From NCBI GenBank assembly GCA_963850905.1, contig CAWKMU010000003.1, positions 1,792,001 through 1,856,000 of the forward strand: a stretch of 64,000 nt of DNA. The letters run 5' to 3'. The notes below the pieces were generated by a model. The model had not been told where the DNA came from. It was given only the letters and a program-made list of their open reading frames with translations, and did no database searches. Shown here one piece after another: positions 1 to 64,000 of this stretch. The DNA comes from an uncultured Gemmatimonadales bacterium. Lineage in GTDB: Bacteria; Gemmatimonadota; Gemmatimonadetes; Gemmatimonadales; Gemmatimonadaceae. The translations under genes were made by a program, and so were the position numbers. The first letter of the stretch is position 1; every line of letters starts with the position of its first letter.

Positions 1-1634
1 ACGATGAGGCGGTCAACCGCTTCATCGGCCGTGGCGGCGCCACCGCTCACCTGCTCGCGAACGACCAGAATACGCTCAACCTCTTGCTGACGGGCGGGAT
101 CGACTACTTCAATCAGCTCAATAGTCTGTACTCACCACCCACGCTGCAATACGAGCAGGTCTACGGCACCGACGGCACGAGTGTGCTCGGGAACACCGAA
201 AACTTCAACAGCAACATCAACCTCAGCGGTGTCGACACGTACACGCCAGCAGGCGGAGCATTCACCGCGACGTCGCAAATCGGCGTGACGCAGGAGACGC
301 ACGACATCAACACCAGCCGCACTCTGGCCCGCGTGCTGAGCCCTGGCGAGGCAAACATCAATGAAGGCACGCAGACGTCGGTCGAGCAGCTCCGGCAGAA
401 CGTCGTCGACAAGGGGATCTTTCTGCAGGAGGAGTTCCAGACCCTCAATCAGCACTTGCTCGTGACGCTCGGCGGACGCGCTGACGAGAGCAGCGACAAC
501 GCGGACCCGACGAAACTCTACTTCTATCCCAAAGCGTCAGCGTCGTACCGCATCGAGAAGGGCGTCTCGTTCATCGACAACGTGAAGCTCCGCGCCGCCT
601 TCGGCGAGTCGGGCAACGAACCGTTGTACGGGCAGAAGTTCGGCGAGCTCGTCGCGAACAACATTGCCGGCCTGCCGAGCTCCCAGATCCAGGGCGCTCT
701 CGCCGCGAACAACCTCGGGCCGGAGCGCACGCAGGAGTTCGAGACGGGCTTCGACATGACGCTGTTCCACAGCAAGGCGACGCTGAGTGTCACCGGCTAT
801 CAGAAGAACATCTCCGACCTGCTGCTGCAGCGCGGGCTCCCGCCGTCGATGGGCTACACGCTCGAGTATCAGAACGGCGGCACCATGCGGACGCGCGGCC
901 TCGAGGTCGAGACGTCAGTCGTTCCGATTCAACGGCGCGATTTCTCCTGGACCATCAACGCGAACTGGTCCAAGGACGCGAGCATCGTGACGTCGCTTCC
1001 AGTCTCACCCTTCAGCCCCGCCGGGTTTCCACCGGAGTTTGGCGGATTCTTCATTCAACAGGGCAAGTCACCGACCCAGATCGTCGGCAACGTCGTCGAG
1101 CCGAACGGGTCGATCAACCCGATCGGCACGATCGGAGACGTCAACCCCGACTTCCGGATGGGGCTGGGCAGCAATCTGTCCTACCACCGGGCGCACCTCT
1201 ATTTCCTGTTCAACTGGCAGCACCACGGCGACGACATCAACCTGACCGAGCTGCTCTACGACTTCACCGGGAACACTCTCGACTATGGGAAGATGGTGAA
1301 TACGCCGAGTGGGCCAATGGAGCTCGGTGCGTGGCGCGTCACGCAATGGGTGAACGGCAATACCAACATCTATGTGCAGGACGCGAGTTTCATCAAGCTG
1401 CGCGAGCTCTCGCTGTCCTATGATATCCCCGACCGGTTGCTGGGCGGGCTCCAGAATCGGGTGCATTCGGCATCGATCGTCGCCGAAGGGCGCAATCTGA
1501 TCACGTGGACCAAGTACCAGGGGCTGGATCCCGAGGTGAGCAACTTCGGCAACGAGGCCATCGCCAGAAATGTCGATGTGGCCCCCTTCCCGCCGAGCCG
1601 CCAGTTCTGGCTTGGCCTCAACCTGGGGTTCTGA
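1..1634 (+). CDS. SusC/RagA-family TonB-dependent outer membrane receptor, 5'-truncated by window edge
   Basis: Frame is open from position 3. Motifs GPERTQEFETGFD, NGGTMRTRGLE, VQDASFIKLRELSLSY and GRNLITWTKYQGLDPEV; ends in terminal Phe (GLNLGF). Confidence 0.93.
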   Translation, partial: DEAVNRFIGRGGATAHLLANDQNTLNLLLTGGIDYFNQLNSLYSPPTLQYEQVYGTDGTSVLGNTENFNSNINLSGVDTYTPAGGAFTATSQIGVTQETHDINTSRTLARVLSPGEANINEGTQTSVEQLRQNVVDKGIFLQEEFQTLNQHLLVTLGGRADESSDNADPTKLYFYPKASASYRIEKGVSFIDNVKLRAAFGESGNEPLYGQKFGELVANNIAGLPSSQIQGALAANNLGPERTQEFETGFDMTLFHSKATLSVTGYQKNISDLLLQRGLPPSMGYTLEYQNGGTMRTRGLEVETSVVPIQRRDFSWTINANWSKDASIVTSLPVSPFSPAGFPPEFGGFFIQQGKSPTQIVGNVVEPNGSINPIGTIGDVNPDFRMGLGSNLSYHRAHLYFLFNWQHHGDDINLTELLYDFTGNTLDYGKMVNTPSGPMELGAWRVTQWVNGNTNIYVQDASFIKLRELSLSYDIPDRLLGGLQNRVHSASIVAEGRNLITWTKYQGLDPEVSNFGNEAIARNVDVAPFPPSRQFWLGLNLGF

Positions 1635-1638
1635 CGCC

Positions 1639-3028
1639 ATGCGACACACATTCGAATTCCGACGCGCGCGCGCGATGCGCAGCCTCGTCTCGATCGCGGC
1701 GCTGGCCACGCTGACGGCATGCGCCAACTCGACGGTTCCGGACCTCAACAACCCCAGTGTAAACAGCTTCCAGACCAGCCCGACGGGCGCGGCGGCCGGC
1801 GCCATCGCGATCGGCATGGTCCGCGGGGCGCGTGACAACACCGGCAACATGGCGTGGAACGTGGGCGCCTTCGGTCGCGAAGGCTACGAGATGGGCGTCG
1901 CGCAGGGTGATCTCACGCTCTACGTCGACGGCCCGATCACGAGCAACACGTTCTATCTGGACTTACTCTGGGATCAGCAGTACGCCGACATCCGTGCCGG
2001 CAACACCGTGCTGGACGCGATGTCGCGTATCCCCGATCTCACGAGCCAACAGAATGTCCGCCATGGCCGGCTTCATTCAGACCATGATGGCCTACGACCT
2101 CATTCAGCTGGCCGCGACGCGAGACACGTTCGGCTTGCCGATCGCGGTCGACATCCCACCTGGTGGGCCACCGGCGCCGATCGCCGACAAGGCGACGGTC
2201 TACCAACACATATTCAACCTGCTGGACTCGGGGCAGACGAGCCTGCAGGCAGGCGGCGCGGCCTTCTCCTTCGCACTCCCACCGGGTTTCGCGGGCTTCA
2301 ACACGCCGGCGACGTTCCTCTTGGTGAACCGCGGGCTCCGGGCGCGCGCCGACATCCTGACAAAGAACTATGCGAATGCGCTCACGGACTTGAGTGCTTC
2401 GTTTGTGAGTATGGCGCAACCGCTTACCTACGGTCCGTTCTTCGACTACACCGCGAACTCGGGCGACGAGACCAACATCCTGTTCAAGCCGTATTACTAC
2501 GTCTCGAACTGGATCATCGACTCCGCCCAGTTTCAGGCCGACGGCAAGACGCTCGATAACCGCGTCCTGACCAAGACGGTAGCGGTGACGCCGTTCATTC
2601 TCGACAGCATTACCGCGTCCTATCAATTCACGGCGTACAACAGTGTGAGCTCGCCGCTGCCGATGCTCCGCAACGAGGAACTGATCCTATTGCGTGCCGA
2701 GGCAAACCTGGGCGCGGGCAACACCCTGGCTGCGCTCACCGACATCAACTTCATCCGGGCGACGTCCGGCAACTTACCGCCATACACAGCCAGCGCCGCC
2801 TTGCGCCAACCAGCGGATCCCCTGGATGAGCTGCTTTACGAAAAGCGCTACTCGCTGCTCTGGGAGTCTGGCAACAACTGGATCAGCATGCGCCAATATG
2901 GCAAGCTCAATGAGATCCCCGAGCAGTACCATCTCGAGCACATCTTCCCGGTCATCCCGTTCCCGCTCAACGACTGCACGGCGCGCTCGCCGGAGCCGGA
3001 AGGCTGTAACACAGTGACCGGATTCTGA
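1639..3028 (+). CDS. SusD/RagB-family lipoprotein, split by a +1 frameshift near 2053
   Basis: Lipobox LATLTAC in the 1570 frame. C-terminal LRNEELILLRAEA and ELLYEKRYSLLWE in the 1832 frame. Frames join at CAA CAG A ATG TCC. Lies directly after susC. Start may be 1675. Confidence 0.88.
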
Positions 3029-3063
3029 GGCGATATCGACGACGGGAATGCGTACGGGCGATC

Positions 3064-3093
3064 CGGGGGTAGCCGCGTCCGCGGCTACCCCCG
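3064..3093. terminator. GC-rich hairpin after susD (terminator or transcript-stabilising stem)
   Basis: CGGGGGTAGCCGCG-TC-CGCGGCTACCCCCG is a perfect inverted repeat with no clear U-tract. Confidence 0.55.
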
Positions 3094-3119
3094 CTGTCTC
3101 GATGCGAAAGGAGGTGGCC

Positions 3120-5165
3120 ATGCGACTCAGGACGGCAACGACGACGGAGTGGGCGCTCCTTTGTGCGATGGCGTCTGCAGGGGCATTCACGGGGAGCGCA
3201 GCCGGCGCGCAGCGTGACACCCGACCGGCGGCCACGACGCCACCAGTTCTCTCCGCCGACCAGCTCTTGTCGGTCAGTAGTATGGTAGGCGGCCGCGACG
3301 AGCCCGTGTGGGACGCGGACGGCTCGCACGTCACCTTTCTCGGCAGCTTTGGCGGTCCGCTCGGCATCTGGTCGATTCCCGCCTCGGGCGGACCGGCGAC
3401 GCTCCTCGTCCGCGACGTATCGCTGAGCGGCATGGACTACACCGCGGGGCAGCGCCCGATCTGGTCTCCGCGTGGGGAGTATCTCGCCTATGTCACATCG
3501 AAAGGGGGCGATGCGCCGGAGATCTGGTTGTGGTCGCCCCGGACCGGCGCGGACGTGCAGCTGACGCACATGGGCGGCGGCGTCTACTCCATGAACTGGT
3601 CGCCGGACGGCGCGCATATCGCGTTCTCCGACGATCGATACGGGAGCCAGGACATCTACACGGTTGCCGTCCCGACCGGCGACGTGGTCAGGCTCACCAG
3701 CGATTCACGCTACGAGGTATTCCCGACGTGGACGCCCGACAGCCGCACGGTCCTGTACGATCGGCTCGATCCGCGATGGGTGCGGCATGACGTCATGGCC
3801 GTGCCCGTCGATGGATCGACGCCACCGCGGCTCGTCGTCACGGAGTCGGAATTCTTCGACTATCGGGGCGGTGCGGCGTTCGGGTACTCGCCGGTGTCTG
3901 CAGATGGCCAGCGCGTGTTGATCCGATCGCAGCGGTCGGGATGGCTCAACTACTGGGCCGTGCCGCTCTCTGGTGGTGAACCACGGGCTGTCGCGCCCGA
4001 GGCGGCGGAGCAGAGCGAGGGGGCGTGGTCGCCCGACGGGAAGTGGATTGCCTACATCTCAAATCACAACGGCACGAAGGGTTTGTACGTCGTGGGCGCC
4101 ACGGGCGGCTCACCTCGTGCCTTGGTCTCGCCGACAGACGGCGTTGTCTCGCGGATCGGTTGGTCGCCAGACGGCACAAGGATCAGCTACACGTTCGGGA
4201 CTGTGACGACAACGGCGGATCTCTACACGGTTGATGTGAAGACCGGTCGCACCACACAGCTCACGTTCTCGATGCCAGCTGGGCTCGCGACTGCCGGTCT
4301 GATCACGCCGCGCAAGGTCACGTATCCGAGCGCGGACGGCTACACCATCTCCGCGTACCTATACGAGCCGCGCGGTCTCAAGCCCGGGGAGAAAGCGCCA
4401 GGTATCATGTGGATCCATGGCGGCCCGACGGGGCAATGGATCGACAGCTATCAGGCGCAAGTGCAGTACTTCGCGAACCGGGGCTACGCCGTGTTATTGC
4501 CCAACATCCGGGGCAGCTCAGGCTACGGACGGGTGTTCGAAGACGCGAACAACGGGTGCTGGGGGCATTGTGACCTCAAGGATGTCCTCGCCGGGGTCGA
4601 GTACCTGAAGCGACAGGGGTTCGTGAACGCCGACAAGATGGGGATTCACGGCGTGAGCTACGGCGGGTGCATGAGCATGTCAGCAGTCGCGTTCGCGCCG
4701 GGCATCTTCCAGGCGGCGATCCCCGAGTCGGGGTACGGCGATTGGGTACGCTTCCACGAGTACAACAACGAAATGCAGCACAACCAGTTGCTGGCGTACG
4801 AGTTCGGCCCGCTTCCGGACAGCGAGGCCGTGTATCGGCGGAACTCGCCGATCTACAGCGTTGCGGACGTTACGACGCCCACGTTCCTCATTCATGGCGA
4901 GGGCGTGACGTCGGCGTGGCGGCCGGCGGAGCTGCCTGTGCCCGCGTCGCTCGATTTCGCGCGAGCGCTCGACGCGCACTACAAGGCGTTCCGCTACAAA
5001 ACCTACCCGGGCGAGACCTACTATATCACCTCCCGTGAGAACATTCGGGTCAAGCTCGGCGACATGCTCGCGTTCTTCGATCAATACCTGAAGGACGGAC
5101 TGCGCACGGCGCCGTCGGCCACGGTCGTGACGACCGTGTCGGCCGCCACGAGCGGGGGGCGGTGA
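3120..5165 (+). CDS. S9-family (prolyl oligopeptidase/acylaminoacyl peptidase-like) protein with TolB/PD40 propeller and non-canonical triad
   Basis: RBS AAGGAGG before ATG 3120; signal peptide; repeated WSPDG; IHGGP, PNIRGSSGYG and GVSYGG motifs. Confidence 0.88.
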   Translation: MRLRTATTTEWALLCAMASAGAFTGSAAGAQRDTRPAATTPPVLSADQLLSVSSMVGGRDEPVWDADGSHVTFLGSFGGPLGIWSIPASGGPATLLVRDVSLSGMDYTAGQRPIWSPRGEYLAYVTSKGGDAPEIWLWSPRTGADVQLTHMGGGVYSMNWSPDGAHIAFSDDRYGSQDIYTVAVPTGDVVRLTSDSRYEVFPTWTPDSRTVLYDRLDPRWVRHDVMAVPVDGSTPPRLVVTESEFFDYRGGAAFGYSPVSADGQRVLIRSQRSGWLNYWAVPLSGGEPRAVAPEAAEQSEGAWSPDGKWIAYISNHNGTKGLYVVGATGGSPRALVSPTDGVVSRIGWSPDGTRISYTFGTVTTTADLYTVDVKTGRTTQLTFSMPAGLATAGLITPRKVTYPSADGYTISAYLYEPRGLKPGEKAPGIMWIHGGPTGQWIDSYQAQVQYFANRGYAVLLPNIRGSSGYGRVFEDANNGCWGHCDLKDVLAGVEYLKRQGFVNADKMGIHGVSYGGCMSMSAVAFAPGIFQAAIPESGYGDWVRFHEYNNEMQHNQLLAYEFGPLPDSEAVYRRNSPIYSVADVTTPTFLIHGEGVTSAWRPAELPVPASLDFARALDAHYKAFRYKTYPGETYYITSRENIRVKLGDMLAFFDQYLKDGLRTAPSATVVTTVSAATSGGR

Positions 5166-5219
5166 GTCGTTGCGAACGGTGATGGCTACGAGAGGGTCTA
5201 CGAGAGGGAGAGGACTTAA

Positions 5220-7118
5220 ATGACTGGTCGTGGCGTGTGGACATCGAGGCTGACCACGTCCGCTGGCGTGGTCGCGTTACTCTGTGGTGGTGCGCTCTCC
5301 TGTGGCGGCGGTAGCGGACCGCACGTTCAGGTCAGTTTCCCCGCGTCACTGAACTCCGAACCGATCACCGGACGGGTGTTCGTCACGCTGTACACGAAGG
5401 ATGACGTCGAGCCTCGCATCGCGGCGTATCAGTCGGCACGCGTGCGGGTCGGCCGTATCCCCTTCTTCGCGATGGACATCGACCAGCTCAAGCCGGGGGA
5501 GTGGGCGACGCTCGACACCGGCGCGGTCGGCTATCCGCTGTGGAGTATGCGGGACCTTCCGGCTGGCGACTACTACGCGCAAGCCGTGCTCCACGTCTAC
5601 ACACAGTACCACCGCTCGGACGGGCATACGGTCTGGGCCCATCAGGATCACTGGGACGGGCAGCGGTGGGCGTACTCCCCGGGCAATCTCGTGAGCACGC
5701 CGATCAAGGTGCACCTGGATCCGGCCGCGGGGTTCAACGTGCAACTGACATTCGATCACAAGCTCCCGCCAATCCAGGAGCCGCAGGATACCAAATGGGT
5801 GAAGCACCTCAAGATCCAGAGTGACAGGCTCACGAAGTTCTGGGGGGTCCCGCAGCAACTCGGCGCCATCATCCTGTTGCCGAAGGGCTACGACGAGCAC
5901 CCCAACGCGTACTACCCGGTCGTGTACCAGCAGAACCACTTCTCGCTGGATGCCCCGTTCGGCTTCACGAACGACTCGAACCCGCCGGTCGCCGCAATGA
6001 CCCCGCTCCGGCTGGCGCCGGTCAACCCCCGATCCAACGTCGAAGGACCGCGTGCGTTCAGCGGCGGCGGCGTGCGCGAGTCCGGCTACGAGTTCTACAA
6101 GTCGTGGAACTCGGATGTCATGCCCCGGATGATCGTCGTGTCCTTCCTCCACCCCACGCCGTACTTCGACGACTCGTACGCCGTCAACTCGGCCAACAAC
6201 GGCCCCTACGGCGACGCGATCATGCAGGAGCTCGTCCCGTATGTCGAGTCGCACTTCCGCATCATTCGGAAGCCGTACGCCCGTGTGTTGACTGGCGGAT
6301 CGACCGGCGGATGGGAATCGCTGGCGCTCCAGGTTCAGCATCCCGAGTTCTTCGGCGGGACGTGGACCTTCTTCCCTGACCCGATCGACTTTCGCCGATA
6401 CCAGCTGGTCGACATCTACTCGGACTCCAACGCATTCGTACTCCCCAATGCGGCGCCGGGGGCCCCCGAGCGCATGATGCAGATGTCGCCGGAAGGGCAG
6501 CCGGTGGCTTCGATGCGCTCGATCGCGCAGATGGAGCTGGCCTCTGGCACGCGCGGTCGCTCGGCCGCGCAGCTCGACATCTGGAACGCCGTGTACGGCC
6601 CGGCCGACGCCGACGGATATCCCCGCCGCGTGTTCGACCTCCGGACCGGTGTCATCGATCACGAAGTCGCGACGTACATGCGCGACCACGGCTACGACCT
6701 GCGGTATTACATCGCGCAGAACTGGTCGAAGATCGGCCCGCAACTGGTCGGCAAGCTGCACCTGTTGACGGGCGATTACGACGACTTCTTCCTCGGCCCT
6801 GCGGTCTACATGCTGCAGGATTTTCTCGATAGCACCAAGGCGCCGGCGTATGGCGGCGACTTCCGGTTTGGACGACCGATGAAGGGTCACGGCTGGCAGC
6901 CGATGACCACGGCGAACCTGTTGCGCGAGATGGCCGCGCACATCGCCAAGAACGCGCCGCCAGGAGAGGCGACGTCGAGCTGGCGTGGTGATCCCGCGGT
7001 GACGGGACTCAAGGGCAATGCGTTGTTCAATCCTTGCGGACCGGCGCAAGGCTGTGCGTGGGGCGAAGAGCGGCATGCCGGTGCGGCGGGCGGCGGAGAG
7101 CAGATTACGAACCGATAG
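5220..7118 (+). CDS. Secreted/lipoprotein alpha/beta-hydrolase, putative esterase (Fes-like)
   Basis: GGSTGG nucleophile elbow; LLPKGYDEHP, NSANNGPYGDAIMQELVPYVE; RBS GAGG; signal peptide with LSC. Confidence 0.8.
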   Translation: MTGRGVWTSRLTTSAGVVALLCGGALSCGGGSGPHVQVSFPASLNSEPITGRVFVTLYTKDDVEPRIAAYQSARVRVGRIPFFAMDIDQLKPGEWATLDTGAVGYPLWSMRDLPAGDYYAQAVLHVYTQYHRSDGHTVWAHQDHWDGQRWAYSPGNLVSTPIKVHLDPAAGFNVQLTFDHKLPPIQEPQDTKWVKHLKIQSDRLTKFWGVPQQLGAIILLPKGYDEHPNAYYPVVYQQNHFSLDAPFGFTNDSNPPVAAMTPLRLAPVNPRSNVEGPRAFSGGGVRESGYEFYKSWNSDVMPRMIVVSFLHPTPYFDDSYAVNSANNGPYGDAIMQELVPYVESHFRIIRKPYARVLTGGSTGGWESLALQVQHPEFFGGTWTFFPDPIDFRRYQLVDIYSDSNAFVLPNAAPGAPERMMQMSPEGQPVASMRSIAQMELASGTRGRSAAQLDIWNAVYGPADADGYPRRVFDLRTGVIDHEVATYMRDHGYDLRYYIAQNWSKIGPQLVGKLHLLTGDYDDFFLGPAVYMLQDFLDSTKAPAYGGDFRFGRPMKGHGWQPMTTANLLREMAAHIAKNAPPGEATSSWRGDPAVTGLKGNALFNPCGPAQGCAWGEERHAGAAGGGEQITNR

Positions 7119-7170
7119 AACGCGGGCCGTCGCTAGGCATGTGCGGATTGGTTGGCGACGACGGACACAC

Positions 7171-7317
7171 GGCGGGCGGCCTGAAGGCCGCCCCTACATG
7201 TTGCTGCGAGCGGTGCGAGAGCCGGATTCGTCGACGTCGTTCGCGAGTGCGGGTGGGATGGTCCTGGAGACGCGCCGTCCGGACCGACATGTAGGGGCGG
7301 GCTTTAGCCCGCCCGCC
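7171..7317. repeat. Inverted pair of GTAG-family REP elements (REPIN-like)
   Basis: 7171-7200 reverse-complements to CATGTAGGGGCGGCCTTCAGGCCGCCCGCC; 7288-7317 reads CATGTAGGGGCGGGCTTTAGCCCGCCCGCC. Confidence 0.8.
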
Positions 7318-7348
7318 TGCGATGCGACACCTGAACGGAGAGGACGTT

Positions 7349-9295
7349 ATGACAGAGATTCGTTGGGGCCGGCGAGTTCGTCGCAGTGTGGTGACGGTGG
7401 TGTGTCTCGCTCTCCATCCGGCTCTCTACGCGCAACAGACCGCCTTGAGCAACGCGGACCTCGTCGGCGTGCGGTCGATCGTCGCCGGGATGGCGCCGCA
7501 GTGGTCGAGCGACGGCTCCCGCATCCTGTTTTCGACATCGCTCGGCGGCTCTGAATTGTGGACGGTACCGGCGACGGGCGGGTTCCCCAGCTCGATGCAA
7601 GTCGCGATGGGGGAGATCGCGTTTCTGCAAACCCATCAGCCTGCGTACTCACCGGACGGCAAGTGGCTGTCGTACATCTCCAATCGAAGCGGACCGGCCG
7701 AGCTCTACCTCAAATCGCTCGTGGATGGGCACGAGGTGACGCTCACCCACATGGGCGCGCGCATCAATTCCTACGCGTGGTCACCTGACAGCCGTCGCAT
7801 CGCATTCGCAGACGACAGGTTTGGCGGCTACGACATCTACGCCGCCGACGTCCCGACCGGAGTGGTCGTGCGCTTGACCGACGACCCTCGCTACGATGTG
7901 TTCCCGTCGTGGACGCCGGACAGCCGGCGCGTGGTCTACGTGCGGCTCGATGACCGATGGCTCGACCACGAGGTGCTCGTGGTCGACGCCGATGGCCGAT
8001 CATCCCCGCGCACCATCGTCACGGACACCGACTTCTTCGACTATGCCGCGGGCGGCGGGTTTGGGTATCCGCAAGTCTCACCGGACGGGTCGACGATCCT
8101 CTTCAAGTCACAGCGGAGCGGGTGGGTCAACTATTGGGTGGTCCCGATCCAGGGAGGGGCGCCACGGCAGATCGCGCCAGAGTCCGCGAACCAGAGCGGC
8201 GCACACTGGTCCCCCGATGGGAAATCGATCCTGTATCAGGCGCTGTGGAACGGGACGCAGGACCTGCGCATCGTGGCGGCTGTTGGTGGCGCGCCACGCG
8301 TCCTGGTCAAGCCCACGGACATGGGCTTCGTCAACAACGGGGTTTGGTCGCCTGACGGTGCGCACGTCGGTTTCACGATGGAGTCGCCATCGGCTGCCGC
8401 GGATCTGTTCGTGGTGGGCGCGGCCGGCGGGCAACCGGTGCAGCTCACGCATTCCGCGGGGCCGCAGTACATTGCCGCCGCGCTCCTCCGACCCAAGAAG
8501 ATCACGTATCCGTCAGCCGACGGCGTCAAGATTTCGGCCTACCTCTACGAGCCGCTGCTCGGAGCGGGCCAGAAAGCCCCGGGGATCCTGCTGATCCACG
8601 GCGGGCCGACGTCGTCGTGGAACGATACGTATCAGGTTCAGGCGCAGGCGTTGGCCATGCACGGCTACGCCGTGCTGCTCCCCAACATCCGCGGCAGCTC
8701 CGGCTACGGCAAGCCATTCGAGGATGCGAACAATGGGTGCTGGGGACGCTGCGACCTGAAGGATGTCGTTGCCGGCGTCGCCTACCTCAAGCAGCTCTCG
8801 TACATCGAGCCGTCGCGCATGGGCATCACGGGCACGAGTTACGGAGGCTGCATGACGCTCGCCGCCGCGGCGTTCGCCCCTGGCGTCTTTCAGGCTGGTA
8901 TCGCGCAGTCCGGTTACGGCGACTGGCTGCAGTTCTCCGAGGAGCAGGAGATGCGGCACATCAAGCTTCTCAACTACGAGCTCGGACCGCTTCCCCAGGC
9001 GGAGGCGCTCTATAAGTCCATCTCGCCGATCTATTACATCGACAGCATCCGAACGCCACTGTTTCTCGTGCACGGCGAAGGGAAACAGCTCCCCCGGTCG
9101 GTCGCCTCGCGCCTCTTCGTCGACCGTCTCGAGATGCACTACAAGCCGTTCAAGTACAAGACGTATCCCAACGAGAACTACTACATCCAGAGTCCCGACA
9201 ACGTCCGCGTGTTGTTGGGTGACATGCAGGACTACTTCGATCAGTACCTCAAGGACAGCGCGAAGGAACCGGACCGGCGGATTGCGAGGGACTAG
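7349..9295 (+). CDS. S9-family protein, paralog of 3120..5165, non-canonical triad
   Basis: RBS GGAGAGG; same architecture; IHGGP, PNIRGSSGYG and GTSYGG motifs. Confidence 0.88.
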   Translation: MTEIRWGRRVRRSVVTVVCLALHPALYAQQTALSNADLVGVRSIVAGMAPQWSSDGSRILFSTSLGGSELWTVPATGGFPSSMQVAMGEIAFLQTHQPAYSPDGKWLSYISNRSGPAELYLKSLVDGHEVTLTHMGARINSYAWSPDSRRIAFADDRFGGYDIYAADVPTGVVVRLTDDPRYDVFPSWTPDSRRVVYVRLDDRWLDHEVLVVDADGRSSPRTIVTDTDFFDYAAGGGFGYPQVSPDGSTILFKSQRSGWVNYWVVPIQGGAPRQIAPESANQSGAHWSPDGKSILYQALWNGTQDLRIVAAVGGAPRVLVKPTDMGFVNNGVWSPDGAHVGFTMESPSAAADLFVVGAAGGQPVQLTHSAGPQYIAAALLRPKKITYPSADGVKISAYLYEPLLGAGQKAPGILLIHGGPTSSWNDTYQVQAQALAMHGYAVLLPNIRGSSGYGKPFEDANNGCWGRCDLKDVVAGVAYLKQLSYIEPSRMGITGTSYGGCMTLAAAAFAPGVFQAGIAQSGYGDWLQFSEEQEMRHIKLLNYELGPLPQAEALYKSISPIYYIDSIRTPLFLVHGEGKQLPRSVASRLFVDRLEMHYKPFKYKTYPNENYYIQSPDNVRVLLGDMQDYFDQYLKDSAKEPDRRIARD

Positions 9296-9327
9296 GACCA
9301 GGGCCGATCACGTGCGTAAGCGCGAGC

Positions 9328-12280
9328 TCACGCCGTCGCTTCGATGGCGTCGTCCGCGACGAGGGCGTCGTCCGGAGCCTCGGCGGCGGCGATCGGAAGG
9401 CTCAGTGTGAACGTCGAGCCAGCCCCCGGAGTGCTGACGGCGGAGAGCTCCCCGCCCATCCCGCGCGCGAGATCGCGGCTGATCGCCAGGCCGAGTCCCG
9501 TCCCTTCTCGAGCCCGCGTCAGCGATGAGCTCAGCTGGATGAAGGGCTCGAAGATGGCGTGCAGCTTGCTCGCCGGTATCCCGACACCCGTGTCAGACAC
9601 CGAGATGTCGACCCGGTTGCCGTTCGCCTCGGAGGCGAGCCTGATGCGCCCGCCCGTCGGTGTGAACTTCAGCGCGTTGGAAAGCAGGTTGAGCAGAATC
9701 TGCTCGAGCTTCTCGGCGTCGGCGCTGACTCGCAGCGCCGAGTCTGGGGCAACGTACTCGTAGGTGAGTCCGCGCTCCGTCAGTTGTGGATGGATCATGG
9801 TATCCAGACCGGCGAGCATTTCGTGCACTCGAACGGGTCGGACGGCGTAGCTGAGTGTCCCGCTGCCAATCTTGACGAAGTTCAACATGTCGTTGATTCG
9901 TCCGAGCAGGAGGTTTTGCGCCCGCGCAATCCGCGCCAGGAATCGGCGCTGTTCTTCCACGACCGGACCCGCGAGCTGCATATCCAGGAGTTGGACATAG
10001 CCGGCGATGGCATTGAGCGGGGTCCGCAGTTCGTGGCTCATGCTTGCCAGGAAGTCGAGCTTGGCTTTGTTCGCTGCTTCCGCCGTCGTGCGGGCGTGGT
10101 CTGTCTCGCGATATAGCCACGCGTTGTCGATCGCGATCGCGGCACGGTCAGCGAGGTTTCGTGCGAGCGCAAGATCGTGCGTGTCGAAGTGGCGTCCCGA
10201 CTCCGTCACGGCGAACGTAAACGCCCCCAGCGGGCGCCCTCGCACGACCAGCGGCACGATCATGAACGACGAAAAGCCGAAGGCGCGGAGCTCGGCCAGG
10301 TGTGCCTCGTCGACCGCGCTCGCGACGAGCAATTCGCGCCGGACGACCGGCACGAAGCTGATCTCGCCCGTGCGTAGCACTTGGGCGAGCCCTCGTGATG
10401 CGTTCCAGTCGATCGGATGGCGCCGCCGGTAGGCCATCACGAGGGCGATCTCGGCGGGATCCTGATGCACGACCGCGAGTCGTGACAGGTGCGGAGGCCA
10501 GTCAGTCGCCTTGGGGTCGGTGACGATGTCGACCAGGCACAGGTCGGCGAGGGCTGGAACGGCCAGGCGCGCGACGTCACGGAGTGCAGCCTCCACGTCG
10601 AGCGATGCGGAGAGCAGCTTGCTCGCCTCAGCGAGAAACTCGCTGGCTGCCGCATCGCGCCTCGCGTCGGTAACGTCCGTCCAGACCGCCGTGACGCCGC
10701 CATCGCGTGTGGGATAGGCTCGGATCGCCAGCCACCGCCCCTTGCCAGTGGACTCGAAGCTGACGGTCATTCTGATCGTGCATTGCCCGCTGCATCTCGT
10801 GCTCGAGTGTCGTCCCGCGAAGCTCAGGGAACATCTCCCACACGATTTGCCCCTCGAGGGGGTCGGCGGCACCCTGCTGGCGGAACTGCTCGGCCGCCCG
10901 CTGATTGATGAAGGTCACGCGCCAGTCGCGATCGTACACCACCAGCGCATTGGTGATGCTCTCGACGATGTCCCCGAGGGCGCGCCGCGCGGTATCCGCT
11001 TCGCGGGCCGACCGTTGCAGTTCGGCGTTCGACTGGTCCAGTTCCTCAGAGAGCGACTGGGCCTCCTCGAACTGCTCCTCCAGCTCGTCGGCGAGGGCCT
11101 GGGCTTGCCGTGTCTGCTCCTCGAGCTCGGACGTCCGGGCCTGCAGCTGATCGGCCGTCGCGACGGCCTCGGTGCGGGCTGCTTCTGCGCTCAGCAGCGA
11201 CTCGCGAACGCGGGTCGACATCCGCCGGAATGCATCACCCAGTCGCGCAATCTCGTCACCGCTCTCCGACGAGTTGGGCGTGGCATGTGGCGCCGCGATC
11301 CGCTCGGCGGCCCCGGTGAGTGTGACGATCGGTGACGTGATGCGCCGACTCATCGCCCAGGCAGCGCTCGCGCCAACGAGCATGATGAGTGCCGCCAGTG
11401 TCGCCAGTTCGACGAGGAGCAGACGCATTGGTGCGAGCGCGGCCGACAGGGCTTGGCCGGTCCAGAGGAACCAGGGAGTTCCGGGGATCGCTGCCAGGAC
11501 GCCGATGACTTGGTCGCCATCCGGCCCGCGGACAATCGCAGGCTTCATGAGGGGCGTCAGCGGGGGTGCCGACCGTCGGTGCGTGAGATCCGTCCACACT
11601 CCGTCGCTGGGTGAGCCCATCAACATCACGGCGTGCGCACCGATCAGCTCGCGGACGGCTTGCGCCCCCTCGCCCGAGAGGAGACGCGAGTCCGTCACAT
11701 ACCCGACCACTCGGGCGCCGCGGGCTTGGCTGCTGGCGCCCGTCACACCCGTATCCACGACGGCCACCTGCGTCTGGGAATACGTCGAGTCGCCAACCGC
11801 GTGCAGCGGCCCAACCACCGGACGCGTGGTTCCCGTCACGAGGTGGGCGGCCCAGTCCGATGACGGAGCGACCGGCCCGGTGAGCGTGTCGAGTACCACG
11901 GTGCCGTCGGGCCTTCGGAGCTCAACGCGCGCCTGCTGGCTCTGGCCTGGAATCATCAGAGATCCGAGCGCCTGACGCGCTGCATCGCGCCCTTTGTTGG
12001 TCTCCAGGAATTCGGCGAGCGCCGGTTTGGACGCTATTACGTTGCCCAGGTGCGCAGCGTATTGGTCCATTTGCTGCGCCAGCATCGCATCGATCGTCAG
12101 CGACGCGCTCTGGAGTCGCTGGTCCGCGGTCATCACGAGCACGTGACGGACGCGTTGATACGCGGCCCACGCGAAGACCACGACCGTGACCAACAACAAC
12201 CCGGAGATCAGAAGGGGTAGCTGCCGCTCGATCGATTCCCAGCGTGAGGTTACGCGGCTCAACAGACCATGGCTCGACAT
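9328..12280 (-). CDS. Membrane sensor histidine kinase (TM-sensor-HAMP-coiled coil-PAS-GAF-HisKA-HATPase), +1 frameshift near 10771
   Basis: HAMP (GDEIARLGDAFRRM) and PAS (DRDWRVTFINQRA) lie in 10628..12280. SHELRTPLN, NALKFT and GTGLGL lie in 9328..10872. Frames join at CAC GAT CAG A ATG ACC. Confidence 0.88.
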
Positions 12281-12428
12281 CCGCGGGAAAACTAGTGGGC
12301 GCAGGCGTCGCGGGTCAGGGTGACCGGGCCTTAGCGACCCGCGACTGCCGGTCGCCGAACCGCCCGTTCGTTTGTTTCCTTTCGCGCGTCCGCCGATGTC
12401 CTGAAGGCGAGAGAGGCCACACGCGTTG

Positions 12429-12460
12429 CTGGGGGCCGCTGCCTTGCAGCGAGCCCCCAG
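12429..12460. terminator. Hairpin downstream of the DUF4412 gene
   Basis: CTGGGGGC-CGCTGC-CTT-GCAGCG-A-GCCCCCAG. Confidence 0.45.
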
Positions 12461-12528
12461 TCACATTCGTGCGTGCTAAGAATTTGCCGTGGACGTGGCC
12501 CGTCGAAGTGGCGGGCGGGCGGTGCTCC

Positions 12529-13269
12529 TTATTGCGGTCGCGCCGCGCCGGGAACTCCGCCAGGCATGGCGCCGCCCATGGGCATTCGCATCTTCGTATA
12601 ATCGGCCGGGACCTTGAAGAGAGAGTCGTTCGGCTTCGACGGGTCGATGCTGGTGACCTGCATCAGGAGCTTCATCGGCGCGCCGTTGTCGCTCTCGGAC
12701 ACTTTGAGAATCGCTTTTCCCTTGAACTGGGCGAGAACCGCGGCCGCTTGCGGATTGTTACTCCACACGCGAGCCATCGGATTGCGGGAGCCCATTGAGG
12801 TCGGGGTGAACATGCCGACGCCCGACGAAGCGGCGCACAGCTGGATCTGCCCAGGTTTGCCGTTGGCGCCCACTCCGCTGATGGTGTAATCCGTGCACTG
12901 TTGACCGGCGACCGTTTCGGTGCCGCCCGGGGTGACGGAGATCTGGGTCGGTCCCTGTTTCTTTTGCAGCGAGTCTCCCATTGCGGCCAGCCGGTCTCCC
13001 GAAGACTGCATGTACATCTTCTGCGCGGGTATCATCGTCGTCATGGTCCCCGTCTCCGCGTCGATGATCATTGCCATGTTTCCGGGCATCCCACCTTGCG
13101 AGGGCACCTCGATGCGGACGCGATTCCCCTGAATGTGCTGCACCATGGTCATGCCGTTGGCCATTTGGACGGTCACAGTCCCGTCGCTCTGTGCTCCTAC
13201 TTTCGCGCCGGCCGACAGGGCGATCGCGAGCCCACTACCAAGCAGCACCACTGGCATCCGTGTACGCAT
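12529..13269 (-). CDS. Secreted DUF4412-like protein
   Basis: GGGAG RBS before ATG 13269; signal peptide; GTETVAGQQCTDY and DSLFKVPADY motifs. Confidence 0.75.
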   Translation of the reverse strand: MRTRMPVVLLGSGLAIALSAGAKVGAQSDGTVTVQMANGMTMVQHIQGNRVRIEVPSQGGMPGNMAMIIDAETGTMTTMIPAQKMYMQSSGDRLAAMGDSLQKKQGPTQISVTPGGTETVAGQQCTDYTISGVGANGKPGQIQLCAASSGVGMFTPTSMGSRNPMARVWSNNPQAAAVLAQFKGKAILKVSESDNGAPMKLLMQVTSIDPSKPNDSLFKVPADYTKMRMPMGGAMPGGVPGAARPQ

Positions 13270-13442
13270 TGTCACTCCCTATTGGCAAGTGGAGACTTCG
13301 CCTATCGCTGACCGGCGGGGCGAACGGCTGGCGCCGTTCCGAAAGAAAGAGAATGAGTATCGCGACTCGGTCGTTTCGTCCAATACGTCGTGCCGAAGCG
13401 GCCGATAGGCTGTTGCTATGACTGTACTGCGGAAAACTCCGT

Positions 13443-13949
13443 CTAGCTCCCAGCAGTCGGGGTTGGCCGGCGCCGCAGCGCAACGTTCAGGAGTCCGGCT
13501 GCCACCCCGGCCGCCACGGCGACCCACGCATTCTGAATGGTCGTGAGCCAGCTCAGGGCCCAGACATTGTCCAGCGAGTAGGTGCCGAAGCCGACGAAGG
13601 CGAAGAGGACCGCGAGGCAGAAATATAGGAGCGGAACCTCGATACCGTTCTTCGACACGAAGAAGCCGTTCTTCAGATGCACGGTGATGGCGGCCACGAC
13701 CATGACGCAAATCATGAGTGCGGGGCCGAATGGGCCGCCCAGCCCGAGGGCGACGAGCAGGCCTCCGACGAATTCGCCCAACCCGGCGAAGAGTGCGAAC
13801 AATGGCCCCGGCTGAAAGCCCAGCGCGGCAAAGAAGCCACCCGTGCCCTGGAGTCCATGGCCACCGAACCAACCGAAGAGCTTCTGCGCGCCGTGACTGG
13901 CGAATCCGAGTCCTACAAGCAGGCGAATGACGAGGAGTGCGATGTCCAC
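13443..13949 (-). CDS. DoxX-family membrane protein
   Basis: RLLVGLGFASHGAQKLFGWFGG, GEFVGGLL and GTYSLD. Probable GTG start at 13949. Confidence 0.9.
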   Translation of the reverse strand: MDIALLVIRLLVGLGFASHGAQKLFGWFGGHGLQGTGGFFAALGFQPGPLFALFAGLGEFVGGLLVALGLGGPFGPALMICVMVVAAITVHLKNGFFVSKNGIEVPLLYFCLAVLFAFVGFGTYSLDNVWALSWLTTIQNAWVAVAAGVAAGLLNVALRRRPTPTAGS

Positions 13950-14098
13950 GGGCGGCGGGTTAGAGCGGGTGGCGCTCGCCAACAGTCGAGGTGGCTGGAG
14001 CAGATTTCGTGGCCACCCGACGATGCGCCCTCCCCAACCGAAAGGCAAGGGAGGGGAAAGGCGTTGGGCGACGCGAGCGTCGCCCCGTGCGTACGATC

Positions 14099-14437
14099 TC
14101 AGTCCTCGGCTGTTCCGGCCAACAGCATGCTGCCGAGCGCACCAACGAGGGCGCCCACGGCAAACGCAACAACCACCGCGGGTACCGGTCGCTCGCGTGT
14201 CAGGCGTGAGATTGGATCCGACCCGGCATTGCGGCGCAGCGTTGCCGCCGCGTTCTCCAGTTGCTCGGCGAGTGAGACCTGCGAGGAGCCGAAGCGACTG
14301 CGTGCGGCATCAACCGCGTCATGAGCGGCATCGAGCACGTCGGAGCCGCGGTCGCGGGCATCATTCAGCACCTGCTTGACCGAATCGGCCGCATCGTTGA
14401 ATCGGTCTGTCACTTGTTCGCGCCTGTGTGAGATCAT
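14099..14437 (-). CDS. Small ElaB/YqjD(DUF883)-like tail-anchored protein
   Basis: Helical Ala/Asp-rich body followed by RERPVPAVVVAFAVGALVG at the C-terminus; GAGGGGAGG RBS. Confidence 0.6.
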   Translation of the reverse strand: MISHRREQVTDRFNDAADSVKQVLNDARDRGSDVLDAAHDAVDAARSRFGSSQVSLAEQLENAAATLRRNAGSDPISRLTRERPVPAVVVAFAVGALVGALGSMLLAGTAED

Positions 14438-14457
14438 GTGGACCTCCCCTCGCCTCG

Positions 14458-14871
14458 TTAAGAGTGTGGCCGGCGCCCGATCTTCGTCGCCGACGGTCGA
14501 ACTTCCGTTGATGACCGATGCACATTGTCGAGCGCGTGCAGCTGTTGGGCGAGCATGCGCGCCGTGCCGGGGAGCGCAAACGTCGCCGATGCGCTGGGTC
14601 CCGCAATGGTCTGCAGCTCGTCGTCGAACAACCGTCCCGAAAATGCGATGACCGGCACACCGGCCGACTGGAGCGTCCGTGCTATCTCGACCTCTCCGGT
14701 ATCCATGTGCTCGATGTCGACGAGCGCGATTGTGGCCCCGGTGTGACGGACACGCTGCGTGATCGCCTCATCGTCGGTCGCGAACACCGCGCGATGCCCC
14801 GCTGCAGTCACGAACTCGCCGATCAGGTCTCCCACGGCGGTATCCCGCGGAACGATCATTACCGTGGCCAC
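14458..14871 (-). CDS. Single-domain, degenerate response-regulator receiver
   Basis: TVMIV, IALVDIEH and VPVIAFSG pattern; conserved Lys replaced (FALP); GGAGGG RBS. Confidence 0.65.
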   Translation of the reverse strand: MATVMIVPRDTAVGDLIGEFVTAAGHRAVFATDDEAITQRVRHTGATIALVDIEHMDTGEVEIARTLQSAGVPVIAFSGRLFDDELQTIAGPSASATFALPGTARMLAQQLHALDNVHRSSTEVRPSATKIGRRPHS

Positions 14872-15067
14872 AAAATGTTCCCTCCAGCTGCGTGCGCAGT
14901 CGTTGAAGTCGCGTCTGCAGAACCCACGCCAGTACGGTTCACGTGGGCTGGAGTGTGTTCGGCGATTGTGTGTCAGGCGCCGTGCTCATCCTGCGACCGG
15001 GGCCACGGACGCCGCCCGGCCAGACGCTGGGCGGCGAGAGCCGTACCGCTAAGTCCGCCGACGTTCG

Positions 15068-16855
15068 CTAGTAGCCCTCGGCCTTGCCCTGAACCCGCGG
15101 GTCGGCCATGCCCTCGACGCCAGTTGTCGTTCGTTCGATCGAGGCGCCGACCGCCAGGTGTCCACTTGGCTTGACGGCCTGATGCATCGCCTCGAGGGCC
15201 GTGAGCACGTCCTCGCGCAGACCGTTTCGCTCGTACAGGAGGGTGTCCGGCAGATGCTGATGGTGCACGCGCGGCGCGCTCACCGCCGCGTTGATCGGCA
15301 TGTCGTAGTCGACGACGTTCGAGATGACTTGAAAGACGGCGGTGATGATGCGGCCACTGCCGCTCGCCCCGGTGACGATGAAGGGCATCCCATCGCGGCC
15401 CTGCACAATCGTCGGTGTCATCGACGAGAGCATCCGCTTGCCCGGCGCTATCGCGTTGGCCTCGCCCTGCACCAGGCCCGCACTGTTCGGCACACCGGGC
15501 TGCGCGGTGAAATCATCCATCTCGTCGTTCAGCAGGAAACCTGCACCCGCGACCGTCGAGGCCGAGCCATAGCCGGCGTTGATCGTCGTCGTGATGCCGA
15601 CCGCATTCCCCTGTCCGTCGACGACAGAGAAGTGCGTGGTGTGCTGACCCTCGGCGGCCAGGCCGGTCGGGAACGACACGGCGGACGACGGCGTCGCACT
15701 GTCCGGCCGGATGCTCGCGGCGAGGGAGTCGGCGAACTCTTGCGACAGGAGATGCTCCGTCGGAATCGAGATCGCATCCGGATCGCCGAGGAAATGATTG
15801 CGTACGGCGAAGGCCCGCCGCATCACCTCGGTAAGCAGGTGGATTTCGGCGGCCGAATGCCAGCCCATTGCATGCATGTCCCGGCCGGCGAGCATGTGCG
15901 CCATGAGTGCGATCGTCATCCCGCCCGACGACGGCGGTGGCATTGAGATGACGTGCAGGCCTCGATAGTCGAAGGTGATCGGCGTGCGCCACTTGGCCCG
16001 ATAGGCGGCGAGATCGGCCAGCGTGATGATGCCGTGGCCGCGCCGCATTTCGGCCACGATGGCCTGCGCCGTCTTGCCCGCGTAAAAGCCTGCTGGTCCT
16101 TGCGTTGCGATGCGGCGGAGTACCGTCGCGAGCGCCGGGTTGCGCCATCGGTCGCCGACGTTGACTGAGTGGCCGTGCGGCAGGAAAAGCGCCGCGCTCG
16201 CGGGGAACTTGGACAGCCGGGCACTGTCATAGTGCGTACCACGGGCGAACTCGGAATCGGCGACGAATCCGCTGTCCGCGAGCTTGATCGCCGGGGCCAG
16301 GAGCTCCGCCCACGGACGGGAACCGAATTTGTGATGGGCTTCCCAGAGGCCGGCGACGGATCCCGGCACGCCCGCAGCGAGGTCGCCGGTAACGGATCGG
16401 TCATCCGGCTTGCCGTCGGGACCCAGGTACATGTCTCGGGTCGCGGCCTTGGGAGCGGCCTCGCGGAAGTCGAGTGCGACCGGGGGACTGCCAGCCATCT
16501 GCGCGACCATGAACCCGCCGCCCCCGATGTTGCCCGCCGCAGGCCACACGACTGCGAGCGCGAAGGCTGTCGCGACCGCGGCGTCGACGGCATTGCCGCC
16601 GTTGCGCAGGACCTCGGCGCCGACGTGCGTGGCGAGCGGTGCGTCGGTGGCGACCATGCCATGCGCCGCCGTGACCGCAGGCGCGTCGACCGACAGCGGC
16701 CACGTTGCTGGGATGGCGTCCCGGTAGGACGGTGGATTGCCGGCCGCCCGAGCATCGCCATGGCCGGCGCAGCCCGATGCAACGGTAGAAATCAGCAGGG
16801 AAATACCGGACACGACGGCGGGCCCTAGAGGGCGATACTGGCGTGTTGTGCGCAT
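15068..16855 (-). CDS. ggt: Gamma-glutamyltransferase
   Basis: GGNAVDAAVA, GNIGGGGF, DFREAAP, catalytic HTTHFSVVD, LLNDEMDDF and KRMLSSMTP; lipoprotein-like signal. Confidence 0.96.
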   Translation of the reverse strand: MRTTRQYRPLGPAVVSGISLLISTVASGCAGHGDARAAGNPPSYRDAIPATWPLSVDAPAVTAAHGMVATDAPLATHVGAEVLRNGGNAVDAAVATAFALAVVWPAAGNIGGGGFMVAQMAGSPPVALDFREAAPKAATRDMYLGPDGKPDDRSVTGDLAAGVPGSVAGLWEAHHKFGSRPWAELLAPAIKLADSGFVADSEFARGTHYDSARLSKFPASAALFLPHGHSVNVGDRWRNPALATVLRRIATQGPAGFYAGKTAQAIVAEMRRGHGIITLADLAAYRAKWRTPITFDYRGLHVISMPPPSSGGMTIALMAHMLAGRDMHAMGWHSAAEIHLLTEVMRRAFAVRNHFLGDPDAISIPTEHLLSQEFADSLAASIRPDSATPSSAVSFPTGLAAEGQHTTHFSVVDGQGNAVGITTTINAGYGSASTVAGAGFLLNDEMDDFTAQPGVPNSAGLVQGEANAIAPGKRMLSSMTPTIVQGRDGMPFIVTGASGSGRIITAVFQVISNVVDYDMPINAAVSAPRVHHQHLPDTLLYERNGLREDVLTALEAMHQAVKPSGHLAVGASIERTTTGVEGMADPRVQGKAEGY

Positions 16856-16903
16856 GGGATGCACGATACTGAGGCGGACGGACGAGCGCCATAGAGGGCA
16901 GGC

Positions 16904-17491
16904 ATGGTTCCACGACGCAAGACGGCGAAGACGATCGGACACGACACGCGCGCGGCGTTGCGCGTCGCGCCCGAACGCGGTGTACTCGACACCGCGGCAT
17001 TCGAGCAGATGGTGTTGACACATGCGCAGCCGCTCACGGCGTTTGCGTGGCGCTATGTGCAGTCCAATGCCGTGGCGGTCGATGTCGTGCAGGACGTGTT
17101 CGCGCAGGTATGGGAACGGCGCGCGGACCTCGACGTGCGGACCAACCTGCGCGCGTACCTCTTCGCCGCGACTCGGAACCGCGCGTTGAACGCGCTGGCG
17201 CACGCGCGAATCGAGGCGCATTGGCGGCAACGGGCAGTGCAGGGGGAGGTTGAGCGAACGGCGCCCGATGCAAGCGAACTGGCGGAGCGGACGGAGTTGA
17301 GTGCTGCCGTTGCTGCGGCGCTCCGGTCGCTGCCGCCACGCGCACAGGAGATTGCGCGGCTCAGATGGATCGATCACCTGAGCCGGCACGAGATCGCAGA
17401 GGTGCTGGGCGTCGCCGTCCCGACCGTGAGCGTGCACCTCACCCGAACGGTCAAGCGGCTGCGTGGGCTGTTGCGCCGATTTGCACCGTAG
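16904..17491 (+). CDS. ECF sigma-70 factor
   Basis: DVVQDVFAQVW, LRAYLFAATRNRALN, and region 4 EIAEVLGVAVPTVSVHLTR. Confidence 0.92.
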   Translation: MVPRRKTAKTIGHDTRAALRVAPERGVLDTAAFEQMVLTHAQPLTAFAWRYVQSNAVAVDVVQDVFAQVWERRADLDVRTNLRAYLFAATRNRALNALAHARIEAHWRQRAVQGEVERTAPDASELAERTELSAAVAAALRSLPPRAQEIARLRWIDHLSRHEIAEVLGVAVPTVSVHLTRTVKRLRGLLRRFAP

Positions 17492-17547
17492 ACCTTGATC
17501 TAATTCTCGCGGGCGTACGGCCGAGCATACGATGTGCAACGGGCGGA

Positions 17548-17571
17548 GGGCGACGCGATGCGTCGCCCTAC
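17548..17571 (-). repeat. GTAG-family REP element
   Basis: Minus strand reads GTAGGGCGACGCATCGCGTCGCCC, close to the REPs at 35935 and 36041. Confidence 0.7.
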
Positions 17572-17654
17572 CTGTTCGAGGCCGGTCTGTTACGCGCCGC
17601 GCCGTCCGGCCGATACCGCGCGTCGCTCTTACCGGTCCGAGGCGGGGTTGGTTG

Positions 17655-18080
17655 ATGTCTTCTCTCTCCTTTCTGCTCTCCGGACCCGTGGGCGCCCAGC
17701 GCTCCCGACGCCGTGTCGCCCGCGTGCTCCTCCCCGCGTTGATGCTGACGGGCGGGTGCTACCACATGACCGTCGAGACTGGCGCTCCGCCCTCCACACA
17801 CATCGTGTCCGACAAGTCCGTGCCCGCGTGGTTCGTCGGCCTGGTGCCTCCCAACACGGTCGTCACCGTGAGGAGGTGCCCCCTGGGCGTGGCCAAAGTG
17901 GAGACAGGTCTGTCGGTCTCGAACGCTCTGGTCTCGGTTGTCACGCTCGGGATCTATACACCAATGACCGTGCGGGCGACGTGCACCCAGGGGACGCCAC
18001 CAGTCTCGTATCCGCCCATCATGTCGGGGTCGAGGATCCTGCGTGCGGCGAGCCTGGAGGGGACCGGCGCAGCGCCCTGA
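17655..18080 (+). CDS. Bor/Iss-family lipoprotein
   Basis: LTGGCYH lipobox; CPLGVAKVET and VTLGIYTP..ATC Bor pattern. Start uncertain. Confidence 0.8.
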   Translation: MSSLSFLLSGPVGAQRSRRRVARVLLPALMLTGGCYHMTVETGAPPSTHIVSDKSVPAWFVGLVPPNTVVTVRRCPLGVAKVETGLSVSNALVSVVTLGIYTPMTVRATCTQGTPPVSYPPIMSGSRILRAASLEGTGAAP

Positions 18081-18092
18081 TAACAGGCGACC

Positions 18093-19304
18093 GTGCACTT
18101 CGCGGCACAGCGCGGGTCAATGCGAGTCAGCGCGTCATTACGACGGCGCAGGGCGTCGCCGAAGGCACAGCTCATCGTGCGGCAGACCTTCGACGAGGCG
18201 CTCGCGCGCGCATCCGACGTGGTCGGTGCGCGACCTGACGACCTCGATCGCGTGCCACTGTTGTTCAGCCAGCACGGTGGGTTCAACAAGCGCATGCAGG
18301 ATGTGATGGCCGGGAAGAAGGCGTCGGTCAACCTCCCCGCCATGCTCGAGCGTTTCATGCGCGAGCGATTCCCGTCGTACCGATTCGCGACCGACGATCT
18401 CGGACAGATCACATTCAGGCGGTCGCTGGCTCGGAAGCTCGACCTGCTCCTGGTCGTCGATCGCGTACACCAATGGGGACTCGGCAAGTCGTTCAGCCTC
18501 GACCTCGCGGCCGACTATCCGGGCACGCGGCTCGCCCGGCGGGGTTCCCGGACCGCTGGACAACGTACGAATCTCTTCTGGCTCTTCCATAGGGGTTTCG
18601 AAAAGCGCGTCTGGTCGTACACCACGCGAGCCGAGTTAGTTGAGGCGTTGGAGGGTTGCGCCGTGCTGCTCGAGCGGGTGCTCCCCGTTGTCGAAGAGCA
18701 ATGCCGTCGGCTGCTCGCTCCACTCCCCAAGGCATTGCCATCGGGTACGGCCGTGCAGGGTGCGTTGAGCGCGCGCGAGGCCCACGCGATCGCGCGCGGG
18801 CTGGCGGACGAGTGGGCGCGAGATGCGGAGCTTCAGGGCATTGGCTCGTCGTATCTGCACTCCGTGTACACGGCGCGCGGTGTCCCCATCGCATCGCTCG
18901 CGCATGACGGCCGCCTCCACGCCACCGGCGCGTGGTATGTCACCTTCCTGTCGAAGCAGCTCGACACCCTGTGTCAGTACGTCGTCCCGCACACCGGGCG
19001 TGTGTGGTGGGGCACGCACAGCGTGCTGCAGGGAGTGACTCCCAAGTACAGTGCCTCGGTAGCCTCGGACGACTGGCTCGATTCGACCGCCGTCGCGCCG
19101 CGCGCACTCCAGGCGGCGCGGGTCGATCTCCATCGCGCCGTGGACGAGATCGTGCTCGCGCTGCGCGATCCCACGTGCTACACCGGCGCCTTTGTGTGGG
19201 AGGCGACGTGTATGACGTATGTCGGCACGAAAGCCAAACGGCGCGACGTTGTCTTCCAACTCGATCGCCACACCAGCGAGGCCCTGGGCAGAACGGTGCG
19301 CTAA
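18093..19304 (+). CDS. Hypothetical protein
   Basis: 403-aa ORF with host-like codon usage filling the gap; no motif recognised; start uncertain. Confidence 0.6.
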   Translation: MHFAAQRGSMRVSASLRRRRASPKAQLIVRQTFDEALARASDVVGARPDDLDRVPLLFSQHGGFNKRMQDVMAGKKASVNLPAMLERFMRERFPSYRFATDDLGQITFRRSLARKLDLLLVVDRVHQWGLGKSFSLDLAADYPGTRLARRGSRTAGQRTNLFWLFHRGFEKRVWSYTTRAELVEALEGCAVLLERVLPVVEEQCRRLLAPLPKALPSGTAVQGALSAREAHAIARGLADEWARDAELQGIGSSYLHSVYTARGVPIASLAHDGRLHATGAWYVTFLSKQLDTLCQYVVPHTGRVWWGTHSVLQGVTPKYSASVASDDWLDSTAVAPRALQAARVDLHRAVDEIVLALRDPTCYTGAFVWEATCMTYVGTKAKRRDVVFQLDRHTSEALGRTVR

Positions 19305-19432
19305 CCCATGGTGTTGACAGGAGACAAGTGACGGGTAACGCCTGACGGGCAACGATGAACGGCACCCACAAACCTGCTACGGTTTCGTGGGGTGATGTAG
19401 TGCGTTTTTGGCCGTTGCCTGTCTGATCGTAT

Positions 19433-20344
19433 ATGGGCGATGACACGCTGAACGATCCGGGACCGGGGCACCCAGACCCCGTAGACGCCGCCGAGCTGGC
19501 GCTCTGGGAGCGGTTCCTCTCACAGGAATCGAACGTCGACGATGCACGGGTTGACGCGCGGTCGAAAGCTCCGGGCGATGCGAGTGACTCGGCGGCCGGT
19601 GTGCCCACGGTCGTGCTGCAGGCACTGACACCAATGGGGCAGGTGCCAAGCGTCGACGCGCACGCGATGCTCGCTCGGCTCCGCGCGCGCCTCGCGACCA
19701 ACGACTCGACGGTGCTGGCGCTCCGGCCCGCACGATTCGCAGCCCATGGCCGGCGCCTGGCTGCCGCTGCAGGATGGGCCGCTGCGGCCGGGATCATGAT
19801 CATGGCACTCGCACAGCCCAGAGACGCCGCTACGCGCTCGATTCAGCTCGGCCTCCGCGACACGGGGACCTATCAGGCCGGACCCGCGGAGCGACTGCGC
19901 ATGCGACTTCCGGATGGCACCGAAGTCATCGCCGGGCCCAATACGTCAGTCCGCATTTCGGGGCCAAGCGACCGACGGTCGGTGTACGTGCACGGGGAAG
20001 CCTACGTCGATGCAAATCGAGACACGGTGCATCGCCTCATCGTCCGCGCGGGGAATGCTTTTCTGCAGAATGTCGGCGCGCGGTTTGCCGTCCGAACGGA
20101 CTCGGACAACAAGGAGGTGCGCATCGCCGTCGCGACAGGGGTCGTGCTCGCGGGCGATACCGGCGCCCCGTGGCAGTCCGGCCGCGTCCTCACTCGCGGC
20201 GCGGTCGGCGTCGTCTCCGCGCTCGGGACCACTCGTACTTTCCGTCCGGTCGACCTCGATGACGCAATGATCTGGGAGCACGGAGGACCGCGACTTGGCC
20301 GTGACCAGCTGCGCGATGAGCTTCCGCGTCTAGACGGCGCATGA
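19433..20344 (+). CDS. FecR-family anti-sigma factor, C-terminally short
   Basis: TM segment, then RLPDGTEV, VYVHGEAY and VGARFAVR. Ends where the C-terminal domain should begin. Confidence 0.8.
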   Translation: MGDDTLNDPGPGHPDPVDAAELALWERFLSQESNVDDARVDARSKAPGDASDSAAGVPTVVLQALTPMGQVPSVDAHAMLARLRARLATNDSTVLALRPARFAAHGRRLAAAAGWAAAAGIMIMALAQPRDAATRSIQLGLRDTGTYQAGPAERLRMRLPDGTEVIAGPNTSVRISGPSDRRSVYVHGEAYVDANRDTVHRLIVRAGNAFLQNVGARFAVRTDSDNKEVRIAVATGVVLAGDTGAPWQSGRVLTRGAVGVVSALGTTRTFRPVDLDDAMIWEHGGPRLGRDQLRDELPRLDGA

Positions 20345-22635
20345 CGCGCGGCCGACGCAAATCGAGCGAAGACGAGTCGAACGCCAAGCCCCCGTATGGC
20401 GCAGCGGCGATCGCGGCGCTCCTCGTGTTTCTGCTCTATGCGATCACTCTCGCGCAGTCCACCGCGATGTGGGACACCAGCGAGTACATCGCGGCCGCAT
20501 ATGTGCTGGGGATCCCGCATCCGCCGGGCAATCCATTCTTCGTGCTCCTCGGCCATGTCTTCACGCTGCTCCCCATCGCGCCAACGATCGCCCAGCGTGT
20601 CAACGTCATGGCTGCGCTCACCAGCGCGGCATCGGCGGGGATTTGGTTTCTCGTGGCCGAGCGGGTGCTGGCCGGCTGGTTGTCGGCGCGGTGGCTTCGC
20701 ATAGTCGGGGCGTCGGCCGCTGTCCTGATCGGCGCGACGGCGTTCACCGTGTGGGATCAATCGATTGTCAACGAGAAAGTCTATACCATCTCGCTGCTGT
20801 TCTTTGCGATCGTGGCATGGCTCATGGTGCGGTGGTCGGATGACCCCCACGGCCCCAAAGCGGACAAGCTCCTCATCCTGAGCGCGTTCCTCGTGGGGCT
20901 GGGCTATACCAACCACCCCGCGGGATTCCTGGTGATACCGGCTGTGGGCGTCGCAATCCTCGCTCGCCGGCCACGCGTCCTACTCGACCGCCGCCTCATC
21001 ATCCGCTGTGCCGCCGCGCTTGCGCTCGGGCTCACGCCATTTCTGTTCGAGCCCATCCGCGCCGCACAATTCCCGGCCCTCAACGAGGGCGAGACGACGG
21101 CTTGCGAAACACACCTCGCGCTCTCCTGTACGCTCAACCACGAGACCTGGCAGCGCGTCGCGGCTCACATCACGCGCGAGCAGTATGGGCCGCACGATGA
21201 TGCCGTGCGACAGGCGCCGCTGTCCGCGCAGCTCGGGATGTACTGGCTCTACTTCAAGTGGCAATGGGTCCGCGACGCGACGGGCCGGCATCCGGGCCTG
21301 CAGAACGCGGCCGCGGCGCTCTTCCTCATCTTGGGGTTATTCGGTGCGTACGCTCACTGGCGCTACGATCGCCGCAGCATGTGGTTCTTCGCCGCATTGG
21401 TGTTCACGGTGGCGCCGGCGCTCATCTGGTACATGAATTTCAAGTACGGCTCATCGCAGGCGCCCGAGCTCGGCCAATCGGTCGCCCGCGAACCCCGCGA
21501 CCGCGACTACTTCTATCTCTGGAGCTACTCGACCTGGAGCGTCTGGGTCGCGCTGGGTCTCATGTGGCTCTGGGAATCGCTCGCTGGCGCGATCCAATGG
21601 TCCGCGGGCGGCCAATCCGCGTCACGGGTCGGCGAGGGAGGTGCGATCCCCACGCGTAACTGGCTCGCGACCGCCCCGGTCCTGGTGATCGCGCTCATCC
21701 CCTTCATCGCGAACCATGGCGTGGCCCCGCGGCGCGAGCAGGTCGCAACACGCGATGTCGCCAAAGATCTGCTCAACTCCGTGGAGCCATACGGGATCCT
21801 CGTCACCGTTGGCGACAACGACCTCTTTCCGCTCTGGTACGCGCAGGAAGTCGAAGGCGTCCGCAAGGACGTGCTCGTCGTCACGACAGCGTTGCTCGGC
21901 ACGAACTGGTATGCGGGCCAGCTGATCCGGCGGCCAGTCTACACATACGACTCGCTCGCAGGACCGCCTGTCTATCGGGGCCGTGCGTGGCCCAAACCCA
22001 CTCGTCCGCCGCTCGCGATGACGATCGATCAGTCGCGACTGGTGCCCGAGGTCGTGCCGCTCTCGGCCAGCGTCGTCTTCCGCAAGCCGGGAACCAATCT
22101 CGTTGCACGCATCGATCCCGCCCGCCTCCCCCTGGCGGGGCTGACGCGAGATCAGCTGTTCGTGCTGCACCTCATCGCAGACAACTCCGGCCGCCCGGTG
22201 TTCTTCAGCGCGACCGACGGATCGTATCCGAACGAGCTGGGTCTGGGAGACTACTTGCTCACGCAAGGGCTCGCGCGCAAGGTCGTCGATGACATCCCCG
22301 CCGCGACGCGAGACACGGTGGGAGTGCCGGGGGCAGGGTGGATCGACACGAGCCGGTCGCTCGCGCTGTGGAACGGACTGTCCGCCCCGCGTACGATGCT
22401 CGCACACCCTGGCTGGGTCGACCGAGCCTCCGTCCAGATGCCGATGCTCTACGTCGTGCAGGGGGCGATCCTCGCAGAGGCATTGGATCGGCGCGGCCTT
22501 CCCGGCGACACGACCCGCGCGCGTGACGTCCTCGCGCTGTCGGAGCGGCTCGCCGACGACGTCGGCCTGGGAGACATCTTTCGGCCGCGACAAGCAGTCC
22601 AGCCGTCACTGGGTGATACGCCAGTGACGCGGTAA
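20341..22635 (+). CDS. DUF2723/TMEM260-like multi-TM protein (putative GT-C protein glycosyltransferase)
   Basis: WDTSEYIAAAYVLGIPHPPGNP, REPRDRDYFY and GDNDLFPLWYAQEVEG; ATGA overlap with FecR. Confidence 0.88.
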   Translation: MTRGRRKSSEDESNAKPPYGAAAIAALLVFLLYAITLAQSTAMWDTSEYIAAAYVLGIPHPPGNPFFVLLGHVFTLLPIAPTIAQRVNVMAALTSAASAGIWFLVAERVLAGWLSARWLRIVGASAAVLIGATAFTVWDQSIVNEKVYTISLLFFAIVAWLMVRWSDDPHGPKADKLLILSAFLVGLGYTNHPAGFLVIPAVGVAILARRPRVLLDRRLIIRCAAALALGLTPFLFEPIRAAQFPALNEGETTACETHLALSCTLNHETWQRVAAHITREQYGPHDDAVRQAPLSAQLGMYWLYFKWQWVRDATGRHPGLQNAAAALFLILGLFGAYAHWRYDRRSMWFFAALVFTVAPALIWYMNFKYGSSQAPELGQSVAREPRDRDYFYLWSYSTWSVWVALGLMWLWESLAGAIQWSAGGQSASRVGEGGAIPTRNWLATAPVLVIALIPFIANHGVAPRREQVATRDVAKDLLNSVEPYGILVTVGDNDLFPLWYAQEVEGVRKDVLVVTTALLGTNWYAGQLIRRPVYTYDSLAGPPVYRGRAWPKPTRPPLAMTIDQSRLVPEVVPLSASVVFRKPGTNLVARIDPARLPLAGLTRDQLFVLHLIADNSGRPVFFSATDGSYPNELGLGDYLLTQGLARKVVDDIPAATRDTVGVPGAGWIDTSRSLALWNGLSAPRTMLAHPGWVDRASVQMPMLYVVQGAILAEALDRRGLPGDTTRARDVLALSERLADDVGLGDIFRPRQAVQPSLGDTPVTR

Positions 22636-22665
22636 GCGGCGGGCGCCCAGCACCCGCTCTTCAGT

Positions 22666-24573
22666 CTAGGGCAGGACCGTGAGGTCCACGGCGGACGCGG
22701 CCCCCACCTGGTGATACACGCGTTCGTGGGCCGTTTGGAAATCCGCCGCCGCTGCCTGGTTGATGTTCTCGAAGCGCTGCGGGTTGCGATCCACGAGTGG
22801 GAACCACGAGCTCTGGACCTGCACCATGATGCGGTGACCGGGCTTGAACTGGTGGAACGCGTCGGGCAGCGTGAACGTGACGGGCGTGACCTGTCCGGGC
22901 ACGAAGGCCGTCGGATGCTCCAGGCTCGCTCGGAACTTCCCGCGCATGACCTCCGCTCTGACGAGCTGCTGATAGCCGCCCATGACCACCTGGTGTGGGT
23001 TGGGGTTCGGGTTGGGCGTGTCGTCGGGGTACACGTCGATGAGCTTCACGACCCAGTCCGCGTCGGTGCCGCTCGTCGAGACATAGAGCTTCGCCGTGAT
23101 TGGACCGGCGATCACCAGCGGATTGACCAAGGGCGCCGTTTCGTAGACCAGCACGTCAGGTCGTTCGGAGGCGAAGCGCTGATCGATCGCCATGTATTCA
23201 GCGGGGCGCTCACTCTGGATGCCGGACATGTAGGGCACGGGGTGGGCCGGGTCGCTCACGTACTCGTCGTACCCTGCGGCGGCGGCGCGCGGCGGCAGGG
23301 TGTCGAGGCGGCACTCCGACTGGAAATACAGCGTACGCGTCGCAACGCCGCGCGGCGGCCAGGCCTCGAACGTGCGCCACTGGTTTGCGCCGGTCTCATA
23401 GACGAAGGCGCCCCATGATCCCAGATCGCCTTTGTCCTTGAGGTAGTGCTCGAAGAACGGCAACTCCGCCCGTTCGTGATAGTCGTCCGCCGTCTTGGTC
23501 GGGAAAACGAGGTCGGTAAAGTGGCCGCCATCGGTCAGGAACCATCCGGCGTGGAACCAGGGGCCCATGACCAGGCGGGTGGCCTGATTGGCACGCGCGG
23601 CTGCGTGGTAGACCGCGAGCGTGCCCCAGAGGTCTTCCGCATCGAACCAGCCGCCGACGACCATGACGGCGGCTGGGATATCGTGGATGTGCGGGATCGG
23701 CGTTCGCGCTTTCCAGAACGCGTCGTACGTCGGATGGGCGAGGACGGAGTCGAAGAACGGGACCTGATGATGGAGGTAGCGGGCGTCCACCATCGGCAGC
23801 GGCCCCACGCTGTCGAGAAAAAAGCGATACTCGTCCGGCTTGAAGTGCTCGAGGCCATGGGTGCGCTCGTTGGTCGGCGTCGGCCGGGCGACGCCGAATC
23901 CCGACATAAAGTCGAACGCGTCGGTGAGAAAGAGCGCCCCGTTGTGATGAAAATCATCGCCCCGGAACCAGTCGGTCACGGGCGCCTGCGGCGAGACCGC
24001 CTTGAGCGCGGGATGTCGGCTCAGGACCCCCAGGGTGCTGTAATAGCCCAGGTACGAGATGCCGTACTGGCCGACGCGCCCGTTGTTGTGCGGGATGTTC
24101 TTGAGAAGCCAATCGATCGAGTCGTAGGTGTCGGTGGCTTCGTCGACGTCACCCGGGCCCGGGTGATCATGATACGGTGGTACGTCGATGAAGGTGCCCT
24201 CCGAGAGGAATTTCCCCCGGACGTCCTGGAACGCGAAGATGTAGCCCGCTCGCGCAAACGATTCCGCGGGGCCGACCGGATGAAAATATTCGTCAGCTCC
24301 GTACGGCGTGCGGGTGAGCAGGATCGGGTAGGACGTCGACGTGTCCTTGGGGGTGAACACGATCGTGCGCAGCCGCACGCCGTCGCGCGTGGGCACCATG
24401 AGATCGTGTCGATCGTAGCGCTCGACGACGAATGCGGGCACCGAATCCTGGCCGTGCAGGGGCGCGACCATGGCGAGCCAGCTGATCCCGGTGGCGACAG
24501 TGGCCAGGAGCACGCATGGCGCCGGGGTCCTTCTCCAAGGCGCAGCGGTTTTCGGTCGGATGATTATTGCCAT
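22666..24573 (-). CDS. CocE/NonD-family hydrolase (alpha-amino acid ester hydrolase-like)
   Basis: TRTPYG, QDVRGKFLSEG, GISYLG, GGWFDAED and GPWFH; signal peptide. Confidence 0.93.
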   Translation of the reverse strand: MAIIIRPKTAAPWRRTPAPCVLLATVATGISWLAMVAPLHGQDSVPAFVVERYDRHDLMVPTRDGVRLRTIVFTPKDTSTSYPILLTRTPYGADEYFHPVGPAESFARAGYIFAFQDVRGKFLSEGTFIDVPPYHDHPGPGDVDEATDTYDSIDWLLKNIPHNNGRVGQYGISYLGYYSTLGVLSRHPALKAVSPQAPVTDWFRGDDFHHNGALFLTDAFDFMSGFGVARPTPTNERTHGLEHFKPDEYRFFLDSVGPLPMVDARYLHHQVPFFDSVLAHPTYDAFWKARTPIPHIHDIPAAVMVVGGWFDAEDLWGTLAVYHAAARANQATRLVMGPWFHAGWFLTDGGHFTDLVFPTKTADDYHERAELPFFEHYLKDKGDLGSWGAFVYETGANQWRTFEAWPPRGVATRTLYFQSECRLDTLPPRAAAAGYDEYVSDPAHPVPYMSGIQSERPAEYMAIDQRFASERPDVLVYETAPLVNPLVIAGPITAKLYVSTSGTDADWVVKLIDVYPDDTPNPNPNPHQVVMGGYQQLVRAEVMRGKFRASLEHPTAFVPGQVTPVTFTLPDAFHQFKPGHRIMVQVQSSWFPLVDRNPQRFENINQAAAADFQTAHERVYHQVGAASAVDLTVLP

Positions 24574-24800
24574 AGGTTCGGCGGCGAGGGTTGTGGATTG
24601 CCGTGGCCTTCGGGGGCCAGCCACTAGCGCTGAGTGCGCCCGTGCGCATTCTACACCACACGGTGGCGCGGCCGCGACCCATTCGGTCGACGTCCTCGTG
24701 ATCTGGCAGAACGCCTGCCGACATCTCACGACCCTTCAGATCCGAGCTGAATCCGTTCCGCAGTGATGCATCGCCCCTTCCACTGGACGCGAGGTGCTCA

Positions 24801-26183
24801 ATGACGCTGACGATTGCGCAGGATCAGACGAGGGCGACGGTAGCACATCGGGTCGAGTCGACCTACCGCCTGCGGACGCTGCAGTCGCGCGCATTCCACG
24901 AGCGGGCGGTGCACAGCTTGCCTGGAGGCAGCACGCGAGCGGGCACGTTCTACCTCCCATACCCGACTTACATGGCCCGTGGCCGCGGATGCCGGTTGAC
25001 GGACGTCGATGACAACGTGTACATCGACTGCCTCAGCAACTACACATCATTGATTCATGGGCACGCGCACCCCTCGCTCACGTCGACGCTGTCCGTGCAC
25101 GCGGCGCGGGGCACCGCGCACGGTGCGCCAGTCGAGGCCGAGATCGCGCTCGCCGAATTGATCGCGCACCGTGTGCGATCAGTCGAGCTACTCCGCTTCA
25201 CCAATTCCGGCACCGAAGCCGTTATGGGCGCCATCCGCGCCGCTCGTGCGGCAACTGGTCGCGCCAAAGTCCTGAAAATGGAGGGCGGGTACCACGGGAG
25301 CTATGACGCGGCCGAGGTAAGCGTCGATCCGGGGTTGGACGCGCCGGCGTGGCCGACGGGCCGCCCGGATGGAGCCGGGCTCTCGCCGGGGCTGGGAGGG
25401 GAAGTGCTCATCGCGCCGTTCAACGATCTGGCCACCGCGTCCGCGCTCATCGATCGGCACCGCCGCGACCTCGCGGCCGTGATCGTCGAGCCGGTCATGA
25501 CCGCGGCCGGCGTGATCCCCGCAACCGACGAATTTCTTCGCGGGTTGCGGACGGCGACCGCGGCGGCCGGGGTGCTCCTCATCCTGGACGAGGTCGTGAC
25601 GTTCCGGCTCGCCACCGGCGGCGCCCAGCAGCGCTACGGGATTTCGCCCGACCTGACGACATTCGCGAAGATCATCGGCGGGGGACTGCCGATTGGCGCT
25701 TTCGGCGGGTCCGCGGCGATCATGCGCGCGTTTGATGTGCGCTGCCCCGGTGCGATCACAGTATCGGGGACGTTCAACGGCAATCTCGCCGCCATGGCGA
25801 TGGGCCTGACGGCACTCGACCTCCTCACCACGGGCGAGATCGACCGGATCAATGAGCTGGGCGACCGCCTTCGCCACGGGCTCCAAACGGCGGCCGACGA
25901 GAGCGACTTCCCGGCGCTGATCACCGGCATGGGATCGCTCGCCCACATTCACGCAGGTCAAGCGCCATCCGCACCGATATCCAGCTACCGCGAATCCCGG
26001 TGTGACTCGCGGGAGCTCGCAGCGCTCGTCCACCTCGAGTTGCTGAACCGCGGCGTGTTCATCGCGCCGCGCGGGATGTTCTGCGTGTCGACGCCCATGA
26101 CCGAAGCGACAATCGACGGAGTGATCGCCGCTTTCCGCGAGGTGGCTGCCACCCTCGCGCCGGCGGCACACAGCTCGGGGTGA
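24801..26183 (+). CDS. Class-III PLP aminotransferase, glutamate-1-semialdehyde aminomutase-like
   Basis: FTNSGTEA, GGYHG, LILDEVVT, FAKIIGGGLPIGAFGG and SGTFNGN. Confidence 0.9.
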   Translation: MTLTIAQDQTRATVAHRVESTYRLRTLQSRAFHERAVHSLPGGSTRAGTFYLPYPTYMARGRGCRLTDVDDNVYIDCLSNYTSLIHGHAHPSLTSTLSVHAARGTAHGAPVEAEIALAELIAHRVRSVELLRFTNSGTEAVMGAIRAARAATGRAKVLKMEGGYHGSYDAAEVSVDPGLDAPAWPTGRPDGAGLSPGLGGEVLIAPFNDLATASALIDRHRRDLAAVIVEPVMTAAGVIPATDEFLRGLRTATAAAGVLLILDEVVTFRLATGGAQQRYGISPDLTTFAKIIGGGLPIGAFGGSAAIMRAFDVRCPGAITVSGTFNGNLAAMAMGLTALDLLTTGEIDRINELGDRLRHGLQTAADESDFPALITGMGSLAHIHAGQAPSAPISSYRESRCDSRELAALVHLELLNRGVFIAPRGMFCVSTPMTEATIDGVIAAFREVAATLAPAAHSSG

Positions 26184-26303
26184 GCGCTCACCATCAGCCT
26201 GGCTGGTTACACAATTGGTGCACGGGCGCTGTTTCGCGCGCGGGCGCGCGCGGGAATCTTTGACTGTTCCGCGCGTTTTGCCGCGACCTTTGCTCCCTCC
26301 ACT

Positions 26304-27827
26304 ATGTCGACCGACATCTCCCGCCGCGAAATGCTCCGCGCCGCCGGCGGCGCGACGTTCCTGGCACTCATTCCCACGGGTCGGCTCGCGTTTCCGTTCG
26401 CGCTGCCGTCACTCGCGAGCGACCCGCCACTGCTCTTTACGGCACTGCCATATATCCAGCCGGGCCCGAACAGTACGCTGGTTGCGGGCGCCGAGTCGGT
26501 CGTGATCGCGTGGCAGACCGAGCACAAGCCGCGGGATTTCACCGTCGAATACGGTCCCACGACCCAGTACGGGCACCGAGCGGCGGTGACCGTGGTTGAC
26601 AGACCGGGCCCGACGCCGGACGAAGCGCGCCTCAACTACGCAGCGACGGTCCCGAAGCTCGATCTCGGTCGCCGTTATCTCTATCGGGTCCGCGAGGGGA
26701 CGCGAACGGTGGTCGAGGGCTACTTCACGACCCGCAAGCCGCGAGGGACCGCGATCCGCTTCGTCGCCTTCGGCGACAACTCCTATGGCGATCCGGGGCA
26801 GCGCGCCGTCGCGTGGTACGCGCACCAGGCACGCCCCGACTTCGTCATGAACACTGGTGACAACGTGTACGAGAGCGGACTCGACTCCGAGTACATCAAG
26901 TATTTCTTCCCGATCTACAACGCCGACCTCGGGAGTCCGCAAACGGGTGCCCCGCTGCTCCGGAGCGTGCCATTCTATACGGTGCTGGCCAATCACGACG
27001 TGCACGGTAAGGACGTGGGGAAGGGGCCGGCTGCGGACTTCACCAAAGCGCCCGATGCGCTGGGCTATTACACAGCGATGCACCTGCCGATGAACGGGCC
27101 GGCCACGACGCCGCAACCCACACCGCTCCTCGGCCCGGCGGATGCGTTCCGCGCGGCGGCGGGGGAGCGGTATCCCCGGATGCAGATCTACTCGTTCGAC
27201 TACGGCGACGCGCACTTCCTCTGCCTCGACTCCAACGACTACATCGATCCGACGAACCCCGCGTGGTCCGAGTTCATCGAGCAGGACCTCACGCACACCG
27301 ACGCGATCTGGAAGATCGTCGTCTACCATCACCCAGCGTTCAACGTCGGCCACAATCATTATGCCGAGCAACACATGCGGGTCTTCTCGCCGCTCTTCGA
27401 GCGGCTCGGGGTCTCACTCGTGTTGGCGGGTCACGAGCACGTGTACCAGCGGACGCGCCCCTTCACCTTCGCGCCCGCGGGGCCCGGCGCAGCGCCCAAT
27501 GTCGGCACCGGTAAGCGACTCGTGCCCGGTACCTTCGCCATCGACACTGCTTTCGATGGGGAGTCCGTGACGACACCGCACGGCATTATCTACATCACCA
27601 CTGGCGCTGGCGGCAAAGAGCTCTACGATCCCGGGTTCACCAACGCGCCCGATCAGTGGCTGCACGACGAGGACGGCCGGGCGGCCTACAACGCCCACAT
27701 GTTCACCGACCTGCACTCGTTCACGGTCATCGAGATCGATGGACGCACCCTGAGCTTGCGCCAGCTCGACGAGAACGGGCACGAAGTTGATCGAATCAAG
27801 GTGCAGGCGCCCATGGCGAAGACCTAG
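26304..27827 (+). CDS. Tat-exported purple acid phosphatase-like metallophosphoesterase
   Basis: SRREMLR Tat signal; FGD, TGDNVY, ANHD, YHHP and GHEH metal motifs. Confidence 0.9.
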   Translation: MSTDISRREMLRAAGGATFLALIPTGRLAFPFALPSLASDPPLLFTALPYIQPGPNSTLVAGAESVVIAWQTEHKPRDFTVEYGPTTQYGHRAAVTVVDRPGPTPDEARLNYAATVPKLDLGRRYLYRVREGTRTVVEGYFTTRKPRGTAIRFVAFGDNSYGDPGQRAVAWYAHQARPDFVMNTGDNVYESGLDSEYIKYFFPIYNADLGSPQTGAPLLRSVPFYTVLANHDVHGKDVGKGPAADFTKAPDALGYYTAMHLPMNGPATTPQPTPLLGPADAFRAAAGERYPRMQIYSFDYGDAHFLCLDSNDYIDPTNPAWSEFIEQDLTHTDAIWKIVVYHHPAFNVGHNHYAEQHMRVFSPLFERLGVSLVLAGHEHVYQRTRPFTFAPAGPGAAPNVGTGKRLVPGTFAIDTAFDGESVTTPHGIIYITTGAGGKELYDPGFTNAPDQWLHDEDGRAAYNAHMFTDLHSFTVIEIDGRTLSLRQLDENGHEVDRIKVQAPMAKT

Positions 27828-27865
27828 CGGCCACGGGCGCCAAAGCGCCCGATACAGTACACCTG

Positions 27866-27930
27866 CAGAGAGTAGAGAGTAGACTTGGGCGGTCCTTGTC
27901 TACTTTCTACTTTCTGTCGGTCCACTTTCT
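27866..27930. repeat. Heptamer tandem-repeat hairpin (AGAGAGT / ACTTTCT)
   Basis: CAGAGAGTAGAGAGTAGAC (27866-27884) pairs with GTCTACTTTCTACTTTCTG (27898-27916) using two G-U pairs. Confidence 0.7.
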
Positions 27931-27953
27931 CGGGCGCGTAGCGCCCGCCCCAG

Positions 27954-29867
27954 ATGCCCCTACTCGAGCTGCTCTTCGGTACGCCACTCCGCACAGATGA
28001 GCAGGATGAGCAGCGGATTGGCGCGGCGCGGGGGATTCCGGTCCTCGGGCTCGATGCGCTGTCATCGGCCGCGTACGGACCGGAAGCGGCGCTCACCGTG
28101 TTGCTGGTCGTGGGTGCCGCGGCGAGTCACTACCTCATTCCGATCACCGCCATCATCCTCTGCGTGTTCGTGGCGGTCTATCTGTCGTACCGGCAGACCA
28201 TCGAGGCATACCCTGGCGGTGGCGGATCGTACACGGTCGCGTCGCAGAACCTCGGGCCATATCCCGGGCTGCTCGCCGCGAGCGCTCTCTCGCTCGACTA
28301 CATCCTCAATGTGGCGGTGGGAATTTCGGCGGGGGTCGGCGCGATCGTATCGGCGATTCCATCGCTCCTGCGGTACACGCTCCCCCTCGGCCTCGCAATC
28401 CTGCTGTTGCTGACGCTGGTCAATCTCCGCGGCATTCGGGAGTCGGGCCTCATGTTCCTCCTGCCCACCTATCTCTTCGTTGGAACGCTCGGTCTCGTGA
28501 TCGTGCTGGGATTGGTTCGGAGCATCCTGACGCATGGCCATCCGGTAGCGGTCACGCCAGTGCCCTCCCCGGTGCCTGCGACCGCCGCGGTCACCACGTG
28601 GCTTCTGGTCCGATCATTTGCGAGCGGCACGACGGCGATGACGGGCGTCGAAGCGGTCAGCAACGGGGTGCCCCTGTTTCGCGACCCTGCCGTACGGACG
28701 GCGAATCGGACACTCACGGCGATCGTCGGGCTGCTCGTCCTCCTGCTCGCCGGAATCGCGTATCTCTGCCCAGTCTACCACATCGCCGCCACTCCGCCGG
28801 GCGCCGAAGGCTATCAGAGCGTGCTCTCTCAGCTCACCGGGGCCGTTCTCGGGAACGGCGTGCTCTACTTCGTGACAATGACGTCGGTGGTGACGGTGCT
28901 GTGCCTATCGGCCAACACGAGTTTCGCCGATTTCCCACGGCTGGGTCGCGTCCTCGCGCTCGATCGCTACCTCCCGCTCCAGTTCGCCCACCCGGGGCGC
29001 CGCCTCGTGTACACCACCGGCATCGTGCTGCTCAGTCTGATGGCCGGCGTGCTGCTCCTGATTTTTGGCGGTGTCACTGACCGTCTGATCCCGCTGTTCG
29101 CTGTCGGTGCGTTGCTCGCCTTCACGTTGTCTCAGTGGGGGATGGTCGCGCACTGGCGGCGCGTCGGCGGACCTCACGCACGACGCTCGCTCATTCTCAA
29201 CGGATTGGGCGCAACCGCGACGTCGATCACCGTGCTGGTCGTGATCGTCAGCAAGTTCACCGAGGGCGCGTGGGTCACCGTGCTCATCATCCCGCTGTTC
29301 ATGCTGTTTTTCCTGGCGGCGCACCACTCGCACGAGCGGGTCGATCGCGCGATCATGGCCGAAGGCACTGAGTCGCAGCCGTTGTCTCTGGCTGGGATCA
29401 AGCCGCCGATCGTCATCGTGCCACTGCGCCGGCTCGACCTGATCGCGCGCAAAGGGCTCCAGTTTGCCCTGTCGATCTCTCCCGATGTGAACGCCGTCCT
29501 GGTGGTCACCGACGACCCGCTGGCAGACGCCCTGTGCGTGACCGGGATGGAAGGGATCTGGCCGAGTCTCGTGGACGCGCCGCTCAAGGCCGCGGGCTAT
29601 CCACCAGTGTCGTTCGTGACCCTTCCATCGGCATACCGGGAGTTTCTCACGCCGTTCCTGAGCTACGTGCGCGGTGTGGCTGCGGCGCATCCTGACCGCA
29701 ACGTGGCCGTCGTCATCCCCGAGGTTGTGGAACGCCGGTGGTACGACGTCATCTTCGCGAGCCATCGGCCGGCGATCCTCAAAGCCGTCTTGCGACTTCG
29801 CGGCGGACCACGCGTGTTGGTCGTCGATGCGCCGTGGCACCTGGGCGACGAGGCTCCAGAGCCGTGA
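27954..29867 (+). CDS. APC-superfamily permease, KimA/YdaO-like K+ transporter
   Basis: DALSSAAYGPE, YPGGGGSY, TGVEAVSNG, ANTSFADFPRL and LIPLFAVG, plus a cytosolic C-terminal domain. Confidence 0.88.
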   Translation: MPLLELLFGTPLRTDEQDEQRIGAARGIPVLGLDALSSAAYGPEAALTVLLVVGAAASHYLIPITAIILCVFVAVYLSYRQTIEAYPGGGGSYTVASQNLGPYPGLLAASALSLDYILNVAVGISAGVGAIVSAIPSLLRYTLPLGLAILLLLTLVNLRGIRESGLMFLLPTYLFVGTLGLVIVLGLVRSILTHGHPVAVTPVPSPVPATAAVTTWLLVRSFASGTTAMTGVEAVSNGVPLFRDPAVRTANRTLTAIVGLLVLLLAGIAYLCPVYHIAATPPGAEGYQSVLSQLTGAVLGNGVLYFVTMTSVVTVLCLSANTSFADFPRLGRVLALDRYLPLQFAHPGRRLVYTTGIVLLSLMAGVLLLIFGGVTDRLIPLFAVGALLAFTLSQWGMVAHWRRVGGPHARRSLILNGLGATATSITVLVVIVSKFTEGAWVTVLIIPLFMLFFLAAHHSHERVDRAIMAEGTESQPLSLAGIKPPIVIVPLRRLDLIARKGLQFALSISPDVNAVLVVTDDPLADALCVTGMEGIWPSLVDAPLKAAGYPPVSFVTLPSAYREFLTPFLSYVRGVAAAHPDRNVAVVIPEVVERRWYDVIFASHRPAILKAVLRLRGGPRVLVVDAPWHLGDEAPEP

Positions 29868-30097
29868 CATCTACCGCGGGACGCCATTAACGTCCCGCCG
29901 AGTTGCACGTCAGACGAACGTTGCCGTACACAAGTCGGGGACCATCCCAACGGCCCAGTCATTGTGTCTTGACGCCTTGCTGACATCGCCAGACATTGCC
30001 AGAAGAGGTTGCGAAAGTTCGCGCGCGCCCCCCGTCTGGACGCACGCGGTACGTGACCCTATGTGGTGGTCTGGTTTCCTCGTAGCCGAGCATTGTC

Positions 30098-30451
30098 ATG
30101 ACGGACGAACGACCGAACGGGAAATCCGCACGTCGCGCACTCTCCAGTGCACTGCTGGCTGAGCTCCGGAGTGCGATTGCAGGGTACGTCAACCCGGTCG
30201 CTGACGACAATGACATCAGTCGCGCACTACGCGCGATCGGGGAGCAGGCGCGCGCCGAAGGCGTGCGGGCCGAGCAGCTCGTTACGTCGTTGAAGCGGGT
30301 CTACAATGCAGTCGTGCCGCCGCCGACGCTCGCCTCGCAGGACGCCCGCGCCAAACGCCTCGCAAACCTCGTGACGATCTGCGTTCGGGAGTACTACGCG
30401 TCCTGGCCGGAGACGGTCGGGGCGGAACCGCCGCCGACAGTCCCGAGCTGA
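30098..30451 (+). CDS. Small helical hypothetical protein
   Basis: EQARAEGVRAEQLVTSLK..LVTICVREYY pattern; coding-like composition. Confidence 0.65.
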   Translation: MTDERPNGKSARRALSSALLAELRSAIAGYVNPVADDNDISRALRAIGEQARAEGVRAEQLVTSLKRVYNAVVPPPTLASQDARAKRLANLVTICVREYYASWPETVGAEPPPTVPS

Positions 30452-31191
30452 CGGTCGTACGCGCGGCGAATGACCGCGTAGCACTCGCATGACATCGCCT
30501 CGAGTCCGGCTCGATCGAGGATCGTGACCCGTCCTCTCCGGTAGCTGATCAGTCCCGAGCGTTGCAGCGCGCCAGCGACGGCGTTGACCGTCGCGCGCCG
30601 CACAGCGAGCATGAACGCGAGATACTGTTGCGTCAACCAGAACGTGTCGGCACCGACGCGATCGTGGGTCATGAGCAGCCAGCGGGCGCACCGCTTGCTC
30701 ATTGAGTGCAGCTTGGTGCAGCCCCCCGACTGCATCGCCTGCGACAGCAAGGCCTCGGCGTAATGCAGGAAGCGCACGTGCAGGTGCGGATACCGCAGGA
30801 GTGCCGAGCGCAGCTCGGCTGCCGGGACACGGACCGCGCGGCCCGGGACCTGCGCGATTGTGCGCCGATCGGCCTGTCCAAGGCCGCCCAAGGCGAGCGA
30901 AAGCCCCACCAGGCCCTCGTTCCCGATGGCGGCGGCTTCCATCACCGAGCCATCCTGCATCACCGTGATCAGCGAGATGACGGCCGTCTCGGGGAAGTAG
31001 GCGTGAGCGAGCGGCTCGTCGGCGTTAGCGATGACTTGCCCCGAGCGGAACTCCACCGGCTCGAACTGGCCGACAAGCTCCGGCGCCATCGTCGCAACCG
31101 CCGAAAGGAGATGGTTTCGGGTGCCCACCGGCGGCGCGGCGACAGCGTGGCTGAAGGCCGGCGGGGCCTGCCCAATCGACATCGAAGTCAC
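30394..31191 (-). CDS. Crp/Fnr-family transcriptional regulator
   Basis: NHLL, YFPETAVIS, IGNEGLVG, RCARWLLMTHDR, and HTH TQQYLAFMLAVRRATVN. Confidence 0.93.
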   Translation of the reverse strand: MTSMSIGQAPPAFSHAVAAPPVGTRNHLLSAVATMAPELVGQFEPVEFRSGQVIANADEPLAHAYFPETAVISLITVMQDGSVMEAAAIGNEGLVGLSLALGGLGQADRRTIAQVPGRAVRVPAAELRSALLRYPHLHVRFLHYAEALLSQAMQSGGCTKLHSMSKRCARWLLMTHDRVGADTFWLTQQYLAFMLAVRRATVNAVAGALQRSGLISYRRGRVTILDRAGLEAMSCECYAVIRRAYDRQLGTVGGGSAPTVSGQDA

Positions 31192-31390
31192 GCCCTCCCT
31201 CGAAGCAAGCTGTGGGCCGCGGGCGCTTGAGATCCCCTAGAGTGCCGAAAGGGAAAGAGTTAGGGGTGGCTGGCCGCTCGCCGAACGGGCGTTATAATGC
31301 CCGCTGTTTGGACGGTGGTTGCCGCTCCGGCGGCGCGCCGCGGACGCACCCGCCGGCGCGACCCGCTCATATCCCCTTGCCCGCCTTGTC

Positions 31391-32611
31391 ATGACGCGCC
31401 ACGTGCCGCTGCTCGGCTCTCTCGGGTTCCCCCTCTTGGCAATTGCCTTGACCCTCGCGCCCTCCGTTGGCGCCCAGGTCAGTGGGCCTCCGGCGAAATG
31501 GGCGACCTTCACACAGATGTTCGACGCGGTGGCCAAGGGCGACAGTATCGTCGGCGCCGGCATCGTGGTCGTTCGCGACGGACACATTGTCGCGCAACAC
31601 GAGTACGGCTTGGCCGATCGCGAGCGCGGGGTCCACATCACCCCGCAGTCCATCTATCACTATGGATCGATCACCAAGACGCTGACGGCGATCTCCATCA
31701 TGCAGCTGCGCGACCGGCACCGGCTGTCGCTCGACGATCGCATCACGACGTACGTCCCTGAGCTCCGACAGGTGCACGACCCCTATGGGTCGATGGACAG
31801 CGTCACCATCCGCATGCTGCTGTCACATTCTGCTGGGTTCCAGAACCCCACCTGGCCCTATACTGAGGGCAAACCGTGGCAGCCGTTCGAGCCGACGACC
31901 TGGAACCAGCTCGTCGCGATGATGCCGTACCAGGAATTGCTGTTCAAACCCGGCTCGCGCTTCAGCTACTCCAACCCTGGCTTCATCTATCTCGCCCGCG
32001 TGATCGAGCAGTTGAGTGGGGACCCGTGGGAGTCCTATGTGCAGAAGAACATCTTCAACCCACTGGGGCTCACGCGGAGCTACTTCGGCAACACGCCGTA
32101 CTATCTCGCCGCCGATCGCTCGCACAACTACACCCGGGTGCGGGATTCCGCGGGGCATGAGGTCGTCAAGGACAACGGCGCGGACTTCGATCCCGGCATC
32201 ACGATCCCGAACGGCGGGTGGAATGCGCCGCTGGGCGACCTCGCGACGTACGTGGCGTTCCTCACGAACGCCACCCACGGCGATGCCGCTACCCAGCGAC
32301 TCTACGACACGGTGTTGCCGCACGCGACGCTCGCCGAGATGTGGCGGCCGCTGTACCAAACTCAAGAGGATGGCTCCTCCATCGAGTCGGACTCGCTTGG
32401 CCTCTCGTTCTTCATCGTGCGTCGCGGCCAGACACGATTTGTCGGCCATACCGGGAGCCAAGCCGGTTTCCTCGCCTTCCTCTATATCAACCCCGCAACG
32501 GGCGCCGGCGTCGTCGCCGCTTTCAACACGGCGAGTGACTTCAACCCCGGGCCAGGTCATGTCTCGGCGTTTCAGCGCATCCGGGATGCGGCGCTGGACT
32601 TGATTGGGTAA
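31391..32611 (+). CDS. Serine hydrolase, beta-lactamase family
   Basis: SxxK (SITK), LLSHSAG, YSN and GHTG; signal peptide. Confidence 0.92.
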   Translation: MTRHVPLLGSLGFPLLAIALTLAPSVGAQVSGPPAKWATFTQMFDAVAKGDSIVGAGIVVVRDGHIVAQHEYGLADRERGVHITPQSIYHYGSITKTLTAISIMQLRDRHRLSLDDRITTYVPELRQVHDPYGSMDSVTIRMLLSHSAGFQNPTWPYTEGKPWQPFEPTTWNQLVAMMPYQELLFKPGSRFSYSNPGFIYLARVIEQLSGDPWESYVQKNIFNPLGLTRSYFGNTPYYLAADRSHNYTRVRDSAGHEVVKDNGADFDPGITIPNGGWNAPLGDLATYVAFLTNATHGDAATQRLYDTVLPHATLAEMWRPLYQTQEDGSSIESDSLGLSFFIVRRGQTRFVGHTGSQAGFLAFLYINPATGAGVVAAFNTASDFNPGPGHVSAFQRIRDAALDLIG

Positions 32612-32712
32612 AAGGCCGGGCGGAAACCCGGCCCCTTCCCCCTATTCGCTAACGGACCCGCCCGGTATCGTTTAGCGGCTCGGGTACACCGGTTCACCGT
32701 ATCGCGAGGGCA

Positions 32713-35700
32713 ATGGCGGACACGTTGCGAGAACAGCTCCAGGCGAGCCTGGGGTCGACCTATACGATCGGCCGGGAGCTTGGAGGCGGAGGGGATGAGC
32801 CGCGTATTCGTGGCGGATGACACGACCCTCGGGCGTGCCGTCGTCGTCAAGGTGCTCTCGCCGGAGCTCACCGCGGGTGTCAACGTCGACCGCTTCAAGC
32901 GCGAGATCCGGGTCGCGGCCCGATTGCAGCACCCGCACATCGTGCCGGTCCTGCAGTCCGGCGAGACCAACGGGCTGCCGTATTTCACGATGCCCTTCGT
33001 GGAGGGCGAGTCGCTGCGTGCGCACCTCGGACGCACGGGCCCGCTCTCCATTGGCGATGCGGTCTCGATTCTGCGCGACGTGGCGAAGGCCCTGGAGTAC
33101 GCTCATGCGCGCGACGTCGTGCATCGGGACATCAAGCCTGACAACGTGCTGCTGGCGGGGAACGCGGCCGTCGTCACAGACTTCGGCATCGCCAAGGCGC
33201 TCTCGGCGTCCAAGACACAGCCGTCTGGCGCGACGCTGACCCAAGCGGGGACATCGCTCGGGACACCGGCCTACATGGCACCGGAGCAGGCAGCCGCCGA
33301 TCCGGCGACGGACCATCGCGCGGACATCTACGCCTTCGGGATTCTCGCCTACGAGCTACTCGCGGGGCAACCGCCCTTTGCGGGTCGGACGCCGCAGAAG
33401 CTGCTGGCGGCCCAACTTGGCGAGCGACCAACGCCGATCGACAGTGTCCGCGCGGACGTGCCGCTAATGCTCGGCGAGCTGATCATGCGGTGTCTGGAGA
33501 AGAGCGCCGACGACCGGCCACAGAGTGCGGCCGCGCTGGTACGCGCGCTCGGCGCCGTGACCACGAGTGGCAGCGAGCGATCGGCCCCCGCGCTGCTCCT
33601 GGGCGGGCGAGCCGCGCTGCGGAACGCGCTTCTCATCTACGGCGCGGCGTTCCTCATCATCGCGCTTGCTGCCCGCATCGCGACCAACGAGATCGGGCTC
33701 CCTGATTGGGTGTTTCCCGGCGCGATCATCGTCATGCTGCTCGGGCTCCCGGTGATCCTGTTCACCGGGTACGTCCAGCGGACGGTGCAACGGTCGTTGA
33801 CGTCCACGCCGACGTTTACGCCGGGTGGCACCCCGGCGCCCGCCTCGACAATGGCGACGATCGCGCTCAAGGCGAGTCCGCACGTGAGCTGGCGCCGCAC
33901 CACCACCGGCGGAGTGGTTGCGCTTGGCGTGCTCGTGCTGCTCGTCACGGGGTACATGATCCTGCGTGCGCTCGGTATCGGACCCGCAGGGTCGCTGCTC
34001 GGCGCAGGGAAGATCCATGCGCGGGACAGGCTCATCGTGACCGACTTCCATGCGCTGAGCGGCGACACGTCGCTGGCGGGCGCGGCTAGCGAAGCCGTCC
34101 GCACGGATCTCAGTGAATCGGGTGTGATCTCGCTGCTCACGCCAGCTGAAGTTGCGAGCACGCTGCGTCTCATGCAGCGTCCGGCGTCGACACACGTCGA
34201 CGTGTTGGTTGCAGCGGACGTGGCGGCGCGACAGGGCGCGAAGGGCATCGTCAATGGGACTATCACTGGACTGGGTGCCGGCTATCTGCTCACGTTACGG
34301 CTCCTGAGCCCATCGGGCAGTGAGCTCGCATCCTTTCATGAAGAAGCGGACGGGCCGCACGAGCTGTTGCCGACGCTGGACCGTCTTGCGCGGCATCTGC
34401 GCGAGAAGATCGGGGAGTCGCTCAAGAGCGTGCATGCCGATCCGCCGCTCGAGCAGGTAACGACCTCGTCGATCAATGCCTTGCGGAAGTACGACGAAGG
34501 GGCCAGAGCGAACGACATCAATGGTAACTACGAGGTGGCCATCGCGCGCCTCCGGGAGGCTGTGGCGCTGGACACAGGCTTTGCCATGGCCTGGCGCAAG
34601 CTGGGTGTCGCGATGAGCAACTCGTTCATGCCGCGGGCCAGCGTCGACAGCGCCTTGACGCAGGCCTATCGCCATCGGGATCACTTGACGGAGCGAGAGC
34701 GCGACATGGCGGTGGGCTCTTACTTCAACCAAGGCCCGGGGCGCAATCGCGAGGAAGCGGCGACAGCCTTCCGGGCGATGCTCGCGATGGATCCCACTGA
34801 CTATGTGGCACTCAACGATCTGGCCATCACCTACCTAGATCGCCGTCGGTACGCCGCAGCGGACACGCTGTTCCGTCGCTCAGTCGCGACGGGGAAGGGT
34901 GGCGCGATCGACCTGGGCAATCTGGCCTTCGTTGAGCTTAGCGAGGGAGACACCGCGGCCGTTCGACGCGATGCCGCGACCATGCGTGAGCGATACCCCA
35001 ACGCCGCCGGCGCTCCCTTCTTGGGAGTCGGGTTGCTGTACGACTCGAACCAGTTGGACTCGCTTGTTGCCTTGCTTACGCAGATCCGAACGGATCCGCG
35101 ACCCGACCGGCGGAGCCTGGCCACGCATCTGCTCGCGGCCATGGCGTTGGTCCGCGGACGGCCCAACGAGTGGGCCGCCCTCAACGGAGAGTCGCGGCGA
35201 ACGGATGCGGAGCGCGGTGCCGCGCCGCCCCCGTTGGTTGACTCCATGTTGGCGGCCTGGACGGACATCTCTCTCCGTGGTCAGCCCGCTCGCGGTGTCG
35301 CGCGCCTCGATGCCATGCTCGCGCGGACGCCACTCGCCTCGGTGGGAGCGGAGGATCGACCGTATTTCCAGATTGCCGGGGCGTACGCCATCGCCGGTCG
35401 GCCGGACCGGGCGCGGGCGATACTCTCGGAGTACGCCGGAGAGGTCAAGGACACGGTGAAGCTCCGCGACGATGCGCCGGACATGCACGGCGTGCTTGGC
35501 GAGATTGCGCTCGCCGAGCACCGTCCCAAGGACGCGCACCGCGAATTCGCGCGCGCGGACACCGCCTTTGACGGGGAGCCCGTGCCCTGCGAGATCTGCT
35601 TCCCGCTAGCCGCTGGTCGTGCATACGACGCCGCGGGCAATCGTGATTCCGCGATCATGATGTATGAACGCTATCAACACGCCTGGAGACGCGACCTGCG

Positions 35701-35896
35701 CCTCAGCGTCGAACCCTGGTATCGATCGTTGGTTTACAAGCGCTTGGGCGAACTGTACGACGACAGGGGCGACGTCCCGCGGGCCACGGCCAACTACCGA
35801 CAGTTCATCGCGCTGTGGCAGAACGCGGAGCCAGAGCTGCAGCCAGCCGTGAGCGACGCCCGGCGCCGCCTGGCGAAACTGGGGTCGGATCGGTAG
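32713..35896 (+). CDS. Hanks-type Ser/Thr protein kinase with TM segments and TPR-like C-terminus, +1 frameshift at 32791-32794
   Basis: ATG 32713 gives MADTLREQLQASLGSTYTIGRELGGGG, then one extra G before MSRVF. HRDIKPDN, DFGIAK and GTPAYMAPEQ present. Confidence 0.92.
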
Positions 35897-35934
35897 CTCT
35901 CGGGATCAGGCAACTACAACGACGCGTGCTGTCC

Positions 35935-36070
35935 AGCGGGTAGGGGCGACGCAATGCGTCGCCCGCCGTTGGCGGAATCGTGCCCTGCGGGGGGTGTGAC
36001 GTTCGGCGCGCCGGCAAATCGTGGGCATCGCCACATCGCAGGGCGACGCATTGCGTCGCCCCTACCCGCT
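35935..36070. repeat. Inverted pair of GTAG-family REP elements between convergent genes
   Basis: AGCGGGTAGGGGCGACGCAATGCGTCGCCC (35935-35964) and its exact reverse complement (36041-36070). Confidence 0.85.
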
Positions 36071-36118
36071 GTGGTCGAATGTCGTGGCGGCTACGCTGAC
36101 CCCGGCCCGGAGCTCGCC

Positions 36119-36925
36119 TTACCGTCCTATCGCCAACCAGTGCGGACTCGCCCCGAGGAGCGACGGCTCCGCTTCGATGCGCTCGATGAGGGCGAGTGAG
36201 CGCTCGAGCGAGACCGGCTCGCGCCGGCGTGGCCGCGGGGCTGTCGCGTACGCGGCAGGGCCCTCGACCGCGATGAGCGCGTCGAGCCGCCATCCCGCTT
36301 CGATGATCTCTGAGCGGAGTTCGGCCGGCGTGTGGAAGAAGGCCGTCGTGAAGTAGTCAGCCTTGCTGGTCGGATTACGGTGCTGGCCGTCGCGCAGATC
36401 GGCATCGACAATCCGCGCGAATTCCGGATCGGCCAAGAAGCCGCGCATGAGGCCATCGAGCAGCGAGGCGAATCGGGAGATGGCCGCCGCGACGACGACA
36501 CCATCGGGGCCAGTCACGCGCCGCGCCTCTCGGAGCGCTGCCACGCGGTCGGCCCGCTCGGTCAGATGATAGAGGGGGCCGAGGAGGAGCACGGCGTCGG
36601 CACTCCCGTCGGCAAAGTCGAGTTTCTTGGCGTCGCCGACGCCCAAACTCGCCAACGCGGTCGGCCCGCTCCGTCCCGCTGCACGCGCTTGCTCGATGTG
36701 CAACGGGACCGGGTCGACCAGATGGACTCGATAGCCGAGGTCTGCCAACCAGTACGCGTACACGCCCGCGGCGCCACCGACATCGAGAACCGTGGCGGGC
36801 GGCGCTGGCAGCACGCGACGCAGAATGAGCTGCGTGCGAATGCGCTCCAGCGGAAAGTCGGCTCCCTCGAGGCGCTTCTCTTCTTCTCCGCGTGAGTAAT
36901 AGGCCGCGATTGCCTGGTCGAGCAT
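36119..36925 (-). CDS. Class I SAM-dependent methyltransferase
   Basis: VLDVGGAAG, HLVD, GDA and LLLGPLYHL. Confidence 0.92.
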   Translation of the reverse strand: MLDQAIAAYYSRGEEEKRLEGADFPLERIRTQLILRRVLPAPPATVLDVGGAAGVYAYWLADLGYRVHLVDPVPLHIEQARAAGRSGPTALASLGVGDAKKLDFADGSADAVLLLGPLYHLTERADRVAALREARRVTGPDGVVVAAAISRFASLLDGLMRGFLADPEFARIVDADLRDGQHRNPTSKADYFTTAFFHTPAELRSEIIEAGWRLDALIAVEGPAAYATAPRPRRREPVSLERSLALIERIEAEPSLLGASPHWLAIGR

Positions 36926-37134
36926 CGAGATCCTGGAAGGGGGAGCGTGGCACAGCGCGAAGACGCGTCCGGAATCTGAAGCGACAGCACGAGGAGCGAT
37001 GATTTCGCAAACAGCGAAAACTCGAAACGCAACCTGCTCCGGCCAATCTGTCTCAACGACCAATCGGCGGGAGTGTAAGTTCTCTTGGCTTGGTTCTCAA
37101 CCCATCACCACCGCACAACGCGCGCCGCCCAGTC

Positions 37135-38232
37135 ATGACCCTGCTCACGATACGTCCAAATGACCGAACGATTTGGGACCTCGTCTGCCTCGGCGAGGTG
37201 ATGCTGCGCTTCGATCCCGGCGACGAGCGCATTACGACGACGCGACAGTTCCGCGTATGGGAAGGTGGCGGCGAGTACAACGTGGCGCGCGGACTCGCGC
37301 GCTGCTTCGGGCTACGCACGGCGATCGTCACGGCGTTCGCGGACAACCCCGTCGGCCGCTTGATCGAAGATCTCATCCGCCAGGGCGGGGTTGGGCTCGA
37401 CTATGTGCATTGGGTCCCATACGACGGCGTCGGTCGCGACGTCAGGAATCCGCTCAACTTCGTGGAACGCGGCTTCGGCGTGCGACCCGCGCTGGGATGC
37501 TCGGATCGCGCGCACAGCGCGGCATTGCAGCTCGTGCCGGGCGCGATCGATTGGAATCGGATTTTTGCACGCGACGGCGCGCGGTGGTTCCACACGGGCG
37601 GCGTCTTCTCGGGACTGTCGGAGACGACGCCGGAAGTCGCGCGCGAGGCGATGGAAGCTGCGCGCAAGGCGGGAGTGATCGTCTCCTACGACGCGAACTA
37701 TCGTCCCTCGCTGTGGCAAGCGAGAGGTGGGCAGGCCCGCGCCGGAGCGGTCAATCGGATGCTCGCGCCGCTCGTCGACGTGATGCTGGGCCACGAGGAG
37801 GACTTCGCCGCCGCGCTGGGGCTGCCCGTCGAGGCACGCGCCGACGACGCGAAGGACGGGCCCGCGCGTCTCGAACGCGTGATGGCGGAGTTTCGGCGCG
37901 AGTTCCCGAACGTTGCCGTCGTCGCCACCACCCTTCGGGTCACCAAGTCGACGAGCCGGCATGACTGGGGCGGGGTGGCGTACGGCGGCGGGCGGTTCCA
38001 CGAATCAGCCATGCGGGAAGAGATCGAGATCTATGACCGCGTGGGTGGCGGGGACGCCTTCGCGGCTGGGATCATCTATGGAATGCTCAACGGCCGCGAT
38101 CTCGCCTGGTCGCTCGAGTGCGGCGTCGCCCACGGGGCCCTTGCCATGACGACGCCTGGCGACTCGTCGATGGCAACGTTGGGGGAGGTTTCGCAGGTGA
38201 TGGAGGGGCGGGTCGGCGGCATCGTGAGGTAG
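37135..38232 (+). CDS. kdgK: PfkB sugar kinase, 2-keto-3-deoxygluconate kinase-like
   Basis: LGEVMLR, GGGEYNVA, SYDANYRPSLW, DRVGGGDAF and AMTTPGD. Confidence 0.85.
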   Translation: MTLLTIRPNDRTIWDLVCLGEVMLRFDPGDERITTTRQFRVWEGGGEYNVARGLARCFGLRTAIVTAFADNPVGRLIEDLIRQGGVGLDYVHWVPYDGVGRDVRNPLNFVERGFGVRPALGCSDRAHSAALQLVPGAIDWNRIFARDGARWFHTGGVFSGLSETTPEVAREAMEAARKAGVIVSYDANYRPSLWQARGGQARAGAVNRMLAPLVDVMLGHEEDFAAALGLPVEARADDAKDGPARLERVMAEFRREFPNVAVVATTLRVTKSTSRHDWGGVAYGGGRFHESAMREEIEIYDRVGGGDAFAAGIIYGMLNGRDLAWSLECGVAHGALAMTTPGDSSMATLGEVSQVMEGRVGGIVR

Positions 38233-38317
38233 GCGAGCGGCCAACGCGGGCCTGCCAAATCGGCGTATAAAGCGTCATCATTGATGGCCCCTCCTCACCC
38301 TCTGCCTCCTCGCTCCG

Positions 38318-38890
38318 ATGCGTATCGCTGTGCTGACTATCTCGGACGCCGGGGTTCGAGGGGAACGAGCGGACACATCCGGGGACACGATCGTGGCTTG
38401 GGGGACGGCGCGTGGGGATGTCGTGACACAACGTGCAATCGTGGGGGACGAACCGGCTGAGATCGCCGCGCGGCTAGCGACGTGGTGCGACGCCGATGTG
38501 GCTGACCTCGTGTTGACCACGGGCGGGACGGGGCTGAGTGAGCGGGATGTGACACCCGAAGCCACGCGCGCGGTGATTGAGCGGGAGGCACCAGGGATCG
38601 CGGAGCGGATTCGCGCGCTCTGCCTCACGAGCTTCCCGAGGGCCGCGCTCTCGCGTGGCATGGCTGGGGTCCGTTCGCGGACGCTCATTGTGAATCTGGC
38701 CGGATCGACAAGCGGTGTTCGGGACGCCCTCGTTGCCCTCGACCCGATCATTACCCATGGGATCGACATCCTGCGTGGAGGACCGACGGATCACACGGCG
38801 GGAGGACGGGCGTCCAGCGGCCACACGGCTCGGAGCGGGCCTCCGGTCGGTACGAGCCCGGGCGGGTTGGCCGCGAGGCGCGATCCATGA
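38318..38890 (+). CDS. mog: MogA/MoaB molybdopterin adenylyltransferase
   Basis: LTISD, DTSG, TTGGTG..RDVTPEA, LSRG and IVNLAGS. Confidence 0.9.
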   Translation: MRIAVLTISDAGVRGERADTSGDTIVAWGTARGDVVTQRAIVGDEPAEIAARLATWCDADVADLVLTTGGTGLSERDVTPEATRAVIEREAPGIAERIRALCLTSFPRAALSRGMAGVRSRTLIVNLAGSTSGVRDALVALDPIITHGIDILRGGPTDHTAGGRASSGHTARSGPPVGTSPGGLAARRDP

Positions 38891-40533
38891 ACGTTGCCGT
38901 GATGCTGACGGACGTCGAGCCCGCGGTCCGGCTCAACGCGCTGCTGGAACGGTCGGGTGCCAAGACCGAGGTCATCTCGCCGCTCGACGACGTGCGCGGG
39001 ATCCTCGGTCGCACCCGCGCCGACGTATTGGTCATGACCGGTGCGCTGCTCGATCCCCAGAACGTCGCGCTGGTGCGCGAGCAACTGTGGACCGGGACCG
39101 CGGTCATCGGCCTCTCCGACGTGGGTGAGGAGGGGATGGTCGAGCGACTGCGGGCGCTGGGGTACAGCGAGGTCTATATCAAGCCAGTCGTGCCCGAGGA
39201 GGTTGCGGCAGGTGTGAGACGCCTCGCAGACCGGCAGGTGGTGGCGCGCGAGACGGGGCTGTACGGTGACTCCGAAGGGATCCGCGAGGTGCTGGTCAAG
39301 GTTGAGCAGATGGCGCCAGTATCCAGCACGGTACTGATCGAGGGTGAGAGTGGAACAGGGAAGGAACTGGTGGCGAGGGCGATGCACCGACTGGGGCCCC
39401 GCCGCACGCGCCCGTTCATCGCTGTCAACGTCGGGGCGTTGCCCGAGACTCTGCTCGAGAGCGAGCTCTTCGGTCACGAGAAGGGCGCCTTCACGGGGGC
39501 GGCTGAGCGGCGGATCGGTCGCTTCGAGCTGGCGGATACGGGGCACCCTCTTTCTCGACGAGATCGGCGACATCCCACTCTCGACCCAGGTCAAGCTGCT
39601 GCGCGTGCTCGAGGAGCGGGTCAGTCACACGGGTCGGGGGGACGCGAGCCGATAGCGGTGGACGTACGCGTGATCACGGCGACCAATCGGCCGCTTCGCG
39701 ACCAGGTCGCTGAGGGCACCTTCCGGTCGGACCTCTACTACCGGATCAACGTCCTGAGCGTCTACCTCCCTCCACTCCGGGAGCGGCGGGAGGATATCCC
39801 CATTCTCGTCCGGCGGTTTATCCAGGAGTTCTCGGCGCAGCACGACCGGCCGTTCCACGGCATCTCAGGGGACGCGTTGCAGATGCTGGTGGACTACAGC
39901 TGGCCGGGGAACGTGCGCGAACTGCGCAATCTCGTGGAGAGTATGGTGGTGCTGTCGCCAGGCCATGAGATCCAGTCGGCGGACATTCCGCGCGAGATCC
40001 GGGAGGTTGGGTCGCGCTTTCTGCCGGTCCACGTAGGGCCCTTGGCCCGTGGCAGGGACGGTGCGGGCGGTCGGGAGATGGAGTTCATTGTCCGGAGTTT
40101 GGTGGAGCTCAAGCTGCAGGTCGAGGAGTTGCGACGCCGAACCGAGCAGGTTGCAGTGACGGGGGGCACCGGTCAATTGAGCTTTGGAGCTTCGATCGGC
40201 GCCGGCCAATCCCAGGCCATTGGCCCCGGCACCCCAACGGGTGCGGCTGGCGCCAGTAGTGGCGTGATGGTGCGCGAGGGAATTGCTGCGCCGGGTGCTC
40301 CGCCGCCTCCAAACGTCGTGACGGTTAGCCCGGGGATGACCATGGCGCAGATCGAGCGCGCGGCGATCGAAGCGGCGCTCAGAGAGACCCGGGGCAACCG
40401 CCGCCGTGCGGCGGAGATGTTGGGGATTGGCGAGAGGACGCTTTACAGAAAACTGCGGGAGTACGAAATCCCGGAGGGTGCGGGGGCGGAGGGGCCCGAG
40501 AGGGTTGACCTACTGGGAGTGGAAGGCAGGTAG
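38887..40533 (+). CDS. Sigma-54-dependent activator (degenerate REC-AAA+-Fis HTH) with three internal +1 insertions
   Basis: [31 protein letters not shown] and Fis HTH. Walker [10 protein letters not shown] sits in an alternate frame at about 39542-39620. Confidence 0.92.
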
Positions 40534-40770
40534 GACCCGCGAGGCCTTCTGCGGGGACTCTCTATGTCGCTGCTAGTGAGGGTCTTACCCAGATCGGTCG
40601 AGGCGGCCTAGGGAAGGCCAAGCGTGATCCGAACTCGCCGAGTCGGGCTGGAGGGCCTCAACGGGCGGGGTTGTGTCCCTTAGAGGACTCAAGGGTGACA
40701 TACGATGCCTTGATCGAACTGAACTAATGGCGCATATTCGCGGCGGAACCTTTTCCACGGCGGTATCTGT

Positions 40771-41706
40771 TTGCCCGCTGCAGTTAGCCTTTCCCCTAGT
40801 TCTGGGGGACAGTCGCACACGCCGATCGCCGGGAGCGTGCTCCCGATCCGGCGCGCTGAAGAATTGCTGACGACGCTGCCGGGCATTCTTTCGGCGAAGA
40901 TCGTGGCGTCGGCGAGCGGGGCTGTGGACGAGATCCACGTCCTGACGACAGCCGAATATACACCGAAGCAAACCGTCCGCAACATCGAGAGCGCGCTCAT
41001 CGCGCATCTCGGGATGCGCGTGGACCATCGGAAAATCTCAGTCGCAGCGAGCTCGGAGCGGCCGGTTGCGGCCGTGCCTCCGGTAGCCGTCGAGCCTCCG
41101 GTGACGCCAGCGTCGACCCCAACCCCTCCCAGCGCGGCTGCGCAGAGCTCGGCTCCGTCCGCGGCGCCTCGCCCATCAGGCCCAGTGGCGGTTCCCGAGG
41201 AAGCCCCTCCGCCGGTTGCGCAGGTGCGCGAGCGGGTGGTGGCCCGCGGGGTCGAGTTCGAGGAACTGGTGCGGGAGGTGGACTCGACGCTGGCCGCGGT
41301 AGTACCCGAGGAGGCGGCGCGGCGACGACTGTATTTCGAAGATGTGGAGGTCCGCCGGTCGCGGGCTCGCGGAGTGATGTGTCGGGTGACGCTCAGGAAG
41401 GGCGATCAGTCCTACACGGGAGAAGCGGAAGGTTTGGAGGGGGCTCGCGCGCGGGTGGACCTGGCCGCGCGCGCGGCGCTCAAGGCGATCGGCCAGGCCG
41501 AGCGCGGTGAGCGGACCCTCGCCCTCGACGGGGTAAAGCTGATCCAGGCGTTCGACCGAGAGTTCGTATTCGTCGGAGTGGCAGCGCAAGAGGGGCGGGA
41601 GCGCGCACTCTTGACCGGCAGCTGTGAAGTACGGGAGAGTCCCGAGCAAGCGAGCGTCTTAGCAGCGTTGGACGCGACCAACCGTTGGATCGCGCACGGC
41701 CGCTAG
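40771..41706 (+). CDS. Conserved hypothetical protein (EIHVL..PKQTVRNIES..DHRKISVA N-domain, Pro/Ala linker, LeuA-regulatory-like C-domain)
   Basis: Recognisable family motif; C-terminal ASVLAALDATNR. Start codon uncertain. Confidence 0.8.
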   Translation: MPAAVSLSPSSGGQSHTPIAGSVLPIRRAEELLTTLPGILSAKIVASASGAVDEIHVLTTAEYTPKQTVRNIESALIAHLGMRVDHRKISVAASSERPVAAVPPVAVEPPVTPASTPTPPSAAAQSSAPSAAPRPSGPVAVPEEAPPPVAQVRERVVARGVEFEELVREVDSTLAAVVPEEAARRRLYFEDVEVRRSRARGVMCRVTLRKGDQSYTGEAEGLEGARARVDLAARAALKAIGQAERGERTLALDGVKLIQAFDREFVFVGVAAQEGRERALLTGSCEVRESPEQASVLAALDATNRWIAHGR

Positions 41707-42059
41707 CACTCGTTGAGGCAGAGGGTGCGCGCCGGGAGGGGATGACGAGATGGCGATCCGGGCGGCTCGGTGGGCCGCCCGTCATCGCTACAGGGACAGG
41801 GGACTAGGGGCTGCGGTCAGGGCGCGACGACAACGATTAGCCAGTGTGAACCAAAGCGCACGGTCACGAAGGCAATGTTTGGACGTGAACGGGACAGAGG
41901 AGCAGTGAACCCAACCCACATCGTTTGACAACTGAACCCCCGTCTGGCCCGAGCTGAGCGAAGCGGGCAGGCCACGTAGGTGAGCGGAGCCAACCTTCAA
42001 TTGGCACGACTCAGCGAGCGCTGAGCGTGACTGCACGAGAGAGGGGGTGACGCAATCCG

Positions 42060-42149
42060 ATGTTTCTGGCCAACCCGTCGAAAAGTTTCATGAGCCGCGT
42101 TTTTGGCTTTTTTAGCATGATGCTGGGAGAAGTATTCGACGTATTGTAG
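42060..42149 (+). CDS. Unannotated small peptide MFLANPSKSFMSRVFGFFSMMLGEVFDVL (alternative start 42090)
   Basis: ATG 42060 to TAG 42149, preceded by GAGGGGGTGA SD. Ends 39 nt before the HD-GYP start. Absent from the supplied ORF track. Confidence 0.65.
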   Translation: MFLANPSKSFMSRVFGFFSMMLGEVFDVL

Positions 42150-42188
42150 GCATCAACGAATTGCCGGGCGGGGGTTCCTTCGGGCTCT

Positions 42189-43512
42189 ATGAGCAACAAG
42201 GTCAGAGCATTCGTCGCGGCGGTAGTCGTAGGAGCTGCTTGCGGACTAGCTGCACTGATTGCCGGCGGAGATCCCATCACAGTCCGCTCGGCGCAGGCCG
42301 CGGCATGTTTTGCATGCCTTGGAATACTTGCACAATTCCTTTCGTATAGCGTGGACGGGAAGCGAGCCTCCACGGTTCTGCTCATACCGTATCTGTCGAC
42401 CATCTGACTTGGCGCCCACTTGGGTCGCGCTCGCGGCCATCGGCGGAGTTGCAACCGTCGGCGCAGTCATCATGAAGAGGTCTGCACTGAAAAGCACCTT
42501 CAATGTCTGCAAGACATTGCTAAGTGGCGCCCTTGCGATCGCGGTATATCGGGCTTTAGGCGGCACGGCGTGGTTAGTGCGATTCGACTTTAACTGGTTC
42601 GCTTACGTCGGGGCATACGCAACGTACCTGCTGGTCAACAACCTCCTTGTTGCGACCTTTCTGCGCCTTCAGGATGACGAGAGCCTGATCGGCGTCTTGC
42701 TGAGGTGGCCGGGAAGCTCGCTCGTTTATGACCTCCTGATGATTCCGATGGCGTATCTGTTTGCCGTCGTGTACCTCAGATTTGGTCCACTCGGAGCAAT
42801 GGCACTGGGGCTTCCCCTGCTGGCGGTTCGACAGCTTTACAAGACGAACTGGCAACTCGTCCGCGTGAACCAAGAGCTGCTTGAACTCATGGTCGCGGCG
42901 ATTGAGGCGCGAGACCCTTATACGTCGGGTCATTCGAGGCGAGTGGCGCGAAACGCCCGCATCATCGGACGCGCGCTGGGCCTTTCATCACGCGATGTGG
43001 ATCGTGTTGCGATCGCAGGTCTTCTTCACGACGTAGGCAAGATTCATGAGGTGTTCGCGCCGCTTCTGAGGAAGCCCGGCAAGCTCTCGCCTGAAGAGCG
43101 CTTGACGATGGAAACGCATCCCATCAAGAGCGCGGAGCTTGTGCAAAACGTATCGCATCTAGGCGATCTGGTTGCGGTGATCCGAAACCATCACGAAAAC
43201 TGGGATGGGACGGGCTATCCTGATGGACTAGGAGGAGAGGAAATTCCCCTTTTGTCTCGAATCATCATGATCGCCGATACGGTCGACGCGATGACAACCG
43301 ACCGACCCTACCGCGCCGCGATGGGAGAAGCGGAGGTTCGCGCAGAGCTACTCAGACTAAGCGGGAAGCAGTTTGATCCCGTGATGTGCGAGAAGCTTTT
43401 GGCGAGCACTCTCTACCCATCTTTGTTTGAGCGCCAATTAGCGAAGACGCCAGGCGAGATCCATTTGCTCCGCCGGCGAAGCCTTGGGGTGCGGGCGGCG
43501 ACGGGTTCGTAA
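42189..43512 (+). CDS. Multi-TM sensor HD-GYP phosphodiesterase, +1 frameshift at about 42405-42408
   Basis: Hydrophobic N-terminus in the 42189 frame continues as LAPTW in the 42259 frame. RDPYTSGHS, LHDVGK, HHENWDGTGYP and DAMTTDRPYR present. Confidence 0.9.
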
Positions 43513-43647
43513 GAGAAACGCCCGATCAGGCTTTGGGCAACGTGGAGGTTGCGTGTTCAAACCCAACGCATCCTCGGACCGTCACACTGCTTTCTCTCGC
43601 TTGGGGCAGCCAACTCGACGCAATACAACCCACCTGTGCCGAGTCAC

Positions 43648-46600
43648 CTACTGAAGAGCCTTGGCTAGAAACTTGGGCAAGGGTGAGCGCTCGCGCCGCT
43701 CGAACTCGACATAGTGCTGCAACAGCTTGATTGCCTTCTCACTTTCGCCTGACCTGTCACGAAGTGCCCACATTGCATACGCGGCAAAGTCCTGTCGGCC
43801 GGTTCTACTAGCGTGCCTGAAGGCGGTCTCAAACTCTTGCCTGTGGTGAAACTCCTCACCCGCGGCGAGTTGTGAAGTTGCCAGGATGGCGTAAGCTGCG
43901 CTCCTGAAGCGGAAGCATGACAGGTCGGCCCATCCGGCATAGTCGCGAAAGTCCTTCAGCGCCTCGTCACTCGGTCGGTCCTCTAGCAAACCAATTTGCG
44001 CCTGTGTGGCGTGGTACCTGCCGATCCTGGTTTCGCCATCCGGTGGGGCTGAGACTTCCTGACAAGCCGCTATCCAATCCTTTGCCGCTTCGAAGTTGCC
44101 CTCCTGAAAATAGCTCTTGAACAGACCTTCGGTGGCGGTGACTGCGGCACCGACGAGACCACACTCAGTGGCTATAGCCCGTTCTTCGGCCTGTAGGAGT
44201 CGAGCGCTCGTCAAGTCACCGAGGTAGACAAGGGGGGCTGACGCGTATTTGAGGGCTCGAATCAACTCGGTGACATTGTTGCTTCGTCTGCCCAGTGTGA
44301 CTAGGGCGCGTCCGGCCGCTACGCCCGCCTCCAAATCTCCGAAGATCGAGTGATAGAGGATTTCCGCCGTCAACTGGTGCTGTAGCAACTCATCTCCCCC
44401 ACCGACCAACTGTTTTACAACCAAGTGAGCCTCGGTTGCAGCTTGGGAGTCAGGGAGATTGAAGGCGAGCGACTGCGCCAACACACCTGCTTGGGCTCGG
44501 TGAAGTGGTGAGGCTTTGACACTCCGCACGCACCGCATCAACTTGCGCAACAATTCGTCGCCTTGACCGGTTGCGTACCATTTGGCTTCGAGAACGGCCA
44601 GTTCGGTGTCGTCATGCTCATGCTCGATTGGGTGACCGTCGGCGTTTTCACTGGCTGTCTCGGAAGCGACGCACAGCATCCTGTGCCACATTTGCGCTTC
44701 ACGAAGGCACACTATTAGTCCGCTGCGGATCTGTCTTTCACGCTCAGGATTCAGCGGCGTCAACTCGCGGGCGCGCTCCCAAATCGCGATCGCCTCGTTC
44801 GCAAAACCAAGCTGTAGGGCGTGGTCCGCGCACTTGGACATCAGCCTTGCCGCCGCCTCGACTTTGCGGGCTGCCCTGAGATGCTCGGCGCTGTCCCAGA
44901 GCAGCGACCCGTAATTCGTCGGCGTCAGATCCGCCTCGAGCACCTGGCCGATTCGCTCGTGCAGGAATTGGCCTGCCGTCGGGGAGAGCGATGCGAGCGC
45001 GGCCTCGGACAGCAGATCGTGCTTCGCATAGACAGCCTCGCCGTCGCACTTGAGGACCGATTGCGCGTCTAGGGCCTCCAATGCGTCGAGGACGTCGAGG
45101 CGGCGAAGATCGAGCACGCGCTCGAGCCGGTCCAGGGTGGAGTTCTTGCCGAGCAACGCACACACCTGCAGCACGCGCAAGGATTTTGGCGAGAGTTGCG
45201 AAAGCCTGCCGTCGATCGCCGCCAAGATCGACTGCGGGGGCGATTTCGTCGCCCCCTTCATGGCCCAGTGCGCCGCGAGCTCGCGCAGGAAATATGGGTT
45301 GCCCTCCGCGAGGCTGGCGTATCGCTCCACGACGTCGCGAGCGGGTGGTGCCGCACTGGAACCGGTCAGGGCGGCGAAGTGCTCGACAGACTCTGCATGC
45401 GACAGCGGGAGCACTTCCTGTAGCTGGAGTCCCGGCACAACGCCGCCAAGCACACCGTCCGGTGCAGGCGGCGTGCGTCCCGCGAGGAGCACCATGAGGC
45501 GGCGGTGAGCCGAGCGCCCGACCAATTCCCGAATCAGCTCCGTCGAATACGTGTCCATCCAATGAGCGTCGTCCACGACGATGAGGAGCGTGGTCTCCTC
45601 ACAGATTGCATCGATCAGCTCGAGCAGCGCCTGCCTGACGGCGGCGCATGCCGCTGGTGCGTCCGCTGCCTCCACCTGTAGTTGCTCGAGAAATCGGTTG
45701 CTGGGCTCGCGGGGGTGGCTCAGGCACAACAGATATTGGCGCGATCGCGGCGCGCATCCCAGCGCGCCCGGCATATCGAGGAGACCGTGTATGAGGTCGC
45801 AGAACACTGACAACGGTCGGCTGGAATCGCTGCGCTGACTCACCGTCCTCTGAATGCGCACGCCATCGAGCGCGGCCACCCGTGCGACCTCCAGCGCCAC
45901 TCTGCTCTTGCCGATGCCAGCGGGCCCCCAGAGGTAACAGATGTTGCCGCGTCCCGATTTGGCCGAGCGCAACTGGGTGGTCAGCCATGTCAGCGTTGAC
46001 TCCCGTCCGACCAGTGGGGACGCGGGCCCGGGTTCGTACGCCTGCGGCAAGCGTTCAGTAATCCGCTTTCGCAGGATCGTCGCTGGCAGGCGAATCTCAT
46101 TGGGGGCCGCACCCAGTTCGGACGTGTAGCGGTCGAGGATGGAGATGGCCTCGAGCTTGTTGCCGACCAGCGCGGTCGATTCCGCCAACGCGAGCGTCGC
46201 TTCTTCGTTGAACGGATCGAGCTCCAGACACCTTCGGGCAGCGTCGGCGGCTTCAGGCCACCGATTCAGTCGTCTGAACGTCGATGCATCTCGCAGCAAC
46301 GAGAGCCGGAGCCGCGAGTGCACGCCGCTCCGGACTCGGTCGAGCCATTCGGCAAACGCGGGGGAGAAATTCGGCGCGTAGCCTGGTAAGAATCCCCGCG
46401 CCGCGCGGGCGGGGGTCGGTGTCGCCGAGAGGTCGCCCTCGTAGTCCAGCCACACCATGCTTGCGGGAAGGCGCAGGTGACTCGGCGCATGTTCGAGCGG
46501 AAAACCCAGAGACCTGAGAACGTAGGCGAGGTGGCGCAGGGAATGTCGCGCTTTGGACTCGGGAAACTGCGGCCAGAACAGCTCCGCAAGATGTTGCCGG

Positions 46601-46740
46601 CCCAAGTCGGCATCGCGCTCGATCGCGAGGTACAACGCGAACGCGAAACGCATCTCCGCCTCCGGGCACACACGCGTTGCTCCGACTTCGACAACGCACC
46701 TGCCCATCGACCACAGACGGACCCGAGGGTGTGATGCCAT
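43648..46740 (-). CDS. BTAD + AAA(STAND) ATPase + TPR-like transcriptional regulator
   Basis: LAELFWP..ARHSLRH, LELDPFNEEA, Walker A GPAGIGKS, Walker B LIVVDDAHW and GNPYFLREL. Confidence 0.88.
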   Translation of the reverse strand: MASHPRVRLWSMGRCVVEVGATRVCPEAEMRFAFALYLAIERDADLGRQHLAELFWPQFPESKARHSLRHLAYVLRSLGFPLEHAPSHLRLPASMVWLDYEGDLSATPTPARAARGFLPGYAPNFSPAFAEWLDRVRSGVHSRLRLSLLRDASTFRRLNRWPEAADAARRCLELDPFNEEATLALAESTALVGNKLEAISILDRYTSELGAAPNEIRLPATILRKRITERLPQAYEPGPASPLVGRESTLTWLTTQLRSAKSGRGNICYLWGPAGIGKSRVALEVARVAALDGVRIQRTVSQRSDSSRPLSVFCDLIHGLLDMPGALGCAPRSRQYLLCLSHPREPSNRFLEQLQVEAADAPAACAAVRQALLELIDAICEETTLLIVVDDAHWMDTYSTELIRELVGRSAHRRLMVLLAGRTPPAPDGVLGGVVPGLQLQEVLPLSHAESVEHFAALTGSSAAPPARDVVERYASLAEGNPYFLRELAAHWAMKGATKSPPQSILAAIDGRLSQLSPKSLRVLQVCALLGKNSTLDRLERVLDLRRLDVLDALEALDAQSVLKCDGEAVYAKHDLLSEAALASLSPTAGQFLHERIGQVLEADLTPTNYGSLLWDSAEHLRAARKVEAAARLMSKCADHALQLGFANEAIAIWERARELTPLNPERERQIRSGLIVCLREAQMWHRMLCVASETASENADGHPIEHEHDDTELAVLEAKWYATGQGDELLRKLMRCVRSVKASPLHRAQAGVLAQSLAFNLPDSQAATEAHLVVKQLVGGGDELLQHQLTAEILYHSIFGDLEAGVAAGRALVTLGRRSNNVTELIRALKYASAPLVYLGDLTSARLLQAEERAIATECGLVGAAVTATEGLFKSYFQEGNFEAAKDWIAACQEVSAPPDGETRIGRYHATQAQIGLLEDRPSDEALKDFRDYAGWADLSCFRFRSAAYAILATSQLAAGEEFHHRQEFETAFRHASRTGRQDFAAYAMWALRDRSGESEKAIKLLQHYVEFERRERSPLPKFLAKALQ

Positions 46741-46875
46741 TTGTTTGGACGTGTGAAAACAGGCGGCAATGCGTGCTTAACCTAGGGGCACCGGCGTCAT
46801 CGAAGCGTCATCCAGCGACTCCACTATGGTCGAATCACCTCCCGGCCGAAACGAGCAGGCGCCGCTGCTCGCAGT

Positions 46876-47919
46876 TTAATGTGCCTTCGACACGCTGGCC
46901 GCCGCCATGGCCGGTGACTGCGCGGGCAGTGGACCGTGTCCGGCAACCGGTGTCGTCGCGCCGGAAGCGCCTGTGGTGAGCGTGAACTTCGACGTGTCCG
47001 CACCCTTGGCCACGAGCTGCTGACGCACCATGGCGAGGTAGGCTTGCTGACCAGCGGCACTGGAGCCGTATCCCAGGCCCGCTGGCGGGGCGCCGATGTT
47101 GTACGAGCGGGCGCTGGAGCTCGCGTTGATCATCTTTGCCAACGAGGCGACCTGGCTCTGGGACCCCGGGCTCAGCGCCCCGTTTGCGCCCTTCGCGAGA
47201 CTGAAGTTCTTCACCAACATCGACGCCATCGTCATGCCCGTCGCGATCTCGACGACCTGGAGGCCGTGGTCTTTTACGAGGCCTACGACGAACTTCCCGA
47301 ACCCCTTGTGCTCCTTGACCGCCGTGTCGAGCGTGGCTGGCGAGGTCGTGGTGACGACCGGTCCAGGCCCGCTGGCTACGACGACGGGCGGACGTGCCTC
47401 CAACGCGTCGTACTTGATCGTCATACGCCCTGGCCGACCCGCGGTGTCACCCGCATGGCCCTTGAGGGAGAGGTCCTTGATCGATGCGGCGTGCAGGAAA
47501 TAGGACGCGGCGGGTGAGCCGTCGGGGCGGATGAGCGCGATCGACCCCTCGAGAAGGCAGGCCTCGCCCTTCTTGTCCTTCACGCATTTCTGATTGTCCG
47601 CGAGGCGAGAAGTGACCGAGTCGGGAGTCGCTGGGAGCTCGACGACGAACTCCCCAGGCTTGGGGACTAGCGCAGCTGGCGCGCTCGCCGCCATCCCCGG
47701 CGCCGACGGGGTTGGTGCGACGGCAGGGCCGGGAAGGTCTTTTGGCATCGTGGCGACGCGGACGTTGGCGAGCATCACTGGCTGCCCAGCTATCGTCAGA
47801 CCAATCGTGGCCTGTTCGGGCGACGCTTTCCGGGGGCCGGCCTGTGCTTCAAGGAGGGACACCGGTGCGGTGAGGCACAGCGCGCCGAGTACCAGCGCCA
47901 GGGGCAGGGTGCGGGACAT
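46876..47919 (-). CDS. Secreted hypothetical protein; tail-tube/Hcp-like N-domain and degenerate OmpA-C-like C-domain
   Basis: GGAGGG RBS; signal peptide; domain calls are by eye only. Confidence 0.65.
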   Translation of the reverse strand: MSRTLPLALVLGALCLTAPVSLLEAQAGPRKASPEQATIGLTIAGQPVMLANVRVATMPKDLPGPAVAPTPSAPGMAASAPAALVPKPGEFVVELPATPDSVTSRLADNQKCVKDKKGEACLLEGSIALIRPDGSPAASYFLHAASIKDLSLKGHAGDTAGRPGRMTIKYDALEARPPVVVASGPGPVVTTTSPATLDTAVKEHKGFGKFVVGLVKDHGLQVVEIATGMTMASMLVKNFSLAKGANGALSPGSQSQVASLAKMINASSSARSYNIGAPPAGLGYGSSAAGQQAYLAMVRQQLVAKGADTSKFTLTTGASGATTPVAGHGPLPAQSPAMAAASVSKAH

Positions 47920-48062
47920 TGTAGATCCCTCCGAATGTGTGATGGGACACCGGCACGACCGCGCGACGCGAGGCACAGACGCGTCTATCCGGTGAACGTC
48001 GGAGGAGAACCGATCCTCTCAGTCGGACGCTTTCGCGGCCGGGACTGTGATGGCAACAAGCA

Positions 48063-48089
48063 GTAGGGGCGCCGCAGCTGCGGCGCCCC
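48063..48089 (+). repeat. GTAG-family REP / palindrome
   Basis: GTA-GGGGCGCCGCAGCTGCGGCGCCCC, containing a perfect 24-nt palindrome. Confidence 0.7.
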
Positions 48090-48097
48090 CGTCTCGA

Positions 48098-49612
48098 CTA
48101 TCTCGCCTCGAGGACGGCCGGTGGCGTCCAGCTGCCGTCGAGGACCCCCACCTGCGGCCAATACGCCCGGAGGTACAGGGAGAATGCGCGCCCCTCAGGC
48201 GACGGCAACCAGTTGGCGCGACGGTCGTCGCTCGGTGGATCGGGCTGCACGTAAATGGTCAGCGAGCCGTCCGCGCCGAATTTCAGGGGCTTGTTCTTCG
48301 TGCCGACCGAATAGCGTTTGATGGGATTGGGGACGAAGAAGTGCTGCTCGTCGTACAGCGTCAGCGACCAGAACCCGTTGACCGGCGGTGTCTCGCCCCT
48401 CGCAAACGTCACGGTGTACTTCCGCGCCCCATTCAGCCGCTCGCCGCGCTCATCGAGATCCTGATAGTAGTACGTGGTCTCGCTCGGTGAATTCACGAAG
48501 ATGTTCGATCTCGCCACCGCGGTGCGCGTGAAGTAGTCGGTCCCGAACGCCGCTCCGTTGGAGATCGTGCTCCAGTGGTGCGGCAGCTGTTCGCCGAAGT
48601 TGCGGAACTGGAGCAGTGAATCCACGATCGTGGCGTCCGCGTCGACCGCGGCTTTGACCATCGCCGCCTTGAGTTTGGGGTCACCCTTGGCCGCTGTCAG
48701 CACTGCCAACAGCTGCGCGTACTGCGCTTCCTCCCCGCGCATCGGCGACGCATCCGCGAGGACCGCCCCGAGCTCGTCGAAGAATGTCTCTGGCCTCACC
48801 CACCTCACTTCTCCGGGACCGCTCGTCTCGCCGGGCCCAGTGGGGATCGCACTCCAATCCATGCTCTTCATGGTTCCGTCGTACTCGGCCAGCGGATACA
48901 TCATGATCTGGCGCAGCGGTGGCTGAATCGCCTGCTTGTCATCCGCCGTGTCGTCCTGAAACACGCGCGGCGCTACGAAGCCGGTGTTAGTCGGTGAGTG
49001 GAAGGCGCCCGTAATTCCCTTTGGGAGGTCGCCGCCTTGCCAATTGGGGCCGACGAGGAGGTAAAAGCCAGCCCGAGTCCCATACATCTTGCCGAGTTGC
49101 ACGAAGCTGTCCGTGCGCACATCCACGATCTGGTAGACCCAGAAGCGACTGCCGAAGTCCGGTACCTGGATGACTACGGGCGACAGGTCCAGTCCGAGTA
49201 GGCCCGCTCCATACACGACGTCCTGATTCGGGCAGGCGACGATCCGCTCTTCCGGGTCCACATAGTCGGTGAGCATCCCTAGTCGGTTCAGCGGCGCCGA
49301 TGGCACAGGGCCAGCGCGCATGATCTCTGGCACTTTGGCGAGCGCCAGTCGCCGGTTGTAGACGTTCACCATGGGCCACGCCCAGAAATAGGCGTCGCGA
49401 GCCACGAGCGCCGCATAGCCCTCCGTGATCTTGACGCGGAGATCAGGCCCCGGCGGCAGCGCGGTCGTGCTGGGCTTTGCCATGCGGTCGACCGTCTTGT
49501 CGGCGCGAGCGGGCGCTCCAGGAAGCGGCACTTCGCGCTCCAGTGGCGGGCCGCCCACGGGCGGCGTCGCGGGCCGTCTACTCGGCTCGGGTGTTCTCGG
49601 TTCGGTGTCCAT
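48098..49612 (-). CDS. DUF1254/DUF1214 domain protein
   Basis: CPNQDVVYG, YLLVGPNWQG, PPVNGFWSLTLYD, NWLPSP and LYLRAYWP. Confidence 0.9.
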   Translation of the reverse strand: MDTEPRTPEPSRRPATPPVGGPPLEREVPLPGAPARADKTVDRMAKPSTTALPPGPDLRVKITEGYAALVARDAYFWAWPMVNVYNRRLALAKVPEIMRAGPVPSAPLNRLGMLTDYVDPEERIVACPNQDVVYGAGLLGLDLSPVVIQVPDFGSRFWVYQIVDVRTDSFVQLGKMYGTRAGFYLLVGPNWQGGDLPKGITGAFHSPTNTGFVAPRVFQDDTADDKQAIQPPLRQIMMYPLAEYDGTMKSMDWSAIPTGPGETSGPGEVRWVRPETFFDELGAVLADASPMRGEEAQYAQLLAVLTAAKGDPKLKAAMVKAAVDADATIVDSLLQFRNFGEQLPHHWSTISNGAAFGTDYFTRTAVARSNIFVNSPSETTYYYQDLDERGERLNGARKYTVTFARGETPPVNGFWSLTLYDEQHFFVPNPIKRYSVGTKNKPLKFGADGSLTIYVQPDPPSDDRRANWLPSPEGRAFSLYLRAYWPQVGVLDGSWTPPAVLEAR

Positions 49613-49746
49613 CCGGGGACAATTGGTCCGCCAGTGGGATCGTCGACAGTGGACCTTGGTCCGGCCCCTCGGCGCCGTGTGTTCGATCCTCGACGCGGGT
49701 CCTCGAGCCCTCGAGTAGCAGTAGCTGATTTGCTCGGGCGACTTGC

Positions 49747-50574
49747 CTAGTGCGTGACCGTGAGCCCGATGACCGGTGCGGTCTGATGCACGAATGTGCC
49801 GCGCACGGTGTAGCTCCCCGGTGTGAGGTCGACGAAGTCGGGGATCGCAGGCTGGACATCGAAGACGTAGCGCCTCGTCGAGCCGGCCGAGCCCGCCGGC
49901 GCGAATGCCACGGTCGTATCCGAGTTCGACGTCCCCTCACCGCCACCCGTTCCACTGAACTCGAATCCGACCCATGGCAAATTCGCAGGCACCGCGACCC
50001 GCACCGCGCGGGGTTCCGGATTGGTGACATTCACCGTCACGGTGAACAGGCCGCTGTCGCGGCTCAGCGATATGGTGTTTGGCTCCAGCAGCGTCGTGAT
50101 GGTCATGTCCGTCGGCCGCACGATCGGGGCTGTGGTCGAGGTATCCGGCGGCCCGCCGGCGTCCCGCACGCAGCCTTCGACACACAACACGATGTCGCCG
50201 CAGGATTCGAGGAAGGCACCGCGCGGGTGACCACCGGCTTGCAACAGCGCGTGCAGCATCTCGTGGCGGACCAGGTCTCCATCGTCGACGTAGTCGGCCG
50301 CAATCACGATGCGGTTGCCCGCCGAATACCAGGCCCCTGCGACCGACTGGCCCTCGAGATTGAACGACGCGGCGCCAGGAAGGAGGTACCACCGGACGGC
50401 TGCGAAGTCCCCGACCTGACCGGAGCAGCCCTCCGTGAGTTGCCACCACGAGGCGTAAATGGCTGGCGGTACGTAAGCGACGACCCCCGACGGGGGGCCC
50501 ATGTCCGCGCACCCGGCGGCAAACACGCCGAGGAGGAGTCCGGCCCGAAAGCGGCGCACCGTCGCCTGCACCAC
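49747..50574 (-). CDS. Lipoprotein with HExxH zincin-like motif and Ig-like C-domain
   Basis: FAAGC lipobox; LVRHEMLHALL..GGH. Confidence 0.7.
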   Translation of the reverse strand: MVQATVRRFRAGLLLGVFAAGCADMGPPSGVVAYVPPAIYASWWQLTEGCSGQVGDFAAVRWYLLPGAASFNLEGQSVAGAWYSAGNRIVIAADYVDDGDLVRHEMLHALLQAGGHPRGAFLESCGDIVLCVEGCVRDAGGPPDTSTTAPIVRPTDMTITTLLEPNTISLSRDSGLFTVTVNVTNPEPRAVRVAVPANLPWVGFEFSGTGGGEGTSNSDTTVAFAPAGSAGSTRRYVFDVQPAIPDFVDLTPGSYTVRGTFVHQTAPVIGLTVTH

Positions 50575-50859
50575 GCGGCACCTCGATGGAGAAAATCGAA
50601 CTGGCTGCGCCCTCGCCCGTCTGCGGAGATCGCGCCAGCGCTCGCTCGACTTGGATGCGGGGCGCCGATGTTGTTGATCTGCGTCGAGTTGCGATAGCCG
50701 CTCTACATCAAGGCCGCGCGAATCGACCCCCCGGTGTGATGCAGGCCTGCCACGTTCCGACGCTCAGTCACGCCACACCACCAGGTCCGTGTGGCGAAGC
50801 TGCTCGGGGTCGCTCGTGTCCTCTGGAAGGGTCGCGCTCGAGGGATAAGTTCTATAGGC

Positions 50860-53256
50860 ATGAGCACTGCACTCCGCGAGATTCGGTACGCCCTGCGCCG
50901 GCTGAGTCGCAGCCCGATGTTCACGATCGCGGCGACACTCACGCTGGCGATCGCGATCGGCGCGACGGCATCGGTGTTCGGGCTCGTCAATGGTGTCCTG
51001 CTCAAAGCGTTCCCGTACCGCGAACCCGATCGGGTGTTCGCGATCTGGGAAAGCAGCCCGCAGCGTCAGTTCCCGCAGTTTGCCGTGGCGCCGGCAAACT
51101 ACCTCGATTGGCGTGCGCAGAACCACACCTTCACGACGCTGGCGGCGGTCGCGTACCGAGACTACACGGTGACGGGGGCGCAGGAACCGGAGCGAGTCGT
51201 GGGGATGCAGGTGACCCCGAGCTACTTCCCCGTGCTTGGCGTTACGCTCGCGCGGGGGCGTGGGTTGGCGCCGGACTCCGGAGGCTCGCCAGAGGTCGTC
51301 CTCGGGTACGGCTACTGGCAACGTCGATTCGGCGGCTCGCCAGCGGCGCTCGGCGAACGCCTCACGCTCAATGATACCGTCTACACGATCGTGGGCATCA
51401 TGCCGAGGGGCATACCGGATAAGGCGGATCTGTGGACTCGCCTCAGCTTCACGGGTCGGCAGGCGGCGACGCGCGACAGCCACTATCTCGGTGTGTTTGG
51501 GCGCCTTCTCCCGGGCGTATCGCCAGAGGCGGGAGCGGCGGAGTTGCGGACCATCGCTCAGCGCCTGGCGATGGCCTATCCCGCGGCCGACCAGAACTGG
51601 ACGGTGGTTACGGTCCCGCTCACCGATCAGGTAGTCGGAAAGGTCAGACCAGCGCTGGTGATGTTGTTGTTGGCCGCTGCGTGCGTACTACTCATCGGCG
51701 CCGCCAACCTGGCGAACCTGTTTCTCGTCCGGTCGTTGGCGCGGCAGCGTGAGCTTGCGGTGCGCACGGCGCTTGGGGCGGCGCGCGGCCGGATCGTCCG
51801 CGAGTTGCTCGTTGAAGCCGGTGTGCTGGGGCTGTCCGCGGGCGCGCTCGGTGTCGGCGGAGCCGTGGTTGGTGTCCGCGTGCTGCGGACCCTCGCTCCG
51901 CCTGTGTTGCCACGTGTGAGCGAGATCGGGGTCGACGCTCGAGTCGTCGCGTTCTGTGCACTCACCTCGATCGCGGCAGTGTTGCTGTTCGGTATGCTCC
52001 CGGCGTGGCTGGCAGCGCGCGCGCGTCTCGCCGACGTGTTGAAGGAGGGTGGACGCGGCACCGGATCGGCACAGAGCCGCGTATTCCAGGACGGACTCGT
52101 CGTCCTGCAGGTAGCCGTTGCTCTCGTGCTGCTGACCGGAGCGGGCCTTCTGGTGGAGAGCTTCTCGCGCTTCGCGCACATGGATCCTGGCTTCAGGCCA
52201 GAGGGCGTGCTCACTGCGCAACTCACATTGCCGGCGCAGCGCTATCCAACGCCTGAGCAACAGACAGCGTTTGTGTCGGCCGTTCTGGAGCGGTTGTCGG
52301 CCGAACCCGGCGTCGTCGCGGCCGCTGCGGGGGACGCGCTGCCCAACACGACACTCAATCAAAACGTGTTTGCCATCATTGGCGATCCGGTGCCTGACCC
52401 TACGCACGTCCCGCTCGCCTATGCCATCGGTGCGAGCCCCGAGTACTTCCACACCCTCGGGATGCGTGTGCTTCGCGGCCGCGGGCTGATGCCAAGCGAT
52501 GGGATCCGCGCACCCAAGGTGGCGGTGGTCGATGAGCTGCTGGCGCGGCGGTATTTCGCCGGACGCGATCCAATCGGCCAACGCTTTGTGTTCAGGGACA
52601 CGCCAACAGGGCCCGACACGATCCAGATCGTAGGGGTGATCGCGACGGTCAAGGAGGGGGGACTCGCTTCCGACGACTATCCGGAGATCTACGCACCGCT
52701 CGCGCAGTACAACGAGCCCGTCATAGCGCTGGCCGTGCGCGTCTCGGGCGATCCGGAGGCGCTGACGGCGCCGCTCCGCCGAGTCGTTGCCAGTGTCGAT
52801 CCGACGGTCCCGTTGTCCGAGATCCGAACCATGAGTGCGTGGATGGCGCGGTCGATCGACACGACGCGGTTCTCAACGTTCCTCGCCTCGCTCTTCGCCG
52901 TGGTCGCTCTCATCCTCGGCATGGTCGGCATCTACAGCGTGTTGGCGTACATCGTGAGCCAGCGGCGGCGCGAGATCGCGGTGCGGATCGCGCTTGGTGC
53001 GACGGCGGGGGCGGTCATACGCGACGTGCTGCGTCGCGCGCTGGCGCTCGCCGGGGCTGGCATCGTGGTCGGTTCGCTCGCCGCGTGGATGCTCACGCGC
53101 GGACTCGCCGGCCTGTTCCTGGGCGTGAGTCCGCACGACCCGCTCGTGTTCGTCGGAGCGGCAATGATCTTCGCGCTGGTGGCGCTAGTTGCGGCGAGCA
53201 TTCCCGCGCTTCGCACGACGCGGGTCAATCCGGTGGAGGCGTTGACGTCGAGCTGA
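50860..53256 (+). CDS. ABC transporter permease, duplicated MacB/FtsX (ADOP family)
   Basis: LRRLSRSPMFT, ANLANL..RQRELAVRTALGA, and second repeat GIYSVL..QRRREIAVRIALGA. Confidence 0.93.
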   Translation: MSTALREIRYALRRLSRSPMFTIAATLTLAIAIGATASVFGLVNGVLLKAFPYREPDRVFAIWESSPQRQFPQFAVAPANYLDWRAQNHTFTTLAAVAYRDYTVTGAQEPERVVGMQVTPSYFPVLGVTLARGRGLAPDSGGSPEVVLGYGYWQRRFGGSPAALGERLTLNDTVYTIVGIMPRGIPDKADLWTRLSFTGRQAATRDSHYLGVFGRLLPGVSPEAGAAELRTIAQRLAMAYPAADQNWTVVTVPLTDQVVGKVRPALVMLLLAAACVLLIGAANLANLFLVRSLARQRELAVRTALGAARGRIVRELLVEAGVLGLSAGALGVGGAVVGVRVLRTLAPPVLPRVSEIGVDARVVAFCALTSIAAVLLFGMLPAWLAARARLADVLKEGGRGTGSAQSRVFQDGLVVLQVAVALVLLTGAGLLVESFSRFAHMDPGFRPEGVLTAQLTLPAQRYPTPEQQTAFVSAVLERLSAEPGVVAAAAGDALPNTTLNQNVFAIIGDPVPDPTHVPLAYAIGASPEYFHTLGMRVLRGRGLMPSDGIRAPKVAVVDELLARRYFAGRDPIGQRFVFRDTPTGPDTIQIVGVIATVKEGGLASDDYPEIYAPLAQYNEPVIALAVRVSGDPEALTAPLRRVVASVDPTVPLSEIRTMSAWMARSIDTTRFSTFLASLFAVVALILGMVGIYSVLAYIVSQRRREIAVRIALGATAGAVIRDVLRRALALAGAGIVVGSLAAWMLTRGLAGLFLGVSPHDPLVFVGAAMIFALVALVAASIPALRTTRVNPVEALTSS

Positions 53257-53259
53257 AGG

Positions 53260-55434
53260 TCATGGTGCTCGTGTGGAATCGTCCGCGGCCACGGTGATCG
53301 GCTGAATCACCAATTGTGACACGCGACACGCTCCAATCCTGGCGGGGTCGAAGTGGAGCGCCGTGAGCGACTGCGTCATCCGTGCCCTGCCGCTGTCATC
53401 CTGAGCGGCGGCGGGCTGGTCGCCGGATAGACTCAGCGCTCGAGCGCTCGACATGAGTGGTCGGCCGTCGGGATCGACGACCATCTCCACCGATACCGAA
53501 TCGGTGCGCGATGCCCCGCGCTGGCCCGATGACGTCGCGTCAGACGCGTCGGATGCCAGCGTGGCTTTCTGCGAGAGTGGCCACACGGGGACCTCGAGTC
53601 GGCCCAGAACCACGCTGCGGATATCCTCCGCTGGCTCGGTGAGCGAGACGAGGAGATCGAACTCCACCGACGACAGCCTGTCCGGACCTTGGGGGATGGA
53701 GGGGAAGGCGTGCGCGCTCGCCGCTCGAGCGAGCAGCGCGAGGAGGCTCGTATCGGCCCCGCCCGAGCGTGCAGACGCGGCAACCCGTGCCTGCGCGAGC
53801 GTGCCAGCCGAATCCAGCGTGAACCTGATCACCGTCGACAGCGCCGGGGACACCTCGAGCGGCTCTTGGCCGGACCCGTCAGGGTCTTTCACGAACGGGA
53901 GCCCAAAGGTCGACAAGGCGAGATCAGTCGGCACGACGGACCACCGCTCGATCACTCCGAGCACGCTGTCGGTGTAGCGCGCCCACGTCTTCCGGGACAG
54001 GTGCTGCGGTGCGTCGGTATGCAGCGTCGCGTAGATCGGGAAGTCCATCGTGTCGGACGACGTCGGCAGGGTGCACTGGGCATCGGCCACGATCGCCGGC
54101 GTTCCATGGATCACGGGCCCGCTGCTCCGAGGCGCGTTGTCATCGGCAGTGACCTTCGCGGGCGTGAGCCCCAATCGTGTCCGTGTCCAGATGATGACGA
54201 GGGCGCACCAATCCGAGCCGAATTGTACGGGGCGTTCCGACGCCTGATACACCTCGATCGCCCCAATGTCCGCGACATCGAACAGATGGTCGGGGGATTC
54301 CGGGCCGAGCGGCGTACCTTCGGGGGAATGTTCCAGCAGCATCGGTTGTGGGTTGCCATCGATGACGTACGACACGCAATTGGGGCCGCCGCGCGTTTGT
54401 GTGATCGCTGCCCCGAACTGTCTGCGAGGGCGTGTCACCTTCAGACCCGGCACGTTCTGGAACAGGTCGCTGAATTCTGCGGCCTGTTTCCGGACGATCT
54501 GGTCATAGGTCATGAAGTAGCCGTTGCCGGCTCGCAGGCGTTGCTCGAATCCCACCGTACGGTAGGCTGCTCGCTCCGCAGCCGTTGTTGTCACGGTCGG
54601 CAACAGCGGTACCGTGCGGACGAGTGTGACGCTTACTTCGCGCTCGTCCCGAGATGACAGATTCACCGCGATGCGCGCGGGTTGAAAACCGAGCCGACGG
54701 ACACTGACGAGGTAGGGTCCCGATTGGGCCGAGCGGATCGTGAAGTGGCCGGCGCCGTCGGTCGTGGCTGTGTCGTGCGTACCCACTAACCCGACCGCTG
54801 CTCCGGAGACGGGGGTGCTATCGGGTTGCACGACGCGTCCCGTAAGCCGTGCGGCGTGCGCAGTATCGGCCGCGCGAGCGATTCGCGCGGGCGGCATCCC
54901 GGACGCCACGCCTCGAGCGCCAGCATCGCCACCAACGGCGGGTCTTGTTTGGGCGACGAGGGTGAGATGACCATCAGGACTCACCAGGACGTCCAGGCGC
55001 GCATTCATCAGCACCCGACTCAGTGCCGTCGCGACGGTCACGTCATCGGCCCTCGTTGTAACGCGCGCGTCGGGTGGGATCAGCTCCGTGCTGTAGGTAA
55101 CCTCGAGACCGGCGTGCGCTGCCACAGACTGGACAGCGGCGCCAAGCGCGGCATCGGTGAACGAAACGGAGACTCGCCGGTTGAGCTCGGGCGCCCCGCG
55201 CGCATCGACGCGAGCGCCGTCCTGTGTTCGCAATGTGAAGAACGCCGGCCCCCCGCCTGATCTCATGGCGGACGCACTATCCGCGTGGACCGCGTCGCGC
55301 GTCTCGCTGTGGCCGGGTGTCGCTCGCCCGGTCGTATCCTGAGCGGCGCACACATTCATCGCTTGCACAACGGCCGCAGTGATCACAACAACGGGAACGC
55401 CAATGCGGCGGGGGGTGAGGAAGTGGCACCACAT
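53260..55434 (-). CDS. STN + carboxypeptidase-regulatory-like + TonB-plug + TonB_C-like protein, no beta-barrel
   Basis: STN (LNRRVSVSFTDAAL), TTDGAGHF..RRLGF, plug (LFQNVPGL..VIDG..DIGAIEVY..VIIWTR), and two TonB_C-like units. Confidence 0.75.
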   Translation of the reverse strand: MWCHFLTPRRIGVPVVVITAAVVQAMNVCAAQDTTGRATPGHSETRDAVHADSASAMRSGGGPAFFTLRTQDGARVDARGAPELNRRVSVSFTDAALGAAVQSVAAHAGLEVTYSTELIPPDARVTTRADDVTVATALSRVLMNARLDVLVSPDGHLTLVAQTRPAVGGDAGARGVASGMPPARIARAADTAHAARLTGRVVQPDSTPVSGAAVGLVGTHDTATTDGAGHFTIRSAQSGPYLVSVRRLGFQPARIAVNLSSRDEREVSVTLVRTVPLLPTVTTTAAERAAYRTVGFEQRLRAGNGYFMTYDQIVRKQAAEFSDLFQNVPGLKVTRPRRQFGAAITQTRGGPNCVSYVIDGNPQPMLLEHSPEGTPLGPESPDHLFDVADIGAIEVYQASERPVQFGSDWCALVIIWTRTRLGLTPAKVTADDNAPRSSGPVIHGTPAIVADAQCTLPTSSDTMDFPIYATLHTDAPQHLSRKTWARYTDSVLGVIERWSVVPTDLALSTFGLPFVKDPDGSGQEPLEVSPALSTVIRFTLDSAGTLAQARVAASARSGGADTSLLALLARAASAHAFPSIPQGPDRLSSVEFDLLVSLTEPAEDIRSVVLGRLEVPVWPLSQKATLASDASDATSSGQRGASRTDSVSVEMVVDPDGRPLMSSARALSLSGDQPAAAQDDSGRARMTQSLTALHFDPARIGACRVSQLVIQPITVAADDSTRAP

Positions 55435-55442
55435 CGTCAGGC

Positions 55443-56498
55443 CTACGTGCTACCGGGACGCAGCGGAGCCAGCGTGACGACTCGCCCCTGCCGCTGTACG
55501 GTCGCAGAGAGCGTGGCGCCGAGACTCATCAACACGTCGTCAGCCGGCGAGTTGGTGTACGTCGCCGTCACGTGTCGCGCTGCGAGGGCAGGATCCGTGA
55601 CGCGCACGTCCAGGTCGTACCAGCGGCTGATGGTTGCCGCGACCTCCGGTACCGGCGTTGCGTCGAAGACGAGCTGCCCCGTCCGCCATGCCAGAAAGTG
55701 GTCGGCGTGTGCCAGGCGGACGACTTTGGGGGTGCCCCGGCTCTCGACGACGGCGAGCTGACCCGCGACAAGCGACACGCCGCGGACATCGACGCGGCCC
55801 TCAGCCACGACGACGCGTGTCGTGGCCGATCCAGGATAGGCACTCACGTCAAATGTGGTCCCGACGTCGCGCGTGACCACCTGTGCGGTGCGTACCGTGA
55901 AGGGGCGCTTCGCGTCGTGCCGGACGACGAACGCGGCCTCCCCCTCCAGCGCGACCTCTCGCATCTCACCGCCGTAGCCCAAAGGGACGTGCAACCGGCT
56001 GTCCGGCGCCAATGTGATCTGCGAGCCATCGGCGAGCGCCAGCGTCGTGCGTTGCCCCGGGGTTGTGGCGTAGTCGCGTGCCACGCGCGCCCCACGGGTC
56101 GGGTGCATGGTGAATCGCCTCGCGGCGAGCCACGCGGCGGTCGAGCCCACCACGATGAGTGCCGCCGCGGCGAGCCGTCCCCAGACTATGGCTGTCCGCG
56201 TTCGCTGGGCGCGGCGCGGGCGCGGCGGTGGTGGCATTCGTAGGTCGACCGGGTCTTGCGCGAGCGCCGTCTCACGCGCGACTCCGCGCCACACGCGGGC
56301 GAGGTTCCAGTTCGGGGCGCGGTCACTCCCCGCCGCGCGAATGACGCGCGCAGCGTCCAGCGCACGGGCGAACGCCGGGTCGGCCCGATGGCTTTCGACC
56401 GCGTGCGCGTCCGCCTCGTCGCATTCGCCGGCGAGGTAGCGATCGATCAGGGGCCAATCAATCGGGTCCTGGTCGCTCACACGCGCCAGGTCTGGCAT
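55443..56498 (-). CDS. FecR-family anti-sigma factor
   Basis: IDRYLAGE, TM segment, LADGS, LEGEAAF, VGTTFDV and AWRTGQLVF..ISRWY. Confidence 0.93.
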   Translation of the reverse strand: MPDLARVSDQDPIDWPLIDRYLAGECDEADAHAVESHRADPAFARALDAARVIRAAGSDRAPNWNLARVWRGVARETALAQDPVDLRMPPPPRPRRAQRTRTAIVWGRLAAAALIVVGSTAAWLAARRFTMHPTRGARVARDYATTPGQRTTLALADGSQITLAPDSRLHVPLGYGGEMREVALEGEAAFVVRHDAKRPFTVRTAQVVTRDVGTTFDVSAYPGSATTRVVVAEGRVDVRGVSLVAGQLAVVESRGTPKVVRLAHADHFLAWRTGQLVFDATPVPEVAATISRWYDLDVRVTDPALAARHVTATYTNSPADDVLMSLGATLSATVQRQGRVVTLAPLRPGST

Positions 56499-56581
56499 GG
56501 GGTCCGTTCCACACCCGACTTACGACGCAGCCCCGCCGATCCCCCAACGTCGACAGATCGCGGGCCAACCACGCGTCCGGC

Positions 56582-57184
56582 TTACCCGAGCGGGGGCAGG
56601 TGGGGAATGCGCTGGCGCAGCTCTTTGTACGCCAACCCGAGATGGCGGGAGACGGTTTTCTGGGCCAGGTTGAGCCTGGTGGCGATCTCCGCGTACGTGA
56701 GTCCGTATCCCCAGCGCAATGTGCAAACGGCCCGCCGCTGCGGTGCAAGCGTTTCGATTGCCTCTCGGATCGCTACGGCCGTCTCCTCGGCATCAAACTC
56801 GTCGTCGGAGCCCACTGCGACCTTCGGGCCGCGGTGCGCAATTTCATGCCGTGCTGCGCCGCGTCGCCGGTCAACAACCCGCTCATGTTTGATCCGGTCG
56901 CGAACCATGTTTCGGGTTGCGAGCATGAGATACGCGGCGAGTGAGCCCCGCAGCTCCCAGTGTTCACGGCCGATCCAGAGACGGGCGAACACCGCCTGGA
57001 CGGCATCCTCCGCGTCGTCCGCCGAGCCGGTGCAGTGATAGGCGAAGTCCAGCAGGCCGCGCGCGTACCGACGGAAAATTGCCTCGAACGCCTCGGTATC
57101 CCCTGCGCGCACTCGATCGACGAGCGCAACATCGCGCGCGAGATCGTCTTGTCGAGAAAATGGATCAGAGACGAGGACAGGCAT
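56582..57184 (-). CDS. ECF sigma-70 factor
   Basis: GDTEAFEAIF, DAEDAVQAVF and GLTYAEIA. Confidence 0.93.
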   Translation of the reverse strand: MPVLVSDPFSRQDDLARDVALVDRVRAGDTEAFEAIFRRYARGLLDFAYHCTGSADDAEDAVQAVFARLWIGREHWELRGSLAAYLMLATRNMVRDRIKHERVVDRRRGAARHEIAHRGPKVAVGSDDEFDAEETAVAIREAIETLAPQRRAVCTLRWGYGLTYAEIATRLNLAQKTVSRHLGLAYKELRQRIPHLPPLG

Positions 57185-57301
57185 TGGCTCACCGGCAAAC
57201 CGGAGGGTGAGTCTACGCCATGGGGTTGGTCGAGCGCAATCGGGTCGTCGGCCCACTTGCGTCGAATAGCGGGCGCCCCCAACGCCGCCTCGACATCGAG
57301 C

Positions 57302-58768
57302 CTATCGGATCTTCACCGCCTTGTAGTCTTCGGCGATCGTCATGCTCGCCACGCGCCCGGCGTGAGCACGGTTGAACGCGATCGGGAACTCCCCGGGGCG
57401 TGCGACGAAGGTCGAGTCGGATTCGGGCAACAACTCGGTCTTGCTGAGCATGCCCTCGACTGTGACGAAGAGCTTGCCATTCTCCGCGCTCACGGTAGCG
57501 ACCATCGGGGGTGGGCCCGGTACCCGGTACCGGCCTGCGATTGCGGCGAGCTGCTTCGCGTCCAACGCAACGACAGGGAGCTCCGTTTGCCGGCGGTCGG
57601 GCCACCCATACTCTGCGGCCACGCTGGGGATGATCTCGTTGATCAACGAGCCGCCGTTGTCGCCATTCGTCATGATGGCCACGCCCTGGCCACGCTCCGG
57701 GAACATCACGAAGGCCGAGATGAAGCCCTCGTCGGATCCGTCATGTGAGAACTCCAGATCTCGGCCACTGCCGTGAACCACGTACCCGATGCCGAACGGC
57801 GCCTTCTGCACCGTGAGCATTTGCTGAAGCGTCGCGTGATTCACGATCGTATCCGACTGGCCCGCCAAGGTGCGCTCGAGATCGATGCCCAGCGTCATGA
57901 GGTCGGACGGTGTCGTCCAGAGACCAGCCGCGCTCATCTCGGGGTAGGTGTGATACTTCCCCTTGATCGGATGACCGGCGGTGTCGTGTCCGGTCGCCGC
58001 TTCACTGGCGAGCGAGACAGGCAGCGGCTGGTCGTACGTGCTATGGGTCATCCCCGCGGGGCCAAGCACGGTCTCCTGCATGAAGACCGGGAACGGCTCC
58101 TTCGTGACGTCGGTGACCAGCAGCATGGCGATCGTCGTGCCGCCGCCAGAATACCGCGAGATCGCGCCTGGGAACGTGTCGACGCGAACGGGCGGCGTGT
58201 TGGCGGGCTTCACGCCGTCGAGTATCTGTGGCACGGTCGGAATCGGCGAGCCGGCCTCGTATCCGGGGAAACCGTGAACTGTGAGGCCCGCGTTGTGGCT
58301 GAGGATGCGCCGCAGGGTGACTTTTTGCTGCGCCGTGAACCGGTTCTCGGGTACGTGCCAGGAAACCAGCTTCGCATTGACGTCCTGATCGAGGTCGAGC
58401 TTTCCCTGTTGCACCAATCGCATGACGCCAAGCGCAAATGTTGGCTTACTGATCGATCCTGCTTCAAACCGTGTGGTGGGTGTGACGGGATTCGAGTCGC
58501 CCGCTTGCCTGGCCCCGAAGCCTTCCGCCCACACGATGCGCCCGCTGTCGACGAGGGCGATACTGACACCGGGGACGTGATAGTACTGCATGCGTGTAGG
58601 GAGTCTCCACCGGATGGGGGATTCGCCCTTGACCACCACCGCAGGACGCAATCCTGCGATCACCCGATACATGCGCACGTCCTGCGACTGATCGGGACGT
58701 GCCGCGGACTCAGATCGGGAACACGCTGCCACCAGGCACGCGACAAGTGCAACAGCCCAACGGGTCAC
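57302..58768 (-). CDS. Lipoprotein serine hydrolase, beta-lactamase family with DUF3471-like C-domain
   Basis: VAAC lipobox; SISK, ILSHNAG, YSGGG, AAGLWTT and HDG. Confidence 0.92.
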   Translation of the reverse strand: MTRWAVALVACLVAACSRSESAARPDQSQDVRMYRVIAGLRPAVVVKGESPIRWRLPTRMQYYHVPGVSIALVDSGRIVWAEGFGARQAGDSNPVTPTTRFEAGSISKPTFALGVMRLVQQGKLDLDQDVNAKLVSWHVPENRFTAQQKVTLRRILSHNAGLTVHGFPGYEAGSPIPTVPQILDGVKPANTPPVRVDTFPGAISRYSGGGTTIAMLLVTDVTKEPFPVFMQETVLGPAGMTHSTYDQPLPVSLASEAATGHDTAGHPIKGKYHTYPEMSAAGLWTTPSDLMTLGIDLERTLAGQSDTIVNHATLQQMLTVQKAPFGIGYVVHGSGRDLEFSHDGSDEGFISAFVMFPERGQGVAIMTNGDNGGSLINEIIPSVAAEYGWPDRRQTELPVVALDAKQLAAIAGRYRVPGPPPMVATVSAENGKLFVTVEGMLSKTELLPESDSTFVARPGEFPIAFNRAHAGRVASMTIAEDYKAVKIR

Positions 58769-58842
58769 CGGGCCCCCTCGAAGGGATGGAGATTACGTGG
58801 CGAGGTTGCGCGGGCCGATGACACCCTCGCAACCGCTCACAC

Positions 58843-59667
58843 CTAATCTCTCTTCACCACGAGGGGTCCGTTAGTCGTCACGACACGAATCGGCGGACCA
58901 CCACCGCCCAGGTCGATGGCCAGGCGACGCGAATCGATGCGCCCCTGTACGGTGACGGGGAAATCGACCTCCATGGGCCCATTGACCGTGCTCGTCTCGA
59001 GATGCGCGGCGTATTGCGCTGGGATGGTCAGTTCTACAGGTCCGTTCTGTGTTTCAGCGTCCAGCCCGACTCCGTCCCACTTCGTGCCAGCCAGCGTGAC
59101 ATCGAGTGGTCCGTTTTCCGCCCGCGCGTGCACGTCACCGCCCAACCGGTCGAGCGAGATGGGGCCGTTGACTGCGTCGAGTCGGATCCGTCCAGTCACT
59201 CCGTCAACCGTCACTGGGCCGTTGTGTGCCGAGAGCGTCAGGTCATACCGCACGGGCACGACGATCCGGTAGCTCACGCTCCACGACCGGCGATGCGATG
59301 ACGACGGCCCCTCGGCGGTGATCCGGTTGCCGGTCGTCGTGACGCGGACCTGGCTGGCGACCTCACGGGCCTCGTCACTCGATGAGCCCCGTGTCTCGAT
59401 GAGTTCGTGGACGACGATACTGTCGCCCGTCGACCCCATGACCTCGGTGCTCCCATTGTCGTTCTCGACCGAGAGTTGCCCGGCACTCGCGCCCAACCGC
59501 TCGACTCGCACCTCGCAGTAGCGGACGTCGTCCGATCCACGGGACCGCTCACACTGGTCGCGCCAATGCGCGTCATCTCGATCCTGACCCTTGAGAGTGG
59601 CCGTGGCTGTCACTGTCGACAGCAGGACTGCGAGCCACGCAGGGCTCAGCCGCCGGGATGTGGGCAT
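58843..59667 (-). CDS. DUF4097-like beta-strand repeat protein
   Basis: Repeated xNGPxxL/V units; signal peptide; GGGG RBS. Confidence 0.85.
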   Translation of the reverse strand: MPTSRRLSPAWLAVLLSTVTATATLKGQDRDDAHWRDQCERSRGSDDVRYCEVRVERLGASAGQLSVENDNGSTEVMGSTGDSIVVHELIETRGSSSDEAREVASQVRVTTTGNRITAEGPSSSHRRSWSVSYRIVVPVRYDLTLSAHNGPVTVDGVTGRIRLDAVNGPISLDRLGGDVHARAENGPLDVTLAGTKWDGVGLDAETQNGPVELTIPAQYAAHLETSTVNGPMEVDFPVTVQGRIDSRRLAIDLGGGGPPIRVVTTNGPLVVKRD

Positions 59668-59734
59668 ACGTGTCCCCCGTTGTGTGATCACAGATGAGAT
59701 GGCACGGGGGCGGATTTGGTTTGCAGCGGTCCGT

Positions 59735-60007
59735 TTAGCGCTTCGCCTGCGCCCTGTACCACGCATAGATGAGGGTGGCGACCACGCCGCCGTTGCCGAT
59801 GACCACGCCGGCGCCGAGCGCGATGCGTCCATGTTCCAAGCTCGACGTGTGGGCGCTCCACATCACGAGAAACAGGCCCAGTCCAGCCCAGAGGACACAG
59901 GTCGCGAGGACCAGGAGCACGTCCCGCCGCTCACCCCGGGCCGCTTCTTCCTCGTCGGCCACCCGTCGCAAGCTCCGCGCGATGCGGTCCTGGTCCGTCG
60001 TGGGCAT
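59735..60007 (-). CDS. Small two-TM membrane protein
   Basis: Two hydrophobic segments in a 90-aa ORF. Confidence 0.6.
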   Translation of the reverse strand: MPTTDQDRIARSLRRVADEEEAARGERRDVLLVLATCVLWAGLGLFLVMWSAHTSSLEHGRIALGAGVVIGNGGVVATLIYAWYRAQAKR

Positions 60008-60109
60008 GGTGCGTGTAATGATAGTGCGTCACCCAGCGGCCGACGATGATGCAGAGCGGCCCGCGGGGTGAAAGAACCGCGGGCCGTACGATCACTGCTG
60101 TCTCCGGCG

Positions 60110-60370
60110 TTAGCGCGAGCTGGCCGCTGCGCGCTTGCGCCTGCGCGGCACCTTTGCACCCTTTGCGCGCGCCTCGGACAAGCCGATCGCGATTGCCTGC
60201 TTTCGGCTCTTTACGCGGCCGCCTTTACCTCCGCGCCCGCTTCGAAGCGTGCCGCGCTTTTCGCGCCGCGTGGCGCTCGCTACGCTCTTGCTCGCGGCTG
60301 GTCCGTAGCGACGAGTTCGTCGAACTGATCTCCGAGCGGTCTTGCGACCGCCCTTGCGTGACGTGGCCAT
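60110..60370 (-). CDS. Small basic DUF6496-like protein
   Basis: AGGAG RBS; GTLRSG..VKSRKQAIAIGLSEAR..GAKVP. Confidence 0.85.
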   Translation of the reverse strand: MATSRKGGRKTARRSVRRTRRYGPAASKSVASATRREKRGTLRSGRGGKGGRVKSRKQAIAIGLSEARAKGAKVPRRRKRAAASSR

Positions 60371-60617
60371 TGGAGCGTCTCCTGAGTGTGCTTTCTGGAC
60401 CCCGATTGCAACTTTGAGCCCACTATCGAGTCCAGGGAAGCCGAGTTCGTTTCCCGCGTTATGTGAACCAAAGACACAGCCTTTTGCTCCGCGACATCGA
60501 CGTGGTATCGCACTCATGGGTGCGATGTATGCGGCATCGCGGCGAAGAGGCGGGCAGCACGCGGGTGGTCTGACCCGTTGCGACCGGGCCGACTGACATC
60601 GATCTCGGGGGTGCCAA

Positions 60618-60881
60618 ATGGCGCGGTGCGAAGTGTGCGGCAACGACTACTACCTGTCGTTCGAGGTGATCACGTCTGGTACGCGGCACGTATTCGACAG
60701 CTTCGAGTGTGCCATCCACAAGCTGGCACCGGTTTGCGATCACTGCGGCTGCAAGATCGTGGGTCACGGTATCGAGGCGAACGGGACGTTCTACTGTTGC
60801 GCCCACTGCGCGCGTCATGCTGGCGCCGACGCGGCGGTGGATCACGTCTACGCGACGTCGGGTCCGTGGCCGGCCCGCTGA
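60618..60881 (+). CDS. Cys-rich metallothionein-like / zinc-ribbon protein
   Basis: CEVCGNDY, FDSFECAI, CDHCGC and YCCAHCA; GGGGGT RBS. Confidence 0.85.
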   Translation: MARCEVCGNDYYLSFEVITSGTRHVFDSFECAIHKLAPVCDHCGCKIVGHGIEANGTFYCCAHCARHAGADAAVDHVYATSGPWPAR

Positions 60882-60930
60882 CCACGGACGTGGACGTCAG
60901 TCCCGGTCATCACGGGTGCGCGAGCCGCTG

Positions 60931-61143
60931 ATGACAGAGCCGAGGAAACCGCGCGAGGCGTCGCCCCAGGAGGCGACCGAGGCGCGCCGCTCTCATGGCC
61001 GTCCGGTGCGGGACGAGACGACGGTCGACGAGGCGGATGAGGTCGTGGACACGGCGTCGTACGACAGCTTTCCAGCAAGCGATTCACCGGGGTGGGCACC
61101 ACTGCACGTTGGCGCAGCACGCGTGGGTGACGCGAAGGAATAG
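60931..61143 (+). CDS. Small acidic protein with SFPASD motif
   Basis: VDTASYDSFPASDSPGW matches a widespread small-protein motif (D-A-S-x-x-SFPASDP). Confidence 0.7.
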   Translation: MTEPRKPREASPQEATEARRSHGRPVRDETTVDEADEVVDTASYDSFPASDSPGWAPLHVGAARVGDAKE

Positions 61144-61286
61144 AAGCACGGCCAGGGGAGAGAGCAGGCAACAGCGGGCGGCACGTCGAGATGTCCGCGA
61201 TTCGTTTGGAGGGAGTGGCAATGCTGATCTACCGTGCGCCGCGCGCCGTCCGCGTACATACTGCGCTGGCGCAGTCACGCCGTCGA

Positions 61287-61694
61287 ATGGCCTCGTACCG
61301 AATATCCATTGCGCTGGCATCGGCTGCGATCACGCTCGGAGCGTGTACATACTCGTCGAGTCCGCCCAGTAATCCCATCATCGGGTTCCAGCCCCAAAGC
61401 ATTACGCTCACGACCGTCCCGGGCGGGACCGCCAAGGGCGCTGTCTCCGTGGTCAACGTTGTCGGGACCGAGCTCGCGGGCCTCACCACGTCAGTCGGCC
61501 CCTACACCGGCAACGGAGCAAACTGGCTCACCGTGGACCTGGCTGGGGGTAATGCACCCACACCGCTCAATCTCTCGGCCAACGCGGTCAACCTCACCGC
61601 GGGGAGCTACGCCGCGACGGTAAATGTGACTGCTTTCGACGCGAGGCCGCCGACGTCCACGCTCACGGTTCATTTGAACGTCATTCAGCCCTGA
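61287..61694 (+). CDS. Lipoprotein with BACON/Ig-like domain
   Basis: TLGAC lipobox; ANWLTV and LTAGSYAATVNV. Confidence 0.75.
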   Translation: MASYRISIALASAAITLGACTYSSSPPSNPIIGFQPQSITLTTVPGGTAKGAVSVVNVVGTELAGLTTSVGPYTGNGANWLTVDLAGGNAPTPLNLSANAVNLTAGSYAATVNVTAFDARPPTSTLTVHLNVIQP

Positions 61695-61743
61695 GGGGTC
61701 GGAAAGGGCAACGACCGGGGATCAGGATTCGGGAACGAACACC

Positions 61744-61777
61744 AAGGGCCAGTCGCAGCGCATCGCGACTGGCCCTT
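61744..61777 (+). terminator. Probable intrinsic terminator
   Basis: AAGGGCCAGTCGC / GCGACTGGCCCTT stem, followed by a short T-rich run. Confidence 0.65.
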
Positions 61778-61784
61778 TCGATTT

Positions 61785-62696
61785 GTGCTCGAGCCCGATA
61801 GTTGCCTTACCCGCTACTGGCGAGCACAGGGATTCGCCTTAGCCTTCCCTAGTCGTTCGGACTCAACCTTCACCCCGACCCCTTTGTCCCTCTGTCAATC
61901 GCTTGCGGCCATCGGCCTGACGCTGTTTGCTGTGAATGCTCGGTCGTCATCCGCGCAAGCAACCTCAACCGAGCCACTCCCTTCCGGTACAGCTGATCTA
62001 TCGGCGCAGCCTCCTGCGCCCGCGCCACCGAAGCCGGCGCCTCCGCCGTGGGTCCTTTTTCACGCGGACCTGGGCTTCATCAACACGTCTGGCAACACAC
62101 ACGTGAGCACGCTGAACGCGTCCGACGCCCTGGCGGTTTGGACCAGCCACGCCAACAAGATCAGTCAGGACTTCGGCACGACCTACGGCGAAGTCTCCGA
62201 CAAGGTCCAGACGAGTTTGTGGACGGCGAGCCTGCGCGATGACTACACGTTCACGCCGACGGTTGGCCTCTATGCTCGATTCGGGTTCGATCGAAACGTG
62301 TTCGCCGGGATCGAGCAGCGGTTCGAGCAGGGCATCGGCGCCGCATTCGTTCCGGTGAACGCCGGCCGGAACCGGCTCGAGATCGACCTTGGCGCGTCGT
62401 ACGTCGAACAACGGTCCACCGCAGCGGTAGAGCTCAACTACCCCGCAGGCCGTGGCGCGGTCGTCTACCGATACACGTTCGCCAAGGATGCCTACTTCCA
62501 GCAATCGGTGGACGATCTCTCCGACCTGAACCGATTGTCGAACTCGCTCATTAACTCGGAGACGGACCTCGTCGCGCCGCTGTCCCGGCACATCGCGATC
62601 AAGGTCGGTTACCAAATCCGCTACTCAAACGAACCGCCGCCCGGCTTCAAGACGACGGACCGGCTGTTGAGCACGGATCTGCAGGTCAATATTTGA
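61785..62696 (+). CDS. DUF481-family outer membrane beta-barrel protein
   Basis: DLGFINTSGNT, DRNVFAG and PPPGFKTTD. True start possibly TTG 61884. Confidence 0.82.
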   Translation: MLEPDSCLTRYWRAQGFALAFPSRSDSTFTPTPLSLCQSLAAIGLTLFAVNARSSSAQATSTEPLPSGTADLSAQPPAPAPPKPAPPPWVLFHADLGFINTSGNTHVSTLNASDALAVWTSHANKISQDFGTTYGEVSDKVQTSLWTASLRDDYTFTPTVGLYARFGFDRNVFAGIEQRFEQGIGAAFVPVNAGRNRLEIDLGASYVEQRSTAAVELNYPAGRGAVVYRYTFAKDAYFQQSVDDLSDLNRLSNSLINSETDLVAPLSRHIAIKVGYQIRYSNEPPPGFKTTDRLLSTDLQVNI

Positions 62697-62701
62697 GAGA
62701 C

Positions 62702-62816
62702 TGGACGTTGGACGTTAGACGTTGGGCGTTAGAGACCAACCCCCAGGCTAGCTGCGGTGCATCCAGCTTGCCTCGAGGTTTCTTTCCAACGTCTAACTTC
62801 CAACGTCTAACGTCCA
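62702..62816. repeat. Heptamer tandem repeats in inverted arrangement (TRGACGT / ACGTCYA)
   Basis: About 4.5 copies at 62702-62733 and about 4.5 complementary copies at 62785-62816. Confidence 0.8.
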
Positions 62817-62823
62817 CCTTTTC

Positions 62824-63375
62824 ATGAAGCTTCGCGTCAGTCGCACCGAGGATCGCCGGTACACGACGACGGTTCTGCGGTCCGACGGGTTGACGGTGGC
62901 GCTCGGCGGGCAGGGCTTTGCGCATCGCCTGCCGCGGGACCTCGCACACTTCGCCGTCGAGGAGACACTGGAGCTGCGACACGGCCTCTGGGGGAGTGTC
63001 GCGGCCGGCGCGCTTCCGCCGGGAGCTCGATTCGGCGAAGGCCAGCCGCCGCCAGGCGCGATCGAAAAGTCGGCCGCGATCGCGGAGTCGACAGCGCAAC
63101 TCGTGGGTGAGGCGCGCGCGCTGGTCGCCGCCTTTGATGAGATCATCGAGCAGCGTCTCGAGGCGCGGTGGCCGCAGGTCGACCCGTCGCTGCAAAGCTT
63201 GAGCACGCGCCGCGGCGCGCGGCTCGTGCCGCTGACCAAGACCGATGTTGCGCGGGTAGCTGTCGCGTGGCGCGAGCTACAGTCGCGCTGGGATCAGGTG
63301 CCGCTGGGCGGTGCGCTCGACCTCGAGTGGAAAGCCCCACTGATGAGCGGCGGGTGGCCGGCGATCAAGAAATGA
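62824..63375 (+). CDS. Hypothetical protein
   Basis: LPRDLAHFAVE..L.LRHGLWGSVAAGA, a family-like motif of unknown function. Confidence 0.7.
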   Translation: MKLRVSRTEDRRYTTTVLRSDGLTVALGGQGFAHRLPRDLAHFAVEETLELRHGLWGSVAAGALPPGARFGEGQPPPGAIEKSAAIAESTAQLVGEARALVAAFDEIIEQRLEARWPQVDPSLQSLSTRRGARLVPLTKTDVARVAVAWRELQSRWDQVPLGGALDLEWKAPLMSGGWPAIKK

Positions 63376-63405
63376 ACATTCCGTCCGATAGCCACCGGGA
63401 GGATC

Positions 63406-64000
63406 TCACGACGCGAGCGTGGAAGTAGCGGCGTCGGCGACGAGCGTGTCTGGCGGCTGAATGCCGGAGGGGCCGGGCAGCGTGCGGCGGCGAGCATCGC
63501 TGCCGCGCGGGAGGGTCAGGGTAAACACGGACCCTTGGCAGGTTTCGCTTTGCACGGTGAGATCACCATCCATGCTGCGGGCGAGGTCCCGACTGATGGC
63601 GAGACCGAGACCGACGCCCTCACCGCTGAGTTGTCGCTCCACCTGGACGAAGGGCTCGAAGATCCGGGACAGGTGCTCAGGCGCAATGCCGCGACCGGTG
63701 TCGGCCACGATGACGCGCAGGTGACCATCGCCCGTCTCGCAGCGCAACTCGACGCGGCCCCCTGACGCCGTGAACTTGACGGCGTTCGACAAGAGGTTGA
63801 CCACGATCTGCAGGGCCCTGTCATGGTCGGCGAGCGCGCGGATGCTGCTGTCGCAACGGGCGCGGACGAGCGTGAGCCCTTTCGCACGCGCCTGCACTTC
63901 CATCATCGCCACCGCGGCCGCGAGCATTTCGTCGACTGGGACGGGGGTGCGCTCGATGTGGACCTGCCCGGCATCCAGGCGCGCGAAAGTCAGCAGGTCG
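63406..64000 (-). CDS. Sensor histidine kinase, C-terminal HATPase part (5' end beyond window)
   Basis: Open to the edge (DLLTFARLDAG); NLLSNAVKFT, DTGRGI, FEPF and GVGLGL. Confidence 0.92.
   Translation of the reverse strand, partial: DLLTFARLDAGQVHIERTPVPVDEMLAAAVAMMEVQARAKGLTLVRARCDSSIRALADHDRALQIVVNLLSNAVKFTASGGRVELRCETGDGHLRVIVADTGRGIAPEHLSRIFEPFVQVERQLSGEGVGLGLAISRDLARSMDGDLTVQSETCQGSVFTLTLPRGSDARRRTLPGPSGIQPPDTLVADAATSTLAS

Follow-up and report, generated by a model that had tools for sequence, protein, structure and literature searches.

A 29-codon open reading frame (ORF) in the window, the whole 64,000-nucleotide stretch that was analysed, is a real and conserved gene evolving as coding sequence, as its alignments indicate, and together with a structured leader RNA and a membrane HD-GYP gene it travels as one unit among the related loci compared. 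The RNA architecture, which the first-pass annotation had missed, suggests that HD-GYP translation is controlled in cis: the small ORF probably gates production of the HD-GYP enzyme, and its peptide may bind that enzyme in the membrane. The features of the locus are as follows.

38887..40533, plus strand: sigma-54-dependent activator, with a receiver-like N-terminus, an AAA+ domain and a Fis-type HTH
40771..41706, plus strand: hyp, a 311-aa ORF for a conserved two-domain protein of unknown function
41934..41948, plus strand: strand A, GAACCCCCGUCUGGC, 5' half of the enclosing helix (minimum-free-energy fold, RNAalifold, duplex energies, flank pairs)
41949..42059, plus strand: leader core (alignments, covariation, GAGCG enrichment)
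Starts at 41956, 41982, 42016 and 42023, plus strand: GAGCG motifs of the leader core
41982..41991, plus strand: invariant block GAGCGGAGCC (leader alignments)
42005..42029, plus strand: covarying hairpin (leader alignments, covariation test)
42043..42053, plus strand: invariant block GGGGGUGACGC, the small-ORF Shine-Dalgarno site, predicted to pair with 41982-41995
42060..42149, plus strand: small ORF, 29 codons, product MFLANPSKSFMSRVFGFFSMMLGEVFDVL, member of a conserved micro-protein family
42163..42177, plus strand: strand D, GCCGGGCGGGGGUUC, 3' half of the enclosing helix (fold, RNAalifold, duplex energies, flank pairs)
42189..43512, plus strand: MASE9-HD-GYP phosphodiesterase gene, frame broken by one extra base near 42407
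43648..46740, minus strand: convergent regulator, 1030 aa, with a winged-helix/BTAD-like N-terminus, an AAA_16 NTPase and a TPR-like C-terminus

The protein genes of the locus

All of the parts described in the first-pass annotation are present in the window sequence, with corrections to several of them. The HD-GYP translation carries LLHDVGK, HHENWDGTGYP and DAMTTDRPYR, and the HD, HHExxDGxGYP and DAM..RPYR motifs are readable as reported; the protein matches the Pfam family HD_5 with an E value of 1.6e-34. The frame 42259-43512 is however only the downstream piece of a gene that starts at the ATG at 42189, the N-terminal 72 codons lying in 42189-42407. DNA comparison with two congeners places an extra base near 42407, which results in an in-frame TGA. 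On the broken window protein MASE9 scores 17.5 bits, under the cut-off of 24.3, and on an intact 437-aa ortholog 27.3 bits, over it. The sigma-54 activator is likewise present upstream (Sigma54_activat, 2.2e-47, plus AAA_lid_14 and HTH_8), but single bases inserted at three sites over some 120 nt (about 39540-39660), evident in a DNA alignment with four relatives, garble about 35 residues of its reading frame. The extra bases in both genes are probably assembly errors. An activator homolog lies 5' of hyp wherever the fetched stretch reaches.

The regulator is indeed convergent on the HD-GYP gene and its AAA_16 domain is clear (Pfam, 2.2e-19), whereas BTAD is found only below threshold (17.5 against 22.1 bits). 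A convergent homolog adjoins that gene in all 20 of a further set of loci and in four of six earlier ones, 24 loci in all. Hyp gave no match to a Pfam or NCBIfam family; it has 4514 homologs, and none among the 120 matches listed is named past 'hypothetical protein'. A structure model (pLDDT 75.6) suggests a ferredoxin-like N-domain (about residues 22-93; VIA-align Z 8-9 against the C-terminal domains of CDF transporters) joined by a variable Pro/Ala-rich linker to a C-domain (residues 185-308) that would have the fold of LeuA/citramalate-synthase regulatory domains (VIA-align Z 9.2 against 3f6g_B, rmsd 3.3 over 110 residues; Foldseek E 1e-4 against LeuA).

The small ORF is a conserved gene

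The small ORF, which is unannotated, codes for 29 aa in the window. Its proposed tie to the membrane HD-GYP gene was borne out, since 64 of 69 fetched loci have a small ORF in this position, the five misses being four contig ends that cut the locus and one false pattern hit, as do 17 of 18 loci that are more distant, a recurrence that by this count exceeds chance. The resulting family spans 81 loci and 78 distinct peptides of 15-39 aa, with an ATG start in 75 of the 81; Gemmatimonadota peptides have a modal length of 23 aa and are of 15-24 aa in most loci. As described earlier, a Shine-Dalgarno sequence, GGGGGTGA, precedes the ORF (42043-42050), but at 9-12 nt the ATG is somewhat far from it; most relatives have their start only 2-4 nt past GGTGACGC.

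The alignment consensus is MxFLAxLVxxxxxFVLxDxxxWx. Tryptophan is the last or second-last residue in 67 of the 78 distinct peptides; the window peptide is without a terminal Trp and its genus partly so, a minority within the family. The peptides are hydrophobic and amphipathic, with a hydrophobic pattern that is kept across genera along the whole length; those of Gemmatimonadota are short, lack positive charges at their flanks and are in many cases acidic, a combination atypical of a membrane-spanning helix. Congeners keep the reading frame despite divergence, and differences at first, second and third codon positions number 167, 111 and 254, a predominance of third positions that is coding-like. 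In length alone the ORF could be a functionless product of chance in a long 5' untranslated region, 29 open codons being not rare at 66% G+C, where 13 kb holds 160 ORFs of at least 25 aa. This explanation, to which we attach a negligible probability, is already contradicted by the constancy of position in 81 loci, the fixed distance of the start from an invariant Shine-Dalgarno block, the conserved C-terminal Trp and the coding-type substitutions.

Small ORF, leader and HD-GYP gene form one unit

A homolog of hyp lies upstream of the leader and small ORF in 67 of 68 motif loci and an HD-GYP homolog downstream in 63, all of the misses being contig ends; among 18 more distant loci the corresponding counts are 17 and 15. 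Three congeners have jointly lost the leader, the small ORF and the HD-GYP gene and retain hyp and the convergent regulator. In the loci examined the unit is single-copy and its gene context constant across a bacterial class. The conserved block consists of a MoCF-domain gene, the sigma-54 activator, hyp, the small ORF, the HD-GYP gene and the regulator, and the four protein genes are syntenic.

Two of the four HD-GYP loci inspected outside the phylum, on a Natranaerobius plasmid (Bacillota) and in a Nonomuraea record (Actinomycetota), have a Trp-ended hydrophobic small ORF directly before a related membrane HD-GYP gene, without the leader or the helix of Gemmatimonadota. The plasmid locus also has a hyp homolog, and the association of the EIHVL..DHRKISVA family with HD-GYP genes, which the first-pass annotation had mentioned, holds even there. 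In the other two, from Bacillus mycoides and Thermus thermophilus pTT27, no such small ORF was found.

The strict adjacency of peptide gene and membrane sensor gene had been likened to peptide quorum sensing, in which the HD-GYP transmembrane domain would detect an exported peptide on the outside and the output would be a second messenger. The hydrophobic, amphipathic character of the peptide is in keeping with this, and ABC pumps in other bacteria can export leaderless amphipathic peptides. Nevertheless, the peptides showed neither a signal peptide nor a double-glycine leader, and no modification pattern of conserved Cys, Ser or Thr, there is one copy per genome, and a search of the conserved block found no exporter, peptidase or modification gene, so that the quorum-sensing layout is unsupported. 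Moreover, the RNA design couples synthesis of the peptide to that of its supposed receptor, which fits a subunit better than a diffusible signal. We consider quorum sensing improbable, and the interpretation offered with the first-pass annotation is, overall, partly supported.

A structured leader and a long-range helix

A folded leader of about 130 nt lies 5' of the small ORF. In the window it folds with z = -3.1, and all three helices are present in the minimum-free-energy structure. The motif GAGCG occurs 2.97 times per leader against 0.47 expected. Rfam, searched with the window leader at E values up to 10, returned no family and only two chance lncRNA matches (E >2). The leader has one strong match only in its own genome, and a leader model matches directly after hyp in 39 of 43 named Gemmatimonadales loci. 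In the stem of the hairpin both sides change in four of five pairs, 97.1% of stem cells are paired against 86.8% in shuffles, and the covariation score, calculated with kinship between sequences ignored, is 0.270 against 0.092 in shuffles (0/500) and at most 0.065 in slid controls. Leader helices 1 and 2 hardly vary; the bases on both sides of the pairing between GAGCGGAGCC and the Shine-Dalgarno site are invariant, so covariation is near-silent for or against it.

The small ORF is enclosed by a 15-bp helix, 41934-41948/42163-42177, which also covers the G-run before the HD-GYP start. This G-run, in strand D, lies 14 nt 5' of the HD-GYP ATG in the window and is the sole Shine-Dalgarno-like stretch there. 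Across 63 loci the mean energy of the cognate duplex is -31.6 kcal/mol, compared with -26.1 ± 0.5 kcal/mol with 3' strands permuted (0/2000; kinship ignored), and flanking positions are canonical in 67.0% of cases compared with 54.5 ± 1.5% (0/2000; kinship ignored). In some genera the strands are entirely different in sequence yet complementary. By these comparative measures, the strands of the enclosing helix covary across genera, and the leader hairpin covaries as well.

Strand D begins at the stop codon of the small ORF in most genera and within 6 nt of it in 48 of 63 loci. In the window genus it begins 11-12 nt past the stop in two of three usable loci (L001 and L008) and at -2 in L003, so here the small ORF and the HD-GYP gene would be coupled more loosely. 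From the G-run to the putative HD-GYP start downstream the median distance is 12.5 nt, and to many such starts it is 10-19 nt, a long spacing for a Shine-Dalgarno site. Start codons were assigned mechanically.

Fold-back pairing also silences mRNAs of type I toxins of the hok type, and here a short hydrophobic peptide is combined with a leader whose 5' end base-pairs with nucleotides located 3' of the small ORF and with a Shine-Dalgarno site sequestered in the predicted fold. A toxin for which the HD-GYP adjacency was incidental is nonetheless very improbable: the gene is always single-copy in the same context across a bacterial class, it is lost jointly with the HD-GYP gene, and what the 3' helix strand covers is the start region of the next gene, not an mRNA 3' end.

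Proposed control of the HD-GYP enzyme

The explanation we favour, and think somewhat more probable than its negation, is that translation of the small ORF melts the helix hiding the HD-GYP ribosome site and that the peptide likely also acts on the membrane sensor. Pairing of GAGCGGAGCC..CC with the small-ORF Shine-Dalgarno site would place translation of the small ORF under the control of a signal that acts on the leader; candidate signals are a small molecule and a GAGCG-repeat-binding protein, which might be the product of the adjacent hyp. A ribosome at the small-ORF stop codon would unwind strand D and free the G-run and the HD-GYP start codon, and the enzyme would thus be made only together with the peptide.

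The peptide might instead have no role after release and act purely in cis, the Trp by the stop codon pausing or arresting the terminating ribosome and so holding the helix open, with a small molecule or the supply of Trp-tRNA as a possible cue; TnaC, SecM and the Erm leader peptides act by such pausing. The best-conserved feature is indeed the C-terminal Trp (67/78), the stop codon lies inside or abuts the helix over the downstream start region, and at 15-24 aa most of the peptides would fit wholly within the ribosomal tunnel at termination. Conservation of the hydrophobic pattern over the whole length, the partial lack of Trp in the window genus and the Trp-ended ORFs that two other phyla have beside related HD-GYP genes, with neither leader nor helix, speak against it, and we know of no arrest motif evident in the peptides. 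We regard a purely cis-acting leader peptide as unlikely, if credible.

The arrangement resembles the ermC/ermB, cat/cmlA, secM-secA, mifM-yidC2 and tnaC leaders, in which a leader ORF controls a helix-held downstream ribosome-binding site: a short ORF lies directly upstream of the regulated gene, the next start is held in a helix which, by prediction here, would be unwound by a ribosome standing on the final leader-ORF codons, and a conserved peptide feature stands beside the stop codon. It differs in that the helix is long-range and encloses the whole leader and small ORF, the small-ORF Shine-Dalgarno site belongs to another structured domain, which is invariant and carries GAGCG repeats, the gene under control encodes a c-di-GMP phosphodiesterase, stalling is hypothetical, and other phyla keep the peptide family but have no such helix. 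Class I and II c-di-GMP riboswitches, which often precede c-di-GMP turnover genes, share with it a conserved structured 5' leader before a c-di-GMP enzyme gene and a ribosome site in a helix (predicted here); unlike them, this leader has no Rfam match or known ligand and is predicted to control the small ORF first. The peptide itself recalls MgrB and SafA, which act on PhoQ, and KdpF, AcrZ and CydX, small membrane-protein modulators of sensors or transporters that are hydrophobic, under 50 aa, unannotated and co-inherited beside a multi-pass membrane partner; the Gemmatimonadota peptides differ in being only 15-29 aa long, often acidic and without flanking positive charges, and in having a MASE9-HD-GYP enzyme as putative partner. 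We know of no small subunit described for such enzymes, and our literature search found no paper describing the arrangement of small ORF, leader and HD-GYP gene.

The domain architecture is that of Thermotoga maritima TM1467 and Streptomyces venezuelae HdgA (bioRxiv 10.1101/2021.11.05.467447), given the intact ortholog over the MASE9 cut-off and the HD-GYP motifs; the four passages of that paper that use the term MASE9 mention neither a micro-gene upstream nor a leader RNA, nor a partner of the hyp kind. The same paper, which defines MASE9, proposes intramembrane ligand binding, and we count this in favour of the peptide as a partner. Persistence of the peptide family in other phyla without the helix suggests, moreover, a role for the free peptide. 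Under the favoured explanation, the hydrophobic, amphipathic, Trp-ended peptide would be a modulator or small subunit associated with the MASE9 domain, and the expected output would be altered hydrolysis of c-di-GMP or a related dinucleotide.

Arrangement of the locus

The genes and reading frames considered here are arranged in the window as follows:

32780-35896, Ser/Thr protein kinase-TPR gene
38318-38890, gene with a MoCF_biosynth domain (MogA/CinA-like), overlapping the start of the sigma-54 activator gene by 4 nt
38887-40533, + strand, sigma-54 activator (Sigma54_activat domain, 2.2e-47)
40771-41706, + strand, hyp, a 311-residue ORF without a known family
41707-42188, + strand, intergenic gap of 482 nt containing a 29-codon small ORF at 42060-42149
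42189-43512, + strand, HD-GYP gene, encoding a membrane phosphodiesterase
43648-46740, - strand, convergent gene of a 1030-residue AAA_16/TPR protein, the regulator

The G+C content, about 66% over the whole window, is 57.5% at approximately 42000-44500 compared with 65-68% on both flanks, and this low-G+C stretch spans the RNA leader of the small ORF and the HD-GYP gene as well as the convergent regulator gene's 3' half. The placing of the MoCF_biosynth gene 5' of the sigma-54 activator is kept in all six of the relatives' loci compared. In several other genera (L140, L142, L153 and L018), the Ser/Thr kinase-TPR gene is a near neighbour of the AAA/TPR regulator, and in the window it lies on the opposite side of the block.

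The small ORF family

Relatives of the locus were located by means of a two-block DNA pattern drawn from the gap, which matched 146 of 401 genomes of the order and 101 of 187 in the window's own family; many of the matches in the other two families are to an unrelated 76-nt coding match. Sixty of the family matches, picked by eye for sequence diversity, and nine added loci give the 69 loci compared. One of these, L006, belongs to a genome marked as unpublished (G016); it supplies one row of the counts, and none of the claims rests on it.

The first-pass annotation had proposed a search for small ORFs upstream of orthologous HD-GYP genes, and such an ORF does recur, starting 2-6 nt after an invariant GGTGACGC in 64 of the 69 loci. 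Four of the five loci without it are cut by contig ends, and the fifth is a false pattern match. A covariance model yielded 18 weaker matches in other families of the class, of which 17 have a small ORF in the corresponding position. Overall, 81 loci encode 78 distinct peptides of 15-39 residues (mode 23), which align with the consensus MxFLAxLVxxxxxFVLxDxxxWx. Tryptophan makes up 6.5% of all small-ORF residues and occupies the penultimate position in 57 peptides and the final one in 12, two being counted in both sets, such that 67 of the 78 end in Trp or Trp-x. The window peptide, which has an extra ANPSKS after MFL, and that of its nearest congener are without this C-terminal tryptophan. Among 35 close pairs of small ORFs, differences fall 167/111/254 by codon position. 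When eight of the peptides were looked up in a collection of 15 billion proteins, one was present, the 39-residue peptide, under the name 'hypothetical protein'. We conclude from comparison of the sequences that the small ORF family is real.

A structured leader with a long-range helix

A conserved element of about 130 nt, the leader, lies between hyp and the small ORF. A search of Rfam 15 with window positions 41600-42400, at E values up to 10, returned only two chance lncRNA matches (E 2.1 and 2.7). In the window's own genome, the leader model, comprising 67 sequences, has a single strong match (94.8 bits), any others having E values of 0.28 or above. It matches 30 of 151 genomes in a class-wide sample and 39 of the 43 named loci among 80 returned, each time directly after hyp. 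In the model-fitted alignment of 83 leaders, 97.1% of cells are paired, compared with 86.8% in shuffles. Covariation scores 0.270 in the alignment and 0.092 in shuffles, none of the 500 shuffles reaching the observed value, and slid controls do not exceed 0.065. In the hairpin at 42005-42029, four of the five basal pairs have changed on both sides. The leader is thus judged, on comparative evidence, to be a new structured RNA with clear covariation.

The segment GAGCGGAGCC..CC (41982-41995) is predicted to pair with the Shine-Dalgarno block GG.GGUGACGC, the bases involved being invariant, and the leader would in this way control access to the ribosome site of the small ORF itself. The motif GAGCG is found 2.97 times per leader, one copy of which is guaranteed by the method used to find the loci, against 0.47 expected from the flanking DNA. 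It lies at 41956, 41982, 42016 and 42023 in the window, and there are three to four copies per leader, often 5 nt apart; these repeats could be sites for an RNA-binding protein.

The leader and the small ORF are enclosed by a long-range helix of 15 bp, in which strand A (41934-41948) pairs with strand D (42163-42177); the fold of the window has a z score of -3.1. In permutation tests over 63 loci, which leave relatedness between the sequences uncorrected, cognate 5' and 3' strands have a mean energy of -31.6 kcal/mol compared with -26.1 +/- 0.5 kcal/mol for permuted strands (0 of 2000), and 67.0% of flank positions are canonical compared with 54.5 +/- 1.5% (0 of 2000), in an ungapped register around the C-run and G-run. 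In some genera, the two strands are entirely different yet complementary. The 3' strand begins within 6 nt of the small ORF stop codon in 48 of the 63 loci, and its G-run precedes the putative HD-GYP start, as called mechanically, by a median of 12.5 nt, with only pyrimidine-rich sequence between. Computationally, the arrangement is that of leader-ORF translational coupling or attenuation, the start region of the HD-GYP gene lying in a covariation-backed helix that overlaps the small ORF end. A ribosome translating the small ORF is predicted to open the enclosing helix, which would license translation of the HD-GYP gene.

A purine box resembling UAGAGGAG is present 8-12 nt 5' of strand A in L062, L063, L064 and other loci. 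Its sequence complements the pyrimidine tract that separates the G-run from the HD-GYP start codon. Pairing of this box in genera of the L062/L063/L064 type would extend the helix up to the start codon.

Conservation of the gene block

The block of genes put forward in the first-pass annotation is conserved in its order. A hyp homologue is present upstream in 67 of the 68 motif loci and an HD-GYP homologue downstream in 63, the loci lacking either flanking gene all being cut by contig ends. A homologue of the regulator converges on the HD-GYP gene in each of 20 further loci for which 5.5 kb of downstream sequence was fetched; in the six loci of an earlier comparison it does so in four, one being rearranged and one having no regulator. 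Three close relatives (L159, L160 and L162, at approximately 3340-3480 of each) lack the leader, the small ORF and the HD-GYP gene altogether, and in them the convergent AAA/TPR regulator directly follows hyp. Since they are absent together, these three elements behave as one unit, a cassette that is a presence/absence polymorphism within the genus. At a further locus, L161, the downstream region is different and contains another Shine-Dalgarno site and a small ORF about 500 nt after hyp. The cassette is also present in records titled Gemmatimonas, so that experiments may be feasible in cultured strains.

No TGGCAC-N5-TTGC-like -24/-12 site recurs at a fixed place 5' of hyp or of the leader in 59 loci. 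The window's TTGGCACGACTCAGCG was considered as a sigma-54 promoter and rejected, because its spacing is wrong and it is not conserved outside the genus. As there is no conserved sigma-54 promoter, the link between the activator and the cassette is purely one of synteny. The regulator had been described as a BTAD-AAA-TPR protein. The AAA_16 assignment is clear; the BTAD label is sub-threshold in Pfam, at 17.5 bits against a cut-off of 22.1 (E 0.0054, residues 110-209), and Trans_reg_C, the OmpR-type winged helix, was not reported in the Pfam search of the 1030-residue protein.

The hyp protein

Homologues of hyp number more than 4500, and the 120 listed are all named 'hypothetical protein'. 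Only unnamed Gemmatimonadota clusters were found for it in the ESM Atlas, a hyp profile had no match among PDB sequences, and the C-terminal domain gave no Pfam match that would place it in LeuA_dimer. The structure was modelled with a pLDDT of 75.6, both domains exceeding 85. The N-terminal domain has the common ferredoxin-like fold. The C-terminal domain superimposes on citramalate synthase (3f6g_B) with a Z score of 9.2 and an rmsd of 3.3 Å for 110 of 115 residues, and it matches LeuA with a Z score of 7.9 (Foldseek E 1e-4). The matched domains are the isoleucine- and leucine-binding regulatory domains of these enzymes, with a duplicated beta-beta-beta-alpha fold. This likeness suggests that hyp may be a ligand-binding regulator, a shared fold not in itself implying function. 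A dsRNA-binding fold, which had been suspected from the sequence, was rejected: Foldseek listed dsRBD proteins only at low probability, with TM scores of 0.17 or below.

The HD-GYP enzyme and its interrupted frame

The HD-GYP protein has the features of an HD-GYP phosphodiesterase, with an HD_5 match in Pfam at 1.6e-34, and the motifs reported as intact from first inspection, LLHDVGK, HHENWDGTGYP and DAMTTDRPYR, can all be read in the translation. Alignment with orthologues begins only at residue 51 of the frame 42259-43512, and the missing N-terminus is encoded in another frame, at 42189-42407. DNA alignment with two congeners traces this to an extra base at about 42407, which creates a TGA, so that in this assembly the membrane and catalytic domains do not share a single uninterrupted frame. 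The broken fragment scores 17.5 bits against MASE9 (PF20972), for which the Pfam gathering cut-off is 24.3 bits. One congener has an intact HD-GYP protein of 437 residues that scores 27.3 bits, and it is through this orthologue, rather than the window fragment, that the enzyme is assigned to MASE9. A search for the family in six frames of the window's own genome gave no match, which is consistent with the broken frame. Another congener has a separate frame break near the 5' end of its HD-GYP gene.

DNA alignment with four relatives places three single-base insertions within about 120 nt of the sigma-54 activator gene (39540-39660). These garble some 35 residues, including a 10-residue stretch that is legible in the relatives, and retain the overall frame. 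A sigma-54 enhancer-binding protein would be expected to have an intact Walker B region and a -24/-12 promoter to act on, and the activator encoded here is a candidate member of that class. Together with the extra base near 42407, the insertions suggest an insertion-prone assembly. Because of them, and because the assembly consists of 6 contigs with a completeness of 82%, we read the HD-GYP frame break as a probable error of this kind; the extra bases in both genes are probably assembly errors.

Related loci outside the phylum

In a tblastn search of plasmid records with the intact orthologue, two matches reach the membrane domain; a search with the MASE9 region alone gave no match in these records. 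Four loci outside the phylum were inspected. On a Natranaerobius thermophilus plasmid (L238, 217-3003), a hyp homologue, whose two domains are matched by BLASTP at 2e-11 and 4e-8, precedes a small ORF of 28-31 residues ending ..FTWGGGG. After the small ORF come an HD-GYP gene, annotated as two overlapping pieces (1205-1402 and 1399-2496), and then a DUF5317 gene. At 1008-1040 of this locus, the leader stretch GAGCGAAGCGG..AGCGGA is similar to the GAGCG repeats. In a Nonomuraea gerenzanensis record, a 451-residue membrane HD-GYP gene is preceded, at a distance of 18 nt, by a small ORF ending ..GVSWT; neither hyp nor a stretch like that of the plasmid leader is present. No such small ORF was found at the Bacillus mycoides and Thermus pTT27 loci. 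The Gemmatimonadota leader model had no match at the Natranaerobius or Nonomuraea loci, and Rfam gave nothing for the Natranaerobius leader.

Discussion

To our knowledge, how membrane HD-GYP enzymes are switched on is largely unknown. Selection acts on the peptide, which also occurs where there is no helix; it therefore likely acts on the MASE9 sensor as well. Co-folding of the peptide with the MASE9 domain (residues 1-215) scored 0.25 against a mark of 0.32, a value that speaks neither for nor against binding, since a partner of fewer than 30 residues is outside the calibration of the tool. In its treatment of MASE9, the paper that defined the domain (bioRxiv 10.1101/2021.11.05.467447) mentions a single MASE9 protein characterised by experiment, and no ligand.

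The peptide had originally been likened to the ligand of a quorum-sensing receptor. This comparison does not hold up well: the peptides begin directly with a hydrophobic segment, and the conserved neighbours of the small ORF, namely the MoCF-domain gene, the sigma-54 activator, hyp, the HD-GYP gene and the AAA/TPR regulator, include no exporter, peptidase or modification enzyme. We therefore consider it unlikely that the peptide serves as a secreted quorum signal, having found neither an export signal in it nor genes for its export or processing in the conserved block.

Beyond a likely action of the peptide on MASE9, a more elaborate and rather improbable scheme may be drawn. Hyp, with its two domains of ligand-binding type and many invariant arginines, would be a metabolite-sensing RNA-binding protein acting at the GAGCG repeats; it would decide whether the micro-protein is translated and hence whether the MASE9-HD-GYP enzyme is made, and the micro-protein would be an intramembrane subunit of that enzyme. 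The trio of hyp, small ORF and HD-GYP gene on the Natranaerobius plasmid, with its GAGCGAAGCGG stretch, would imply that such a three-part circuit predates the phylum. If true, the cassette would represent a novel type of c-di-GMP control circuit with three parts.

In literature searches at the level of listings and abstracts, no such cassette was found for MASE9, for HD-GYP proteins in Gemmatimonadetes, or for small proteins and leader peptides associated with HD-GYP genes. The cassette illustrates the number of small genes that annotation pipelines overlook. In bringing together a co-inherited, unannotated micro-protein family, a new structured RNA and an uncharacterised conserved protein, it offers a testable handle on the control of HD-GYP enzymes.
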